In this document: piece after piece, positions 1 to 64,000 of the stretch
Layout of the letters: every line of letters begins with the position of its first letter
How positions within the stretch are numbered: the first letter of the stretch is position 1
Origin: Vicinamibacteria bacterium
GTDB taxonomy: Bacteria; Acidobacteriota; Vicinamibacteria; Marinacidobacterales; Marinacidobacteraceae
Reading direction: 5' to 3'
Assembly: GCA_964291235.2 (NCBI GenBank)
Contig: OZ219816.1
Coordinates: forward strand, 2,016,001 to 2,080,000
Length of the DNA: 64,000 bases
The notes under the pieces: generated by a model
Told to the model about the DNA's origin: nothing
What the model saw: the letters and a program-made list of their open reading frames with translations, nothing else
Databases searched by the model: none
Position numbers and translations under genes: made by a program

Positions 1-2
1 TC

Positions 3-179
3 GCTTTCCTGCCTTTCTTCGGAGAGATCTCGGTGCTCGGGGTCGCCGTCTTCGGCTGGCTGATGGCGATCCTCCTGCTCGGGTCGCCGGCGATTCTCCT
101 TCTGTTGCTGTTCACCGAACCGGAGACCGGCAGCGCTCCGGAGTCGAAGAAGCCGGCCGAACCGGCCTCGGGCCCATGA
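3..179 (+). CDS. 3' part of a small membrane protein, probably the accessory partner of the downstream SSS symporter (truncated by window edge)
   Basis: Frame 3 reads AFLPFFGEISVLGVAVFGWLMAILLLGSPAILLLLLFTEP...SGP*; hydrophobic; its TGA overlaps the symporter ATG (ATGA at 176-179). Confidence 0.6.
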   Translation, partial: AFLPFFGEISVLGVAVFGWLMAILLLGSPAILLLLLFTEPETGSAPESKKPAEPASGP

Positions 180-1606
180 TCGAACGCTGGCTCGTCCTCG
201 CCTACCTGCTGGTATGCGTGGTGGTGGGGGCACTGGCCACGCGCCGGGTGCTCGGCTCGGCGGACGAGTACTGGGTGGCCGGGCGCCGCGTCGGCACCGG
301 GGTCAACGCGCTCGCCATCATGGCGAGCCTGGCAAGCGGCGGCTCGCTGGTGGGAGTGCTGGGCCTCGCCTACCGGGACGGGATTCCCGCGACCCTTGCG
401 CTGTTCGCAGGGGCGGTCGTCGGTTTCCCCCTCGCCACCATCCTGGTCGCCGCTCCCCTGCGCCGGCTCGCCAAGTTCACGATCACGGACTTCATGGTGT
501 TCCGCTATCCGCACGGAATCGTGCGGGCGCTGGTCCCCACGATCATCGTGGTGTCACTCACCGTGTACATGGTGGCCCAGATGAAGGCCGCCGGCATCAC
601 CGCCGAAGCCCTCCTCGGGGTGGACTACGGGACCGCGATCACGGTCGCCACCCTGGTGTTCATTCTCTACGTGTCCTTCGGGGGCATGGTCGCCGTCACC
701 GTCACCGACGTGATGCAGGGAGCTTTGCTCTTTCTCCTGATGGGGGCGACCGCGGTCGTACTCGCCACCTCCGCCGGATCGCCGCTCGGCTCGCTCCAGG
801 CGGCAACCGCGGCCTCCCCGGCTTTCGGGCAACTGCCCTCCGGAGGCTCCGGCTATCTCAGCTATTTCGTGATCTGGGCCTCTGCGATTCCCGTGATTCC
901 GCACATCGTGATGCGGGTCTCCACCGCCCGGGACCCGCGGAGCGCCCGGGTGTCGCTGAACCTCGCGACCGTCATGTACGGAGTGATGATCCTGGCGGCG
1001 ATCCTGCTGATCGCTCCCGTGGGCATCCTGGAGTTTCCCGGGCTGACCGATCCCGACGAGGTGTTCCTGCGGGTCATCGGCGACCACTTTCCTCCGGTCT
1101 TCCGGGGGCTCGCGGTGGCGGCAGTGCTGGCCGCGGTGATGTCCACCACCGACGCCTTCCTGCTCGCGGTCAGTTCGGCGGTCGCCCACGACCTGTTGGG
1201 CGGCTTCCTGGCGCGGAAGAGCAAGCGGGCCCAGGCCGCCGCCCGCCTCGGGGCTACCTGGCTCGTCGGCGCCGCCGCGCTCTACTGGGCCTGGTCCCCG
1301 CCGGAACTGCTCACCCAGTTCTATACCGCCGGCGTGGGCCTGCTCTCCGCAGGACTCTTCGTGCCGGTGGTCTTCGGCATCTGGTGGCGGCGGGCAAATC
1401 TGGTGGGCGGCGTGGCGGCTCTCGTTTCCGGCGTCGCCGTCTATTCGTTCGTGCTGCTCGCCGGCCCGCAATTCGGGATTGGCGCCGGGCCGATCCTGGT
1501 GGCGCTCCCGATCAGCCTGCTGGCGATGCTGGCGGGCGGGCTATGGGGCGGACGCGATCCCGACGAGCGGGCGAGCGCCGTCGAACGACTGCACCGGCCC
1601 GACTGA
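176..1606 (+). CDS. Sodium:solute symporter (SSS/SLC5) family transporter
   Basis: About 13 hydrophobic segments; EYWVAGRR, GGMVAVTVTDVMQG, LAAVMSTTDAFLL motifs. Confidence 0.92.
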   Translation: MIERWLVLAYLLVCVVVGALATRRVLGSADEYWVAGRRVGTGVNALAIMASLASGGSLVGVLGLAYRDGIPATLALFAGAVVGFPLATILVAAPLRRLAKFTITDFMVFRYPHGIVRALVPTIIVVSLTVYMVAQMKAAGITAEALLGVDYGTAITVATLVFILYVSFGGMVAVTVTDVMQGALLFLLMGATAVVLATSAGSPLGSLQAATAASPAFGQLPSGGSGYLSYFVIWASAIPVIPHIVMRVSTARDPRSARVSLNLATVMYGVMILAAILLIAPVGILEFPGLTDPDEVFLRVIGDHFPPVFRGLAVAAVLAAVMSTTDAFLLAVSSAVAHDLLGGFLARKSKRAQAAARLGATWLVGAAALYWAWSPPELLTQFYTAGVGLLSAGLFVPVVFGIWWRRANLVGGVAALVSGVAVYSFVLLAGPQFGIGAGPILVALPISLLAMLAGGLWGGRDPDERASAVERLHRPD

Positions 1607-1616
1607 AAACCCGTCC

Positions 1617-3059
1617 TTGTTGACGAGTCTTTCCGCCGCGGTCCTTCTCCTTTACACGGGACTTCTGTTCGGGCTGGCCTGGATCGCCAGCCGCCGCGTC
1701 CACAACTTCTCCGACTACCTGGTCGCGGGCCGGCGCCTCGGGACGCCACTGGCCTCGCTCAGCCTGCTGGCCACCTGGTTCGGGGCGGGCACGCTCCTCG
1801 CTTCGGCCGAGGAAGTCCGGTCCGTGGGTCTGTCGGCGGCTGCCCTGGAACCCATCGGTCCGGGAATCTGTCTGCTTCTGGTCGGCCTGTTCTACGCGGC
1901 CCCACTTCGGCGCCTGCGGCTCCTGACGCTTGGCGACTTCTTTGCCCGCCGTTTTGGCCGGAGCGCGGAGATCAGCTCCGCCGCCATCATGGTGCCCAGT
2001 TTCTTCGGCTGGATCGCGGCCCAGTTCTCGGTGCTGGCCGCGCTCCTCGGCGAGCTCTTCGGAATCCCGCTCGGTGTGGGTCTCGCGCTGGTGGCGGCGG
2101 TTGCCGTCGGCTATACGTTGATCGGGGGGATGTGGTCGGTGACGCTGACCGATGCGGTGCAGGGCGTGATCGTCGGCTTCGCGCTCTTGGCGCTCGGCAT
2201 TTCGGCGCTCGCGGAACTGGGAGGGGGGTCGCTGGGCGGGGGGCTGGCGCGGCTCGGACGCGACACGCCTCCGGATCTGCTCGCGGTGATTCCCGGCGAA
2301 ATGACCGCTTTCCTCGCCTGGTCGGGACTGCTCGTGGCCGGGGCGCTCGGCAACATCCCGGGCCAGGACGTGCTGCAACGGGTGTTCGCGTCGCGGTCGG
2401 AGCGGGTGGCGCGCCGCGCCTGCCTGATTGCGGGGGGGCTTTATCTGGGACTCGGCGCGATTCCCGTGCTGCTTGGACTTGCGACCCGGCTGCTCCTTCC
2501 CGGATCCGAGAGCGAGATGCTCGCGGCGCTCGGCCGCATCCTCTTCAGCCCGTTGGCGGCGCTCGGGTTGATCCTGCTGGTCGTGTCGGCGCTCCTTTCG
2601 ACCGTGGACAGCGCGCTAATATCGGCCGCGTCCGTACTGGCGCAGAACCTGCTCCGCCACCCCCTGCCCCGGGTGGGGCTCCTACGGTTGAGCCGAATCT
2701 CGGTGGTGATCGTCGGTGCGGCGAGTCTTTTCTATGCGTTCCGTGGCTTCAGTGCGTACTCCCTGCTCGAAGACGCGTACGAACTCACGCTCGTGGGCCT
2801 GTTCGTGCCGCTGACCGCCGGACTCTTCTCGGAACGCGGCGGCCGCGTGGCCGCGCTCACCGCAATGGGCGGCGGCGCCGTCTTGTGGGCCCTTCACCTG
2901 ACGCTCGGGTGGGAGTGGTTCCTGGAGCCCGCGCTGTTTTCCGCCGGCGTACCGATTCCGAAGGCGATCGGCCTGACGGCCGCGAGCTGCGCCGGCTACG
3001 TGCTCGGGACCGCCTTCGACCGCACGAGCCCGGAGCGGCGCCCGGCGGCCGCGGATTGA
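1617..3059 (+). CDS. Sodium:solute symporter family transporter (choline-transporter-like subgroup)
   Basis: DYLVAGRRL, LATWFGAG, GGMWSVTLTDAVQG, LGNIPGQD, SALLSTVDSAL; start placed at TTG 1617 just after the upstream stop (uncertain). Confidence 0.9.
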   Translation: MLTSLSAAVLLLYTGLLFGLAWIASRRVHNFSDYLVAGRRLGTPLASLSLLATWFGAGTLLASAEEVRSVGLSAAALEPIGPGICLLLVGLFYAAPLRRLRLLTLGDFFARRFGRSAEISSAAIMVPSFFGWIAAQFSVLAALLGELFGIPLGVGLALVAAVAVGYTLIGGMWSVTLTDAVQGVIVGFALLALGISALAELGGGSLGGGLARLGRDTPPDLLAVIPGEMTAFLAWSGLLVAGALGNIPGQDVLQRVFASRSERVARRACLIAGGLYLGLGAIPVLLGLATRLLLPGSESEMLAALGRILFSPLAALGLILLVVSALLSTVDSALISAASVLAQNLLRHPLPRVGLLRLSRISVVIVGAASLFYAFRGFSAYSLLEDAYELTLVGLFVPLTAGLFSERGGRVAALTAMGGGAVLWALHLTLGWEWFLEPALFSAGVPIPKAIGLTAASCAGYVLGTAFDRTSPERRPAAAD

Positions 3060-3066
3060 GCCACCG

Positions 3067-4506
3067 GTGAGCGAGCTCCGCACGCGCGCCGAGGCGCTGC
3101 GGCGCCGCGCCCGGTCGCTTGAGCCCGACGCGGACGAGCGGGAGGTGCTCACCGGCGCCACCATCCGGCATTCCGAGGAGTTCCTTGAGGGCCTGAAGAC
3201 CGGTCCGTCGTGGTACCCGCCGCGGGAGGCCTCGGAACTGACCGACCTGCCGATCGGACCGCAGGGCCAACCCTTGCCGGAAATCCTCGACCTGATCCGG
3301 CGGGAGGTCGAACAGGAGGGGCTGAATCCGGCGTCGCCGCGCGATCTCGGCTACGTGCCCGGCGGCGGGATCTATACATCCGCGCTCGGGGACTTTCTGG
3401 CGGCGGTTGGGAATGCTTTCTCCGGCTACTTCCCAGCATCACCGGGGGCGGCCCGGGTGGAGAACCGCCTGGTGGAATGGATCGCCGAGATCGTGGGGTA
3501 TCCAAAGGAAGCCGGCGGCACCCTGACTTCGGGCGGAAGCGTCGCCGCCCTGACCGCGATCATCGCGGCTCGCGAGGCAAAGGGACTCAGGTCGCGCGAC
3601 TACGCCCGGGCGTGTGTGTACGTCACGAGCCAGGAGCACTATTCGGTGCGCAAGGCGGTGCACCTGGCGGGCGTTGGGGAAGCGCCCTGCCGGATCGTCG
3701 CGGTGGATGAGGCCTACCGGCTGGAGCCCGCGTCGCTCGCCGCCCACATCCGGAAGGACCGGGCCGACGGACTCATTCCCTGGCTGGTGGTGAGCACCGC
3801 CGGGACGACGAACACCGGGGCCGTGGATCCGCTGGACGCGGTGTCCGGGATCGCCCGGGCCGAGGGGGTCTGGCACCACGTGGATGCCGCCTACGGGGGG
3901 TTTTTCGTGCTGGTTCCGGCGCGGCGGGATGTCTTCCGGGGAATCGAGGAATCGGACTCCGTGGTGCTCGACCCCCACAAGAGCCTGTTCCTCCCCTACG
4001 GGAGCGGCGCGGTGGTGGTCCGCAACGCGGCGCACCTCGAAACGTTCCGCTTCAAGGCCCCCTACCTGGTGGACAAGCCCCAGGCCGAAAGTTCCCCCTC
4101 GGAATGTTCGATCGAACTGACCCGCCATTTCCGGGGGCTACGCCTTTTGCTGCCCCTGCTGCTCCACGGAACCGACGCGTTCGCGGCCGCTCTCGAGGAG
4201 CGGTGGGTGCTGGCCTGCTATCTCCAGGACGAACTGCGCACGTGGGACGACATCGAGGTCGGTCCGGAGCCCGAACTCTCCACGATGTGTTTCCGCTACC
4301 GGCCGCAAGGGCGCACCGACGCGGAAGTGGACGAACTCAACCGGCGGCTCACCCGGGCCCTCCACGCCGACGGCCGCATCTTCGTCTCGGCCACCTACCT
4401 GAACGACCGGTTCTGGCTGAGGCCCTCGCCCGGCATCTTCCGGACGCACGCCGAGCACATCGACGAGTTCCTGGACATCCTCAAGGACTTCATCGCGGAC
4501 CTCTGA
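3067..4506 (+). CDS. Group II PLP-dependent decarboxylase (aromatic amino acid/glutamate decarboxylase family)
   Basis: TSGGS, HYSVRKA, TAGTTNTGAVDPL, HVDAAYGG, PLP lysine in DPHK. Confidence 0.9.
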   Translation: MSELRTRAEALRRRARSLEPDADEREVLTGATIRHSEEFLEGLKTGPSWYPPREASELTDLPIGPQGQPLPEILDLIRREVEQEGLNPASPRDLGYVPGGGIYTSALGDFLAAVGNAFSGYFPASPGAARVENRLVEWIAEIVGYPKEAGGTLTSGGSVAALTAIIAAREAKGLRSRDYARACVYVTSQEHYSVRKAVHLAGVGEAPCRIVAVDEAYRLEPASLAAHIRKDRADGLIPWLVVSTAGTTNTGAVDPLDAVSGIARAEGVWHHVDAAYGGFFVLVPARRDVFRGIEESDSVVLDPHKSLFLPYGSGAVVVRNAAHLETFRFKAPYLVDKPQAESSPSECSIELTRHFRGLRLLLPLLLHGTDAFAAALEERWVLACYLQDELRTWDDIEVGPEPELSTMCFRYRPQGRTDAEVDELNRRLTRALHADGRIFVSATYLNDRFWLRPSPGIFRTHAEHIDEFLDILKDFIADL

Positions 4507-4548
4507 GCGGGGAGCCGCGGTCCACGGTGTTCCCGGCGGCGGCGTCCG

Positions 4549-5847
4549 TTACGGGCTCTTGACCACCTCGCCGCCCTTCATCACGAACTTCACGTCCTCG
4601 AGCAGGGTGATGTCTTCGAGCGGGTTCCCCGCCACCGCGATGATGTCGGCCAACTTGCCGTCCTCGATGGAACCGAGGTCGGCTTCCCAGCGAAGCAACT
4701 CCGCGGCATTGAGAGTGGCCGTCTGGATCGCCGCCATCGGCGAGATGTCCATCTCGTCCACCATGATCGCGAAGTCCCTGGCGTTCCTGCCGTGCGGGAA
4801 CACCGCAGCGTCCGTCCCGTAAGCGAACTTCACGCCGGCGTGGAAGGCGGCGGCGAGCCGCTCGCGCTGCATGGCCGCCATCTCGGTCGCCTTCTGGATC
4901 GCGTACTCGGGGACGTCGTTCTCGGCGCCCTCGTCGATGATGTAGTCGAGCGTATAGAGGGTGGGAACGACGAAGGTTCCGTGCTCCTTCGCGAGCCGAA
5001 TCCCCTCGTCGTCGATCAGGGTGCCGTGCTCGATGCTGGCCACCCCGGCGCGGATGGCGTCGTTCATGGCGGCCGGTGAATGGGCGTGCGCCCCCACGGG
5101 GGTGTCGAGCATGTTGGCGGTATCGACAATGGCCTTCAGTTCCTCGAAGGAGTACGCCTGGTCGTAGACCGAGTCACCGTGGGAGAGCACGCCGCCGGAG
5201 GCGGTCACCTTGATCACGTCCGCCCCGTACTTGACCTGGTAGCGCACCGCCTTGCGCAACTCGTCCACCCCGTCCGCGATCATCGCGTAGCCGGGCGTCG
5301 GGACATCCGCGTTCCAGCCGTTGATGTCGGCATGGCCGCCCGTGGAACCCACGCCCCAGGTCGCCGCCTGGATGCGCGGACCGGGCACGATGCCCCGGTC
5401 CACCATGTCGCGGAGCGCCGCGTCGTGGTAGTTGCCGGCGCCGATGTTGCGGACGCTGGTGAAGCCCTTCTCGAGAGTGATCTTGGCGTGCGCGACGGCG
5501 TAGATCGCTTCGTGGGCGACCGTCTCCCGCATCTTCTGCGTGTCGCCGCCGTCCCCCGGGATACCGCCGAGGTGGATATGGCAATCGAAGAGCCCGGGGA
5601 GGATCGTGTGGCCGCTCAGGTCGATCACGGTCGCACCGCGCGGAATGGGAACCGCGCCCGTCGGGCCGACTGCGGTAATCCGCTCGCCTTCGATCACCAC
5701 CTCCGGGTTCAGGACGGGCGGCGCGTCGGTTCCGATGATGAGCCGGTCGGCGCGGATCACCACGGCGGTGTCCGCGTCCTGGGCGGCGGCCGGAAGAGCC
5801 AGCAGAACGGCAAGGCAAGCAAGAGCAGGACGGGACATGAAGCGCAT
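4549..5847 (-). CDS. Secreted metal-dependent amidohydrolase (Xaa-Pro dipeptidase-like)
   Basis: Signal peptide; PGLFDCHIH, GADVIK, AHAH, SIEHG, YGTDA, GKLADIIAV. Confidence 0.9.
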   Translation of the reverse strand: MRFMSRPALACLAVLLALPAAAQDADTAVVIRADRLIIGTDAPPVLNPEVVIEGERITAVGPTGAVPIPRGATVIDLSGHTILPGLFDCHIHLGGIPGDGGDTQKMRETVAHEAIYAVAHAKITLEKGFTSVRNIGAGNYHDAALRDMVDRGIVPGPRIQAATWGVGSTGGHADINGWNADVPTPGYAMIADGVDELRKAVRYQVKYGADVIKVTASGGVLSHGDSVYDQAYSFEELKAIVDTANMLDTPVGAHAHSPAAMNDAIRAGVASIEHGTLIDDEGIRLAKEHGTFVVPTLYTLDYIIDEGAENDVPEYAIQKATEMAAMQRERLAAAFHAGVKFAYGTDAAVFPHGRNARDFAIMVDEMDISPMAAIQTATLNAAELLRWEADLGSIEDGKLADIIAVAGNPLEDITLLEDVKFVMKGGEVVKSP

Positions 5848-6000
5848 CGGGTTCCTCCGGAAGAAGCGGGCGATCGTACCCGGAATTGAGGCCGTTTGGA
5901 GGCTTCGGGAGCCGCAGCACGGGTGTTTGGCGCGGGGAGTTTCGCCACTGTCCGGGCGACACCGGGCACAACCCCGGGGTTCCCCGGATAATCGCCGCCC

Positions 6001-8211
6001 ATGAAGACCCGCGTTTCCCTTTTCGCCGCCGCCGCCCTACTTGTCGCTACCGGAGCCCCGGCCCAGACGGAGCCCATCGAACTGGGCCACCTCTACGGAC
6101 CCGACGCGCTCGAGTTCTCCCCTGACCTCCCGAGCATCCGCTGGCTGCCGGGAGGAACGCACTACCTGTCCGGAACCGGCGAGGGCGCCGAACGGACGTG
6201 GACGGTGATCGAGGCCGCGACCGGGACCTCCCGGCCCCTTTACGACGCCGGAGCGCTGGCCGCCGCGCTCGTGGAAACGCTGTCCCTCCCCGACGAGGAA
6301 GCGGCGCGCGCCGCGCGCCCCGGGAGGCTCGTCATGCCGGATACGGGCGACCGGCTGCTCCTGAACCTGGCCTCCGATCTGTTCGTCTGGGAGACGGCCG
6401 GGAACACCCTGCGCCGCCTCACCCGCACCCCCGAACCCGAGGAACTGGCGCGCTTCTCACCGGACAGACGCCGCCTCGCCTTCATCCGGGACAACGATCT
6501 GTACGTGACGGACCTCGAGGGTGCGGAGCTGCAACTCACGACCGGGGGCGGGCCGGACTTGTTCAACGGGAAGCTGGACTGGGTCTATCAGGAGGAGATC
6601 TACGGGCGCGGCAACTTCTTCGCCCACTGGTGGAGTCCGGACGGCAGCCGAATCGCTTTCCTGCAGACCGACGAACGGGACGTTCCCCGTTTCACCGTGG
6701 TGGACCACATTCCCTACCACCTGGATCTGGAGGTCTATCCGTACCCCAAGGCCGGCGATCCCAACCCACGGGTGCGGCTCGGGGTGGTCCCCGCGTCCGG
6801 CGGCAACATCGTCTGGGTGCATCCGGGCGGCTACGGCAACCAGGAAACGCTCATCGTGAACGTCGCCTTCTCGCCGGACGGTCGGCTCTGGTACCAGGTG
6901 CAGGACCGGACGCAGACCTTCCTGGACCTCCACCGGGCCGACGCCCGCACCGGGGAATCCGTCCGCGTCCTGCGGGAAGACGCCGGCCCGTGGGTCAATG
7001 GGCACGGCGCGCCCCACTTCCTCTCCGAGGCAAACGGGGGCGGATTCTTGTGGTTCAGCGAACGGACCGGGTTCAAGCACCTCTACCGCTACGACGCGGC
7101 CGGTGAACTCGTGGGTTCGCTGACCGAGGGCCGCTACGAGCTCCGGCGCCTCCATGCCGTGGACGAGGATGCCGGCGTCGCATTCGCTTCGGGCACCTAC
7201 CGTTCCTCCCTGGGCTCCGACATCCTGAAGGTGGCGCTCGACGGATCCGGCGTCACGCTGCTCGACGACGCGCCGGGCACGCATCAGGCCAACTTCCCGG
7301 AAGGGCCCCGTATCGAAACCTACATGGCGGTCTCCCATGACCTGAGCAGCCCGCCGCGAATGAGTCTGCGCGCCGCCGACGACGGATCCGCCCTCCGCGA
7401 CCTCGGCGGCGGCAGCGTCCCCGACCTCGAGCGGTTCGAGGTCTCCCCGCCCGAGCTGCTTCAGGTTCCCACCGAAGACGGAACGGAGCTCGAGGCCATG
7501 ATGATCCGTCCCCACGGCTTCGACGCCTCCCGGGTCTATCCCGCCTGGGTGCACGTCTATGGCGGACCGCACGCGCCCCAGGTCAGAAACGCCTGGCCGG
7601 GAACCCGCGGCATGTGGTTCCAGTACCTGGCGCAGCAGGGGATCGTGGTCTTCGTGGTGGACAACCGCATCGCCTCCGGCAAGGGGGTGGAGTCCACCTG
7701 GCCCGTTTACGGGAACTTCGGCGAACAAGAACTCAGCGACCTCGTCGAGGCGGTGGAGTGGCTGGGCTCACGCGACTTCGTGGACGCGGCCCGGATCGGG
7801 GTGGACGGCTGGAGTTTCGGGGGATACATGACGCTGACGGCGCTCACCAAGTCCGACCGTTTCCGGGCCGGCATTGCCGGCGGCAGCGTGGTGGACTGGC
7901 GCGACTACGACTCGGTGTACACCGAGCGATACATGAGCACTCCGGACGAAAACCCGTCGGGATACCGGAAGAGTTCCGTGCGCGAGGCAGCCGGGAACCT
8001 CACCGGTGAGTTGCTCCTGATCCACGGGACGATGGACGACAACGTCCATTTGCAGAACACCATCCAGTTCGTGCACGACCTGCAAAAGGCGGGAAAGCCC
8101 TTTGAGTTGATGGTGTATCCCAAGTCCCGTCACGGGGTCCGGGATCCGAATCTCGTCCTTCATCTGCGCGAAACCATGGCGCGCTTCATTCTGAAGACTC
8201 TCTCCCCCTAG
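6001..8211 (+). CDS. Dipeptidyl-peptidase IV family (S9B) serine peptidase
   Basis: Signal peptide; DWVYQEEI, YPKAG, YGGP, GWSFGG nucleophile, HGTMDDNVH, C-terminal catalytic His. Confidence 0.95.
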   Translation: MKTRVSLFAAAALLVATGAPAQTEPIELGHLYGPDALEFSPDLPSIRWLPGGTHYLSGTGEGAERTWTVIEAATGTSRPLYDAGALAAALVETLSLPDEEAARAARPGRLVMPDTGDRLLLNLASDLFVWETAGNTLRRLTRTPEPEELARFSPDRRRLAFIRDNDLYVTDLEGAELQLTTGGGPDLFNGKLDWVYQEEIYGRGNFFAHWWSPDGSRIAFLQTDERDVPRFTVVDHIPYHLDLEVYPYPKAGDPNPRVRLGVVPASGGNIVWVHPGGYGNQETLIVNVAFSPDGRLWYQVQDRTQTFLDLHRADARTGESVRVLREDAGPWVNGHGAPHFLSEANGGGFLWFSERTGFKHLYRYDAAGELVGSLTEGRYELRRLHAVDEDAGVAFASGTYRSSLGSDILKVALDGSGVTLLDDAPGTHQANFPEGPRIETYMAVSHDLSSPPRMSLRAADDGSALRDLGGGSVPDLERFEVSPPELLQVPTEDGTELEAMMIRPHGFDASRVYPAWVHVYGGPHAPQVRNAWPGTRGMWFQYLAQQGIVVFVVDNRIASGKGVESTWPVYGNFGEQELSDLVEAVEWLGSRDFVDAARIGVDGWSFGGYMTLTALTKSDRFRAGIAGGSVVDWRDYDSVYTERYMSTPDENPSGYRKSSVREAAGNLTGELLLIHGTMDDNVHLQNTIQFVHDLQKAGKPFELMVYPKSRHGVRDPNLVLHLRETMARFILKTLSP

Positions 8212-8276
8212 CTGGGCGTTCGTGTCTCTTGACACAACCGGTTCCGATATCGCCCCGGCTCCACCCCGCCGGTATC

Positions 8277-8643
8277 GCTACTGCGACATGTTCAACCCGG
8301 AAATCCGGCTACTGCGACATGTTCCCCCTCGGCCGGTGTCGCTACTGCGACATGTTGGCCCTCGAAATCCCGGCTACTGCGACATGTTGAACCCCGGCAG
8401 GTAGCGCTACTGCGACATGTTGATTCGGGAATTCCGGCTACTGCGACATGTTCCCACCCGGCCGGTATCGCTACTGCGACATGTTCAGCCGGAAATCCGG
8501 CTACTGCGACATGTTCACCCCCCGCCGGTATTGCTAGTGCGACATGTTCAGCCCGGAAAACCGGCTACTGCGACATGTTCCCACTCCGGCCGGTATCGCT
8601 ACTGCGACATGTTGAACCGGGAAACCGGCTACTGCGACATGTG
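8277..8643. repeat. Array of 12 copies of GCTACTGCGACATGTT with alternating 14-16 nt and 17-18 nt linkers (dimer period 63-65 bp)
   Basis: Cores start at 8277, 8308, 8341, 8373, 8406, 8437, 8470, 8500, 8533 (one mismatch), 8564, 8598 and 8628 (last base differs); lies between convergent genes. Confidence 0.95.
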
Positions 8644-8669
8644 AGCCCCCGGCCGGTATCGCCAGCCGG

Positions 8670-9884
8670 CTATTCCTCCCCCGCCAGCGCCGCCACCTGC
8701 TCCGCAATCGCGAGCGACGCCGTCGCCGCGGGCGAGGGAGCGTTCAGCACGTGGATGCGGCTACCCCGGCGGACGATCCGGAAGTCGTCCGCGATCCGGC
8801 CGTCCGGGAGCACGGCGATCGCCCGGATCCCGGAGGGGCCGGGGGTGAGGTCCTCCGTCTTGAGTTCCGGGACGAGCCGCTGGAGACGCCGGGTGAAGGC
8901 CCGCTTGGAGAGCGACCGGTGGATCTCGTCCACCCCGGCGCGCCACTCCCGGAGCGCCAGCCGGCGGAACCCGGAATACCCCGCCATCTCGCGGAGGTCG
9001 CGAAAATCCAGGTCCCGGCGGCGGTAGCCCTCGCGGGCGAGCGCGAGCACCGCGTTCGGTCCGGCATCCACCTCCCCGTCCAGGTTTCGGTGGAGGTGGA
9101 CCCCGAGGAACGGGAACCGCGGATCGGGGGTCGGGTAGATGAGGCCGCGCACCAGTCCGGCGCGTTCCGGCCGCACCCGGTAGTACTCCCCGCGAAAGGG
9201 CATCACCTGCAGTTCCGGCTCGTCCCCGGCGCGGCGGGCCACCCGGTCCGCGTGGAGGCCGGCGCAGGTGACCAGCCGCCGGCAGGCAAACTCGCCCCCG
9301 GTGGTGAGCACGCGGAGTCCATTGGCGGAATTCACGATCTCCAGGACCCGGGCGCCGGTCTCCACCCGCCCTCCCGCGGCTTCGAAGAGGCGGCGCAGCG
9401 CCAAGGCCACGTCCCGGAAACGGACCACCCCCGAGGTCGGAGAATGAAGCGCCGCCACCCCCTCGGCATGGGGCTCGATGTCCCGGAGTCCGGCCCGGTC
9501 CAGAAGCCGCAATCCGGGGACGCCGTTCGCTTCGCCGCGTCGCAGCAGCGCCTCCAGCCGGACTCGCTCGGACTGGTTCGCCGCGACGATCACCTTGCCC
9601 GAAAGGGAGAAGGGAATCCCCTGTTCCCGGCAGAACCGGAGCAGCAGCTCCACCCCGCGCCGGCAGTTCCGCGCCCGTAGCGATCCTGGCGCGTAGTAGA
9701 TCCCGGAGTGGATGACCCCACTGTTCCTTCCCGTCTGGTGGCGGGCGACGTCCGCCTCTTTTTCGAGAACCAGAACCGACGTCGAGGGCGCCGCCTGCTG
9801 TAATCGGCGCGCGACCGCCAGCCCGACGATGCCGCCGCCGACCACCGCCACGTCGAGGAATCCCGCCCGCTTGGTCCCGTTCAT
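8670..9884 (-). CDS. lhgO: L-2-hydroxyglutarate oxidase
   Basis: GGGIVG FAD motif, HQTGRNSGVIHSGIYY, PFLGVH, LNAPSPAATASL. Confidence 0.9.
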   Translation of the reverse strand: MNGTKRAGFLDVAVVGGGIVGLAVARRLQQAAPSTSVLVLEKEADVARHQTGRNSGVIHSGIYYAPGSLRARNCRRGVELLLRFCREQGIPFSLSGKVIVAANQSERVRLEALLRRGEANGVPGLRLLDRAGLRDIEPHAEGVAALHSPTSGVVRFRDVALALRRLFEAAGGRVETGARVLEIVNSANGLRVLTTGGEFACRRLVTCAGLHADRVARRAGDEPELQVMPFRGEYYRVRPERAGLVRGLIYPTPDPRFPFLGVHLHRNLDGEVDAGPNAVLALAREGYRRRDLDFRDLREMAGYSGFRRLALREWRAGVDEIHRSLSKRAFTRRLQRLVPELKTEDLTPGPSGIRAIAVLPDGRIADDFRIVRRGSRIHVLNAPSPAATASLAIAEQVAALAGEE

Positions 9885-10027
9885 TGGCCCGCCGCCCGCA
9901 TCGTGTCAGAAGCCGGCAGTATCGCGAGAGCGGCCACCCTCTTGAACGCGAATTCAGAACTTCCCCGCATTTCCTTGAATTCGGGGGCAATTCCGAACCG
10001 GCCGGCGTTCCCGGCGTTGCCGGGGAC

Positions 10028-10702
10028 ATGCACCTCCGGCTCCGCTCCCTGCTTCTCTCGGGCGTTCTCCTGACCGCTTCGAACTCTGCCGCCGTCTCTC
10101 CCGGACTCCTGCTTCCCCCGGTCGAGGTCCCACCGGCCGCCCGGAACGAACCGCTGCAGGTCCGGTTTTACGACCCGTACCACCTGCTCTCGACCGAGGC
10201 CGCCGACCTGCTCCAGGGCGAGGTGGTCCGGGCGTTCGAAGCGAGCGAGATCGGGCTCCGTTTCGTCAGCCGGGGCGGTCCGGCAGTGATTCCGGCGACC
10301 CTCTATCCCGAACTGCCCGACCGCTGGGATGTTGCTCCCGAGGCCATCGGAGTCGCGATCGGGGTACAGGGCGAGCGCCGCTCCGTCTTCTTGTCGCTCG
10401 GGGCCGCCGAGCGCGCCCTGGGGCTCCCCCTGGCGGCCCGTACGAAGTGGGAGCGGGGGAAGCGACCGCAACGCCGCAGACCACATGCTGCGCCGCGGCG
10501 CCTCGGGATCGCCCTCGGCCGCGTCCTCGCCCACGAACTCGCCCACACGATCGCACCGGCATGCCCCCATACGAAGAGCGGGCTGATGGCGAGGCGGCTC
10601 AGCCGCCGGATGCTGACGGCGCCGGGAATCGGATTCGACGCCCTCGCCACCCGCCACCTGCGGCTCGCTACGACAGGAACGGACGCTCCCGAATCCGGCT
10701 GA
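10028..10702 (+). CDS. Secreted hypothetical protein with metzincin-like zinc motif
   Basis: ATG 10028 gives a signal-like N-terminus; LAHELAHTIAPACPH followed by GLM (Met-turn-like). Confidence 0.6.
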   Translation: MHLRLRSLLLSGVLLTASNSAAVSPGLLLPPVEVPPAARNEPLQVRFYDPYHLLSTEAADLLQGEVVRAFEASEIGLRFVSRGGPAVIPATLYPELPDRWDVAPEAIGVAIGVQGERRSVFLSLGAAERALGLPLAARTKWERGKRPQRRRPHAAPRRLGIALGRVLAHELAHTIAPACPHTKSGLMARRLSRRMLTAPGIGFDALATRHLRLATTGTDAPESG

Positions 10703-10783
10703 AGCGGAAGTCCTGAGCGCGTAGCGCGAGAGCGGCCCCCGGGGACCGCACCGATGGCCGATCGAGCCGGTTAGAGTTTGCCT

Positions 10784-11995
10784 ATGCGGCTTCCGAGTCC
10801 GCGGCGGCAGCGGATTCTCGTGCTCGCCGGCCTTGGCGCCGGCGCCCTCGGGGTTGCCCTGTTCCAGGGCGCGCTGACCATGCCGGAGCGGGTGGAGTCG
10901 CTCTACACGACCGGTATCTATCCGCTGGTCGTGCGCGGGTTCTCCTTCCTGAGCGGCCTCGTTCCCTTCTCGCTGGCGGAACTGCTCATCGCGGCGGCGG
11001 CCCTGTTCGTCATCGGGCGCCTTACCTGGCGGATGACGGCGCGCTTCCGGCAGGTGTCCCGACCGCGGGAGGCACCAGCCGGGGAACCGCCCTCGGCGCT
11101 CCGCAGGCTCGTGCACGTTGCTGCGCTCCGCCGGCTCGCGCACATCGCCGCCTTCGCACTCGCCGTGTCCGGCGCCCTCTATCTGGTCTTCGTCGCGGTC
11201 TGGGGGTTGAACTACGCCCGTCCCCGCCTCGAACACCGGCTCGATCTCCCGACGGGACAAGTCGAGGAATCCGAACTCATCCGGTTGGCCACCCGGGTCG
11301 CTGCCGACACGACCCGCCTCCATCGGATCGCCCGCCTTCCAACCCATGCGGTGTCCGCGAACCCCCTCGATTTCGCAACGCTCAGCAGCGCCATCGACGA
11401 GGCGTACGACGAGCTGGAGCTTCCCGGCGATCCCGGCCCGGGAGGATTGAGCCCGGTCAAACCGGCGGTCTTCTCCGGACTCATGTCCCGGCTCGGCATC
11501 AGCGGCATCTTCGTTCCCTTCACCGGGGAGCCCACCGTCAACACCGGCCCGCCGGACGTGGCCGTCGCGTTCACGGCCGCCCACGAGAAAGCGCACCAGC
11601 GCGCCATCACCCACGAAGGCGAGGCCAGTTTCGCCGCCTACCTGGCGCTCTCCCGGCAGCGGCGGCATCCCTATCTCTCCTATGCCGCTTCCTTCTTCGC
11701 CGCCCGCCACCTGCTGGCGGCCGTGCGTCACGTGGACACGGAGGACCGGGATCGCGCCTGGGCCGCGCTTGGGCCCGGACCCCGGCGCGACCTCGACGCG
11801 CTCAACGCCTTTTGGGCCCAACACCGGGGCATGGTCCGCGGCGCCGCAAGGCGGGTGAATGACTCCTACCTGCGCACGATGCGGATCCCCGATGGCGCCC
11901 GCAGTTACGGCACCGTGGTGCGGCTGCTCATCGCCGACCTGCGCCGGCGCCCCGCGCCGCCGCCGGCCGTCACGACCGACGACAGCGAGGGCTGA
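10784..11995 (+). CDS. DUF3810-like membrane-anchored putative zinc peptidase
   Basis: N-terminal TM helices, WGLNYAR, GIFVPFTGE, AHEKAHQ...EGEASF, VNDSYL. Confidence 0.8.
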   Translation: MRLPSPRRQRILVLAGLGAGALGVALFQGALTMPERVESLYTTGIYPLVVRGFSFLSGLVPFSLAELLIAAAALFVIGRLTWRMTARFRQVSRPREAPAGEPPSALRRLVHVAALRRLAHIAAFALAVSGALYLVFVAVWGLNYARPRLEHRLDLPTGQVEESELIRLATRVAADTTRLHRIARLPTHAVSANPLDFATLSSAIDEAYDELELPGDPGPGGLSPVKPAVFSGLMSRLGISGIFVPFTGEPTVNTGPPDVAVAFTAAHEKAHQRAITHEGEASFAAYLALSRQRRHPYLSYAASFFAARHLLAAVRHVDTEDRDRAWAALGPGPRRDLDALNAFWAQHRGMVRGAARRVNDSYLRTMRIPDGARSYGTVVRLLIADLRRRPAPPPAVTTDDSEG

Positions 11996-12089
11996 AACCG
12001 AGCGAACTGCACCGTAGTTTCGGCGTCACGGCTCAGGGCCAGGTGACGGGGAAACCTGGCGAACGGAGTTCCGCTCGCATCGCGGGCGA

Positions 12090-12115
12090 TGCCGCTCTTG
12101 AAGAGCGGTGCTCCC
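12090..12115. repeat. REP-like palindrome between convergent genes
   Basis: CCGCTCT-TGA-AGAGCGG hairpin; minus strand reads GGGAGCACCG...CGGCA, the same frame as the palindrome at 26654-26688. Confidence 0.5.
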
Positions 12116-12121
12116 GGCGCG

Positions 12122-13612
12122 CTATTCCTCCGCGGCCCCGCAGAACCGCGCCGCGGTTTCAAAAAGCGTCCGCACGCTGAAGCCGGTGGCGCCCTTCGGG
12201 TAGTACTTCCAGGGCTTTTCCACGATGAACGGCCCGGCGATGTCGAGATGGGCCCACTTCGCGCCTTCCGGCACGAATTCCTGCAAGAAGAGCGCCGCGG
12301 TGATCGTGCCGGCGTTGATGCCGCCGATGTTCTTGAGGTCGGCGGAGTCACAGCGCAGTTCCTCGGCGTACTCCTTCACGAGCGGCAGCTCCCAGAACAC
12401 CTCGCCGTGCGGAGCGCCCGCCTCGATGACGGCGCGTACCCATTCGGCGTCGTTCCCCATCACCCCGGCAACTCCGGTGCCGAGCGCCCGCACGGCGGCC
12501 CCGGTCAGGGTGGCGACGTCCACGATGTGCGTCGCACCTTCTTCACCGGCGCGGGCCAGCGCGTCGGTCAGGACCAGCCGGCCTTCGGCATCGGTGTTGT
12601 CCACCATGACGTGTTTGCCGTTCCGGGCGCGGAAGATGTCTCCCGGCCGGGTCGCCGACGGCCCCGGGTAGTTCTCCGCCGTCGCCACGATCCCCGTGAC
12701 GGTCGCCGGAACCCCCGCGCGCGCCACCGCCGACATCGCCGCGAGCACGGCCGCGGCTCCCGACATGTCGCCCTTCATGGTCCACATTCCGGAAGGCGGC
12801 TTCAGCGATATCCCGCCGGTGTCGAAGGTAATGCCCTTGCCCACGAGAGCAAGGTGATCTCCATTCTCCGCTCCCGGCGGGCGGTGACGGAGCACGATGA
12901 GTCGCGGAGGCCGGTCGCTCCCCTGCCCCACGGAAATCAGGCCCGGGTACCCCTGTTCCCGGAGCGCCTTCTCATTCCAGACCTGGACCTCCAGCCCGGT
13001 GTCCGCCGCGATGCGATGGGCTTCGCGCGCCAGGATCTCCGGAGTCACCGCTTCGGCGGGCTCGTTGATGAGGTCCCGCGCGCGATTCACTTCCGAAGCC
13101 AGCCGCAGCGCCCGTTGCACTTCGTCCCGAACCTCCTCAAGCGCCTCTTCAGCCACCACGATGCGCACCACGGGCGACGCGGGATCTCCGGGATCCTTGA
13201 AATAGCGCGTGAAGCGGTACGCCCCCAGCGTCGCTCCTTCCGCCACCGCGCCCGCGAAGCGGGGCCCGTCGGCGCCCTGGAGGGAGAAGATCAGTTCCCG
13301 ATGATGGAAGTCGCGGGCGTGCCTGAGAGCCCGGGCCGCCAGGATGCGGATTCCGTCGGAGACCGGATAGTTGCTCGTCCCCCGGGTGTGGAGGGCGAGC
13401 GTGGATGCGCTCCGCGGGCCCCCGTGACCCGCGATCGCCCGCTTCACCTTCGCGTCGGTGAAGATCCGGCGGGCGTTGGACACGGCGTCGTTTTCCCACC
13501 CCGACCGCGGGGCGGCGAGTTCGAGGCCGTCGTCGAGCAGGTAGGCGACCAGCGAGCCGCCCCGGGCGGAGACGTCCGCCGAAACCTGAACCTTCGGTGT
13601 TTCAGTCTTCAT
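12122..13612 (-). CDS. pepA: Leucyl (cytosol) aminopeptidase, M17 family
   Basis: [34 protein letters not shown]. Confidence 0.95.
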
Positions 13613-15551
13613 CGCCGTAGTCCTCTCTTAGTTTTTGCACCACCGCCGGATCCGCCAGCGTGGTGGTATCGCCGATCGCCTTGCCCGCCGCGATGTCCCG
13701 GAGCAGGCGCCGCATGATCTTCCCGGACCGGGTCTTGGGGACGTCCGCGGCCAGCACGATGTCGTCGGGGCGGGCGATGGGACCGATCGCTTCCGCAACG
13801 TGCGCCTTCAGTTCGGCGACGAGCCCGGCGTGGGATGCGGCGCTCTCCTTGAGGACGACGAACGCGGCGATTCCCTCTCCCTTGATCTCGTGCGGCCGGC
13901 CGACGACCGCGGCCTCGGCAACGGCCTCGTGTTCGACCAGCGCGCTCTCGACTTCTGCCGCCCCGAGCCGGTGGCCGGAGACGTTCAGGACGTCGTCCAC
14001 CCGCCCCATGACCCAGAAGTAGCCCTCTTCGTCGCGCCGGGCGCCGTCCGCCGGGAAGTAGATGTCCTTCCATTGGCTCCAGTAGGTCTGCCGGAAGCGT
14101 TCTTCATCGCCCCAGATGCCGCGCAGCATGGAGGGCCAGGGCCGGGTGATGGCGAGCAGCCCCCCGCCCACTTCGACCCGCTCTCCCCGCCGGTCGAAGA
14201 TGTCGAGGGATATCCCGGGGAAGGCGTGCGTCGCGGACCCGGGCTTCAGAGTGGTCACCCCCGGGAGCGGAGTCGCCATGATCGCGCCGGTCTCCGTCTG
14301 CCACCAGGTGTCCACGACGGGGCAGCGTCCACCCCCGATCTCCCGGTGGTACCAGACCCAGGCTTCGGGGTTGATGGGCTCTCCCACCGTTCCCAGCAGG
14401 CGCAACGAGGTGAGGTCGTGCGAGGACGGGTGCTCCGTTCCCCACTTCATGAAGGCGCGGATGGCCGTCGGCGCGGTGTAGAGGCAGGTCACCCCGTAGC
14501 GCTCCACGATGGACCAGATCCGGGCGCGGTTCGGAAAGTCGGGCGCCCCCTCGTACATGACCTGGGTGACCCCGAGTGCGAGCGGTCCGTAAACGATGTA
14601 GGAGTGGCCCGTCACCCAGCCGATGTCGGCCGCCGCCCACCAGACATCCGAGTCCTTCAGGTCGAAGACCGCCCGGGCGGTAGCGGTGGCCTGGGTGAGA
14701 TAGCCGCCGGTGGTATGCACGATCCCCTTGGGCTTTCCGGTGGTGCCCGAGGTGTAGAGGATGTAGAGGATGTCCTCGGAGTCCATCTCCTCCGGCTCGG
14801 CGGTGTCGGCGGCTCCCGCCATGAGTTCCGCCCAGACGTGGTCCCGGCCGGCCACCATGGCCACGTCCTCGCCGGTGCGGCGCACCATGACCACGCCGGT
14901 GATCGAAGGGGTGTCCCGAACCGCCTCGTCGGAAATCGCCTTCAACGGCACGATGCCGCCGCGCCGGTGGCCGCCGTCGGCGGTAATCAGCACCTTGGCC
15001 TCGGCGTCGTTGATGCGGTCCCGGAGCGACTGGGCCGAAAACCCGGCGAAGACCACGCTGTGGGGCGCTCCGATCCGGGCGCAGGCGAGCATGGCGACCG
15101 GCAGTTCCGGAATCATGGGCAGGTAGATCGCCACCCGGTCGCCCTTCTTCACTCCGAGCCCCCGGAGTACGTTCGTGAAGCGGCAGACCTCGCGGTGGAG
15201 GTCGGCGTAGGTCAGGGTCCTGGTGTCTCCAGGCTCGCCCTCCCAGAGGATCGCCGGCCGGTCCCCGCGCCCGTTCGCCAGGTGCCGGTCCAGGCAGTTG
15301 ACGCTGGCGTTCAGTTTTCCGCCGACGAACCAGCGCGCGAAGGGCGGCTTCCAGTCCAGAACCTGGTCCCAGCGCCGGCTCCAGTCGAGGCTCTCCGCCT
15401 GGGCGGCCCAAAACGCTTCCGGATCGGCCTCCGCTTCCCGGTAGATGGAATCGTCCCGGACCCACGCCCGCTCCCGGAATTCCTCCGGAGGCGGGTAGGC
15501 GCGCTGCTCGTCGAGCAGGACTTCGATTTCCTGTTGGGGTCGCTCGGCCAT
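13602..15551 (-). CDS. acs: Acetyl-CoA synthetase
   Basis: [31 protein letters not shown]. Confidence 0.97.
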
Positions 15552-15645
15552 CGGGCGATTGTAGTGAGGAGCCCCCGCCGCAAGACCGGCATGAACGCCC
15601 GGCGACAGGCCCCGGGGCGACGTGATCCGGTTCGGAGGCTGGCTG

Positions 15646-17187
15646 TTAGAAGAGGGTCTGGCGGACGCGGCGCCGCAGCGAGTGGGCGGGGCCGAGGAGA
15701 AGGACCGCCACGGTGATGATTTCGAGACGGCCCGCGATCATCAGGGCGGCAAGCAGGAGCTTGGCCGGCGCGGGGAGGTACGCGTAGCTGGCCGCCGGAC
15801 CGACGGCCCCGAGTCCGGGGCCGACGTTCGTTACCGCGGCGGCGGAGGCGCTGAAGGCGGTCAGCAGATCCACCCCCATCGCGGAGATGGCCAGGGCCCC
15901 GGCGACTGCGAGCCCGACGAACAGCAGCACGACCTCGCCGATCGTCGCGCTGAGCGACGAGGCAACCGGCCGGCGGCCGATATGGACACGCAACTCGGTG
16001 TGGGGCTGGGTGTGCACCCGCAGCGCGAGCGGCACCTTGCGGAACAGGATCACCCAGCGGAGGATCTTGATGGAACCGGCCGTCGAGCCCGCGCAGCCGC
16101 CTGCGAACATGAGAACCAGCACGAGCATTCTCGAAAAGTCCGGCCACTGGTTGTAGTCGGTGACGGCATACCCCGTCGTGGTGATGATCGCCACCGCCGT
16201 GAACACCGCCTCACGCAGACTGTCCCCCGTTCCCTGCCCCGCGAGGTGGACACTGAGGAACAGGAGGCCGGCGCTGACCGCGACGACCCCGATGTAGAGG
16301 CGCAGTTCCGGATCCGAGAAGTAGCTGGCGGCCGGCGCCGCGGGCACCCGCTTCCAGGGACGACCCCGGAGGCGTCGCCAGACCCGGGCGAGGCCGGCGA
16401 AAAGACGCCTCACTTCGTAGATGTGGATGGCGAACCGCATGCCGCCGATCACCATGAACGCGATGATGACCCACTGCACGATCGGCTCGAAGGCGCCCAC
16501 ACTCTCGTTCCGAGGGGAGAAGCCGCCGGTCGCCAGGGTGGTGAACGCGTGGCAGACCGCGTCGAACGCGGGGACGTCGAGGAACAGCAGGATCCCGACG
16601 AGGATCGCGGTGAGCACCGTCCCGACGATCACCGTGTCGCGAGCCGTCTCGGTGATCTTGGGTTCGGTCTTTTCCGGAGTGGGGCCGGGCGCCTCGGCGG
16701 TCAGGACGTCCACCCCCCACTGGCGGCGGCCGAGCAGCCAGACGAAGATGATGATGATCCCCAGCCCGCCGAGCCACTGGGTCATCGCCCGCCAGAGCAG
16801 CAGGGAGCGCGGGAGCGACTCCACATCGGGAAAGATGGTCGCCCCGGTCGTGGAAAAGCCGGAGGCTGATTCGAACAGCCCGTTCACGGCGAACCCGAGG
16901 CCGAACTCTGCGACGTACGGCAGGGCTCCGAAAACGGTGGCGAGGCACCACGCCAGCACCACGAAGCGATAGGCGCGGCCGCCGCCCGCGGAGGGACCGG
17001 TGCCGGCGGCCAGCGGGGCGAATCGGCGGCCGAGCAGACCGATTCCGAGTCCCAGCGCCGCCGGAACGGCGAAGGCCAACCAGGCCGGCTCCCCAAGGGC
17101 CAGCGCGACGGCCAGCGGAATGAACAGCGCCACCCCCAGCACCTCCGCCATCCGGCCCAGCAGGGCGATGGTCTCGGCGCGGGTCAT
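15646..17187 (-). CDS. trkH: Trk potassium uptake membrane protein
   Basis: [43 protein letters not shown]; ATG at 17187. Confidence 0.93.
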
Positions 17188-17219
17188 GGGTGTGGGAGCG
17201 GCTCCGGGCGCGACGGAAA

Positions 17220-18593
17220 CTAGGTGCTGCGGGCGAACAGGTCCTCGAGTTCGCAAAGTAGCGAATCGGGCTCGCCCGACGTGCCGACGGCGTCCTGTCC
17301 CATGAACAGGGCCACCCGGTCGCCGGCAACGAAGCGGGTGTCGCCGTTCGGGACGAAGGGCGCCGACGGGGCGCGGACCACCTCGCCGACGATGCAGGTG
17401 TGCGGGACGTGGAGGGCGCGGAGTGGCGCCCGGGTCGCCGGGCTGCCTTCGGCAACCTCGATCTCCACGAGTTCCCCACCGCCCTCCACGAAATCGAGGC
17501 GGACCATGGCGCGGCCATGCAGAAGCTTCATGAGAGCTCCCGCGGAGACCTCTCCCGGAGAAATCGGATAGTCCACCCCGAGATCCTCCATGGCCTCGTG
17601 GAGATCGTCCCGGTTGTGAAGGGCCACGGTGCGCCGGGCGCCGGCTTTCTTCGCCAGGTGGGCCGCCATCAGGTTCACCTCGTCGGCATCCGTCGCGGCC
17701 ACGAAGAAGTCCGCATCGCCTACCTCGGCTTCCTGGAGAATGTCCTCGTCGGTCGCATCGCCCACGATGGTGTGGGCGGCCAGCGGGAACCCCGAGGTCG
17801 GATGCCGGCGGATGGCGGTGAGGTCCACGCCGTCGTCGAGCAGGAGTTCTCCCAGCCGGTGGCCAACCTGTCCCAGACCCGCAACCACCACGCGCCGGGC
17901 CGGCCGCTGGTCCACGCCGATCGCCTTCAGGAAGTTCCGCGCCTCGTTGGCCGGCCCCACCGCGAAGACCTCGTCGCCCTCCCGGACCTGAGCCCGGCCG
18001 CGCGGGATCTCGAGTGGTCCGCCGCCCTTGCGGAGAATCCCGGTAAGGATCCAGCCGCGCGGCCCGGTGTCGATCTCCTCGAGCGGCCGGTCGAACGGCG
18101 CCGGCGGCTGGGGCGCGGCGCGCAGCAGCACGAGCACCCCGTCTCCGAAGGAGCGGACCGACTGCGCACCCGGATAGCGCAGGATGCCGAGGATCTCTTT
18201 AGCGACCAGCTCCTCCGGGAAAATGGTCTCGATCGCCCGTGGCCGGCCCTGCTCGGCCAGCAGCGGATTCTCCCGGTGCCGCTGGTCGCTCAGGCGGACC
18301 ACCGCGCGCTGTACCCCGATCGCCGGATCGGTGGCCGTCAGGGCGGCGAGCATGTTCGTGGCGTCGTCGTTGGTGAGCGCAAACAACACGTCGGCGCCCG
18401 CGCAGTTCTGGGTGAGGATCGCCGGGACCCGGGCATCACCCTCGGCAATCGCGATGTCGTACTTCCGCTGCAGATGGATCCGGGTGTCGGAATCCCGCTC
18501 CACGAGGGTGATGTCGTGGTGCTCCGGGAGCTGGCTCAACTGCCGGATCAGGTGTTCCCCCATCCGGCCCGCACCCAGGACTGCGAGATGCAT
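17220..18593 (-). CDS. trkA: Trk potassium uptake NAD-binding regulatory protein (two RCK_N/RCK_C pairs)
   Basis: GAGRMG and AGLGQVG Rossmann motifs, 457 aa, immediately upstream of trkH. Confidence 0.9.
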   Translation of the reverse strand: MHLAVLGAGRMGEHLIRQLSQLPEHHDITLVERDSDTRIHLQRKYDIAIAEGDARVPAILTQNCAGADVLFALTNDDATNMLAALTATDPAIGVQRAVVRLSDQRHRENPLLAEQGRPRAIETIFPEELVAKEILGILRYPGAQSVRSFGDGVLVLLRAAPQPPAPFDRPLEEIDTGPRGWILTGILRKGGGPLEIPRGRAQVREGDEVFAVGPANEARNFLKAIGVDQRPARRVVVAGLGQVGHRLGELLLDDGVDLTAIRRHPTSGFPLAAHTIVGDATDEDILQEAEVGDADFFVAATDADEVNLMAAHLAKKAGARRTVALHNRDDLHEAMEDLGVDYPISPGEVSAGALMKLLHGRAMVRLDFVEGGGELVEIEVAEGSPATRAPLRALHVPHTCIVGEVVRAPSAPFVPNGDTRFVAGDRVALFMGQDAVGTSGEPDSLLCELEDLFARST

Positions 18594-18694
18594 GAAAGAT
18601 CCTCCCCCGGGGCCCGCGGCGCGGAGAAACTACCCTAAACGGCCTGTGAACGAAATGAGGCGCCCCCGTTCCTCCGGTTCGGGCTACTGACCGC

Positions 18695-19756
18695 GTGTCC
18701 GAGGAAAGGCTGCCCGAGGGGAAGGTCCCGCCCCGCCTGTTGCGGGAGTTGCTCGAGCGACTCGGGGACGGCGCCGGGCTCGAAATCGGCCCCGCGACCG
18801 GTGAGGATGCCGCGGTAGCACTCGCCGGCAGCGAGCCGCGGCTGGTGCTCGCCGCGGATCCGATCACGTTTCCGGCGGCTGATCCGGGCTGGCACGCGGT
18901 GATCGTGAATGCCAACGACGTGGCCGCCACCGGTGGTGAGTCGCGCTGGTTCCTCTCCTCGGTGCTCCTCCCTCCCGGAACGGGCGAAGCCCAGCTGGCG
19001 GGGATCGCCGAGGGGATCCGCCGCGGGTGTGAGGAAGTGGGCGCGGTTCCGGCGGGCGGTCACACCGAGATCACCGCGGCGGTCCGGCGCCCGGTGGTCG
19101 CCGGCACGATGGTGGGCACCGCGACGCCCGAGCGGATCAAACCGAGCGGGGGCGCCCGGGAAGGCGACATGCTCGTCATCACCAAGGGAATCGCCATCGA
19201 GGCCACCGCGATCCTCGCCACCGACCGGGCCGAAGACGTCGGGCGAACCTTCGGAGCGGACTTCCAGCGGCGCGCCGCCACGTTCCTGCGCGATCCGGGG
19301 ATCAGCGTCGTCGACGAAGCCCGGATCGCTGCCGGCCTGCTCGAAGTGCACGCGATGCACGACGTCACCGAAGGGGGGATCGCCGCCGCGGTCCGGGAGA
19401 TGGCCGACGCCGCGGAACTTGGGGCCGCCCTCGCGGAGGCCGAGATTCCCCGCTACTACGAGGCGAAACGGCTAATGCAGCACTTCGGCCTCGACATTCT
19501 GGGCGCCATCGGTTCGGGCGCCCTCCTGATCGCCTGCGGCGAACCGGGGACCGGGGAACTGCTGGAGCGCTTCGAAAAAGCCGGGATTCCCGCGTTCGTC
19601 ATCGGGCGCTTCCTGCGGCGCTCCGCCGGGATGCAACTGCTGCGGGGATCCGTACGCCGCGATCTGCCCGTCTTCGAAGTGGACGAGCTGGCCCGGCTCG
19701 GAGCGGACGGACGCGACGGACTCGCGAAGAGCGGGCGTCAGCGTCCTCGCGCCTAG
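18695..19756 (+). CDS. AIR synthase-related (PurM/HypE/ThiL fold) protein
   Basis: GEDAAV, DPITF, VNANDVA, GGHTE, MHDVTEGG. Confidence 0.85.
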   Translation: MSEERLPEGKVPPRLLRELLERLGDGAGLEIGPATGEDAAVALAGSEPRLVLAADPITFPAADPGWHAVIVNANDVAATGGESRWFLSSVLLPPGTGEAQLAGIAEGIRRGCEEVGAVPAGGHTEITAAVRRPVVAGTMVGTATPERIKPSGGAREGDMLVITKGIAIEATAILATDRAEDVGRTFGADFQRRAATFLRDPGISVVDEARIAAGLLEVHAMHDVTEGGIAAAVREMADAAELGAALAEAEIPRYYEAKRLMQHFGLDILGAIGSGALLIACGEPGTGELLERFEKAGIPAFVIGRFLRRSAGMQLLRGSVRRDLPVFEVDELARLGADGRDGLAKSGRQRPRA

Positions 19757-19757
19757 A

Positions 19758-20219
19758 ATGCACCGGATGCCGCGTCCCCGCGCCCGGAGCGCCAACGCGT
19801 TCGGACTGCTGCTTTTGGCCGGACTCCTCATCACCGGTTGCAACTCGGGGACCACGCCCGGGTTCCCCGTTCCCGACTTCCAGGTTGCGCTCGACAACCC
19901 GTTCCCGCTTCGGCTGGGTGATCTCGGCTACGTTCAGGCCCCGGACGGCTTCTTGTATCTGAGCATCCAGTCGGTGGGCATCGACACTCGTTGCCCACCG
20001 GATTCCACCTGCGATGAACCCGGTTTCCTGGAAGTGTTCATGGAGCTTGAGACCGCCGAATCCCAGGGGTCGTCGGCAATGCAGATTCCGCCCGCGGGGG
20101 ATGGGGTCATCACCTATCGGGGTTTCGAGATCCGGGCCCACGAGGTGCAGCCTCCCGGCCGGGCGGGCCGGATCCCGCCCACCGATTACATCCTTCTGAT
20201 GTCGGTCACGCGGCGGTAG
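19758..20219 (+). CDS. Hypothetical lipoprotein
   Basis: Lipobox LITGC after a hydrophobic stretch; DTRCPPDSTC motif. Confidence 0.7.
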   Translation: MHRMPRPRARSANAFGLLLLAGLLITGCNSGTTPGFPVPDFQVALDNPFPLRLGDLGYVQAPDGFLYLSIQSVGIDTRCPPDSTCDEPGFLEVFMELETAESQGSSAMQIPPAGDGVITYRGFEIRAHEVQPPGRAGRIPPTDYILLMSVTRR

Positions 20220-20364
20220 CAGCCTGTGGCAAGACCCCCACAGCCCAGTCCTCCCGGTGGGGGTCTCGGCGCTCACGGGAGTCTCACCACAGGACTGCCA
20301 GGCGAGCACCGGCCGTTCGGAACCTAGAATCCCGGCTTCGCCGAGCGCGGAAACGGAGGAATTC

Positions 20365-21447
20365 ATGCGTTACTTCAAGGACATCCTGACAATCACCGGA
20401 GCGGCGGTGCTGGTCGGATCCGCCGCGTGCGGCGGAAGCGAAATGGAGGAGCCTGCGGAACCGCAGGAAATGGTTTCGGAGCACGACGACTTCCCCAACC
20501 CCTTCACCGCCGAAGCGATGTGGGGCGACCTGCCCGGCGATCGCACCTGGGGTGCGGTCAGCGCCATCTATCCGGCCGCCGACGGCAACCTGTGGGCGGC
20601 GGAGCGGTGCGGGGCCAACTTCTGCGGCGACCGGCCGGACGTGGACACCGTCGTCCTCTTCAGCCCCGAGGGTGAAGCGCTGCAGAGTTTCGGCGCCGGC
20701 CTCATCGCCTGGCCCCACGGGATGTTCGTGGACCATGAAGGCAACGTCTGGGTCACCGACGCGAAGGGCTTCGTTCCCGACGAGCGGGTGCCGGAAGGCC
20801 TCGGCCACTTCGTCATCAAGTTCAGCCCCGAAGGCGAGGTGCTGATGCGGCTCGGCGAGCCCGGGATGGCGGGAGACGCGGACGGACAGTTCAACATGCC
20901 CTCCGATGTGCTCGTGACGCCGGACGGCGTCATCTTCGTAGCCGACGGCCACAACGCTTCGGGGAACAACCGGATCGTCAAGTTCTCGGCGGACGGGGAG
21001 TTCCTGATGAGCTTCGGGGAGACGGGAACCGGCCCCGGTCAGTTCCGGGATCCGCACGCCCTGGCGCTCGATTCGATGGGCCGTCTCTTCGTGGGTGACC
21101 GGGCCAACAACCGCATCCAGCTCTTCGACCAGGAAGGCAACTTCATCGAGGAGTGGCTGCAGTTCGGGCGGCCGAGCGGCGTCTTCATCACCGCCGACGA
21201 CACGATCTATGTCGCGGATTCCGAGTCCACCTCGGAAGCGAACCCGGGCTTCGGCCGGGGCATCCGGGTCGGGAGCGCCGTTGACGGCACGGTCCACTAC
21301 TACCTGCCGGACGACGTGTCGGATCTCGAGCCCGGCGCGGAACCCGTCACCAGCGGACCGGAAGGCATCGCGGTGGACGCGATGGGGAACGTCTATGGGG
21401 GCGAGGTCCGCCAACAGATGGTCCGAAAGTTCACGCGGAGCGAGTAG
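20365..21447 (+). CDS. NHL-repeat beta-propeller lipoprotein (peptidyl-alpha-hydroxyglycine alpha-amidating lyase-like)
   Basis: GGAGG RBS before ATG 20365; SAAC lipobox; WPHG..VWVTD, FNMPSDV..FVADGH, GQFRDPH..FVGDRANNRIQ. Confidence 0.85.
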   Translation: MRYFKDILTITGAAVLVGSAACGGSEMEEPAEPQEMVSEHDDFPNPFTAEAMWGDLPGDRTWGAVSAIYPAADGNLWAAERCGANFCGDRPDVDTVVLFSPEGEALQSFGAGLIAWPHGMFVDHEGNVWVTDAKGFVPDERVPEGLGHFVIKFSPEGEVLMRLGEPGMAGDADGQFNMPSDVLVTPDGVIFVADGHNASGNNRIVKFSADGEFLMSFGETGTGPGQFRDPHALALDSMGRLFVGDRANNRIQLFDQEGNFIEEWLQFGRPSGVFITADDTIYVADSESTSEANPGFGRGIRVGSAVDGTVHYYLPDDVSDLEPGAEPVTSGPEGIAVDAMGNVYGGEVRQQMVRKFTRSE

Positions 21448-21455
21448 CCGGCGGC

Positions 21456-22049
21456 GTGTCCTGCGCGGGTGTCGCCGCGGTCTCTTTCGACGTGGACGGC
21501 ACTCTCTTTTCCGACCGCTTTCTCAGGATCGAGGTCGCGCTGGAGGCCATCCGGCGGGGTTCACCCGGGCCCCTCCTCGAACTCGGTCGGCTTGCCCGGC
21601 GCGCCGAATCCTCCCGGCGCGCCGGCGCTCTCGACCCTGCCTGGGAGTCTGACCGTCCCGGCCGTCTCGAAGCGGAGGATCGTCTGCTGCTTCCGGTCAT
21701 CCGGCGCCGGGGGCCCCGGGCCGGCGCCGCCGGCCTCCTGGCCCGCCTCCGTCCCCGCCCCGTCATCGCCGTCTCGGACTTCGTCGCGGAAGCCAAGCTG
21801 CGGGCGCTCGGCCTCCGCGACCGTTTCGATCACACCTACGCCGCCGAGGCCCATGGCGCCCTGAAGCCCGATCCCCGGGTCTTTCACGCCGCCCTCGCCG
21901 ACCTCCGCATCCTGCCGGCCGCCCTTCTCCACATCGGCAACCGGCCGGACACCGACGGAGAAGCCGCCCGCGCCGCCGGCTGCCGCGTCCTCATCCTGGG
22001 CGCCGACATTGCGTCGCTCGGCGAGGTCGAGAACCTGCTCGAACCCTGA
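21456..22049 (+). CDS. HAD-superfamily hydrolase
   Basis: FDVDGTL motif I, KPDP motif III, HIGNRPDTD motif IV. Confidence 0.8.
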   Translation: MSCAGVAAVSFDVDGTLFSDRFLRIEVALEAIRRGSPGPLLELGRLARRAESSRRAGALDPAWESDRPGRLEAEDRLLLPVIRRRGPRAGAAGLLARLRPRPVIAVSDFVAEAKLRALGLRDRFDHTYAAEAHGALKPDPRVFHAALADLRILPAALLHIGNRPDTDGEAARAAGCRVLILGADIASLGEVENLLEP

Positions 22050-22150
22050 GTCCAGGCGGCCCCTGGCAGCGAAAGCTCGCGAATCCGGACACAATGGGAC
22101 GGTGGCGCGCCGGCCGGCCGCCGCCCCAACCCTCCGAGGAGGTGCTGTCA

Positions 22151-23296
22151 ATGAAGATCGAACCGGTGGTAATGACCACTCTCGCCGCCGCCGGGTTCGC
22201 CCTGCTGTCCGGCTGCGCGGGCGAGCCTCCGGACCGGATGGAGCCCGCGTCCCCGGGACCGGCGGTCAAGGGCGGCGACGACCGGACCGGCGAGTACGAC
22301 CCGGTCCCCGGCTGGTGGAAACCCGCGCCGGACCATGTGGAACCCTGGGTCTGGGGACAGGTTTCGGGGGTGGCGGTGGACACCCCGGACCGGATCCTCG
22401 TGGGCATCTGGGGCGACCGGGATGCCGAGGGCCGCGAGCGCGAGGGGAGCACCAACTACGTTGTCGCCGTGGACCGGGACGGCAACATCACCGAGAACTG
22501 GTCCCAATGGGACTCGATCTTCAACAAGCCCCACCAGCTCTACATCAGTCCCTACGACCCCGAGCGCCACGTCTGGATCGTGGAGCGCGGGGGCGGCAAG
22601 AACGTCCACATGCAGATCCTCAAGTTCTCGAACGACGGGAGCGAACTGGTGATGCAGCTCGTAGATCCGGATCACCCCACCACCCGGGCGGAGGCGCGCG
22701 CCAACCCGAACCCGGGCCCCTTCGAGTACGGCGATCCCGCGGTGATGGCGTTCCTGCCGAACGGCGACTTTCTGGTCGGTGACGGCTACTGGCACTCACG
22801 GATCATCAAGTACAACGCGGAGGGCGAGCACCTGATGGAGTGGGGCGAACTTGGAAGCGGTCCGGGACAGTTCGACCTGGTTCACGGGCTGGCGGTGGAC
22901 CGGAACCGCCGCGTTTACGTCGGAGATCGCTCCAACGACCGGGTCCAGATCTTCACCGAGGACGGCGAGTACATCGACGAGTGGCCCGACATCTCCGACC
23001 CGGTCGGGGTCTTCATCGACGAGAACGACGCCGTCTGGGTCATCTCCGCGGTGCTGAACCGCATCCTGAAGTACAGCCCGGACGGGGAACTCCAATACCA
23101 CCTGGGCGCCTACGGGGGCACCCGGGGCGGCTTCCCCGGCGGCCTGTCGCGGCCGCACCAGATCGATGTGGACGAGGAGGGCAACCTCTACATCGCAAGT
23201 TGGGACGGGGGTTGGATGGACAAGTTCATTCCCAAGCCGGACGCGGATCCGACCAAACTGGTGGGAAGAGGGCTGGTTCTGGAGAACCCGGAATGA
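22151..23296 (+). CDS. Second NHL-repeat beta-propeller lipoprotein (PAL-like)
   Basis: GAGGAGG RBS, LSGC lipobox, VGDGYWHSRIIKY, GQFDLVHG..YVGDRSNDRVQ. Confidence 0.85.
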   Translation: MKIEPVVMTTLAAAGFALLSGCAGEPPDRMEPASPGPAVKGGDDRTGEYDPVPGWWKPAPDHVEPWVWGQVSGVAVDTPDRILVGIWGDRDAEGREREGSTNYVVAVDRDGNITENWSQWDSIFNKPHQLYISPYDPERHVWIVERGGGKNVHMQILKFSNDGSELVMQLVDPDHPTTRAEARANPNPGPFEYGDPAVMAFLPNGDFLVGDGYWHSRIIKYNAEGEHLMEWGELGSGPGQFDLVHGLAVDRNRRVYVGDRSNDRVQIFTEDGEYIDEWPDISDPVGVFIDENDAVWVISAVLNRILKYSPDGELQYHLGAYGGTRGGFPGGLSRPHQIDVDEEGNLYIASWDGGWMDKFIPKPDADPTKLVGRGLVLENPE

Positions 23297-23356
23297 CCTG
23301 ATGTCATTCCCGCTCGCCTGCCGTCACCGGGGAGTCCACCCACCTGGAGTGCCGAC

Positions 23357-24361
23357 ATGACCCGCCAGACATCGATACCGCTGCTGGCCCTGGGGCTCAC
23401 CCTGCTTTGGCCCGCACCGCGCCTCGGCGCCCAGGTCGTGAACGAGGCCGGTGAGGAGATCGTCGCCACCTTCTCGATCGTCGCGCGTGATCCAGCCACC
23501 GGGGAACTGGGCGTGGCCGTGCAGTCGCGGGCGTTTCGCGCCGGCGCCATCGTTTCGTACGCCCGGGCGGGGGTCGGAGCCATCGCGACCCAGGCGGCGG
23601 CGAATCAGACCTACGGACCGCGCGGACTCGAACTCCTGGGGCTGGGGCTTTCGCCCGACGAGGTGGTCGAACACCTGACCGGTTCGGACCCGGGGCGTGA
23701 CCGCCGCCAACTCGCCGTCATCGACGACCGGGGACGGGTCCGCGCGTACACCGGATCCGCGACGAGCGCCTGGGCGGGACACCTCGAGGGCGAGAACTAC
23801 TCGGTACAAGGCAACATCCTGGCCGGAGAAGCGGTCGTCGCGGCGATGGCCGAGGCATTCGAGTCGTCCAGCGGGCCTCTCGCACTCCGGCTGATGGACG
23901 CCCTCGATGCCGGCGAGGCCGCCGGGGGCGACGCGCGCGGCAAGCAGGCGGGCGGGGTTTTGGTGGTGAAACCGATCGGCGACTCCGGCCGAACCAACGA
24001 CCGCTGGGTGGACGTACGGGTGGACGACCACGAAGAGCCGTTCAAGGAACTGCGCCGCCTGGTCAACATGTCCGTTTCGCGCATTCACACGCGCGACGCC
24101 CGGACGCTCGCCGCGGCGGGCCGCTTCCCCGAAGCCATTGCCGCGCAGCGGGAAGCCATCGCCATCGTGCCCGGGGAAGATCAGCTCTATTACGGGCTGG
24201 CCCGGCTCTACGCCCGCGCGGGCGACGCCGCGGGTGCGGTAGCGGCGCTCGGCCAAGCCATCGGTATCGACGCGCGCTGGCGCGAACTGGCGGCATCACA
24301 GACCGACTTCGACACCATCCGCGAAAACGCGGCGTTCCAGAGACTGCTTACCAGCCGGTAG
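23357..24361 (+). CDS. DUF1028 (Ntn-hydrolase-like) protein with C-terminal TPR-like helices
   Basis: Signal peptide then ATFSIVARD..GVAVQS, GAIATQA, QGNIL, AGGDARG, DVRVDDH. Confidence 0.88.
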   Translation: MTRQTSIPLLALGLTLLWPAPRLGAQVVNEAGEEIVATFSIVARDPATGELGVAVQSRAFRAGAIVSYARAGVGAIATQAAANQTYGPRGLELLGLGLSPDEVVEHLTGSDPGRDRRQLAVIDDRGRVRAYTGSATSAWAGHLEGENYSVQGNILAGEAVVAAMAEAFESSSGPLALRLMDALDAGEAAGGDARGKQAGGVLVVKPIGDSGRTNDRWVDVRVDDHEEPFKELRRLVNMSVSRIHTRDARTLAAAGRFPEAIAAQREAIAIVPGEDQLYYGLARLYARAGDAAGAVAALGQAIGIDARWRELAASQTDFDTIRENAAFQRLLTSR

Positions 24362-24385
24362 GGAAAACCCGGGAGGAACCCTGTC

Positions 24386-24868
24386 ATGACCCATCGCCAG
24401 ATCCCGCTTCTGTTCGCTCTGACGTTACCCCTGGCCTGCGCCACCGAAACCGCCCCCCAGCAGGAGACTCCCGAGGAGGCTGCCGGGCTGGAGCGGCACT
24501 ACATCAACCCCCGCTCGGCGGCGGATCCCGATGTACCGCCCTTCAGCGGCGGCGTGATGGTGGGCGACACCTTCTACGTCGCGGGAACCATCGGGCTGCT
24601 CCCCGATCAGACGGTGCCCGAGACCGCCCAGGAAGAGGCTCGCCTCGTCATGACCAGTGTGCAAAACACCCTGGAGGCGGCCGGACTGACCATGGACGAC
24701 CTGGTATTCGTGCAGGTCTATTCGTCGGACGTCGCGGACTACGACGCCTTCAACGAGGTGTACCGCACGTTCTTCACCCAGGAATACCCGGCCCGCGCCT
24801 ACCTGGGCTCGGGCACGCTGCTCTTCGGGGCGCGGTTCGAGGTGCTGGGGTTCGCGGCGAAGCGCTAG
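24386..24868 (+). CDS. RidA/YjgF family protein with lipoprotein signal
   Basis: PFS, FNEVY, PARA (catalytic Arg), FEV; N-terminal PLAC lipobox; GGAGG RBS. Confidence 0.88.
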   Translation: MTHRQIPLLFALTLPLACATETAPQQETPEEAAGLERHYINPRSAADPDVPPFSGGVMVGDTFYVAGTIGLLPDQTVPETAQEEARLVMTSVQNTLEAAGLTMDDLVFVQVYSSDVADYDAFNEVYRTFFTQEYPARAYLGSGTLLFGARFEVLGFAAKR

Positions 24869-24884
24869 TTCGGATTTCTCATAC
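24869..24884 (+). repeat. Dispersed motif CGGRTTTCTCATAC (left copy of an inverted pair)
   Basis: TTCGGATTTCTCATAC; inverted copies GTATGAGAAACCCGG at 26782 and 50894. Confidence 0.6.
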
Positions 24885-24972
24885 TTCCGCCGTAGAGATC
24901 GATGCAGGATGGTGCTCCTCTTCGGCGGGAACCCAACTAGCCTTGATGTCGGACAGGCACGGGAGCCCCCTA

Positions 24973-24978
24973 TAGGAT
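24973..24978 (+). promoter_or_regulatory. -10 box (TAGGAT) of the IS110 circle-junction promoter
   Basis: Joining right end to left end at the CC core gives TTGCGT-17 nt-TAGGAT. Confidence 0.7.
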
Positions 24979-24984
24979 CGGCGA

Positions 24985-25180
24985 CGTCCTGCGGGAGCCG
25001 AGATTCGGCTGCCGTTGTATCAACTCAGGTTGGCCAATCCGCCGGGAGTACTAACTGAGCCCCGGTGCCGCGAGCACCTACGGTGGACACGTACCCCGAC
25101 GGATGGCCGTGATGGACGACCAGTGGAGAGTCGGTTCCAATCGAGAACCAGTATAGGGGCTGGACAGCATCGCGGCGCGG
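24985..25180 (+). ncRNA. Predicted IS110 bridge RNA (target-binding loop about 25037-25104, donor-binding loop 25106-25176); exact ends uncertain
   Basis: Two stem / internal loop / hairpin modules carrying GAGCCCC, GGTGG, GTGGAGAGTC and TATAGG, each matching the reconstructed target or donor junction. Confidence 0.82.
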
Positions 25181-25219
25181 CGGACCTCCGGCGGAGCGCA
25201 AGCTCGAAGGAAGACAGCG

Positions 25220-26482
25220 ATGAAGCAGAAGCTGAGCTGGTTCGTGGGCATCGACTGGGGCGAGCAGAGCCACCAGGTGTGCCTGTGCGACAGGCGCGGG
25301 AAGGTGCGCGGGGAGCGCGCCTTCGCGCACAAGGGATCGGGGCTGGCGGCCCTGGTGAAGTGGCTTAGGAAGCAGACGGGTGTGCCGCCGGCGCGGGTGG
25401 CGGTCGCGATCGAGCGGCCGGATGGGGCGGTGGTGGCGACGCTGCTGGAGGCGGGGTTTGCGGTCTATGCGGTGAACCCGCGGCAGACGAGCCACCTGCG
25501 GAAGTTCATCTCCCACCCGGGGCACAAGAACGACCGGCGGGACGCCCGGATGTTGGCCACCACGCTGCAGGCGAGCCTGGCGGGGTTCCGCCTGCTGGTG
25601 CCGCTACCGGGGTTGGTGCTGCGGCTGCGGGAGCGGACCCGGACGGCGGACCGTCTGCTCCAGGAGCAGGTCCGGCAGTGCCTGCGGATCCGGAGTGCGC
25701 TGGTGGACTACTTCCCGCAACTGCTGGAGGTGGCCGGCGAGGCGAAGAACCTGGGGGCTCCGTTCTTCCGGGAGTTGTGGGCTCGGGCTTCTACGCCGGC
25801 GAAAGCGCGGAAGGTGTGGTTGTCCACGTTGGAGAAGCTGGTCCGGCGGTATGGAGTGACCCGGATCAGCGCCGCGCGGATCCAGGCGTTGTTCCGGGAG
25901 CCGGCGCTGGTGATGGCGCCGGGGGCGACCGAGGCGGCGGTGGAGACGATCCGCACGGCGCTCGCACAGTTGGAGGTTGTGCGGGCGGAACTCGTCCGGG
26001 CGGAGGGCCAGATGACCCAACTGCTGGACGAGTTCTCGGAGACGGCGGAGGCCGGGGGTGGTTCGGATGCCACGGGCCCGGATCTGGTGAGCGCGTTGCG
26101 CTCGCGCCCGGGCGCGGGGGACAAGGCGCTGGCCCGGTTGTTCGCCTGGGGCTTCGAGGCGCTCTCGGAGGGGAACTACCGCCGTCTGCGCGCCTACTGT
26201 GGGGTAGCCCCGATCGAGGACCAGTCCGGCAAGTCCGCACAGCTCCGGCAACGGCGCGCCGTTCCCAGTTCGCTGCAACACGCCACCTACATCCTGGCGC
26301 GGGGGGTCGTCCGCTGGGACGAGAAGGTGGCGGCCTACAACCGGAAGTTGAAGGCGGAAGGGAAGCACACGGCCCGGCGCCACCGGAGCATCGCGGATCA
26401 ACAACTCCGGGTGCTGTGCGCGATGGCCCGGAACCGAACCCTCTTTGATCCCAACTTCTCCCAGAAGCGGAGGGCCGCCTAA
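25220..26482 (+). CDS. IS110-family transposase/recombinase
   Basis: RuvC-like DEDD: FVGIDWG, AIE, KNDRRDA; C-terminal PGAG and GVAPIEDQSG catalytic Ser; GAAGGAAG RBS. Confidence 0.96.
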   Translation: MKQKLSWFVGIDWGEQSHQVCLCDRRGKVRGERAFAHKGSGLAALVKWLRKQTGVPPARVAVAIERPDGAVVATLLEAGFAVYAVNPRQTSHLRKFISHPGHKNDRRDARMLATTLQASLAGFRLLVPLPGLVLRLRERTRTADRLLQEQVRQCLRIRSALVDYFPQLLEVAGEAKNLGAPFFRELWARASTPAKARKVWLSTLEKLVRRYGVTRISAARIQALFREPALVMAPGATEAAVETIRTALAQLEVVRAELVRAEGQMTQLLDEFSETAEAGGGSDATGPDLVSALRSRPGAGDKALARLFAWGFEALSEGNYRRLRAYCGVAPIEDQSGKSAQLRQRRAVPSSLQHATYILARGVVRWDEKVAAYNRKLKAEGKHTARRHRSIADQQLRVLCAMARNRTLFDPNFSQKRRAA

Positions 26483-26487
26483 CGCTC

Positions 26488-26493
26488 TTGCGT
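26488..26493 (+). promoter_or_regulatory. Outward-facing -35 box (TTGCGT) in the IS110 right end
   Basis: 5 nt after the transposase stop; spaced 17 nt from TAGGAT in the predicted circle. Confidence 0.65.
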
Positions 26494-26522
26494 TCTCGTG
26501 GAAAGTCCACCAGGAGAACTGG

Positions 26523-26688
26523 GCCGGCCTCCAGGCCGGCACAGCCCGCCGTAGGCGGGCGGCGGGACGGACCTGGCTGGCCGGGATGGCTCCCTCTTTC
26601 GGAGGGACCCCGTGAGCGCGAGTGGCGAGGAACCGCCCGCGGCGCTCCGCGCCGCTGTGCCGACCTGGAGGTCGGCGTTCCCGTGCCT
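26523..26688. repeat. Inverted pair of REP-like palindromes (REPIN/BIME-like)
   Basis: GCCGGCCTCCAGGCCGGCACAGC (26523-26545) and GCTGTGCCGACCTGGAGGTCGGCGTTCCCGTGCCT (26654-26688). Confidence 0.7.
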
Positions 26689-26857
26689 ACCCGCTGTCCG
26701 TGCGGTCGGGGTCAGCGCCTGACGCGTTCTCCCGACATTGTCAACAGGTTGGCGTGATCCGCGCGGCACGTGGGGCCATGAGTATGAGAAACCCGGGCTA
26801 AGACACCCGGGGGCTCGCACCGCCCGGCGGGACCAGCCGGGGAGCCCTTCCCCGCGC

Positions 26858-28432
26858 CTATCCCTCCTCCCAAAGACGCGGATAGAAGGGCTGGAATTTG
26901 AATTGGGAGTCGGGGTCGGCCAGTCCGCCGCCGGAGGCGCGGCGGACGAACTCCGCCGGTTCCAGAGTCGCGGAGCGCACCGCGCCGAGACGGCGGCTCG
27001 CGCGCTTCGCCCGGTACTCCAGATTCTGCCCGGCAAGCAGCTCGTCGAGTCGTTCCGCCAGCCCCGGCGGAAGCGCACCCGACCCGTTTTCCCGCCGAAC
27101 CACGGCGAGTTGGTAGCAGGGAAGCTCCGCTCCGCCTGGATCCCGCGGGAAGATCGCCAGCCAGAATTCCTCGCGCAAGCCGGGATGCTCGGTGTCCAGA
27201 ACCTCGAGAGCACATCCGACCTGTTCGGCGGTGATCTTTTCGCCCGTGAAAGACCAGCCAAGGCCGCGTCGGCCGACAAAGCGCAGATCCGGCAGGCCGG
27301 CGATGAATCTCTCGACCCGAAAGAGATCCCCCGTTGCGTAGCGCCGGAGGCCGAACCGGTGACTCACCACCATCTCGTACGTCGTATCCGGGTTCAGATC
27401 GCGGGCGCCCGACAGGGAAGCCAGCGGTCCCGCCGCGGACGACTCCCGGAACTCGTGAAGGACTCCGGGGGCGGCTGGCAGAAACGCCGTATCCCCCCGG
27501 CGGTAGTCCGGAATGGTCTCGATCGTTTCGGTGGACATCGAAAACATCGGCTCCCGCCGATAGCGCGGCAGGGGAAGACGCCGGTCCAGCCGTTCGAGAA
27601 ACGGCCGCACACTGCCTCCCGTCCAGCACACGTAGGTCGTGAAAGCCGGATTCCAGAGCGCCGCCGGGAGCGGCGACGAGCTTTCCGACACCCGCCGCAG
27701 GCGGGCTGCCGAGCCCCGCGAAGCGAGCCTCCCGAGAATCCGCCGGGCGAACGGAGATACCCCTTTCCCGTCGCGCACGACGTCCCGGACGAGCCTCCGG
27801 GCTGCCTTCCAGTCCGCCTCCAATTCCTCAAGAAAACCGCTCAGCGTGGACGGGTTCGTGGCGTAGAGGATCCCGGGATTCGAGAGCGTGAGCACCAGCA
27901 AGCGCAGCGCGGTGGCCCCGTACCGGTCCTTCAGATCGAGGAAAGCCGGATCCGACTGAGCGCGGTAGGGAGCCTGGAGCAACACGAACCAGGGCGGTGC
28001 GCGGCGCTCGCGGACGAGCAGCCAGCTCAGCGAGCGATCCGGCTCAAGCGCCCCGAAGACGTAAAGGCTGGGACGCCGGATCCGGCGCTCCGCAATGAGG
28101 CGGAGCATCCCGTCCACGAATACGGCGCGGGTCGCTCGCACCCGCTCCGGCGAATACGGGATGCGTTTCGGCTCACCCGCGGTGCCGGAGGTGAGTGCTA
28201 CCGGGGTCCCGCTGCGGTCATCCACCGCCGGCAGCGCAGGAGTGACCGGGGTGGCGGAAGTGATTCCCAGGCGCCTCGGCAGACGTCGTTCGCGATACGG
28301 ATGGAGCCGCAGCCGCGCCCGGTGGCGCAAAACGGCGGCGAGGCCCGCCAGGTGCAGGAGGGCGCCAATGGCCGAGCGACCGAGGTCATTCAGGAAACCT
28401 CGGAAATCGCGCCTCAATGAGGGCGCACCCAA
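26858..28432 (-). CDS. GH3-family acyl-adenylating enzyme (acyl acid-amido synthetase-like)
   Basis: LTSGTAGEPKRIP (motif I), FSMSTE (II), GLRRYATGD (III), FTGEK, NLEYRAKR. Confidence 0.82.
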   Translation of the reverse strand: MGAPSLRRDFRGFLNDLGRSAIGALLHLAGLAAVLRHRARLRLHPYRERRLPRRLGITSATPVTPALPAVDDRSGTPVALTSGTAGEPKRIPYSPERVRATRAVFVDGMLRLIAERRIRRPSLYVFGALEPDRSLSWLLVRERRAPPWFVLLQAPYRAQSDPAFLDLKDRYGATALRLLVLTLSNPGILYATNPSTLSGFLEELEADWKAARRLVRDVVRDGKGVSPFARRILGRLASRGSAARLRRVSESSSPLPAALWNPAFTTYVCWTGGSVRPFLERLDRRLPLPRYRREPMFSMSTETIETIPDYRRGDTAFLPAAPGVLHEFRESSAAGPLASLSGARDLNPDTTYEMVVSHRFGLRRYATGDLFRVERFIAGLPDLRFVGRRGLGWSFTGEKITAEQVGCALEVLDTEHPGLREEFWLAIFPRDPGGAELPCYQLAVVRRENGSGALPPGLAERLDELLAGQNLEYRAKRASRRLGAVRSATLEPAEFVRRASGGGLADPDSQFKFQPFYPRLWEEG

Positions 28433-29796
28433 GGCTCTCCCGAGCGCAGGAACGGCGGATCGGCCAAGGGCGCCACGAAGGCGTTCGCGATGAAGTCGAT
28501 GTCTTCCTCGCGGAGGAGGGCGGGATCCCAGGTGATCGTGACCACGGTCTGGTCGCTCTGAGACATGGCTGCGAAGTAGAGCGGATGCTGGCGGTGCAGG
28601 CAGCCGATCACCTCCATACCCGACACGTCGTTCAGCACCGGGTCGTCATCTCCCGGCCAGTGCTCCAGATGGGTGAAGCCGGCGCTCCCGAAGTCCGCCC
28701 ACGGCCGGTAGAGCCACCGGCGGAGGAACGGCGCCGCGACCGGAAAGAGCGCGGGAGGCACCGGCAGCGCGGGAATGGCCCATTCCCCCTGGCGTTTTTT
28801 CCGGTACACCAGCCGGCGCACCGAGCGGCAGCGCTCGAGAAACATCCGGCTCCTGACGGCGGACAACGGTTCCCGGTGAATCCGGATCCGCGAGGCGCCG
28901 TTTCCGAACCCGCGAAGCCACTCCTGCCGGGTGTTCACCGGCACCCACAAACCGATCCGATCCGCGGCCGCTCCACGATGCTCGTTCCAGGCCGCCAGCG
29001 CATCGAGCGCCGCCGCGAGCAGGCAGTCGTTCCAGCGGAATCCCCCGACCGTCTGCGCCAGGGAGGTAAGCGGCTCGCGCGGCACCTCGAAGGTGCGCCA
29101 GCAGCGGGCCGCCGACGGCGGCCCCGGACGCGTCGCGACGGGAGTGGAGGACCGGGCGCCGGGATTCCGGCGAGCCCCCTTGGGGGCTTCGTGGAGTTTG
29201 AGCGATCCGCGTTGCGGGCGGGGAAGCATCGTGTCGAGGCCGCGCGCCATCCGTAGTTGCCGCTGCACGAAGAGCAGCGTCCCGACGAGGTCGGACGCGG
29301 CATGGTGTACCTGGGTGACGAGGCTCCAGGAAGAGGGATCCCCGATTCCGAGCAACATCTGCCGCAGCGGAGGCCCCGCGGCGAGCGGGAACGGGGCCTC
29401 CAGAAACTCCTGGATCCGGGCAATGCGCTCTCCCTCCGGGAAGACCCGGATCGCGAGAGCGGGAGGCGCCGCGGGCTGCGGTTCCCACCTCGGTATGTCG
29501 AACGGCGGCCGGTACAGCCGGCTCGACGAGACCGGGTACACCAGGCGCGCGCCCTGAGCTCCGCGGTAGAGCGGCTCGAAGTCCGTCAGCGCCTGGGACG
29601 ACTGGCCGAGATCGAGTACGAACGCGAAGTCCAGTGGGCGTTCGGTCGAGTCCGCCAGCAGACACGCCAGGTCCGGCGTCGCGAGCGGGATGCGTCCGGT
29701 CAGGCGGCTTCCGACGGCGTTTCGCGCCAGATGTCGCGCCGGGGGATCCAGCGCCGATCGGGATCGCGCTCGACAAGCTGGTGGAGCTCGATCCAC
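28414..29796 (-). CDS. Stand-alone condensation-domain / CoA-dependent acyltransferase fold protein (true start possibly near 29703)
   Basis: VHHAASDLVG (HHxxxDxxG), RWNDCLLAA, WVPVNTR...FGNG. Confidence 0.72.
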   Translation of the reverse strand: MDRAPPACRARSRSALDPPARHLARNAVGSRLTGRIPLATPDLACLLADSTERPLDFAFVLDLGQSSQALTDFEPLYRGAQGARLVYPVSSSRLYRPPFDIPRWEPQPAAPPALAIRVFPEGERIARIQEFLEAPFPLAAGPPLRQMLLGIGDPSSWSLVTQVHHAASDLVGTLLFVQRQLRMARGLDTMLPRPQRGSLKLHEAPKGARRNPGARSSTPVATRPGPPSAARCWRTFEVPREPLTSLAQTVGGFRWNDCLLAAALDALAAWNEHRGAAADRIGLWVPVNTRQEWLRGFGNGASRIRIHREPLSAVRSRMFLERCRSVRRLVYRKKRQGEWAIPALPVPPALFPVAAPFLRRWLYRPWADFGSAGFTHLEHWPGDDDPVLNDVSGMEVIGCLHRQHPLYFAAMSQSDQTVVTITWDPALLREEDIDFIANAFVAPLADPPFLRSGEPWVRPH

Positions 29797-30560
29797 GCGA
29801 GGTGCGGTCTCAGGTGGTGTTCCCGATGCATCGACAACCCGAAAGAGAACCAGTAAGCCAAACGGCCGAAGTAGTTGTGGGACCGGGCCGCGGGATCGCC
29901 GGTGGAGTACCCCTCATGGGTGAGATGGGCGAAGGGAATCCAGAGCACGAGCGATACCAGCACGCAGACCGGCAAGACCCCGGACACCAACCGCCAGGGG
30001 CCGACCAGCGCGGCGACCGGAAGATAGCAGGCCGCGATCGCCAGGTAGTTCCACACGAGATCGCGCGCATGGCCCCTTGGGAGGCCGCCGTGTCGCCGAA
30101 TCCAGAAGAACCATTGGTGCGGCATCGCGAGTGCCCGAAACGGGAGTTGCCAGCGGTGGGGCGTGTCCAGGAATAGATCCGGATCCTTCCCCGGCTGGTT
30201 GGTGTACTGGTGGTGCTGGAGGTGGGTGCCCCGGAAATTCGTGAAGGGAACCAGGCACGGCACGAGGGCCAGGCGGCCCCAGAAGGTGTTGGCCCGGCGC
30301 GTCCCGCCGAGAAGGCCGTGAACGCCTTCATGGGCCATCACCGTGCCGACGAAGGCGAGCCAGGTGCGGAAGAGCAGGTCCGCAGTCCAGCCCCACCAGG
30401 TGGTGGGAACCACGAGCAGCCCGGCAAAACTCAGCGTCATCAGCGAGAGAATTACCGTCCGGCTCAAAAGGTGCACCCGGCGAACCCGCCAGCGGCGGAG
30501 CGGCGCCGCAGTGGCGGGAGAATGGGCGCCGGGAACTGCGCGGTAGCGGTCTTCCGTCAC
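29700..30560 (-). CDS. Membrane fatty acid desaturase family protein
   Basis: His boxes HEGVH, HLQHH, HREHH; TM segments; AAGGA RBS before GTG. Confidence 0.9.
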   Translation of the reverse strand: MTEDRYRAVPGAHSPATAAPLRRWRVRRVHLLSRTVILSLMTLSFAGLLVVPTTWWGWTADLLFRTWLAFVGTVMAHEGVHGLLGGTRRANTFWGRLALVPCLVPFTNFRGTHLQHHQYTNQPGKDPDLFLDTPHRWQLPFRALAMPHQWFFWIRRHGGLPRGHARDLVWNYLAIAACYLPVAALVGPWRLVSGVLPVCVLVSLVLWIPFAHLTHEGYSTGDPAARSHNYFGRLAYWFSFGLSMHREHHLRPHLAWIELHQLVERDPDRRWIPRRDIWRETPSEAA

Positions 30561-30676
30561 GGCCGTTCCTTACAACTTGTCCGGTCTTCACTCTAGCATT
30601 CGCCGTACCGCGAGATGGTCGGCCGGCAGGCCGCGCGTCAGCGGCCCAATTCCCGGAAGAAGGAGGGAAGCGCTCC

Positions 30677-33600
30677 ATGCCCCCAGCCACCTGTGACAAC
30701 GGCTATTTCCCCGCGGCAACCCGGCTCTCCCGGCGCCGCAAATCCACGGCGTGGCTCACGGCGGCAATCCTGGTGGCCGGCAGTCTCGCGGCTGGCCAGA
30801 CCGCCGACTCGGATTCCGGATCGGTCGCCACCGCAATCGGGGGTCTGAAGCTCCGCGGCATTGGCCCGGCCCTCATGGGCGGCCGCATCGCCGACATCGC
30901 GGTGCATCCGGAGCGGCGGTCCACCTGGTACGTCGTGGTGGGTTCCGGCGGGCTCTGGAAGACCGAAAACGGTGGCACCACCTGGAAACCGATCTTCGAC
31001 GAGTATCCGTCCTATTCCATCGGGACGGTGGCGCTCGACCCGTCGAACCCGGAGGTCGTATGGCTCGGCACCGGAGAGAACGTGAGCGGCCGCCACGTCG
31101 GCTGGGGCGACGGGGTGTACCGCAGCCGGGACGGTGGCGCCTCGTGGGACCAGGTCGGCCTGGCCGGTTCGCAGCACATCGGCAAGATCCTGGTGGATCC
31201 GCGCGACAGCGACACGGTGCTGGTGGCCGCCGAGGGACCGCTGTGGAACGGTGGGGGCGAGCGGGGCGTGTACCGGACCGAGGACGGAGGCACTACCTGG
31301 ACGCAGACGCTCGACCTCGGCCCCGATACGGGAACGACCGACCTGGAATTCGCGCCGGACGACCCGGACACCGTTTACGCCGCGGCCTACCAGCGGCGCC
31401 GGCACGTCTGGTCGTTCCTCGCTGGCGGCCCCGGTTCCGGAATCCACAAATCCGACGACGGCGGCCGCACCTTCCGGAAGATCACGACCGGCCTCCCCAA
31501 GGGAGACATCGGGAAGATCGGGCTCGCGGTGACGCCCGCCGACCCGCGCCTCGTCTACGCGACGATCGAGGCCGACGAGGAGGAACGGGGCTTTTACCGC
31601 TCGACCGACCGGGGCGAGAGCTTCGAACGCCGCAACCCGTACATCTCGGGTGGCACCGGGCCGCACTATTACCAGGAGATCGAGGCGTCCCCCACCGATC
31701 CGGACCTCGTTTACCAGATGGACGTCTTCTTCCACGTCACCCGGGACGGGGGCAAGACCTTCGACTATCTCGGCACCGGGCGCGAAAAGCACAGCGACAA
31801 CCACGCCCTCTGGATCGACCCCGATGACCCCGGCCACCTGCTCGGCGGCACGGACTCGGGGCTCTACGAGACCTACGACGAGGGCGTGACCTGGCGCCAC
31901 TTCCCGAACATGCCGGTCTCGCAGTTCTACAAAGTGGCCCTCAGCAACGCCGAACCGTTCTACGACGTGCTCGGGGGGGCGCAGGACCTCGGCACCGTGC
32001 ACGGTCCCTCCCGGACGCTGAACATGGAGGGGGTGCGGAACCGCGACTGGTACGTGCCGCTCGGAGCGGACGGCTACGGGGTGGACATCGACCCGCGCGA
32101 CCCGGACATCATGTACCTGATGACCCAGCAGGGGAACCTCTACCGGGCCGACCGGTCGAGCGATGAGGTGCTGCACATCGGACCGGTTGCCGCCTCCGGC
32201 GAGGCGCCCGAGCGCTGGAACTGGGACTCCCCCATCTTCATCAGCCCGCACAACGCCGACCGCCTGTATTTCGGTTCGCAGCGGGTGTGGCGCAGCGAGG
32301 ACCGCGGCCAGTCCTGGACCGCGATCAGCGGTGACCTGACCACCGGCCGGAACCGCTACGAACTCCCCTTCTACGACCGGATCTGGAGCGTGGACGCGCT
32401 CCACGACACGAACGCCATGTCGCGCTACGCGACGCTGACCGCGATGACCGAATCACCGGTGGCCGAGGGCGTGCTCTTCGCGGCGAGCGACGACGGACTC
32501 GTCCACTCGAGCACGGACGGCGGCGTCAACTGGACGCGCACCGCGGCACTTCCCGACCTCCCCGCACTTTCCTTCGTAAACGACATCGAGGCCTCCCAAC
32601 ACGACGCGGACACGGTGTTCGTGGCGGCCGACAACCACAAGATGGGAGACTTCCGGACGTATCTCTTCCGGAGCCGCGACCGCGGCGCTTCCTGGGAGTC
32701 CATCGCGGGCGATTTGCCGGACGGCACCATCGTCTGGGCCATCCAGCAGGACCACCAGGAGCCGGACCTCCTGTTCCTGGGGGCGGAGTTCGGGCTCCAC
32801 ATCTCCTGGAACGGCGGGACGAACTGGGTGAAGCTGAAGGGCGCCCCCACGATCTCGTTCCGCGATGTGAAGGTGCAGCGCCGGGACGACGACCTGGTAG
32901 GGGCGACGTTCGGCCGGGGGTTCTACGTGCTGGACGACTTCACCCCGCTGCGGACCATGGCCGCGGCGGTCCGGTCCGGCGACTCGGTGCTCTTTCCGCT
33001 CCGCGACGCGTGGTGGTACGTGCCCTCGGTGCCGGCCCAGGCCCCCGGCCGTCCCACCCAGGGCAGCACCGCGTTCGTTGCCGACAATCCGCCGTTCGGT
33101 GCGGTCTTCACTTACTACCTCGCCGAGGACCTGAAGACAGCGCAGCAGGAGCGGCGCGATACCGAGAAGGGAACCCGCGAGGAGGGGGGTGACATCGCCT
33201 TTCCCGGGTTCGATACCTTGCGGATCGAGGAGCTGGAGGCGGACCCGGCGATATTCGTGGTGATCCGGGACGGGAATGGGCAGCCGGTGCGGCGCGTCGC
33301 CGGGCCGGCGAAAAAGGGCGTCCACCGGGTGGCGTGGGATCTTCGCGGCCCGGCCCCGAATCCCGTAAATCTGGCGACTCCGGGCTTCTCACCTCCCTGG
33401 GTCCGGCCGCCCCTGGGACCGCTGGCGGCGCCCGGCGAGTACACCGCGCAACTCGTCGCGGTCACTCGCGACGGGGCCCGCAGCCTCGGCGAACCACAAC
33501 GCTTCGGGGTGAAGCCGGTGCCGAACCTGCCCGAGGGGGTGGATCCGGCAGCGGTGGCGGCCTTCCAGCAGGAGACCGCGGCGTTGCTCCGCCGGGTCCA

Positions 33601-34012
33601 CGGCGCGGCGGCCGAGGCCGGCCGGGTCCGCGAGCGGCTCCGCCACCTGCGGGCGGCCCTGAACGAAACCCCGCGCGCCGAGGAGGCGCTCTGCGGGCGG
33701 ATGGACACGATCCTGCGGACGCTTTCGGACCTTGAAGTCCGGCTCAACGGCGACCCGGCGCGCCAGTCGCGGAACCATCCGGCGGCGCCCTCCATCCGGG
33801 GCCGCGTTAGGGGCATCGCGAGTGGCCACTGGGAGAGCCGGCAGACGCCCACCGAGACCCAGCGCGCGAGCCTTCGCATCGCCGCCGGGGAGTTCGAAAC
33901 GCTCCAGGGCGAGCTGCGGACGCTGGTGGACCAGGATCTCGGCCAGCTCGAAGCGGACCTCGAGGCGGCGGGCGCCCCCTGGACGCCGGGGAGGAAGATC
34001 CCGGGGCGGTAG
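30677..34012 (+). CDS. Secreted BNR/Asp-box (sortilin/VPS10-like) glycosyl hydrolase-like protein
   Basis: IGPALMGGRIAD, many SxDGGxTW repeats, GGAQD, RWNWDSP, GATFGRG; helical C-terminus. Confidence 0.88.
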   Translation: MPPATCDNGYFPAATRLSRRRKSTAWLTAAILVAGSLAAGQTADSDSGSVATAIGGLKLRGIGPALMGGRIADIAVHPERRSTWYVVVGSGGLWKTENGGTTWKPIFDEYPSYSIGTVALDPSNPEVVWLGTGENVSGRHVGWGDGVYRSRDGGASWDQVGLAGSQHIGKILVDPRDSDTVLVAAEGPLWNGGGERGVYRTEDGGTTWTQTLDLGPDTGTTDLEFAPDDPDTVYAAAYQRRRHVWSFLAGGPGSGIHKSDDGGRTFRKITTGLPKGDIGKIGLAVTPADPRLVYATIEADEEERGFYRSTDRGESFERRNPYISGGTGPHYYQEIEASPTDPDLVYQMDVFFHVTRDGGKTFDYLGTGREKHSDNHALWIDPDDPGHLLGGTDSGLYETYDEGVTWRHFPNMPVSQFYKVALSNAEPFYDVLGGAQDLGTVHGPSRTLNMEGVRNRDWYVPLGADGYGVDIDPRDPDIMYLMTQQGNLYRADRSSDEVLHIGPVAASGEAPERWNWDSPIFISPHNADRLYFGSQRVWRSEDRGQSWTAISGDLTTGRNRYELPFYDRIWSVDALHDTNAMSRYATLTAMTESPVAEGVLFAASDDGLVHSSTDGGVNWTRTAALPDLPALSFVNDIEASQHDADTVFVAADNHKMGDFRTYLFRSRDRGASWESIAGDLPDGTIVWAIQQDHQEPDLLFLGAEFGLHISWNGGTNWVKLKGAPTISFRDVKVQRRDDDLVGATFGRGFYVLDDFTPLRTMAAAVRSGDSVLFPLRDAWWYVPSVPAQAPGRPTQGSTAFVADNPPFGAVFTYYLAEDLKTAQQERRDTEKGTREEGGDIAFPGFDTLRIEELEADPAIFVVIRDGNGQPVRRVAGPAKKGVHRVAWDLRGPAPNPVNLATPGFSPPWVRPPLGPLAAPGEYTAQLVAVTRDGARSLGEPQRFGVKPVPNLPEGVDPAAVAAFQQETAALLRRVHGAAAEAGRVRERLRHLRAALNETPRAEEALCGRMDTILRTLSDLEVRLNGDPARQSRNHPAAPSIRGRVRGIASGHWESRQTPTETQRASLRIAAGEFETLQGELRTLVDQDLGQLEADLEAAGAPWTPGRKIPGR

Positions 34013-34025
34013 GCGCCGAGCCGCG

Positions 34026-34751
34026 CTACCGCACCGTCCGCGAGTACCACCCGCTCCACACCCTCTTCCGCCGCCGGAACATCCACAGGAAGAGCGGGTT
34101 CGTCCAGATCAGGATCTTCCACAGGGGCCACGTATCGAAGCGGCGCGTGGAAGGCCGGACGCGCGGCTTCCGGATTCGCCGGATCCGCCGGCCGGTCTTC
34201 CGGCCGAGTCTCCCGAGACGCCAGATGAAGTCGACGTCCTCCCCGATCCAGTTCCGTTCGTCGTATCCCTCGACCTGATCGAAGGCGTCCCGGCGAGCAA
34301 ACTGCGCCGCACCCACCACCATCCCGGTACCCCGGACCAGGAAGCGCCACGCGTTCAAGTGGAGCCTTACCAGGAATCGCCGGGCCCGCCACTCCGTCTC
34401 CACTCCTCCGCCGATGCAGTGCGCATCGCCCATCGCCTCGCGGATGGCACTCAGGAACTCCGGCGGGACGACGACGTCCGCATCCACGAAGACCAACACG
34501 TCACCCTTCGCCCGCTGGGCGCCCGCGTTCCGGGCCCGGGCGATGCTCCGCACCGGCTCGTAGACCACCGTCGCCCCCCGTTGGCGCGCAAGCGAAGCGG
34601 TCCCGTCGCGGCTGTCGTTGTCCACGACGATCGTCTCGACGTCCACGCCGGCCCGGGAGCGCAGCACGTCAGCCGCGGCCCGGAGCGCATCCAGTGTCGC
34701 GCCCAGGTAGGCCTCTTCGTTGAAGGCGGGAACGACGACGGAGAGCCTCAT
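34026..34751 (-). CDS. Glycosyltransferase family 2
   Basis: SVVVPAFNEE, VVDNDSRDGT, ARNAGA, FVDAD, GEDVD. Confidence 0.92.
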   Translation of the reverse strand: MRLSVVVPAFNEEAYLGATLDALRAAADVLRSRAGVDVETIVVDNDSRDGTASLARQRGATVVYEPVRSIARARNAGAQRAKGDVLVFVDADVVVPPEFLSAIREAMGDAHCIGGGVETEWRARRFLVRLHLNAWRFLVRGTGMVVGAAQFARRDAFDQVEGYDERNWIGEDVDFIWRLGRLGRKTGRRIRRIRKPRVRPSTRRFDTWPLWKILIWTNPLFLWMFRRRKRVWSGWYSRTVR

Positions 34752-34791
34752 TCCGCCCGGATCGGTTCCCTCCGGTCGGGACGCTCCACCC

Positions 34792-36552
34792 TCAACGCTG
34801 GTCCGCGATCCAGCGGCGGATGACGGTGTCCAGCACCGGCAGCGTCACCGGGCCGTTCAGCAGCACCGCGTCATGGAAGGCGCGAATGTCGAAGGCGTCG
34901 CCGAGTTCGGTCTCGGCAAGGGCGCGCAGTTCCCGGATCTTGAGTTCCCCCATCTTGTAGCCGAGGGCCTGGCCCGGCCAGGCGATGTAGCGGTCTGTTT
35001 CGGTGGTGATCTCGTGGATGGAGAGCGCGGTGTTGGCGGCGAGGTAGTCGAGGGTCTGCTGGCGGGTCCAGCCGAGCGCGTGCATCCCGGTGTCCACCAC
35101 CAGGCGGCACGCCCGCCACATCTCGTAGGTCAACCGCCCGAAATTGTTGTAGGGATCCTCGTAGAAGCCGACCTCGAGGCCGAGCCGCTCCGAATACAGC
35201 CCCCACCCCTCGCCGTAGGCGCCGATCCCGTAGTAGCGGCGGAACTCGGGCAGGTCGAGTTCCTTGGCGAGGGCGTTTTGCAGGTGGTGCCCCGGAACGG
35301 CCTCATGGAGCGACAGCGACTCCAGCGTGTAGAGCGGCCGGCTGTCGAGCTGATAGGTGTTCACCCAGTAGCGGCCCGGTTGGGTCGACGTGAGCGCTGC
35401 CCCGACGTAGCGTCCGCCCGTGTACTTCGGGGCGATGGCGTCCGGGACCGGCTCCACGGTGTAGGGCTGTCGCGGTAGCCGGCCGAAGAGTTGCGGCAGG
35501 GCGCCGTCCATTCGCTTCACGATCCACATCGCCTCCCGGAGCAACGCCTCCGGGGTGTCCACGTAGAAACGGGAGTCGGTTCGCAGGAACTCGAGGAACT
35601 CCGCGAAGGTGCCTTCGAAGCCGGTGGCCGCCATCGCCTCGTCCATCTCCGCCCGGATTCGTTCCACTTCCCCGAGTCCGACCTGGTGGATCTCCTCGGC
35701 GGTCCGGTCGAGGGTGGTGAAGCGACCAATCAGGAACGCGTAGTACTCGCGCCCGTTCGGAAGTTCCGAAGCTCCGATGGTGGTCCGCGCGGCGGGCCGG
35801 TACTCGTTCTCGAAGAAGTCGAGAAAGGTCCGGTAGGCCGCCACGGCGCCGACGAGGATCGCTGCCGAGCCGCTTTCGCGCAGCCGGGCCCGCTCTGCCT
35901 CGGGAATCCGCTCTGGAAAGGAGGCGAAGGGAGCGTAGAAGACGCTCGCCTCGGGATCTTCGAGGACGTGGCTGGCGATCGTGACCTCGTAGCCCTCGAG
36001 CACCACGCGGGGCACGGTCATTCCGAGTTCCATTCCGCGCCGCATGAGCGCAATGTGCTCGTCGAAGTAGCGGGGGACATCCCCGAGGAGCGCGATGTAA
36101 GCCTCGTAGTCGGCCACCGTGCGCAGCGGCAGCGAGTTCGGAAGCCGGGCCATCCCGATGTGGAACCCCGAGTCGGCGTTGATCGGGAGGAAATGGCCAC
36201 CGAAGCGCACATCGCCGATCCGCTCGGCGAGCATCGCCTCGAAGATGTCCCGGTGGACGAGATCCTGATCCGAGAGCCTTTCGCGGGGAATTTCCAGCAG
36301 CCGGTCCCGGAAACCGCTCATCGCGTCCGCCCGCCGCTCGATGTCCCGCTCGGTCGTGGAGCCGAGCGTGGTGGGGGAGACACCTTCGAGCGAGGCCGCA
36401 AAGCGGGGCTCTTCCTGCCGCCGGAATTCCATGAACTCGTCGAAGAGCGCGTGCAGTTCGGCGTCCTGCGCCGCTGCCGGGACGGGAGCGAGGGAGGCGG
36501 CGACAAGCGGGATAAGGATTGCGAGCGTGGTGCGAAGGGGGATGGAGGTCAC
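34792..36552 (-). CDS. DUF885 family secreted protein (putative metallopeptidase)
   Basis: HEAVPGHHLQ, EGWGLYSE, WRACRLVVDTGMH, WPGQALGYK; start at GTG 36552 inferred. Confidence 0.92.
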   Translation of the reverse strand: MTSIPLRTTLAILIPLVAASLAPVPAAAQDAELHALFDEFMEFRRQEEPRFAASLEGVSPTTLGSTTERDIERRADAMSGFRDRLLEIPRERLSDQDLVHRDIFEAMLAERIGDVRFGGHFLPINADSGFHIGMARLPNSLPLRTVADYEAYIALLGDVPRYFDEHIALMRRGMELGMTVPRVVLEGYEVTIASHVLEDPEASVFYAPFASFPERIPEAERARLRESGSAAILVGAVAAYRTFLDFFENEYRPAARTTIGASELPNGREYYAFLIGRFTTLDRTAEEIHQVGLGEVERIRAEMDEAMAATGFEGTFAEFLEFLRTDSRFYVDTPEALLREAMWIVKRMDGALPQLFGRLPRQPYTVEPVPDAIAPKYTGGRYVGAALTSTQPGRYWVNTYQLDSRPLYTLESLSLHEAVPGHHLQNALAKELDLPEFRRYYGIGAYGEGWGLYSERLGLEVGFYEDPYNNFGRLTYEMWRACRLVVDTGMHALGWTRQQTLDYLAANTALSIHEITTETDRYIAWPGQALGYKMGELKIRELRALAETELGDAFDIRAFHDAVLLNGPVTLPVLDTVIRRWIADQR

Positions 36553-36614
36553 GGCGGCGATGCTACCGAAGCGAAACGCACCGCCCCGATACACTGGCGA
36601 ATCGAGGTGGCGTG

Positions 36615-38309
36615 ATGAGCAGGACCAACAGGAACGAACACGCTCGCAGGCGGTTCCTCGCCTACTTCTCGGGCACCGGGCTGGGCGCGACGCTCCTGCC
36701 GGGCGTGCTCTGGGCCCGCGTGCAGGAGGAGGGGCCCGAGGGCCTGACCGTCGGCATGATGAAGGAGGCCGCGGCCCTCGCCGGGCTCGACTTCACCGAC
36801 GAGGAATACGACTTGATGGTGGACGAGGTGAAGAAGAACTTCGGCCACTACCAGGACATGCGGCAGCGGCGCATCGACAACTCCGTTCCACATCCCCTGT
36901 ACTTCAACCCCGCCGTTCCCGGGATGACGTTCGACCGCTTCGAGCGGGAAATGCGACAGGGAACGGGGCCCGAGGTGTCGCGCCCCGCGGATCTGGAGGA
37001 GGTCGCGTTCTGGCCGATGACCTACCTGGCGCGGCTCATCGAAACGCGCCAGGTCAGCTCGCTCGAACTGACCGAGATGTACCTCGGCAGACTGGAGCGG
37101 TTGAATCGGGTCCTCAACTGCGTCGTGACCCTCACCCCGGACCGGGCGCGCCAGCAGGCGGAGGCGGCGGACGAGGAGATCGCGGCCGGCAGCTACCGGG
37201 GCCCGCTGCACGGGATCCCCTGGGGCGCCAAGGACATCATCGCGGTGCGCGGCTACCGCACCACCTGGGGCGTCGGCGCCTTCGAGAACCAGGTCATCGA
37301 CGTGGACGCCGCCGTCGTGGAGCGCCTCGATGCCGCGGGCGCGGTGCTGGTCGCCAAGCTCACCACCGGCGAGCTTGCTTTCGGCCACAACTGGTTCGGC
37401 GGGCGCACGAACAACCCGTGGAACCCGGAGGAAGGCTCCAGCGGATCGTCCGCGGGTTCGGGATCGGCGGCCGGTGGCGGCCTGGTGGGATTCGCCATCG
37501 GCACCGACACCGGCGGATCCATCCTCTCGCCCTCGATCCGCTGCGGCGTGGTCGGCCTCCGCCCGACGTTCGGCAGGGTCCCCCGCTCCGGGGTGATGGC
37601 CGCGGGGTTCTCGCTCGACAAGATCGGGCCCATGACGCGCGGCGTGGAGGACGGCGCGCTCATCCTGCACGCCATTGCCGGCCCCGACGGCCAGGACCTC
37701 GCCTGCGTCCAGGGGGTTCCCTTCAACTGGGACGGCGCGGCGTCCGCGAGCGGGCTGCGGATCGGCTATTTCGAGTCCGCGTTCGAGCAGCTCGAGTCGG
37801 AGAACGACCCCGAAAACCTCGAGCACGCCCGCCGAAGCCTCGACACCCTCCGTTCCCTCGGCTACGACCTGAAACCCGTCGAGATTCCCCGCGACCGGCT
37901 CATCTACTTCATCGAGTACGTCGAGCGCTCCACCGGGTTCGACGAGTTCAAGCGCAGCCGCCAGGACGTGAACCTGGTGCGGCAGGGGCACCGCGGCGAG
38001 CTGCGCGCCTCGCACCTGGTGCCGGCCGTCGACTGGCTGCAGGCCAACCGGATCCGCTACCTGTTCATGCAGGAGCTTGCCGGCATCATGGAGGGGCTCG
38101 ACGCCGTGGTGTCCCCCTGGCGCGCGATCAACGCGCTCACCAGCATGACCGGGAACCCGGTGGTGACGGTGCCGAACGGATTCGACCCGGACGGCACCCC
38201 GACCGGCATCGCTCTCCTGGGACAGGTCTATGGCGAGGAGCGGCTCCTGCTCCTCGCGAAGACGCTCCAGGACGCGACCGACTTCCACACCCGGCGTCCG
38301 AACCTGTAA
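36615..38309 (+). CDS. Amidase-signature family enzyme with Tat-like leader
   Basis: ARRRFL; GPLHGIPWGAKD, GSSGSSAGS, IGTDTGGSILSP. Confidence 0.92.
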   Translation: MSRTNRNEHARRRFLAYFSGTGLGATLLPGVLWARVQEEGPEGLTVGMMKEAAALAGLDFTDEEYDLMVDEVKKNFGHYQDMRQRRIDNSVPHPLYFNPAVPGMTFDRFEREMRQGTGPEVSRPADLEEVAFWPMTYLARLIETRQVSSLELTEMYLGRLERLNRVLNCVVTLTPDRARQQAEAADEEIAAGSYRGPLHGIPWGAKDIIAVRGYRTTWGVGAFENQVIDVDAAVVERLDAAGAVLVAKLTTGELAFGHNWFGGRTNNPWNPEEGSSGSSAGSGSAAGGGLVGFAIGTDTGGSILSPSIRCGVVGLRPTFGRVPRSGVMAAGFSLDKIGPMTRGVEDGALILHAIAGPDGQDLACVQGVPFNWDGAASASGLRIGYFESAFEQLESENDPENLEHARRSLDTLRSLGYDLKPVEIPRDRLIYFIEYVERSTGFDEFKRSRQDVNLVRQGHRGELRASHLVPAVDWLQANRIRYLFMQELAGIMEGLDAVVSPWRAINALTSMTGNPVVTVPNGFDPDGTPTGIALLGQVYGEERLLLLAKTLQDATDFHTRRPNL

Positions 38310-38323
38310 CGGCGAGTGGATTT

Positions 38324-39370
38324 GTGACCGGGGCCCGAGCGGCCGCCCTCGCGGTCCTGGTCGCCATCCCGCTGCCGGCCGCCGCCGGTCAGGCGCAGGA
38401 CCTGCCGGTGGTCAAGCTCTTCACCACCGGCGGGACGATCCAGAGCCTCGGCAAGGATCGCCTGAAGCTCGCGGAGTACCGCGAAGGGCGCATCGACGGC
38501 GACACGATCATCGAGGCCGTGCCCGAGACCTTACGCCTCGCGCGCATCGAGGTCGAGGCGATCTCGGCGGTCAGCAGCACCCGGATGGGCGCCGAACAGG
38601 GGCTGCCTCTCGCCCGCCAGCTCATGACCGAGCTGGAGCGGCCGGAGGTCGCCGGCGCGATCGTCACCCATGGCACCACCACCCTGGAGGAGACGGCCTT
38701 CTTCCTCCACCTCACCGTCAGGTCCACAAAGCCGGTGGTGGTCATCGGTTCCATGCGTCCCTGGACCGCGGTCAGCCGGGACGGCCCGCTCAACTTCCTG
38801 GGCGCGGTCCGCACCGTGCTCACCCCGGAGGCCAGCGGCAAGGGCGTCATGGTGTTGCTCAACGACACGATCCACTCGGCCCGCTTCGTGACCAAGCGGC
38901 ACACCTACCACATCGAGACGTTCGTCTCCCCCGATGTCGGCCCCCTCGGCTTCGCCGACTCCGACCGGGTGGTGTTCTATCGCTCGCCCCTCACCCGCCA
39001 CACCGCCGACACCGAGTTCGACCTCGACGGAATCGAGGAGCTGCCCCAGGTGGACGTCGTTTACGGATATCAGGAGGCCTCCCGCGCCCCCATCGACGCC
39101 CTGGTGAAGGAGGGCGCAAAGGGCATCATCCTGGCCGACGGTTCGCCGGCCTACCGGAACGCGGTGCTGGAGGCCCGGGCCGTGGGTGTGGTCGTGGTGC
39201 AGGGCAGCCGCAAGGGTTCCGGCCGCGTGGTGCTGAGCGATCGCACCGCGGCGCGGGGCGAGATCACCGCCGACAACCTCCACCCCCAGAAGGCGCGCAT
39301 CCTGCTTCGTCTCGCCCTCACCCGGACGACCGACGCGCGGGAGCTGCAGCGGATCTTCAATGAGTACTAA
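38324..39370 (+). CDS. Secreted L-asparaginase/glutaminase-like protein
   Basis: Signal peptide, TTGGTI, THGTTTLEETA, GSMRP, DGPLN, VTK, KARILL, IFNEY. Confidence 0.88.
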   Translation: MTGARAAALAVLVAIPLPAAAGQAQDLPVVKLFTTGGTIQSLGKDRLKLAEYREGRIDGDTIIEAVPETLRLARIEVEAISAVSSTRMGAEQGLPLARQLMTELERPEVAGAIVTHGTTTLEETAFFLHLTVRSTKPVVVIGSMRPWTAVSRDGPLNFLGAVRTVLTPEASGKGVMVLLNDTIHSARFVTKRHTYHIETFVSPDVGPLGFADSDRVVFYRSPLTRHTADTEFDLDGIEELPQVDVVYGYQEASRAPIDALVKEGAKGIILADGSPAYRNAVLEARAVGVVVVQGSRKGSGRVVLSDRTAARGEITADNLHPQKARILLRLALTRTTDARELQRIFNEY

Positions 39371-40463
39371 AGAGCGCGCGCAGGTCGCCGTCGCCTGCGG
39401 TATCGCGGCGCTTCTCGGAGCGGCCACCCTCGGCGCTCAGGAGATTCCCCCGCTGCCGCCACCGGGAATCGATCTGCCGCATGTCGTGCTGGTGTCGCTG
39501 GGCGGAGAGATCGCGACGAACTGTGACGACCGCCTCGAGCGGGCCGGGTGCGGGGAGGCCGGCGCGAGCATCGGTCCGGACACCTGGGTCCGGGACCTGC
39601 CCGACCTGCGGCTCGTCGCCCGGGTGACGACGGAGGATCTGCGGGCGCTTTCGCGGGGTGAGGGGCCCATGGCGGACCGTCGGCGCGCGGCGGCGGAGCG
39701 TCTGCAACAGCTCGCCGGCGATCCCGAGGTTGACGGCGTGGTGGTGGCGGACGGGACGGATCGGATCGCGGAGACGGCCTGGTTCATGAACCTGGTGCTG
39801 GACACCCGGAAGCCGATGGTCTTCGTCGGCGCCCAGCGTCCCTGGAGCGCGGTGAGCGGCGACGGCCCGCTGAACCTCTACGACGCCGTCCGGGTGGCCG
39901 CGGACCCGGCCGCCGGCGACAAGGGGGTGGTCGTCGTCCTCAACCAGGAGGTCCACGGAGCGCGCGACGTGAGGAGGACGAGCGCCTACCGCATGGACGG
40001 CTTCGGGAGCGTCGATCTCGGACTGATCGGGGTCGCAGACCCGGACATCGTCCGGTTCTTCCTCGAGCCGACCCGCCGGCACACCCACCGCTCGGAGTTC
40101 GATCTTGCGGCGCTCCCGGAATCGCTTCCCGCGGTGGAGATCGTGACGGCGTATCCGGACGCTCCGGGCGGCGTGATCGACGAGTTGGCGGCGGCGGGAA
40201 CGAGGGGCCTCGTGGTGGACGGAGCGGCCCGCCTGTCACCGGGCCAGCTTGAGGCGGTGCAGCGGGCCCGCGCGAGCGGAGTCGTCGTGGTGGCCACTTC
40301 ACCGGCGCGCGGCGGCCGGGTGCAGCAAACGGCGGCCCTCCGCGAATCCGGAATCATCCCGGGCGACAACCTGCCACCGGAAAAGGCGCGGGCACTGCTC
40401 CAACTCGCGCTGACCAAGAGCTCCGATCCAACGGGGATCGGGCGCTTCTTCGACGAGTACTAG
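39360..40463 (+). CDS. Second asparaginase-like protein with substituted catalytic residues
   Basis: SLGGEI, ADGTDRIAETA, GAQRP, DGPLNL, EKARALL, FFDEY. Confidence 0.82.
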   Translation: MSTKERAQVAVACGIAALLGAATLGAQEIPPLPPPGIDLPHVVLVSLGGEIATNCDDRLERAGCGEAGASIGPDTWVRDLPDLRLVARVTTEDLRALSRGEGPMADRRRAAAERLQQLAGDPEVDGVVVADGTDRIAETAWFMNLVLDTRKPMVFVGAQRPWSAVSGDGPLNLYDAVRVAADPAAGDKGVVVVLNQEVHGARDVRRTSAYRMDGFGSVDLGLIGVADPDIVRFFLEPTRRHTHRSEFDLAALPESLPAVEIVTAYPDAPGGVIDELAAAGTRGLVVDGAARLSPGQLEAVQRARASGVVVVATSPARGGRVQQTAALRESGIIPGDNLPPEKARALLQLALTKSSDPTGIGRFFDEY

Positions 40464-40490
40464 CGAGGAGCGGCCGGAACGCGCGGACCG

Positions 40491-41711
40491 ATGAGACTCC
40501 GACAAGCGTGCATCTCGCTGGCGCTGATCCTCGCCATGGCGCCGGTAGTGGGCTCCCACGCGACCCCCGGGCAGGACGACGGGGAACCGGGTGTGACGCT
40601 GGCCATCGTGGGTCAGGCGCTCATCAAGGTGGACCCCCGGGAACAGTGGCCAAACCCGTTCGCCGGGGTCCAGCCGATCCTCACGGGCGCCGACGTCGCC
40701 TTCACCAACTTCGAGATGGCGGTGGACGACGAGTGCGGCGTTCCCCCGGACTACCAGGTCGTGCTGGGTGAACCCGAACTCGCCGAACCGCAAAGACCCG
40801 GCAACACGGGCGGGCCCCATGCGGTCCACGAGAACGTGATGGCGTTTCTCGCGTCCTTGAACTTCAGGCTGCAGTCCCTCGCCAACAACCATTCGTGGGA
40901 TCTCGGAGATTGCGGGGTGCTCGCCACCATCGCGGCCGCCGAGGAATACGGCGTGACGCACGCCGGCACCGGAGAGAACCTGGACCAGGCGACGCGCGCG
41001 GCGGTCATCGAGGTTCAGGGCGTCCGGATCGCGCTGCTCGCGGCGACCACCTCGAGGGACGAGCGGGACCTCATCCTGCCGACCGCATCCAGCCCCGGGG
41101 TGAACGGCGTCTGGATCGGACACCAGGACGATTGGGACCGGAACATCGAGGCCGTCCGCTCCGCTGCCGGGCGCGCCGACTTCGTCATCTACTACCACCA
41201 CTTCCAGATCACGACCGAGGAACTGTCCGGGGACCGCTCGAGCCGGGTGCAGGGGCACCGGGACGTGGGCAACGTGGAGGAGTGGCAGTCCCGCTTCGCG
41301 AGAGCCGTGATCGACGCCGGCGCCGGTATGTACCTCGCGCACGGCGAGCGCATCTTCGACGGCATCGAAATCTACAGGGGCCGGCCGATCATCCGGCAGT
41401 TCGGCGGGTTCGCCTACCAGGGACTCCAGGCGGAGGGCGCCTACGACCCGCTCATCTGGGAGGGGCTCCTGGGACTTCTGACGATCCGGGACGGGGATGT
41501 CCAGGCGCTGGAAGTGATGCCTCTCAAACTGGACGAAGGGCGGGAGAGCGAGTACGGCAGCGCGATCCAGTTCAGGCAGAAGCGCGGCTTTTCCGATCTG
41601 GCGGCCGGCGAGCCGGGACGCCGGATCCTCACGCGATTCGCGGAACTGTCCCGGGAATACGGCACGAGGGTGCGGCTCGAAGGCCAGCGCGCGGTGATCG
41701 AGGGTTGGTGA
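40491..41711 (+). CDS. CapA/PGA_cap family metallophosphoesterase-like secreted protein
   Basis: FTNFE, SLANNHSWDLG, HAGTG, FARAVIDAGA, IEIYRGRPI. Confidence 0.85.
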   Translation: MRLRQACISLALILAMAPVVGSHATPGQDDGEPGVTLAIVGQALIKVDPREQWPNPFAGVQPILTGADVAFTNFEMAVDDECGVPPDYQVVLGEPELAEPQRPGNTGGPHAVHENVMAFLASLNFRLQSLANNHSWDLGDCGVLATIAAAEEYGVTHAGTGENLDQATRAAVIEVQGVRIALLAATTSRDERDLILPTASSPGVNGVWIGHQDDWDRNIEAVRSAAGRADFVIYYHHFQITTEELSGDRSSRVQGHRDVGNVEEWQSRFARAVIDAGAGMYLAHGERIFDGIEIYRGRPIIRQFGGFAYQGLQAEGAYDPLIWEGLLGLLTIRDGDVQALEVMPLKLDEGRESEYGSAIQFRQKRGFSDLAAGEPGRRILTRFAELSREYGTRVRLEGQRAVIEGW

Positions 41712-41744
41712 GCCGCCGGACGGGCCGCGCCGCGCGGACGGGCC

Positions 41745-44591
41745 TCAGACCGGCGCCAACGACGGTTGTTCCGCAGGTCCGGATGCCGGTTCCGCTTCGC
41801 CCGCATCCGCCGGATCGCAGGCTGTCCGCAGGATTTCGGTAGCGACCGGCTCGAACTCCGCGAGCGTTCGGGTGATCTCGGTCGGGCGCGGCGCCGAGCC
41901 GTTCCCGGCGAGCAGCGTCCGGAACCGGAGGGTGAGGCGGTCGGCGGAGCACCCCAGCAGGGCTGCTTCGGGGCCCGCCGGCGCAAGCCGGACATCATCC
42001 ACGAAATCCTTGAGGTCCACGTCCACCGTCCGTTCGCGCGGTCCGGGAAGCGGCCGGGAACCGCGGCGTCTCGATTTCTGCTTCACGCGGCGGGTCAGAG
42101 CGAGCGGCCAGGAATCCGTGGTCCGGAACGCCTCCAGGCGGGATTCCACCTCGCCAGGTTCGAGGTCGGCGGCCAGCAGCACCGCGTAGCGGAGCGCTCC
42201 GATCCAGCGGGAGAGCTTCGGCTCACCCGACCGAACCCGCACCAATTCCGTGAACCGCAGTCCTTCCTCGGAAGCCCCCCGCAGTGCTTCCAGCACCTGG
42301 GCTTCCGGTAGCTCCTCGGTCAGGGCGAACTCGCAGAACTCGCCGAGCGACTGCACGCCGAGCGGCAGGGCCGGGCCAAAGCTGATCTTGGGACGCGGCG
42401 AGAAGCCCTCGCTGAAGCGGATCGGCAGACCGGCCCGCCGCAGCACGCGCGGGAGAATGCGGATCAGTTCCCCGTGGCCCCGGAGCGCCATGGGTCCGAA
42501 TTTGTCGAAGCGGGCCCGATAGACCACCGGTTCCCCCTGAGCAGCGCGGACCGGCGGCGCCGGACGGCGGTGGCCGCCGGCCGACGCGGGAGGCGCCGCG
42601 GCCGCCACCACCGGGAGAAGCGTCTCCGAGGCGCTCCGCGGTTCCTCGGCGCCGAGATTCTCCAGAAACTCGATCCGCTCGCTGCGCATCCCGTCGAGAT
42701 CGCAGGCCACCCCGCAGTGGTAGCAGACGAGCTTCCGCTCGTCGGCACGGGCGTCGGAGGCGTTCGTGTGATGGACCTGCATGGAGACCGGCTTCCCGCA
42801 CGGCGGCGAGGCCCGGTCGCGGAGCGACCGCCGGTATTCGCGCAGCAGGAACCCGTCCGCAAGCCCCACGTCCACGTGCTCCCAGGGGAGCCGGCCGTCC
42901 ACCGGGATGGTGCCGAGGTAGTCCCCGCGGGTCACGCCGGTCTCGGATTCCCAGCGCTCGAGGGCCGTTTCCCAGAGGTCCCAGCGGAGCTGCTCGTCCC
43001 AGCCGTCGAACCGGGCGCCGAGCCGGAAGGCGATCTCGACGAGCCGGGCCGTCCGGATGTCGCCCCGAGCCAGGATGCCTTCGAGATGGCTCACGCGCCG
43101 GTCGTGGGTACGCAGCCGGAAGCCGTCCTGGCGGGCGCGTTCGTGAAGGAGTTCCTGCTTCCGCTCGATGTCGGCCATGGAGTCCTGGGCACACCACTGG
43201 AACGGCGTGTGCGGCTTCGGGACGTGGCTTGAAACGGCGACCGTAATCCGGACCCGCCGCTTCGCCTCGCGGTCGCCGATGTGACGGGCCTGCCGGCCCA
43301 TGTCGGCGATCCCGAGCACGTCCTCGTCCTCTTCTGTCGGGAGCCCGATCATGAAATAAAGCTTGGCCCGGTCCCAGCCGCGCGAGAAGACCCGCCGGCA
43401 GGTCTCGTAGATGTCCTGCTCGCTCACGTTCTTGTTGACGACGTCGCGCATCCGCTGCGAGCCGGCTTCGGGAGCGAAGGTGAGGCCGGTCGCCTTCACC
43501 TGGGAGATGTCGTCGAGCACCTCCTCCGGGAGTCCGTAGGCGCGGAGGCTCGAGATGCCGAGAGAAACCCGGCGCGGCACGAGTTCCTTCATCACTTCCT
43601 TGATGAGGGGGGCAACGCAGGAGTAGTCCGCGGTCGAGAGGGAGGTCAACGACGCCTCGTCGTAACCGCCCTTTTGGACCGCGGAAACCACGGTGTCCAC
43701 GATCGCCTTCGGGTCGCGTTCCCGGACCGGCCGGTAGATCATTCCTGCCTGGCAGAACCGGCAGCCCTCGGTGCAGCCACGCGCGATCTCCACCGCGGTG
43801 CGGTCGAAGATGGCCTCGGCAGCCGGCACCGGCGAGTCGTCCGGGAACGGAAAGCGGTTCACGTCATCGAGGAAGGCGCGCTCGGTGCTCAGCGGCACCT
43901 CGGGGTGGCGCGACCGGGACACGTAAGCCAGCCCCGAGCGGTCACAGACATCGCGGTCGTAGAGCGCCGGGCAGTAGAGACCGCCGCCGGCCTGCAGCCG
44001 CACCAGCATCTCCACGCGGTCCTCGATCCCTTCCTCTTGAAGCCGCGCGTGTTCGCGCATGAGTTCGGGCAGGCGCTCCTCGGCGTCTCCGATGAGAAAC
44101 GCGTCCACGAACGGCGCCATCGGCTCGGGCTGGGTCGCAACCGGGCCGCCCGCGAGGATCAGCGGATCGTCCGGTCCCCGGTCATGACTCCGGATGGGAA
44201 TCCCGCCGAGATCGAGCATGTTCAGGACGTTGGTGAACGTCAGCTCGTACTGGAGCGAGAACCCCACGAGGTCGAAATCGCCGAGCGGGCGCTGCGTTTC
44301 GAGGCTGATGAGGGGAAGGCCGCGCTCGCGCAGCTTCGCCTCCATGTCGGGCCAGGGGCAAAAGACCCGTTCGAGCGCGAGGTCCGGCTGGTCGTTCACT
44401 ACCTTGTAGAGGATCTTGGTGCCGAGGTGGCTCATCCCGATGTCATAGACATCCGGGAAACAAAACGCCATCCGCGACTGAATCCCGTCGTCCGACTCCT
44501 TCACCACCTGGAAGCGCTCGCCGCCGCCGTAGCGGGCGGGGCTTTCCACTTCGTGGAGGAAGGCGGCGTAGGGATGGCGGGTCTCGGGCAT
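41745..44591 (-). CDS. TIGR03960-type radical SAM protein fused to a C-terminal DUF2344 (TIGR03936) domain
   Basis: FPDVYDIGMSHLG, RGCTEGCRFC (CxxxCxxC), FAPEAGSQR, KLYFMIGLP; C-terminal FSEGFSPRPKISFGPALPLG. Confidence 0.9.
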   Translation of the reverse strand: MPETRHPYAAFLHEVESPARYGGGERFQVVKESDDGIQSRMAFCFPDVYDIGMSHLGTKILYKVVNDQPDLALERVFCPWPDMEAKLRERGLPLISLETQRPLGDFDLVGFSLQYELTFTNVLNMLDLGGIPIRSHDRGPDDPLILAGGPVATQPEPMAPFVDAFLIGDAEERLPELMREHARLQEEGIEDRVEMLVRLQAGGGLYCPALYDRDVCDRSGLAYVSRSRHPEVPLSTERAFLDDVNRFPFPDDSPVPAAEAIFDRTAVEIARGCTEGCRFCQAGMIYRPVRERDPKAIVDTVVSAVQKGGYDEASLTSLSTADYSCVAPLIKEVMKELVPRRVSLGISSLRAYGLPEEVLDDISQVKATGLTFAPEAGSQRMRDVVNKNVSEQDIYETCRRVFSRGWDRAKLYFMIGLPTEEDEDVLGIADMGRQARHIGDREAKRRVRITVAVSSHVPKPHTPFQWCAQDSMADIERKQELLHERARQDGFRLRTHDRRVSHLEGILARGDIRTARLVEIAFRLGARFDGWDEQLRWDLWETALERWESETGVTRGDYLGTIPVDGRLPWEHVDVGLADGFLLREYRRSLRDRASPPCGKPVSMQVHHTNASDARADERKLVCYHCGVACDLDGMRSERIEFLENLGAEEPRSASETLLPVVAAAAPPASAGGHRRPAPPVRAAQGEPVVYRARFDKFGPMALRGHGELIRILPRVLRRAGLPIRFSEGFSPRPKISFGPALPLGVQSLGEFCEFALTEELPEAQVLEALRGASEEGLRFTELVRVRSGEPKLSRWIGALRYAVLLAADLEPGEVESRLEAFRTTDSWPLALTRRVKQKSRRRGSRPLPGPRERTVDVDLKDFVDDVRLAPAGPEAALLGCSADRLTLRFRTLLAGNGSAPRPTEITRTLAEFEPVATEILRTACDPADAGEAEPASGPAEQPSLAPV

Positions 44592-44774
44592 GGCCGGGGC
44601 GAGGATTCTAGGAGGGAACGCCGGGATTCACACGGGCATCACGGCAAACCGGGAAGAAAACACCGGTCAATCCGCCCGGTCGGGGCCTTCGGACGGGTAT
44701 CGGAACGTCCCCGGGTGGGGGACGCGCACCGCCGCCCGCCGTGATGCGCGCGGCTCCGGTAGATTCCCATCCGG

Positions 44775-45578
44775 ATGGCCGAAGACCTCACCGAGATCGC
44801 CGTTCCTCCCGCGCTGGGGCCGGAACCGATCCGGATCCACCACCCGGCGGGCGCCTTCGTCCCGACGCCCGCCAGTCGAATCGCCCTCCAGGCCATCGGA
44901 ACGCACTCCCACCGCTTTCGGGGGCGCGGGCTCGACTGGGGCAGCGGGTCGGGCATTCTGGCGATCGCCACCGGCCGGATCGCCGGCGTGGAGGCGGTGC
45001 TCGGGCTCGAACTCGACCCGCGGGGTGTCGCCGCAGCCCGGGAGAACGCCCGGCGGAACGGGGTCGAAGACAAGGTCCAATACGTCGAATCGGACTCCTA
45101 CCAGCCCGTTTCGGCGGAGGGCGCCAAGGCGCTGGACCGGTTTCGCGGCGCTACCGACTTCATCCTGGCGAATCCGCCGTCCTCGAGTCCGCGCGGAGAC
45201 GGCTTCGAGTTTCGGCGGGTTGTGCTGCGAGGGGCCCGGGATTACCTCCGGGCGGGTGGATTCCTGCTGCTGAGCGTTTCGACCCAGTACGGCGAGGAGC
45301 GGGTTCGAGGGCTGCTGCGCCGGAATCCGGAATTCGTTCACGACGGCGTGGCCGCCACCAGCGCCTGGGTCCCCTTCGACATGGAACGTCCCGACCTGCG
45401 GCGGGACGTCCTCACCTACGCCCGCGAGGAGGAACGCCGGGGCCTGCCCTATGCGTTTCGCGACCCTCGCGATCCCACCCGGCAGATGACCGCGGTCGAG
45501 GCCTGGAAGCACTTCCAGGCGACGGGGGAGAGCCCGCTCTCGCGGTGGCAGAACCACCTGCTGGTCCGGGAGGGATGA
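44775..45578 (+). CDS. Class I SAM-dependent methyltransferase
   Basis: LDWGSGSGILAI, ILANPP. Confidence 0.85.
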   Translation: MAEDLTEIAVPPALGPEPIRIHHPAGAFVPTPASRIALQAIGTHSHRFRGRGLDWGSGSGILAIATGRIAGVEAVLGLELDPRGVAAARENARRNGVEDKVQYVESDSYQPVSAEGAKALDRFRGATDFILANPPSSSPRGDGFEFRRVVLRGARDYLRAGGFLLLSVSTQYGEERVRGLLRRNPEFVHDGVAATSAWVPFDMERPDLRRDVLTYAREEERRGLPYAFRDPRDPTRQMTAVEAWKHFQATGESPLSRWQNHLLVREG

Positions 45579-45711
45579 AGTTCGCCAGTCCACTCCGGGA
45601 GGCGTTATCTCCCAAGTGATGCCCGACGGAGGCCGGCGCTGTCGTCCCCGCGACCCTGACGGACCGCTTTGCCAGTCGGAAGCCTCCAGCGGGAAGGGCT
45701 GGAGCGTTCCC

Positions 45712-47721
45712 CTATCCGCCCACCACGGAGTGGACGGCGGCGCAGACCGCTTCCTCGGTCAGCCCGAAGCGGCGGGCCAACTCCCCTCCGGGAGCGGAAG
45801 CGCCGAAGCGATCCACCCCGACGACCGGGCCGCTCCCTACGTACCGCTCCCAGCCGAGCGTCGCACCCGCCTCGACCGCAACGCGCGGAACGCCCGCCGG
45901 GAGCACGCCCTCGCGATAGCCGTCCTCCTGGGCCTCGAAGAGCTCCCAGCACGGGAGGGAAACCACCCGCGCCCCTATCCCTTCGGCGTCCAGTTGTTCC
46001 GCGGCCGCACACGCGAGAGAAACCTCGGAGCCGGTGGCGATCACCACCGCCCTGAGCTCGGATTCCGGATCCCGGAGCACATAACCGCCGCGCTGCAGGC
46101 CGGTGGCCCGCTCCGGGGTGGCGACGACCGGCACCTTCTGCCGGGTCAGGACCAGCGCGGTGGGCCCGTCGGTGCGTCGCAGGGCGTGCCGCCAGGCCTG
46201 CACGGTCTCATTGGCGTCGGCGGGACGGACCACGTGCAGATTCGGCATGGCGCGCAGCGACATCAGGTGCTCCACCGGCTGGTGGGTCGGGCCGTCTTCG
46301 CCGACCCCCACCGAGTCGTGGGTCCAGACGTACACCACCGGCAGCCCGGAGAGCGCCGCGAGCCGCACCGAGGGACGCATGTAGTCGGCGAAACAGAAGA
46401 AAGTGGAAGCGAACGTCCGGAATCCCCCGTGGTAGGCGATGCCGTTCGCCGCGGCGCCCATGGCGTGCTCGCGCACTCCGTAGTGGAGATTGCGGCCGCC
46501 CGCGTCGCCCGCGGACTGGGAGCCGAGGCCGACCAGCGCCGTCTTCGTGGAACACGACAGGTCGGCGTCTCCGCCGAAAAACTCGGGAAGCCGCGCCGCC
46601 AGGGCGTTCATCGCCTTGCCGGACGCGTCCCGGGTGGCGAGCCGATCCCCGGCCCCGAACGCCGGAAGTCCCTCGTCCCACCCCTCGGGCAACCCGTTCA
46701 GAAGCCGGCGCTCCAATTCAGCGACCGGCCCCGGAGCCTGGGTCCGAACCTGGTCGAGGTTTTCGTACCACGCCTGTCGGGCCCGTTCCCCTTCCCGGGC
46801 CCGCTCACCGCACCGTTGCCGAACGGCCTCCGGAACGGAAAAGACCGTCTTCGGATCGAGTCCGAGGGCCGCCTTGGCGGCCGCCGCCTCCTCGGCGCCC
46901 AGCGGAGCGCCGTGCGCCGCCGCCTTGCCCGCCTTGTTCGGGGCGCCATAGCCGATGGTGGTGTTCACCACGATCAGCGACGGCTGCTCCGGTTCGCCCA
47001 CCGCGGACGCGATCGCAGCGTTGATTCCTTCGAGGTCGTGATCCCCGTCGGCGACCGTCTGCACGTGCCAGCCGAGCGCCCGATGGCGGGCCGCCACATC
47101 TTCGACGGAGAAGGAGAGGGAAGCCGGCCCGTCGAGGGTGACGTCGTTTTGGTCGTAGAGCCAGACAAGCCGCCCCAGCCCCAACTGGCCCGCGAGCGAC
47201 GCCGCCTCGCACGCCACTCCTTCCATCAGGTCGCCGTCCGAAACCAGCGCGAACACGCGGTGGTCCACGAGATCCGGGAACCGTGCCCGGAGGGCGCGCT
47301 CGGCGATCGCCATGCCCACCGAATTCCCCGCCCCCTGCCCGAGCGGTCCGGTGGTCGCTTCCACGCCGGGAGTGGCGAACGTTTCCGGATGTCCTGGAGT
47401 CCGGCTCTCCCACTGCCGGAAGGCCCGGATGTCGTCCAGACTCACGGGATAACCCGCCAGGTGCAGCAAGGCATAGAGCAGCATCGAACCGTGGCCGGCA
47501 GAGAGCACGAAGCGGTCCCGATCGGGCCATCCGGGATCGCCCGGGCAAGTCTTCAGGTAGCGGCTCCAGAGAACCCAGGCCATCGGAGCGGCCCCCATGG
47601 GAAGCCCCGGGTGCCCGGAATTCGCCCTTTCGACGGCATCGATGGCGAGCCCCCGAACGGCGGCGATCGCTTGGGAATCGACCTCGTCGAAGGGGCGGGA
47701 AACGGGGGCGGGGCTCGGCAA
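45712..47721 (-). CDS. tkt: Transketolase
   Basis: [41 protein letters not shown]; start (TTG 47721) uncertain. Confidence 0.96.
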
Positions 47722-47852
47722 GAAGCGCCGGACGGTAGCATGTTCCAGGCAGCATTTGTCCCCCCGAACGCGGCGAGCTGCCGAGGACCGGAGAACCGTC
47801 AGCGCCCGGGGCTCGTTCAGGGAGACAAACCCACTACCGGAGTCCTTCGCGC

Positions 47853-48587
47853 ATGTTCTTATCCCTGAGTTTCGAACCGCTGGAGCGGGTCTCTCCGCCA
47901 CGCGGACTGATCCTCGCCGCCACCCTCGCGGCGTCGCTCGCCGCCTGCGGCGAGCAGATCGACCACACGCCGCTCGGAGCGGCCGCCGCCGCCGGTGAAC
48001 TGGAAGCGGTCCGGGCGCTACTCGACCACGCGGATGCCGACCCCGACGCCATTGCCGAGGCCGGTTGGGGGCCTCTCCATCTTGCCTCCCGGCACTCCGA
48101 CCTCGCCGTCCTCCGCGCCCTGGTCGCGGGCGGCGCAGACATCGAGCTGCGGGATCGGCGGAACGGCTGGACGCCTTTGCTCCACGCGATCCACGTGCGC
48201 AACGGACCGGCGGTCACGGCCCTCATCGAGGCCGGGGCGGATGTCAACCGAACCGGGAAGAGCGGGATGACTCCGCTGATCATGGCTTCCGGATACGGCA
48301 TGACCGATTCCGTACGCCTGCTGCTCGCGAGCGGGGCGAATCCGCGCGCCGAGATGCGCGGCCTGAACGCGCTCTGGGCGGCGGCCGGCGGCGGCGCCAT
48401 CCATGACTTCACCGACGGACCGCCACTCGGACGATGCTTCCCCGAGGTCATTGAGATCCTGCAGTCCCACGCGCCGGATCTCAGGATGGGGAGTGGAATC
48501 CGGAGCCGGATCCTCGGCTGGCTGGCGGATGACGGGTGCGAACCGCTGGTGGCGGAACTCGTGGACGAGAGCCGCGTGGCCGACTGA
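47853..48587 (+). CDS. Ankyrin-repeat lipoprotein
   Basis: LAAC lipobox; TPLGAAA, GPLHLAS, TPLLHAI, TPLIMAS repeats with GAD turns. Confidence 0.88.
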
Positions 48588-48628
48588 CCTTCGGCCGTAG
48601 CGGGCCCGGCGCGGCAGGGAGACGGCGG

Positions 48629-49705
48629 CTAGGCCGGAACGGCGCTGAGGACCTCCGCGAAGGCTCCAAGCGCTTCACGCGCATCCTCGTCGCCGATCCC
48701 CAGGTGCGGGATGACCCGCATCGCGTCGGGAGAGGCCGGCAGCACGGCGACCCCCCGGTCGAGGAGCCCTTCGGCAAGCCGGAACGCGTTCATGCCCGGA
48801 GTCCGGAAGCGGACGATGTTCGTCTCGACCGAGGACAGCTCCACCGAAATGCCAGGCAGCTCGGCCAATCCTTCGGCCAGCCGCCGCGCCCGCCGGTGGT
48901 CCTCCGGGAGGCGCTCCCGATGGTTTTCCAGCGCATGGAGCGCCCCGGCCGCCATGATCCCGGCCTGGCGGAAACCACCGCCGAACAGCTGGCGGAAGCG
49001 GCGCGCTCGCCGGATGAGCGGGGCGGGACCCGCGAGGCACGAACCCATGGGCGCGCCCAGGCCCTTCGAAAAACAAACGCTCACCGAGTCGAATCCGTCG
49101 GCATAGCGGCTCTCCGGAATTCCGGTGGCGGCGGTCGCGTGCCAGAGCCGGGCGCCGTCGAGGTGGGTTCCGAGACCGAGCCCGCGCGCCGTGTCCGCGA
49201 CATCCTGCAGGGCGTCGAGTGGCCAGACGGCGCCGCCCGCCCCGTTGTGGGTGTTCTCGGCCGCCAGTAGCCGCGCCACCGGATAGCAGGCGTCCGGGAC
49301 CATCGGGTGCGGCGTCCGTACCGCAGCCCGGACCTGATCCGCCGAAAAGACGCCGCGCTTGCTCTCGAGGCCGACAACAGTGGCCCCGGAGAGCGCCGCC
49401 GGCCCCCCGCTCTCCACCAAATAGGCATGGGCTCGCCGCTCGGCGAGCATCACGTCTCCCGGCTCGGTCTGGCAGCGGATGGCGATCTGGTTGCTCATCG
49501 TCCCGGTGGGGGTGAACACCGCGGCGTCCTTGCCGAGAACCTCGGCCGTCCTCTCCTCCAGGCGGCGGACCGAGGGGTCATCGCCGTACACGTCGTCGCC
49601 GACTTCGGCGGCAGCCATCACGGCCCGCATTGCCTCAGTAGGGAGGGAGACGGTGTCGCTTCGAAGGTCGATCCGGACCGGACGTCCGGCAGCGGTTTGC
49701 GGCAT
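48629..49705 (-). CDS. ltaE: Low-specificity L-threonine aldolase
   Basis: IDLRSDTV, GDDVYGDDP, GTMSNQ, ENTHN, HLDGAR, CFSKGLGAP. Confidence 0.93.
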   Translation of the reverse strand: MPQTAAGRPVRIDLRSDTVSLPTEAMRAVMAAAEVGDDVYGDDPSVRRLEERTAEVLGKDAAVFTPTGTMSNQIAIRCQTEPGDVMLAERRAHAYLVESGGPAALSGATVVGLESKRGVFSADQVRAAVRTPHPMVPDACYPVARLLAAENTHNGAGGAVWPLDALQDVADTARGLGLGTHLDGARLWHATAATGIPESRYADGFDSVSVCFSKGLGAPMGSCLAGPAPLIRRARRFRQLFGGGFRQAGIMAAGALHALENHRERLPEDHRRARRLAEGLAELPGISVELSSVETNIVRFRTPGMNAFRLAEGLLDRGVAVLPASPDAMRVIPHLGIGDEDAREALGAFAEVLSAVPA

Positions 49706-49735
49706 TGGGATTCCTCTCTCGGTTTCCGGCGGGGC

Positions 49736-50812
49736 TTAGCGCGTGATCCTGCGAATAGGAGCGAGCCGGCGCCGGACGGCATCCCCGCGGCCGGTGGACT
49801 CGACCATTTCCCACAGCCGGTCCACGAACTCGCGGTCGGCGAATCCGGCGGGGGAGCCCCCGGTTGCCGGAGTGGAGAGTCCGAACTCCAGGCGGCAGGT
49901 ATCCACCGCGCCGGCCAGCGCCGCATCGAACACCCGGAGTCCCGATGCGCCCAGGTCGTCGCTCTCCCCGGGAAGATCCGCCGAGGTTTCGACTCCGGCG
50001 CAGCCGGCTTCCCCGATCAGAACCCGGAGCTGCACCACATCGCCCCCGGTGAACATGGTGAGGGTGCGGTAACCGAGCTTCTGGCTGACCGCATCGTGAA
50101 TCCGGCGCAGTTCGGCGACCGGCGTCTTGTGCTCGCAGACATTGATGTGAGTCGAAATCCCGTCGTCGCGCCGCGAGCCGTCTTCCCGCGGATCGGCCAC
50201 CAGCACCCCCGCCGACTGCCGCCGGCCGCGCCGGGCGTCCCCTCCGGCTGCCTGTCCCGCCTCGAGCGCCGAAATCAGGCGGTCCGCCAGCGAGAGGCCG
50301 CTGCCCCGCGTGCGTTCGAAATCGTCCGCGACGGCGTCCACGACCTCAGGCCCAACGAGCAGGTTCCCCTGCGCCGCGTAGTCGGGCCCGGACCGGTGGC
50401 CCGCCCAGTAGAGGGTTTCCGAGCCCGTGTGCTGGGCCACCCCGCCGGTCAACCCGACGACGCCGACTTGCCGGTTCTCGGCGCTCTCGTCCTCGGCGAG
50501 CCGGTCGCGCAGCACCTGCTCCGCCGTCATTCCCGAGGCGAGCCCGCTGAGCAACTCTTCACCGTACTGGGTGCGGGTGCGGGCCTGGGTAGCGACGGCG
50601 CCGACACCGACGCGGACCCAGGGCACCCCGTTGGCGACGCAGGGGTTGCGGGTGGTGACCGCGACCCCGGCTTCCCCGGTCTCGGGATCCACCGCGGCGA
50701 TGGAGAACGTGTGGAAATTCGTCTCTCCGGGCGGGAGCGCTTCCTGGCCGGCGTCAAGGAAAGCCGCGCCGGCCACGAGGAGCAGCAGCGTCATGAGCGG
50801 AGTTCGAGGCAC
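49736..50812 (-). CDS. DUF1028 (Ntn-hydrolase-like) secreted protein with peptidoglycan-binding-like C-terminus
   Basis: HTFSIAAVD, GAVATQA, QGNLL, AGGDARRG. Confidence 0.85.
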   Translation of the reverse strand: MPRTPLMTLLLLVAGAAFLDAGQEALPPGETNFHTFSIAAVDPETGEAGVAVTTRNPCVANGVPWVRVGVGAVATQARTRTQYGEELLSGLASGMTAEQVLRDRLAEDESAENRQVGVVGLTGGVAQHTGSETLYWAGHRSGPDYAAQGNLLVGPEVVDAVADDFERTRGSGLSLADRLISALEAGQAAGGDARRGRRQSAGVLVADPREDGSRRDDGISTHINVCEHKTPVAELRRIHDAVSQKLGYRTLTMFTGGDVVQLRVLIGEAGCAGVETSADLPGESDDLGASGLRVFDAALAGAVDTCRLEFGLSTPATGGSPAGFADREFVDRLWEMVESTGRGDAVRRRLAPIRRITR

Positions 50813-50908
50813 AGGGGGAATCGTACTCGGGGGTGAGCAACCGCGGGACGAGCCGCGACGATCGTCTCGCGTCCGCTCGTCCCGGCGCCGTGGGTATGAG
50901 AAACCCGG

Positions 50909-52381
50909 TCAGGAGGAGAAGAAGCGGGAGAGGCGGGCGGAGGGCGGAGCCGCGGTGGAACGCGAGACCACCACCAGGGCCACGGTGGAAACGGCCACGA
51001 TGGCAGCCGCCGGTTCCACGCCGCTCCCCGCGATCGTCCAGCCGGGAGCCCCCCCGGAGGAGACGAAGAAGATGGTCCAGAGCAGGAGCCCGCTCAGAAT
51101 CCCCGCGGCGGCGCCGGCGCCGGTGCTCCGCTTCCAGTAGAGGGCGCCGACCAGAACCGGAAAGAACGCCGTGAAGCCCGAGAGGGCCCAGACTCCGAGA
51201 CTGAAGATCGTCTGGGTGGAGACGAGGCTCAGCACAAAGACCAGAACCAGAAAAGCAGCCACGAAGATCCGGCCGAGGAGCGCCTGGCGCCTCTGGCTCC
51301 ACATCGCGAAGCGCGGGACACGCGCCGCCGCGTTTCGGGTGAGCATGGTCCCCACAGCGAGCGTCTGGGAGTCGAGCGACGACATGATCGCGGCGAACAC
51401 CCCGGCGGCGAGCATGCCCGCCAGGACACTCCCGGCGTGCTCCCGGATCAGCAGGATGATGATCGGCCCCGTTGCGTCAACGGGAACGTCGAGCCGGCCC
51501 AGGGCGCCGAGCACCACCGAAGGGAACCACACGGCCGCGATGCACACCGGATACAAGAGCACCGGCATGCGGAAGGCTTCCGCGCTCCGCGCCGACATCC
51601 AGTGGCTGAAGATGTGCGGGAAACACGAAGTGGAGAGCGGAACGAACAGATACGTCGCAATCTGAATCCAGTCCCGGGGGGAGCGCGCCAGCTCCAGGAG
51701 TTCCGGCGACTGCTCGCCGAGACGGGCCATCGCCGGAACGAAACCACCCATGCCTCCGGTAATTACGACTAAGGCGAGCCCGCTGACCCCGATAAAGACC
51801 AGCGTCTGGAAGGTATTCACGAGCGCGGTGCTCCGCATGCCGCCGAGGACCACGTAGATCAAGACCACCAGGCACATCACCAGGCTGCCGGCCCACGGCG
51901 GGATCGCCGCATCCGTACCCGCGATCGCGGCGAGCGCATCTCCTCCGCCCTTGACTCCGATCAGCACGTACGGGACGAGCCAGAGCAGCGCGGCTCCGAG
52001 CACCAGCAGCCCGAGCGCCGGCGACTCGTAGCGATCCTCGAAGAACTCGGCCTGGGTGGCGTACCCGTGGCGCTTGCCGAGGCGCCAGAGAGGGACTCCG
52101 ATGAGGAGGAAGGTCATCGGAATGACGATCGCGGAACTCGTCGCCATCAGGGCAAACACCCGGATCCCCTGCCGGTACGCCTCTCCGGAGGCCCCGAGGA
52201 TGGTGAAGGCCGTCATGTTCGTTCCGAAGAGCGTCATCAGCAGAACGAACGGCCCGATCGAACGGCCGGCGAGGAAGTACCCCTCGCCGGCCCGGTCCGG
52301 GCCCGTGCCCCTGCCGAACCGCGCCATCAACCCGACCCCGATGACCGCGGCCAGGTACAGGGCGACGACCCCGACCGTCAT
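50909..52381 (-). CDS. Sodium:solute symporter family transporter
   Basis: YFLAGRSIG, GGMRSTA, FAAIMSSLDSQ; about 13 TM segments. Confidence 0.92.
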   Translation of the reverse strand: MTVGVVALYLAAVIGVGLMARFGRGTGPDRAGEGYFLAGRSIGPFVLLMTLFGTNMTAFTILGASGEAYRQGIRVFALMATSSAIVIPMTFLLIGVPLWRLGKRHGYATQAEFFEDRYESPALGLLVLGAALLWLVPYVLIGVKGGGDALAAIAGTDAAIPPWAGSLVMCLVVLIYVVLGGMRSTALVNTFQTLVFIGVSGLALVVITGGMGGFVPAMARLGEQSPELLELARSPRDWIQIATYLFVPLSTSCFPHIFSHWMSARSAEAFRMPVLLYPVCIAAVWFPSVVLGALGRLDVPVDATGPIIILLIREHAGSVLAGMLAAGVFAAIMSSLDSQTLAVGTMLTRNAAARVPRFAMWSQRRQALLGRIFVAAFLVLVFVLSLVSTQTIFSLGVWALSGFTAFFPVLVGALYWKRSTGAGAAAGILSGLLLWTIFFVSSGGAPGWTIAGSGVEPAAAIVAVSTVALVVVSRSTAAPPSARLSRFFSS

Positions 52382-52617
52382 GGCGTCTTCTTGCCGCTGC
52401 TACCGGAGGCGGAGGGGTCGGGGGCGCCAGCAGGGGTGGGCAAGAGCGTCCGCACCGCGAGCCAGAGATTGAGCGTGGAGAGTCCGACGACGCCGATCTC
52501 GAGGACAAGCCCGAACGGCGTCCCCAGGAGACGCGGCTCCGCCGGAGCGAGCGCCACCAGCAGGTGCGTAAGGACGAGCGCCGCTCCCGCGGCGATCAGC
52601 CAGTTGCGGCGCCGCAA
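52378..52617 (-). CDS. Small two-TM membrane protein, probable SSS accessory subunit
   Basis: Two hydrophobic helices around LLGTPFG; stop overlaps the symporter ATG; start uncertain. Confidence 0.55.
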   Translation of the reverse strand: MRRRNWLIAAGAALVLTHLLVALAPAEPRLLGTPFGLVLEIGVVGLSTLNLWLAVRTLLPTPAGAPDPSASGSSGKKTP

Positions 52618-52624
52618 TTTGCGG

Positions 52625-53788
52625 TTAGCGAGCTCTGAGTTCGTGCGTCCGCCTGAAGTTGAACCGGATGCCCACGAGGCCGGAGAAGTTGTCCTGGGGC
52701 GCGCTGATGTGTCTCGCGAAGAGCCGGAATTCCGCAAATGCCTGCATCTGCCCGGCACCGGTGTAGTTGGGCAGATTGAAGCCCGCCGTTCCGAACACGC
52801 CGCCGTCCAGAATCTCCGAGTCTCCGATGCCCCAGGCGCCGGCGCCCAGTCCGAAGAACCCTCCCGGGGTCTGCCGGGTCACGATCACATCGAGTGTCGA
52901 TCCGAGCCAGAAGTTGTGGGCGAATCCGCCGCCGGCCCGGATCGAAAACGCGTTGGTGCGGTCGGCCGTCGCATCGTGCGGCACCGTGAGGCCCAATCCG
53001 GCGCCACTCAGCCAGGAGGCCTCCGGGGTCGGGACGATGTCGGTCCGCTCACTCTTGTAGGTTCCGGTCGCGAAGTCGGCAATCGGCCAGAAACGCGGAT
53101 GCAGCGCATCCACGCCCAGATCCGCGCTGCTGCAGGTGGCGGTGACTCCCCGATCGTCGGCGATCGTCACACTGGCCTCATAGACGCCACCCCCCGGCAG
53201 GACGAAGCGGCGCTCACATTGGTCGCTGGCGTCGAGAGTCGAAATCTGTACCCCGTCCTGCAGAACCGTGATGTAACGGGTGGCAATCCCGCCGGTCACG
53301 GCGCTGGCGTCACAGCTGCTCACGACAAACTCGGCCGCCAGATAGTGGGTTGCCTCCTCCGGACCGCTGACGGTGAGGGAACAGGTCGGCGTGCCGGCCT
53401 CGAGCGAAACGGTGGCGCTCGCCGACTGCGGCGCCCCGGCTCCGCTCACCGTGGCCTCGGCCCGCCAGGTACCGGCGTCCCTGAGTTGCCCGGTCCACGA
53501 GAACCGCCTTCCGTCGCGGTCCATCGAGAGGTTCTCGCTCCCTCCCGAAGGGGAGGTCAGGGTCACGTTGAGGCGCGCTCCCTCTTCGAGCCGAACATCC
53601 ACGGTAATCCGCGCCGCGGAAAACGAGTATTCGCCCGACGCCACGAAGTGGATCACCGGTGGATCCTGCAGCGACTGCGGAGCGGACCTGCTGGCGGCCC
53701 CCGGGGCGGCAGCGAGGAGTGCCAGGGCGAGAGTCCAGGCGAAAGACCTCGCCGGACGAAATGCGAAACGGTGCGCGAGATGGATCAT
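52625..53788 (-). CDS. Secreted protein with Ig/PKD-like domains and a C-terminal outer-membrane beta-barrel-like region
   Basis: Signal peptide, GVYEASVTIADDRG, alternating beta-strands ending GIRFNF; AAGGGA RBS. Confidence 0.6.
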   Translation of the reverse strand: MIHLAHRFAFRPARSFAWTLALALLAAAPGAASRSAPQSLQDPPVIHFVASGEYSFSAARITVDVRLEEGARLNVTLTSPSGGSENLSMDRDGRRFSWTGQLRDAGTWRAEATVSGAGAPQSASATVSLEAGTPTCSLTVSGPEEATHYLAAEFVVSSCDASAVTGGIATRYITVLQDGVQISTLDASDQCERRFVLPGGGVYEASVTIADDRGVTATCSSADLGVDALHPRFWPIADFATGTYKSERTDIVPTPEASWLSGAGLGLTVPHDATADRTNAFSIRAGGGFAHNFWLGSTLDVIVTRQTPGGFFGLGAGAWGIGDSEILDGGVFGTAGFNLPNYTGAGQMQAFAEFRLFARHISAPQDNFSGLVGIRFNFRRTHELRAR

Positions 53789-54103
53789 GGTGTCCCTTCG
53801 CCTCCTCGGTCTGCGCGGCGGCGGCGCAGCGACTTGGCGGTGAGTTGCACAGGAACCGCCGGTTCTGGAAACCAGCTTCCGAAACCGCCGGACAGCCCGA
53901 CGGAGCTAAAGCAAGACTTGAACTTCATTGTACGGGGCGGCTTGAAGCCGGGTCCAAAACGGTTCCAGACGAAGAGCGTTCCCTTGAACCGATCTGAGCA
54001 CACCCAACCGCAAAGCTCGGGCGGAAGCTTACTTTCCCCCCGGCGAATCCTCCACCTTTAGCCGGTACCGGGAGGAGGCGCACTGATAGAGTCTCCGGTC
54101 GGT

Positions 54104-55240
54104 TTGAGCTCGGAACCGGCTACCCAGCCCGCGCGAGGCGGGCAGCGGCTTTATCTGGAGGACGGTGCCGGTTTTACCGGCGTCTCTTTCGGTGCCGCCC
54201 TCGATCATCCAGTCGCGGGGGAAGTTGTGTTCAACACCGGGATGGCGGGGTACATAGAGACCCTGACGGACCCGTCGTATCGAGGACAGATCCTGGTTCT
54301 GACGTATCCGCTCCAAGGGAACTACGGCGTCCCGCCGGCGCGCCCGGACGGTTCCATTGCCGGTCCTTTCGAGTCCGGCCGGATTCAGGTCCAGGGGTTG
54401 GTCGTCCAGCATCACGAACCTCACTACAGCCATCACGCGGGAGCCCGGTCCCTCGGCGCCTGGCTCGCCGCGGAAGGGGTGCCGGGGATTCAGGGCGTGG
54501 ACACCCGCGCGCTCACCATGCGGCTACGGGAGGTCGGGACGATGCGCGGCGTGCTCTGCGACGCCGGCATGGAGGCGTCCGACGCCGTGGAGCAGGCTTC
54601 GGCGGTCGAAATGCATCGCCAGGTCTTCGAGCAGGTGGTGCCGCAGGCGCCAGCCCACTACGGCCCGGAGGACGGACCGGAAGTGCTGCTGGTGGACGTG
54701 GGCGCCAAGGACAACATCGTGCGCTCGCTCATCGCGCGGGGCGCCCGGGTTCATCGCGTATCCGGCCTCGCGCCGTTCGCCGGCGCCGCGCGATCCGCCG
54801 CCGGGATCGTCCTCGGGAACGGCCCCGGCGACCCGGGAGACCTGCAGGATCTCGCCCGGGAACTGCGCACGGTGATGGAGTGGTTCCCCGGTCCGATCTT
54901 AGGCGTCTGCCTCGGCAATCAGTTGCTCGCCATGGCCGCGGGAGCGCGGACCTTCAAGCTGCCCTACGGGCACCGCAGCGTGAACCAGCCGGTTCGGGAT
55001 CTCGTCAGCGGCCGCTCTTTCATCACGAGCCAGAACCACGGATACGCGGTGGACGAAGCGAGTCTGCCCGACGGTTGGGTCCCGTGGTTCGAAAACCTCA
55101 ACGACGGCACGAACGAGGGAATCCGGTCGCTCGGGCGGCCGTTCCGCAGCATCCAGTTCCATCCCGAAGCCCACCCCGGCCCCGAGGACACGGCCTACCT
55201 CTTCGACGATTTCCTGCAGGAGTGCAAGAGCAGCCCGTGA
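54104..55240 (+). CDS. carA: Carbamoyl-phosphate synthase small subunit
   Basis: GEVVFNTGM, LTDPSY, NGPGDP, GVCLG, TSQNHG, QFHPEA. Confidence 0.96.
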   Translation: MSSEPATQPARGGQRLYLEDGAGFTGVSFGAALDHPVAGEVVFNTGMAGYIETLTDPSYRGQILVLTYPLQGNYGVPPARPDGSIAGPFESGRIQVQGLVVQHHEPHYSHHAGARSLGAWLAAEGVPGIQGVDTRALTMRLREVGTMRGVLCDAGMEASDAVEQASAVEMHRQVFEQVVPQAPAHYGPEDGPEVLLVDVGAKDNIVRSLIARGARVHRVSGLAPFAGAARSAAGIVLGNGPGDPGDLQDLARELRTVMEWFPGPILGVCLGNQLLAMAAGARTFKLPYGHRSVNQPVRDLVSGRSFITSQNHGYAVDEASLPDGWVPWFENLNDGTNEGIRSLGRPFRSIQFHPEAHPGPEDTAYLFDDFLQECKSSP

Positions 55241-58200
55241 CCACGGCGTCCGCGAAGCCACGCTCCGTCATCGTCCTGGGATCGGGGGCGCTCCAGATCG
55301 GCCAGGCCGGCGAGTTCGACTATTCCGGATCGCAGGCGATCAAGGCGTTGAGCGAAGAGGGCGTCCGCACCGTCCTCGTGAACCCGAACATCGCCACCAT
55401 CCAGACCAGCGAGGGAATGGCGGATCGCCTGTACCTGAACGCGGTCACGCCGCGCCTGGTCCGGCAGGTTGCCGAAGCGGAAGGCGTCGACGGGGTGGCG
55501 CTCTCGTTCGGAGGGCAGACCGCGCTGAACTGCGGGCTGGAACTCGAGGACTGGTTCCGGGCCGCCGGAATCCAGGTGCTGGGCACCCCGGTCAGCAGCA
55601 TTCGGGACACCGAGGATCGGGGCCGGTTCAACGCGCGGCTCGCCGAAATCGGGGTGCTCACGGCCAGGAGCATCGTCTGTCACGGCCGCGCCGAAGCCCG
55701 GGAAGCCGCGGCGGCGATCGGGCTGCCCCTGATGCTGCGGATCGGATTCGCCCTCGGTGGCAAGGGCAGCGCCATCGTGGAGACCGAAGCGGAGCTTGAG
55801 GCGGCGCTCACGAACATCTTCGGAGCCCACGACACGAAACAGGCCCAGGTGCTGGTCGAGGAATCCCTCCGCGGCTGGAAAGAAATCGAGTACGAGGTGG
55901 TCCGCGACCGCGACAACAACTGCATCACGGTCTGCAACATGGAGAACCTGGACCCGATGGGGATCCATACCGGGGAATCGCTCGTGGTGGCGCCCTCGCA
56001 GACCCTGAACGATGAGGAGTACCAACTCCTCCGCACGGTTTCCATCCGGACCATCCAGCACCTCGGGATCGTGGGCGAATGCAATGTGCAGTTCGCCCTG
56101 AGTCCCACGGGGGCCGACTACCGGGTTATCGAAGTGAACGCCCGGCTTTCCCGTTCCTCGGCACTCGCCAGCAAGGCGACCGGCTATCCCCTCGCCTACG
56201 TCGCCGCAAAACTCGGGCTCGGGTTCACCCTTCCCGACCTGAAAAACGCCATCACCGGAGTCACGAAAGCGTTCTTCGAGCCTGCGCTTGACTACCTGGT
56301 GCTGAAGGCGCCGCGCTGGGACCTCGGCAAGTTCCAGGAGGCCGGCACCCGCATCGGCAGCGAGATGAAGAGCGTCGGGGAGGTCATGGCCATCGGGCGC
56401 ACCTTCCCCGAGGTGCTCCAGAAGGCGCTGCGCATGCTCGACATCGGCGTCCGGGGACTCGATTCCCACGCCTTCGACTTCGAAGATCGCCAGGATGAAC
56501 TCGTCAACGCGACGCCGCGCCGGATCTTCGCTCTTGCCCAGGCCCTGAGGGAGGCCGTGGATGCGGGAACGGTGGGAGAGGCGGTTACCGAAATCCACGA
56601 TCTGACCAGGATCGATCCCTGGTTCCTCTACGGCATCGCCGAGGTGATGCAAACGGAGGCCGATGTCGAACGCGGCGGCTGGCCAATTCCGGAGGCGACG
56701 CTCAGGAAGGCCAAGGAACAGGGGTTTTCCGACGAATCGCTCGAGTTCCTCACCCGAAGGGAACGGGGCGCGGCGCGCGCCGCCCGCCAGGACGCCGGCA
56801 TCGGCCCCCACATCGCCCGCATCGACACCCTGGCCGCCGAGTTCCCCGCGGAGACCAACTACCTCTACTCCACCTACCACGCCAGCAGCGACGAGGGCGT
56901 GGGGCTCCCGGCCGGGGACCGCCGCCGAATCCTGGTGATCGGCTCCGGGGTCTATCGGATCGGCTCCTCGGTGGAGTTCGACTGGTGCTGTGTCAACGCC
57001 GTCCAGGCCGCCGCGGAACTCGACTGCGAGACCCTCATGCTCAACTACAACCCGGAGACGGTGAGCACTGATTACGACATCTGCGACAAGCTCGTTTTCG
57101 ACGAGGTGAGCGTGGAGTCGGTTCTCGATCTCGTGGAAAAGGAGCGGCCGGACGGGGTGGTGGTGAGCATGGGCGGCCAGATTCCGAACCGCCTGGCGAT
57201 GCGGCTGCACGACGCCGGCGTTCCGATTCTGGGCACCTCGGCGGAGGACATCGACCGGGCCGAGGACCGCAACAAATTCAGTGCGCTACTGGACCGGATC
57301 GGAGTGGATCAGCCGCGCTGGGCCCACGTCACCGACGTGGCCGACGCGGAACGCATCGTGGAACAACTGGGCGGCTTCCCGGTGCTCGTTCGTCCGAGCT
57401 ACGTGCTGAGCGGCGCCGCGATGTCCGTCGCGCACGAACACCACGAGCTCACGCGGATCCTGCGCAAGGCGAAGGCGATTTCCCCCGAGCACCCGGTCGT
57501 CATTTCCAAGTTCGAGGAGGACGCCCGCGAGATCGAGATCGACCTGGTCGCCAAGCAGGGCGAGGTCGTGCTCTGGGCGGTCAGCGAGCACGTGGAGGAC
57601 GCCGGCGTCCACAGCGGCGACGCCACCCTCGTCCTGCCGCCCGTGGACATGACCATTCCGACGCTGGGCCAGGTGCGGCGCATCGCGCAGCAAATCGCCG
57701 GCGAACTGCGGGTTACCGGCCCGTGCAACATTCAGTTGCTCCACCGCGACGGGATCGTGAAGGTGATCGAGTGCAATCTGCGGGCATCGCGGAGCCTGCC
57801 GTTCGTCTCCAAGGTGACCGGCCGCAACTACGCGAAGGCAGCCACTCGCATCATGCTGGGCGCGGATCCGGGGATGGATCACCGGCCGCTCTACGAGCTT
57901 GAGCACGTCGGCGTCAAGGTGCCGCAATTCTCGTTCTCGCGGCTCATGGGCGCCGATCCCCTGCTGGGCGTGGAGATGGCCAGTACCGGCGAAGTCGGAT
58001 GCCTCGGCGATTCCTTCCACGAGGCGCTCCTGCACGGCCTGGTTGCCACCGGCTTCCAGCGCCCGAAGAAAGGGGTCCTGCTGTCGCTCGGCCCGCTTCG
58101 TTGGAAACACCGGTTCGTCCGCACCGCCCGGACGATGGCGGAGGAACTCGGTCTCAAGATCTATGCAACCTCCGGGACCTGCCGCGTGCTCCTCGAGAAC

Positions 58201-58521
58201 GGCATCGAAGTCACGGAAGTGGCGCGGGTGGCCACGCAGCAGCGTCCCCTGGGGGAAGGCTTCGACCAGCCAGGCCCGCTCAGCGCTCTCGATCTCATCG
58301 ACCGCGGGGAAGTGGACTTCGTGGTGAACGTCCCCGTCGCCTTCGACCCCGAGGGCCGCCCGGACGGTTACCTGGTGCGCCGGCGCGCGGTGGACCGCGG
58401 AGTCCCGCTGATCACGGACCCCTCACTGGCCCGCCACGTGGTCACCGCCCTCGTGGCGCATGAGGAAAACACCCTCCGCGCCCGCGCCTGGAACGACTTT
58501 CTGGAGCCGCCGAGCAGATAG
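55237..58521 (+). CDS. carB: Carbamoyl-phosphate synthase large subunit
   Basis: IGQAGEFDYSG, GIHTGES, SRSSALASKATG, NYNPETVSTDYD, VRPSYVL, GVHSGDA; GTGA overlap with carA stop. Confidence 0.97.
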   Translation: MTTASAKPRSVIVLGSGALQIGQAGEFDYSGSQAIKALSEEGVRTVLVNPNIATIQTSEGMADRLYLNAVTPRLVRQVAEAEGVDGVALSFGGQTALNCGLELEDWFRAAGIQVLGTPVSSIRDTEDRGRFNARLAEIGVLTARSIVCHGRAEAREAAAAIGLPLMLRIGFALGGKGSAIVETEAELEAALTNIFGAHDTKQAQVLVEESLRGWKEIEYEVVRDRDNNCITVCNMENLDPMGIHTGESLVVAPSQTLNDEEYQLLRTVSIRTIQHLGIVGECNVQFALSPTGADYRVIEVNARLSRSSALASKATGYPLAYVAAKLGLGFTLPDLKNAITGVTKAFFEPALDYLVLKAPRWDLGKFQEAGTRIGSEMKSVGEVMAIGRTFPEVLQKALRMLDIGVRGLDSHAFDFEDRQDELVNATPRRIFALAQALREAVDAGTVGEAVTEIHDLTRIDPWFLYGIAEVMQTEADVERGGWPIPEATLRKAKEQGFSDESLEFLTRRERGAARAARQDAGIGPHIARIDTLAAEFPAETNYLYSTYHASSDEGVGLPAGDRRRILVIGSGVYRIGSSVEFDWCCVNAVQAAAELDCETLMLNYNPETVSTDYDICDKLVFDEVSVESVLDLVEKERPDGVVVSMGGQIPNRLAMRLHDAGVPILGTSAEDIDRAEDRNKFSALLDRIGVDQPRWAHVTDVADAERIVEQLGGFPVLVRPSYVLSGAAMSVAHEHHELTRILRKAKAISPEHPVVISKFEEDAREIEIDLVAKQGEVVLWAVSEHVEDAGVHSGDATLVLPPVDMTIPTLGQVRRIAQQIAGELRVTGPCNIQLLHRDGIVKVIECNLRASRSLPFVSKVTGRNYAKAATRIMLGADPGMDHRPLYELEHVGVKVPQFSFSRLMGADPLLGVEMASTGEVGCLGDSFHEALLHGLVATGFQRPKKGVLLSLGPLRWKHRFVRTARTMAEELGLKIYATSGTCRVLLENGIEVTEVARVATQQRPLGEGFDQPGPLSALDLIDRGEVDFVVNVPVAFDPEGRPDGYLVRRRAVDRGVPLITDPSLARHVVTALVAHEENTLRARAWNDFLEPPSR

Positions 58522-58534
58522 CGTCGCCAGTCCG

Positions 58535-61500
58535 ATGGCAGGTAGCGACCGCTTCGTCACGGAATGGGATGGGACGCCAAGCTTTTGGAATTACCTTCTT
58601 GGTCTCGACCGGGCTGATCTCGTTGCCGAGTTGGTCCAGAATGATCTAGATCAGGAAGCGACTCTCACTGTCCTCTCTTTCGAGAGAGATCGGCTGGTTT
58701 GCGAGGGTGACGGCAGGCCGGTCGAAGCCGATGGTTGGCAGCGGTTGCGGAAAATGCAGGGCGCGGGCGACAGCGTCCCTGCCAAGCGGCGGAAGATCGG
58801 AGTCAAAAACCACGGACTCAAGACGGCATTCACCATCGGTGATGAGTTGGAACTTAGCTCTGCAGGACAGCGGATTGTACAGACGCTCTATGCAAATGGG
58901 CGAGACAAGCCCCCATATCCTGGGGCATCACCTGAGCCGCGTTCGGACCCGCATGCTCCGACCGACGGTTGCCGCGTCACCGTCTGGTATCGCACCACTG
59001 ACCTCGAACCGCTTCAGGGGGAAGCCAGCGTGTTCGGGGCATTCGGTAAGCGTCAAATCGACGATTTGTTCGTGTCCGCTTGCACCTCGGCGCCAGCACA
59101 ATTTGCCGGCATCGCCGTGCCAGAGGTGGCACCACGCTACGAGATCGTGCTGCGGCACTGGCGGCTCGGGGAAGCCCGCTTCTCCTTCTCGTGCACGCGG
59201 CCACGGAAGATCGCTCAGCGTATTGAACTTTTTCGGCGTGCCTGTGCCGTCAGCGGGACCGCGACCGATTTACCGGAGGGCCTCAATGAACAAGCCGCTC
59301 GTCGCCTAGTTCCGGCGAAACGTCGCCTCAGCGAGCGAGTGCCCGACTTCTTCCGGCGTGACAAGCGTTTCTTTGTCGAAGTTGCTTGGCCAATAGACCG
59401 GCGTGGCAAACCTCTCCTAGGCGTCGGCCGATACCGCTATCCCATCGGATACCCGAGGGGTTCAGCCGAAGCACTTACTGGGCATGGTGCGCATATCAGT
59501 GCACCATTGGTGTCGGACAACGCGCGCCGTGGTCTGGCCAAGAATGAGGCAACGAACGTCGAACTTCTCGGCGCGTGCGAGTCGCTTCTGACGGACGCAA
59601 TCGCACACTATGCCGTCCCCGCTTGGGGACCACGCGGTCTAGACCCTCTGGTGCCGACTTCTGACGCCGACATCACTCGCGCAAGTGTCCGACACATCCT
59701 AGCGGCTCTTACCAAGCGGAACGCTATGCCCGTCCTGAGTTGGCGGAACGCTGCACAGTTACTGTGGAAACGTAGGAAACAGCAAGTGCGGGAGGCAGAG
59801 CGGCGAATCAGACTCTCAACGAATTCGAAGCGGACACCGGGGTACCGCTTCGTGGTACCGGCTGCGACTTGGACGTCCGGAAAGATCCATCCGGCTCTCT
59901 CGCTGCTCTGCCCATCGTCGGAAAAACAGCTCGATCCTCGTGTTTCCTCAGAACTCATTCGTCTCCTGGAGGATCAAGAAACCTCGGGCTTTAGTGAGGA
60001 GTTCGTCACTTTCGATGAGAACGATGTGATTGATCGCGTGACGGGCGATGGAAACGAGTGGTTCCCCGGTATCTCGAATCCAACGCGTGTCTTTGCTGAA
60101 CCATTGGTCGCCGGGGCACTACTCGATCTCACCGAGAAGGCGATCAACGAGAGAAAACGTGACCCCATAGACGCGGATGAGTTGATGGACAGCTTACTCC
60201 TCCCCGATCGTTTGGGGAGGGCAACGTCGTTTCGAGATTTGTATTCCAGTGCTCCCCTCCCACTCGACGTTCCCGGTCTGCGACTGCCGCGAGTTCTTCA
60301 CTCTGACCTGGTCAACCACTCGATCTTCAGGCACACAACGTGGCGTCTCCCAAAGTACACCATGGCCGAGTTCTTGGACAGTGGCACGCTCCAAACCGCC
60401 GACGAGAATACTCGCAGGAACTTCTGGAACTGGCTACACCACAACCATCGGCGGATCGGACGCCGTGAGCGACCCAAATTGGCTGATCTCGCCATTTGGC
60501 TCGATGTCAATGGGGTTCCGGGCAGAATCGCTGACCTTTGCGAGCCACGGTCGCGCTTAGTTGGGCGTACCCTCGGCGAGTCCATTCGCAGGCCGCATGA
60601 TCAGCTACGGCGCTCCAAACTGGTCTCCGCCCACAGCAGAGCGCGTGCGCGAATTCGACCCGTACCAACTCAAGACGAGATCACCGATTGGCTCACCACA
60701 TGGACGGCTCGATTCAGCGAAGGCAAAACAGCTGGCGCTGGGACAGCTCAGCGGCTACGTCGTTTCGAAGCTGGTCTCGCCACCCTGCTCAACGACGCCG
60801 CCATCACTCGCCTGCTGAGAAAGACCCAAGTCTCCTTGCCGGCTCTCGCCAAGGACGGTTCGATTCGGCCACGTGGTGCACTCCTCCTACCCACTCGCAG
60901 TAACAACCGCCTCGCGCTACCGCCCCGTTTCGTTCTCGAGGAGCAAAACCCCCGACACTCAGAAGCCGTTGCCCGACTTTCGGCATGCCAAAGTGAGGTG
61001 ACTCCCACGATGATTCTCAGCGCGTTCCGAGAAGATCCTCGCAACTGGTCCGCGCTGCAGGCGCGCTTACGCGATTTCCTCCGCGTCACGGAGAGTGGCG
61101 ACAACTGGCGGCTCGAACTCCGAGACACACCCTTTCTTCCGGTTGGTGAGCAGCCGCGCTCACCGTCCGAGTTGGCCTTTCGAGGCAACCGAGGCGACTA
61201 CTGGGGTGAATGGAAGACCGTCATTCCCATACGCGCCCTGTCCCAAGACGATCAGCGTCGTTACGTCGAGGCCGGCGTAACGTCGGGGCTACCCGACCCG
61301 AGCTCGAGCCGAGCCTTTTTTGAGTGGCTCTCTGCACAGGATTCGACCGCTCTTCGACGTCACATTCCGTGCGTGCTACGGCAGATTCTCCATCGAGACG
61401 GGCCAACGAAATGGGCCGAGTCCTTCTCGGATATGCCTTTCATCCCTGCGCGAGGCTACGGAGACAGGCTGGAGTTACTGTCGTTGCGCGCCGCGAAGCG

Positions 61501-62764
61501 CAGGCCGGTCTTTCTCCCGCACGCTAGCAACATCAACGAGACCATCATCCGCAGAGACCGGGCCGTGTGGCTAGTGATCGACCGCGTTCGTGAGGTGGCG
61601 GAGTCGATATCTGAGCCGCTGTCGAGACTCCGCGTTAGATCGCTCCACAAGCACTTTCAAGAGCCGGTCCGAGTTACCGGGACGGGAGATGTCGCGAAGG
61701 CAACTACCGAGATCCGCGACCTAATAGAGGAGCTTCAAACGTCTGGGTTTAGGCGCTCATTCCGAAAACGACTAGGTGAGCTAGGTGTTGAGTCGCGACT
61801 ACTGCGCAACAACTGGCACGATCGACTGGGAAGTATCAAGAACATACACTCCGCCGACAAGGTAGAAGGAGTCTACAGGTTCCGCGGGAAGCCGTATCTT
61901 TCTCCTATTGATGCTGGATTTGATCGCTCGACTGGCATCTTTTGGTTAAGAAACGATCAGATTACCGGTGCCGGTGCCGTATACCGCGCTCTTGCGGCGC
62001 AGATGGTGTTCAAAACGACGGCTCGTCCCATTGATCACTTCTCCCTGGAGCACGCTAGAGCGCTAGATATTCGGGATCCTACCTATGGATCTGTAGACAG
62101 ATCTAAAACCCAGTCGGGTTACGAAGCAGCGGACAATGCCTACCAGAACGAGTCCGACGACGATGGGGACGACCGCCCCACGGAAGCCACCTTCGGGCAC
62201 TCACCATTCGAACCGGATCCAGCGCGTAATACGCCGCATCCTGTCCCGATCCCGTCCGGTGAACCGAGGACAAGACGACGCCAATATCGCAAGAGTCAAC
62301 CAAGTTCCGAAGGTCGGGAGCACAATGTCAGCCAAGCGCCGCCGCTTGAGAGGGAGCAAATAAGGATTTTGAAGCAGAACCTCTATTCGAGCCACTGCCA
62401 AATGTGTTTGTGCAAGCATCCGCCACGAGAGTTAGCGCCAACCGGCAGTTACATCGAGTGGGAGGAAGTACGTCGACGGGTCGTTGAGGCGCACCACGTT
62501 GATCCTAAGTCGGGCGGTGGGGCGCGTCACGCCGGAAACCTGATCCTTCTTTGCAAACTGCATCACGACAACTATGGACGTCGCCTTACCCGTGCTGCGA
62601 TTACTTCCTCACTGAGAGCCGATGCAAGAAAGGACTCCGTTCAGTATGGAGGCAACTCGGCGATTCAAGGTGTGCGGATCGAAGTCTCAATTCCCGACAC
62701 GGGAGAGATAGTCGAGTTCTTCTTCATGAAGGAGCATGTAGACTACTGGCTCTCGGAAGGCTGA
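58535..62764 (+). CDS. Large sacsin-like protein: divergent N-terminal GHKL-type domain and C-terminal HNH endonuclease
   Basis: AELVQNDLD, IGVKNHGLKTAF; C-terminal CQMC...EAHHV...NLILLCKLHH; visibly lower GC than host genes. Confidence 0.75.
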   Translation: MAGSDRFVTEWDGTPSFWNYLLGLDRADLVAELVQNDLDQEATLTVLSFERDRLVCEGDGRPVEADGWQRLRKMQGAGDSVPAKRRKIGVKNHGLKTAFTIGDELELSSAGQRIVQTLYANGRDKPPYPGASPEPRSDPHAPTDGCRVTVWYRTTDLEPLQGEASVFGAFGKRQIDDLFVSACTSAPAQFAGIAVPEVAPRYEIVLRHWRLGEARFSFSCTRPRKIAQRIELFRRACAVSGTATDLPEGLNEQAARRLVPAKRRLSERVPDFFRRDKRFFVEVAWPIDRRGKPLLGVGRYRYPIGYPRGSAEALTGHGAHISAPLVSDNARRGLAKNEATNVELLGACESLLTDAIAHYAVPAWGPRGLDPLVPTSDADITRASVRHILAALTKRNAMPVLSWRNAAQLLWKRRKQQVREAERRIRLSTNSKRTPGYRFVVPAATWTSGKIHPALSLLCPSSEKQLDPRVSSELIRLLEDQETSGFSEEFVTFDENDVIDRVTGDGNEWFPGISNPTRVFAEPLVAGALLDLTEKAINERKRDPIDADELMDSLLLPDRLGRATSFRDLYSSAPLPLDVPGLRLPRVLHSDLVNHSIFRHTTWRLPKYTMAEFLDSGTLQTADENTRRNFWNWLHHNHRRIGRRERPKLADLAIWLDVNGVPGRIADLCEPRSRLVGRTLGESIRRPHDQLRRSKLVSAHSRARARIRPVPTQDEITDWLTTWTARFSEGKTAGAGTAQRLRRFEAGLATLLNDAAITRLLRKTQVSLPALAKDGSIRPRGALLLPTRSNNRLALPPRFVLEEQNPRHSEAVARLSACQSEVTPTMILSAFREDPRNWSALQARLRDFLRVTESGDNWRLELRDTPFLPVGEQPRSPSELAFRGNRGDYWGEWKTVIPIRALSQDDQRRYVEAGVTSGLPDPSSSRAFFEWLSAQDSTALRRHIPCVLRQILHRDGPTKWAESFSDMPFIPARGYGDRLELLSLRAAKRRPVFLPHASNINETIIRRDRAVWLVIDRVREVAESISEPLSRLRVRSLHKHFQEPVRVTGTGDVAKATTEIRDLIEELQTSGFRRSFRKRLGELGVESRLLRNNWHDRLGSIKNIHSADKVEGVYRFRGKPYLSPIDAGFDRSTGIFWLRNDQITGAGAVYRALAAQMVFKTTARPIDHFSLEHARALDIRDPTYGSVDRSKTQSGYEAADNAYQNESDDDGDDRPTEATFGHSPFEPDPARNTPHPVPIPSGEPRTRRRQYRKSQPSSEGREHNVSQAPPLEREQIRILKQNLYSSHCQMCLCKHPPRELAPTGSYIEWEEVRRRVVEAHHVDPKSGGGARHAGNLILLCKLHHDNYGRRLTRAAITSSLRADARKDSVQYGGNSAIQGVRIEVSIPDTGEIVEFFFMKEHVDYWLSEG

Positions 62765-62956
62765 TTCGCAGAAAGCGCAGCGCCATTCGGTGCTTTCTTG
62801 TTGTGGATCCAGGCGACACAGCGTAGGATTGTGCCTATCGGCCCCAACAATGAACGTACGGCGTTGTTTAGCCATTCAAAGTGTGCTTGCAAGCGCGCCT
62901 CGCTGGGCGGAAGTCATATGAGCGCGTCCTAGGACGTTTAGCCCAGTTGGGGGTGG

Positions 62957-64000
62957 TTAGGAGATCGGCGGATTTTGAGGTGACCCTCCGACAGCCCGTG
63001 CAAGCTGGTCGTCGAGGATCCGCTTCAAATAGGCGGGCGGCGACTCGGGGAAGAGGATGTGTTTTTCGGCGAAACGTGTCCGAGTCCAGGGTCCGTCGGG
63101 GTAGTGTTTGCGGAGGGTGTCGAAGGGCGTGGCGGAGATGATGTAGGAGTCCAAAGTGACTCCGGCAAAGCCGCTTCTTCGGCTCGCAGCGGGACCGATT
63201 TCGTCGCGGAGCCGCTCGTGGAGCCGCGCCTTCTCATCGTGTTCGTAGGCGGGCGCGTGCATCATGCCGTGCGGTTCGACGAAGACGATGTGCTGCCGGT
63301 TTTCGTTCTTGATCCAGAGAATGAAGTCCGGGTAGAAGCCCCTGTCCTCAAAGAAGCTGATGCCGGCCCCCCGGGAGAGGTTCCGCAGCAGGAAGAGCCT
63401 CACCCCGGAGAACGGGCCGTGTTGTGCCTCACGCCAGAAGTTGGTCAGATCCCGCACGAAATCCTTCTCGCTCTCGACCAGGGCCGGCGGTGACATCGGC
63501 AATGGGTCCCCTTTGAAACCGAGCAGCGGTTCGTACAGATGTCCGTCGAACTCTATTGAGCGTAGGCGCCGCAACCCCTGCCTCGCGGGATCCCGGAGTT
63601 GGTGGCCAGTAGCCAGGAAGTCCTCCAGTTCTGCGATGAAATCCCTGTGCGTCCCGTCATTCGGGACCTGGATCGTGTAGGCGGCACCCTCACCAACGGC
63701 CAGATTCGGATCCGCAGGCGTGAGCTGCCGGTATTCGAAGTGAGTCGTTTCCCATCGCTCCCTGCGGCGGCGGTAGACCGCGTCGAGCGCCTTGCACAGC
63801 AGCCTGGTGACGGCCTGCTGCAGCCGCTTCAGATCCGCCATCGTCCGAGGATCGAACAGGCTCTCCTCGGCGGCGAGTCGGCAGCGGGTGGCGATGGGGC
63901 GGAGAGCCAGTTCCCGGATGATGACGTTCCGGTATCCGCGGCGGTAGGCGTGGTCCAGGAGTTCGAGACGAACACGCTCCCAGTCCACAAGATCGAGCAG
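62957..64000 (-). CDS. C-terminal part of a type III restriction Res-subunit-like helicase/nuclease (truncated by window edge)
   Basis: HLYEPLL, LVESEKDFV, FLLRNLSRG, FYPDFILW...FVEPHG nuclease motif. Confidence 0.75.
   Translation of the reverse strand: MLDLVDWERVRLELLDHAYRRGYRNVIIRELALRPIATRCRLAAEESLFDPRTMADLKRLQQAVTRLLCKALDAVYRRRRERWETTHFEYRQLTPADPNLAVGEGAAYTIQVPNDGTHRDFIAELEDFLATGHQLRDPARQGLRRLRSIEFDGHLYEPLLGFKGDPLPMSPPALVESEKDFVRDLTNFWREAQHGPFSGVRLFLLRNLSRGAGISFFEDRGFYPDFILWIKNENRQHIVFVEPHGMMHAPAYEHDEKARLHERLRDEIGPAASRRSGFAGVTLDSYIISATPFDTLRKHYPDGPWTRTRFAEKHILFPESPPAYLKRILDDQLARAVGGSPQNPPIS

What the first reader, a model, noticed from the sequence alone, without database searches (positions are those of the whole stretch)
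24985..25180. IS110 bridge RNA whose four guides can be read directly from its own junctions
Seen: removing the element at a CC core (24969-70 / 26507-08) gives target GGGAGCCC[CC]ACCAGG and donor circle GTGGAAAGT[CC]TATAGG. Loop 1 is closed by GGG(A)GTAC/GTACCCC. It holds GAGCCCC (25057-63, equals left target plus first core C), the hairpin GGTGC/GCACC, then GGTGG (25082-86, reverse complement of CCACC). Loop 2 is closed by GCCGTGATG/CATCGCGGC. It holds GTGGAGAGTC (25123-32, 9/10 match to the left donor, the mismatch being a G:T wobble), the hairpin GGTTC/GAACC, then TATAGG (25152-57, reverse complement of CCTATA). Established: this is the target-loop/donor-loop architecture of IS621-type bridge RNAs. 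Inference: this is a complete RNA-guided recombinase with a CC core rather than IS621's CT and a 420-aa protein with DEDD and Ser intact, so a candidate new programmable ortholog.
Basis: partly seen in the sequence, partly recalled or inferred. Interest (0 to 1): 0.88.

Follow-up and report, generated by a model that had tools for sequence, protein, structure and literature searches.

The report
IS110 element with bridge RNA
This is a small jumping gene of the IS110 family whose own non-coding RNA carries the address of both its landing site and its own ends; it is a clean new example of a system first described in 2024, not a new kind of thing.

Summary
Window 24971-26506 is a 1536-bp IS110-group insertion sequence. 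The genome holds 5 copies (two variants, 99-100% identical), all inserted at the same place in a repeated intergenic sequence. Unoccupied copies of that repeat have exactly two C fewer, which fixes the ends and the CC core. The 420-aa protein has both IS110 Pfam domains and conserved D12/E65/D105/D108 and S336-G337. Its predicted fold matches IS621 and ISCro4 bridge recombinases first.

The 249-nt left end folds into two internal loops. Their stems covary across 31 related RNAs (23 of 31 pairs with compensatory changes). The four guides match the element's own junctions. Ordered four-guide score: 33, against 21.1 +/- 2.3 in shuffles (0 of 5000 reach it). In related elements with other targets or ends, the guides change with them. 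A TTGnnn-17-TAnnnT promoter forms only across the joined ends, in 9 of 9 elements.

Not shown: RNA expression, a circular intermediate, recombination activity or programmability. Verdict: a real, probably recently active bridge-RNA element. It is a new member of a known kind, about 19-20% identical to IS621, with a CC core. Interest is moderate.

The parts
24961..24968 (+). Left target (LT), part of a repeated intergenic (REP-like) sequence
   Evidence: Same 8 bases flank all 5 copies and are found in unoccupied sites
24969..24970 (+). Left copy of the CC core
   Evidence: Occupied sites carry 7 C in all (5 at the left junction plus 2 at the right). Unoccupied sites carry 5
24971..26506 (+). 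IS110-group insertion sequence, 1536 bp (one core copy not counted)
   Evidence: 5 copies in the genome align over 1-1536 at 100, 100, 99, 99 and 99%. Two variants, no internal stops
24971..25219 (+). Left non-coding end (LE), 249 nt, which encodes the bridge RNA
   Evidence: Read. Long LE and short RE is the IS110-group layout (PMC11208160)
24973..24978 (+). -10-like hexamer (TAnnnT) of the promoter that forms only in the circle
   Evidence: 17-bp spacing from the hexamer at 26488-26493 across RE + core + LE. The same arrangement is seen in 9 of 9 related elements
24991..25015 (+). 5' stem-loop (24991-25001 with 25005-25015)
   Evidence: Present in the single-sequence fold. The 3 copies of the second variant carry C24999>T together with G25007>A, which is a compensatory pair. 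An 8-sequence alignment gave no consensus fold
25038..25103 (+). Target-binding loop module: closing stem 25038-41/25100-03 and 25043-51/25091-98
   Evidence: Helix 1: 9 of 12 pairs have changes on both sides, 97% of cells paired
25057..25063 (+). Left target guide (LTG)
   Evidence: Identical to 24963-24969. Changes at two positions together with the flank in the G004 relatives
25064..25078 (+). Inner hairpin of the target loop
   Evidence: Helix 2: 2 of 5 pairs have changes on both sides. The outermost pair 25064:25078 is kept in only 9 of 30 sequences
25081..25086 (+). Right target guide (RTG): core plus four right-flank bases
   Evidence: Reverse complement of 26507-26512 in the 4 other copies. 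In the window copy 26512 is A, so 5 of 6 match
25087..25088 (+). Handshake guide of the target loop (AC)
   Evidence: Reverse complement of the last two element bases, 26505-26506. It mismatches the target bases 24967-68, as the handshake model requires (model read in PMC11208158)
25106..25176 (+). Donor-binding loop module: closing stem 25106-14 with 25168-76
   Evidence: Helix 3: 9 of 9 pairs have changes on both sides, 93.5% of cells paired
25123..25132 (+). Left donor guide (LDG)
   Evidence: 9 of 10 identical to 26498-26507, with G25128 against A26503 (wobble). The same position is A/A in the G014 relative and G/G in the G004 relatives
25133..25149 (+). Inner hairpin of the donor loop
   Evidence: Helix 4: 3 of 5 pairs have changes on both sides, 71% of cells paired. 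The outermost pair is kept in only 4 of 21 sequences
25152..25157 (+). Right donor guide (RDG): core plus the first four element bases
   Evidence: Reverse complement of 24969-24974
25158..25159 (+). Handshake guide of the donor loop (GG)
   Evidence: Reverse complement of the last two left-target bases, 24967-68. The whole of 25152-25159 is the exact reverse complement of 24967-24974
25220..26482 (+). Recombinase gene, 420 aa
   Evidence: PF01548 at 4e-28 and PF02371 at 1.4e-8. D12, E65, D105, D108 and G337 are invariant; S336 is invariant in 10 of 10 sequences and at least 90% conserved in 18. The fold matches IS621/ISCro4 first
26483..26506 (+). Right non-coding end (RE), 24 nt. Its last 9 bases are the left donor (LD)
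   Evidence: Read. The same end sequence is found in the G014 relative
26488..26493 (+). -35-like hexamer (TTGnnn) of the circle-junction promoter
   Evidence: 9 of 9 elements. No sigma-70-like site is found in the linear sequence 24800-26700
26507..26508 (+). Right copy of the CC core
26509..26514 (+). Right target (RT), which continues into the repeated sequence
   Evidence: Shared by all 5 copies (A or G at 26512) and by the unoccupied sites

Best explanation
Window 24971-26506 is a complete, probably recently mobile insertion sequence of the IS110 group. It encodes a DEDD/Ser recombinase and, in its 249-nt left end, a bridge RNA.

Inferred mechanism, by analogy with IS621:
1. The element excises as a circle. 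This joins the right end to the left end across one CC core and creates a promoter, with the -35 in the right end and the -10 in the left end.
2. That promoter transcribes the left end.
3. The RNA folds into a 5' stem-loop, a target-binding loop and a donor-binding loop.
4. In each loop the 5' strand pairs with the bottom strand left of the core, and the 3' strand pairs with the top strand at the core and right of it.
5. Two further bases in each 3' strand (handshake guides) can pair only after top-strand exchange.
6. Recombination at the CC core inserts the circle, in one orientation, into one position of a repeated intergenic sequence.

Shown here: the ends, the core, the copy number, the free target sites, the protein family and its catalytic residues, the conserved RNA structure, and the guide-to-junction matches with their co-variation in relatives.

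Inferred: transcription, RNA-protein binding, the circle, catalysis and programmability.
For: ENDS AND CORE
- 5 copies, each exactly 1536 bp, with the same flanks.
- The predicted empty site occurs 5 times exactly and 48 times at up to 2 mismatches, against 3 for the reversed control.
- Empty sites have 5 C where occupied sites have 5 + 2.
- 21 free exact 12-mers match both target guides, against 5 for the reversed control.

RECENT ACTIVITY
- There are two variants. Copies within a variant differ by 0-1 bases, and all reading frames are open.
- These 5 are the only PF01548 genes in the genome.

PROTEIN
- Pfam PF01548 and PF02371.
- D12, E65, D105, D108 and S336-G337 are conserved.
- PDB sequence hits are only ISCro4 (1.9e-7) and IS621 (2.4e-6). 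The Ser-Gly aligns to theirs.
- The top 10 Foldseek hits are all IS621 or ISCro4: E = 2.4e-9, TM 0.66 on the target, 19-20% identity.

RNA STRUCTURE
- RNAalifold on 15 relatives: 14 of 29 pairs have compensatory changes.
- On 31 model-aligned sequences, 90.1% of cells are paired, against 76.2% in shuffles and 28-47% when partners are slid.
- 23 of 31 pairs change on both sides. Covariation score is 0.399 against 0.158; 0 of 500 shuffles reach it.
- A compensatory pair (24999/25007) separates the two variants inside this genome.

GUIDES
- All four match their own junctions, and both handshake pairs match.
- The ordered score is 33, against 21.1 +/- 2.3; 0 of 5000 shuffles reach it.

CO-VARIATION WITH FLANKS, 11 elements
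- The best target-loop score falls inside the element's own clade in 11 of 11 rows. It falls on its own site, or ties, in 8 of 11.
- Donor loops: 10 of 11.
- Relatives with other targets or ends carry correspondingly different guides.

PROMOTER
- TTGnnn-17-TAnnnT spans the joined ends in 9 of 9 elements.
- None is found in the linear sequence.
Against: - There is no evidence of expression. No listed sequencing run that holds the element is RNA.
- No contig shows the right end joined to the left end. Contigs drop rare forms, so this says little.
- The single-sequence fold energy is not significant: z = -1.41.
- The left donor guide has one non-Watson-Crick position (25128). In exact-run terms it therefore matches the G004 relatives' end better than its own, 17 against 12.
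- The window copy's right flank has A at 26512 where the guide expects G.
- Both 5'-side guides reach only the first core base by Watson-Crick pairing. [quoted passage not shown]
- The outermost pair of each inner hairpin is not conserved: 9 of 30 and 4 of 21.
- The relatives are kin. The 31-row alignment was fitted to the model's structure, so it leans towards that structure. It also contains one weak reverse-strand row and three truncated rows that I did not remove.
- The 5' part of the left end gave no consensus fold across 8 sequences.
Confidence: 0.9

Rival explanations
1. The element is a real IS110 copy family but is now immobile. It would be a fixed relic whose RNA and protein are intact by recent descent only, or a domesticated element that serves the host repeat in some other way.
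For: No circle junction appears in the laid contigs and no RNA holder is listed. All 5 copies sit in one subfamily of the repeat, although 11 of the 21 free perfect sites lie in another subfamily.
Against: Copies within each variant differ by 0-1 bases over 1536 bp, and all frames are open with catalytic residues intact. Copies sit at 5 different loci with different outer flanks. Relatives in sister genomes have different copy numbers and positions. A G014 relative with the same target guides does sit in the second repeat subfamily (L047).
Confidence: 0.07
2. The left end is only a leader or regulatory region of the transposase mRNA. On this reading its matches to the junctions are chance, or are leftovers of repeat sequence captured by the element, and they have no guiding role.
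For: The genome is GC-rich and full of related repeats. Shuffled left ends already score 21 of the observed 33. The fold energy is unremarkable.
Against: 0 of 5000 shuffles and 0 of 988 natural controls reach the observed ordered score. The matches are split between sense and antisense on the two sides of each loop, exactly as in the known architecture. The guides change with the flanks in relatives, and the stems covary. The left end contains no long copy of the repeat; it has only 5-10-nt matches, placed in the loops.
Confidence: 0.02
3. The ends or the core are placed wrongly. The crossover might lie elsewhere in the C run, or the core might not be 2 bp, so the guide assignments would be shifted.
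For: The left flank ends in a run of 5 C, which allows some slippage in how the left target guide is drawn. In a 43%-identical relative group, comparing occupied and free sites suggests only one duplicated base.
Against: The base before the right core copy (T26506) differs from the base before the left one (C24968), and the base after the left core copy (T24971) differs from the base after the right one (A26509). The shared segment is therefore exactly CC. Free sites have exactly two C fewer. The right-hand guides place their two G opposite these two C.
Confidence: 0.01

Closest known systems
IS621 of Escherichia coli (bridge recombinase with bridge RNA; Durrant et al. 2024, PMC11208160; Hiraizumi et al. 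2024, PMC11208158)
   Same: - DEDD RuvC-like domain, coiled coil and Tnp domain with a catalytic Ser-Gly.
- Long left end that encodes an RNA with a 5' stem-loop, a target loop and a donor loop.
- The 5' strand of each loop reads like the left side and the 3' strand is complementary to the core and the right side.
- 2-nt handshake guides.
- 2-bp core.
- Promoter formed across the circle junction.
- Insertion into repeated extragenic sequences.

The model features were read and tested here.
   Different: - Only 19-20% identical over the structural alignment.
- 420 aa rather than 326. The extra length lies between the two Pfam domains, where the model predicts long helices at 131-164 and 237-273.
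- Core is CC, not CT.
- The 5'-side guides cover only the first core base.
- The left target guide is 7 nt, against the 8-9 nt stated for IS621-type RNAs.
ISCro4 / IS622 of Citrobacter rodentium (Perry et al. preprint 10.1101/2025.05.14.653916; PDB 9t56)
   Same: It is the best PDB sequence hit (E = 1.9e-7) and ranks among the top 10 fold hits. It has the same two-loop RNA logic with handshake guides (passages read).
   Different: It is a close relative of IS621 with a CT core and is 18% identical to this protein. [quoted passage not shown]
ISEc21 and the seekRNA of IS110-type elements (Siddiquee et al. 2024, PMC11187229)
   Same: The non-coding region lies upstream of the transposase gene. 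The RNA matches both strands of the target. A circular form with abutted ends creates a promoter. Natural re-programming among relatives is reported (passages read).
   Different: This is a different element and host. I did not compare sequences with ISEc21.
ISPpu9 / ISPpu10 of Pseudomonas putida (PMC12288879; preprint 10.64898/2026.03.19.712850)
   Same: They are IS110-family elements present in several copies, all inserted into repetitive extragenic sequences. I saw only the starts of the abstracts in the search listing.
   Different: No sequence comparison was made. The ISPpu10 preprint proposes a structural layer of target choice. Here the only hint of that is that 5 of 5 copies sit in one repeat subfamily.

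Membership tests
IS110 family, IS110 group (bridge recombinase elements) | N-terminal RuvC-like DEDD domain | tested here: met
   PF01548 at 4e-28 over residues 9-166. D12, E65, D105 and D108 are invariant in 18 of 18 aligned relatives. They correspond to IS621 D11/E60/D102/D105 as named in PMC11208158
IS110 family, IS110 group (bridge recombinase elements) | C-terminal Tnp domain with a catalytic serine followed by glycine | tested here: met
   PF02371 at 1.4e-8 over residues 292-373. S336 is invariant in 10 of 10 sequences and at least 90% conserved in 18. G337 is invariant. The Ser-Gly aligns to the Ser-Gly of ISCro4
IS110 family, IS110 group (bridge recombinase elements) | Overall fold like the solved bridge recombinases | tested here: met
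   AlphaFold2 model with mean pLDDT 72.1. Foldseek ranks 1-10 are all IS621 or ISCro4: E = 2.4e-9, TM 0.66 normalised by the target. The serine loop is modelled at low confidence
IS110 family, IS110 group (bridge recombinase elements) | Site-specific insertion at a short core shared by donor and target, in one orientation | tested here: met
   5 of 5 copies are at the same position and in the same orientation in the repeat. Free sites have two C fewer
IS110 family, IS110 group (bridge recombinase elements) | Long left end and short right end | tested here: met
   Left end 249 nt, right end 24 nt. The criterion is from PMC11208160 section 12
Bridge RNA (IS621 type) | Two internal loops, each closed by a stem and capped by a hairpin, conserved in relatives | tested here: met
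   23 of 31 pairs have changes on both sides and 0 of 500 shuffles reach the observed scores. Caveat: the alignment was fitted to the model
Bridge RNA (IS621 type) | The 5' strand of each loop pairs with the bottom strand left of the core; the 3' strand pairs with the top strand at the core and to its right | tested here: met
   Runs of 7, 6 (5 in the window copy), 10 (with one wobble) and 6 nt, in the expected strands and order
Bridge RNA (IS621 type) | [quoted passage not shown] | tested here: inconclusive
   Both 3'-side guides cover both core bases. Both 5'-side guides cover only the first one; the next RNA base is G opposite a bottom-strand G. Some relatives cover both
Bridge RNA (IS621 type) | Handshake guides that mismatch before top-strand exchange and pair after it | tested here: met
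   25087-88 pairs with donor bases 26505-06 but not with target bases 24967-68. 25158-59 pairs with target bases 24967-68; against the donor bases it gives one wobble and one mismatch (model read)
Bridge RNA (IS621 type) | Guides co-vary with target and donor across orthologues | tested here: met
   11 elements in 4 clades. The best target-loop score lies within the element's own clade in 11 of 11 rows, and the best donor-loop score in 10 of 11. The sample is small and related. A further test on elements not used for the model was stopped (see Tried and rejected)
Bridge RNA (IS621 type) | [quoted passage not shown] | tested here: met
   The motif is present in 9 of 9 elements. Its function was not tested
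Bridge RNA (IS621 type) | The RNA is expressed, is bound by the recombinase and is required for recombination; the loops are reprogrammable | not testable with these tools
   No RNA run is listed. This needs bench work
Bridge RNA (IS621 type) | Circular double-stranded intermediate | tested here: inconclusive
   No joint from 26506 back to 24971 appears among the contigs of 4 runs. Contigs drop rare forms
Any curated Rfam family | Match to a covariance model of Rfam 15 | tested here: not met
   0 matches at E <= 1 in 24500-27000, both strands. So no Rfam 15 family matches this RNA

The most novel reading that the evidence does not exclude
This lineage would be an active, programmable bridge recombinase with a natural CC core and a somewhat different core rule, in which the 5'-side guides reach only the first core base. 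It would be orthogonal to the enterobacterial IS621/IS622 pair. It comes with a ready-made natural set of re-targeted relatives: at least four guide sets in one genus, two of which land 6 bp apart on the same repeat. That set could be used to learn its programming rules.
Probability: 0.35. Interest if true: 0.55.

Novelty: new member of a known kind. Interest (0 to 1): 0.38.

Why it matters
Bridge recombinases are being developed as programmable tools for inserting, excising and inverting DNA. The characterised ones (IS621, IS622/ISCro4) are close relatives with a CT core.

This element is a distant orthologue at 19-20% identity. All of its parts can be read directly from the genome: the ends, the core, four guides, two handshake guides and the junction promoter. 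Sister elements show natural re-targeting. That makes it a well-documented candidate for testing whether a CC core and a high-GC RNA scaffold work, and how far the guide rules generalise.

For the biology of the host, it explains five 1.5-kb insertions in one family of intergenic repeats. It does not open a new question.

Tried and rejected
- Rfam 15 gave no match in 24500-27000.
- The single-sequence fold is not significantly stable. I rest the structure on covariation instead.
- The search for related loci with the 18-sequence alignment failed for lack of a conserved stretch. A 10-sequence alignment worked. It brought only 13 loci from genome contigs, the same relatives already found, and 1 distant locus from metagenome contigs, which I did not use.
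- Sequencing runs: 7 holders in 4 studies, and no RNA holder is listed.
- Laying the contigs of 4 runs showed no circle junction and no clean skip of 24971-26508. The listed joints have short sides or belong to other copies of the repeat. Long contigs stop near the element's ends (24966 and 26526), as expected for a multi-copy repeat. I draw nothing more from that.
- Excision footprints: 13 sites have 7 C before the right-flank motif. Their left context is different, so they are another repeat subfamily and not footprints.
- The 5' part of the left end gave no consensus structure across 8 sequences.
- No sigma-70-like promoter and no intrinsic terminator were found in the linear region.
- The right ends of the G018 and G009 relatives were not found within the fetched loci. 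They were therefore left out of the junction table, as were the G008 copies, whose left ends are not within the fetched flank.
- Literature: no paper in the held library contains 'bridge RNA', 'IS110' and 'Acidobacteria' together. I found no statement about natural CC cores in the passages I read.
The orthologue tables of Durrant et al. may already list this element or its relatives.
Full report
OBSERVATION. I read window 24800-26700. Every string and coordinate in the finding is correct.
- The left junction is flank 24961-24968, CC at 24969-70, and the element from 24971.
- The right junction is the element up to 26506, CC at 26507-08, and flank from 26509.
- 25057-25063 equals 24963-24969.
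- 25082-25086 is the reverse complement of 26507-26511.
- 25123-25132 equals 26498-26507 at 9 of 10 positions. The exception is G25128 against A26503.
- 25152-25157 is the reverse complement of 24969-24974.

ENDS, CORE AND COPIES. The genome holding the window has 3.45 Mb in 2 contigs. It carries 5 copies that align over the full 1536 bp at 100, 100, 99, 99 and 99%.
- All five have the same bases on both sides.
- The sequence predicted for an empty site occurs 5 times exactly. At up to 2 mismatches it occurs 48 times, against 3 for a reversed control.
- These sites lie in a longer repeated intergenic sequence that also surrounds the occupied sites.
- Empty sites have a run of 5 C where occupied sites have 5 C on the left and 2 more on the right. 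The bases next to the two CC copies differ. The shared segment is therefore exactly CC.
- There are 21 free exact 12-mers that satisfy both target guides, against 5 for the reversed control.
- The five copies form two variants. Two copies are identical. Three share 17-18 differences from them, including 3 amino-acid changes, and have no stops. Within a variant, copies differ by 0-1 bases. This argues for recent movement.
- These are the only five PF01548 genes in the genome.
- The window copy lies between the 3' ends of a RidA/L-PSP-like gene (24386-24868, +) and a GH3-like gene (26858-28432, -).

PROTEIN. The 420-aa product of 25220-26482 has PF01548 (4e-28) and PF02371 (1.4e-8).
- D12, E65, D105, D108 and G337 are invariant in 18 aligned relatives. 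S336 is invariant in the 10 closest and at least 90% conserved in the 18.
- These correspond to the DEDD motif and the Ser-Gly loop described for IS621 (PMC11208158, passages read).
- The only solved structures found by sequence are ISCro4 (1.9e-7) and IS621 (2.4e-6).
- An AlphaFold2 model has mean pLDDT 72.1, with the serine loop poorly defined. It matches IS621 and ISCro4 chains at ranks 1-10: E = 2.4e-9, TM 0.66 on the target, 18-20% identity.
- Later ranks are Nop5/Nop56/58 proteins, a TIGR-Tas protein and RuvC.

RNA STRUCTURE. Rfam 15 has no matching family.
- Relatives of the protein occur in 10 of 61 related genomes at E <= 1e-20. The tool names two of these as Vicinamibacteria / Candidatus Marinacidobacterium MAGs.
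- I aligned the RNA region of 15 elements whose proteins are 33-82% identical to this one.
- RNAalifold predicts the two closing stems and the target-loop hairpin. 14 of 29 pairs have compensatory changes.
- A covariance model built from this alignment with my structure finds hits in 24 of 151 genomes of the class. In the window's genome it finds only the five copies.
- On 31 model-aligned sequences, with no row removed:
  - 90.1% of cells pair, against 76.2% in shuffles and 28-47% with slid partners;
  - 23 of 31 pairs change on both sides;
  - the covariation score is 0.399 against 0.158;
  - 0 of 500 shuffles reach any measure.
- The alignment was fitted to the model and the sequences are kin, so these figures are generous.
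- The outermost pair of each inner hairpin is not conserved (9 of 30; 4 of 21).
- In the 5' stem-loop (24991-25001 with 25005-25015), the second variant in this genome carries C24999>T together with G25007>A. That is a compensatory pair.

GUIDES. The layout follows the published model (PMC11208160, passages): the 5' strand of each loop pairs with the bottom strand left of the core, and the 3' strand pairs with the top strand.
- Left target guide: 7 nt.
- Right target guide: 6 nt in four copies and 5 in the window copy, which has A at 26512.
- Left donor guide: 10 nt with one rG:dT wobble.
- Right donor guide: 6 nt.
  - 25087-88 is complementary to the last two element bases and not to the target bases.
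  - 25158-59 is complementary to the last two target bases.
  - As a result, 25082-25088 is the exact reverse complement of the right junction 26505-26511, and 25152-25159 is the exact reverse complement of the left junction 24967-24974.
- The ordered four-guide score is 33. Shuffles give 21.1 +/- 2.3 (0 of 5000 reach 33). The 988 natural controls give a maximum of 30. A cruder exact-run score is reached by 28 of 20000 shuffles.
- All guides are identical in the five copies.

CO-VARIATION WITH FLANKS. I located both junctions for 11 elements.
- The 82% relative (G014) has the same target. Its donor guide matches its end perfectly at the position where ours wobbles.
- The 64-65% relatives (G004) have two changed bases in the left target guide and the same two changes in the flank. 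Their donor end carries G where ours has A.
- The 43%, 37% and 33-36% relatives use other targets and carry matching guides.
- In a guides-by-sites matrix, the best target-loop score lies within the element's own clade in 11 of 11 rows, and on its own site or tied in 8 of 11. For the donor loop the figure is 10 of 11. The exception is our element, because of the wobble.

PROMOTER AND EXPRESSION. Joining the right end, one core and the left end gives TTGnnn, a 17-bp spacer and TAnnnT in 9 of 9 elements. In our element these are 26488-26493 and 24973-24978.
- The linear region has no sigma-70-like site.
- This agrees with the junction promoter described for IS621 and for the family (PMC11187229).
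- I found no RNA run and no circle junction in the contigs. Neither is evidence against the model.

COMPARISON AND VERDICT. The element meets every membership feature of the IS110 group and of IS621-type bridge RNAs that I could test, with one exception left inconclusive. The two 5'-side guides reach only the first core base, whereas in IS621 the core is included in all four pairings.

It differs from IS621 and IS622 in five ways:
- sequence, at 19-20% identity;
- size, at 420 against 326 aa;
- core, CC against CT;
- length of the left target guide;
- host.

The kind has been known since 2024 and thousands of orthologues have been predicted, so this is a new member of a known kind. It is a well-documented candidate for bench testing rather than a surprise.

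LIMITS.
- There is no wet evidence of any sort.
- The relatives are few and related.
- The supplementary tables that might already list this element are closed.

Noticed in passing
window 24869-24970 and 26507-26760; genome-wide: The target belongs to a large family of intergenic repeats. A 14-base right-flank motif occurs 92 times in the genome, in several subfamilies. The C run before it is 5 in 72 cases, 4 in 14 and 7 in 13. Metagenome contig depth over 26525-26680 is far above that of the flanks.
   Followed up: partly
genome G000, 5 occupied and 21 free sites: All 5 copies sit in one repeat subfamily, the one with a GC-rich hairpin about 20 bp to the right. About 7 of the 21 free perfect sites are in that subfamily and 11 are in a second one, by my reading's list. 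This could hint at an extra layer of site choice, or it could be chance. A G014 relative with the same target guides does occupy the second subfamily (L047).
   Followed up: partly
L063, L049 (43% relatives) and repeats in L040/L050/L057 flanks: In this group the occupied sites read as if the core were TC on both sides. The free repeats nearby have one base fewer than expected, so only one base looks duplicated. The RNA would place a G opposite the T. This could mean a core mismatch tolerated by wobble, or a repeat variant that I did not find.
   Followed up: partly
L040/L050/L057 flanks; L041, L042: The 43% and 37% relative groups insert into the same repeat at two positions whose cores are 6 bp apart. 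This is natural re-targeting onto neighbouring registers of one repeat.
   Followed up: partly
L037 (1724 bp), L038/L048/L056 (1862-1997 bp), L052/L060 (about 2600 bp), L043: Relatives are longer than the 1536-bp element. The G014 and G004 elements have 200-480 extra bases in the right end, with internal repeated modules. The G037 elements have about 1.2 kb between the left end and the RNA. The G018 element's right end lies more than 700 bp past the gene. A 2026 preprint on expanded IS110 elements may be relevant; I saw only its abstract start and one passage.
   Followed up: no
L072 / L081 (G014, 68% relative): This is a decayed copy. The reading frame has one TAG stop, and the left end upstream of the RNA does not start with the usual end sequence. 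The RNA region and the right junction are intact.
   Followed up: no
protein model of 25220-26482: After the bridge recombinases, the fold search lists Nop5/Nop56/58 box C/D RNP proteins (rank 12 onward) and a TIGR-Tas protein (rank 24). This is in line with a published proposal of a link between IS110 transposases and Nop5, of which I saw only the abstract start in the listing.
   Followed up: no
window 25069, 25191 and 13 to 14 places in the gene: The second variant of the element is the one seen in the contigs of runs X1 and X2 at several of these places, for example 25069, 25191, 25591 and 26158. Both variants therefore circulate in the sampled populations.
   Followed up: no
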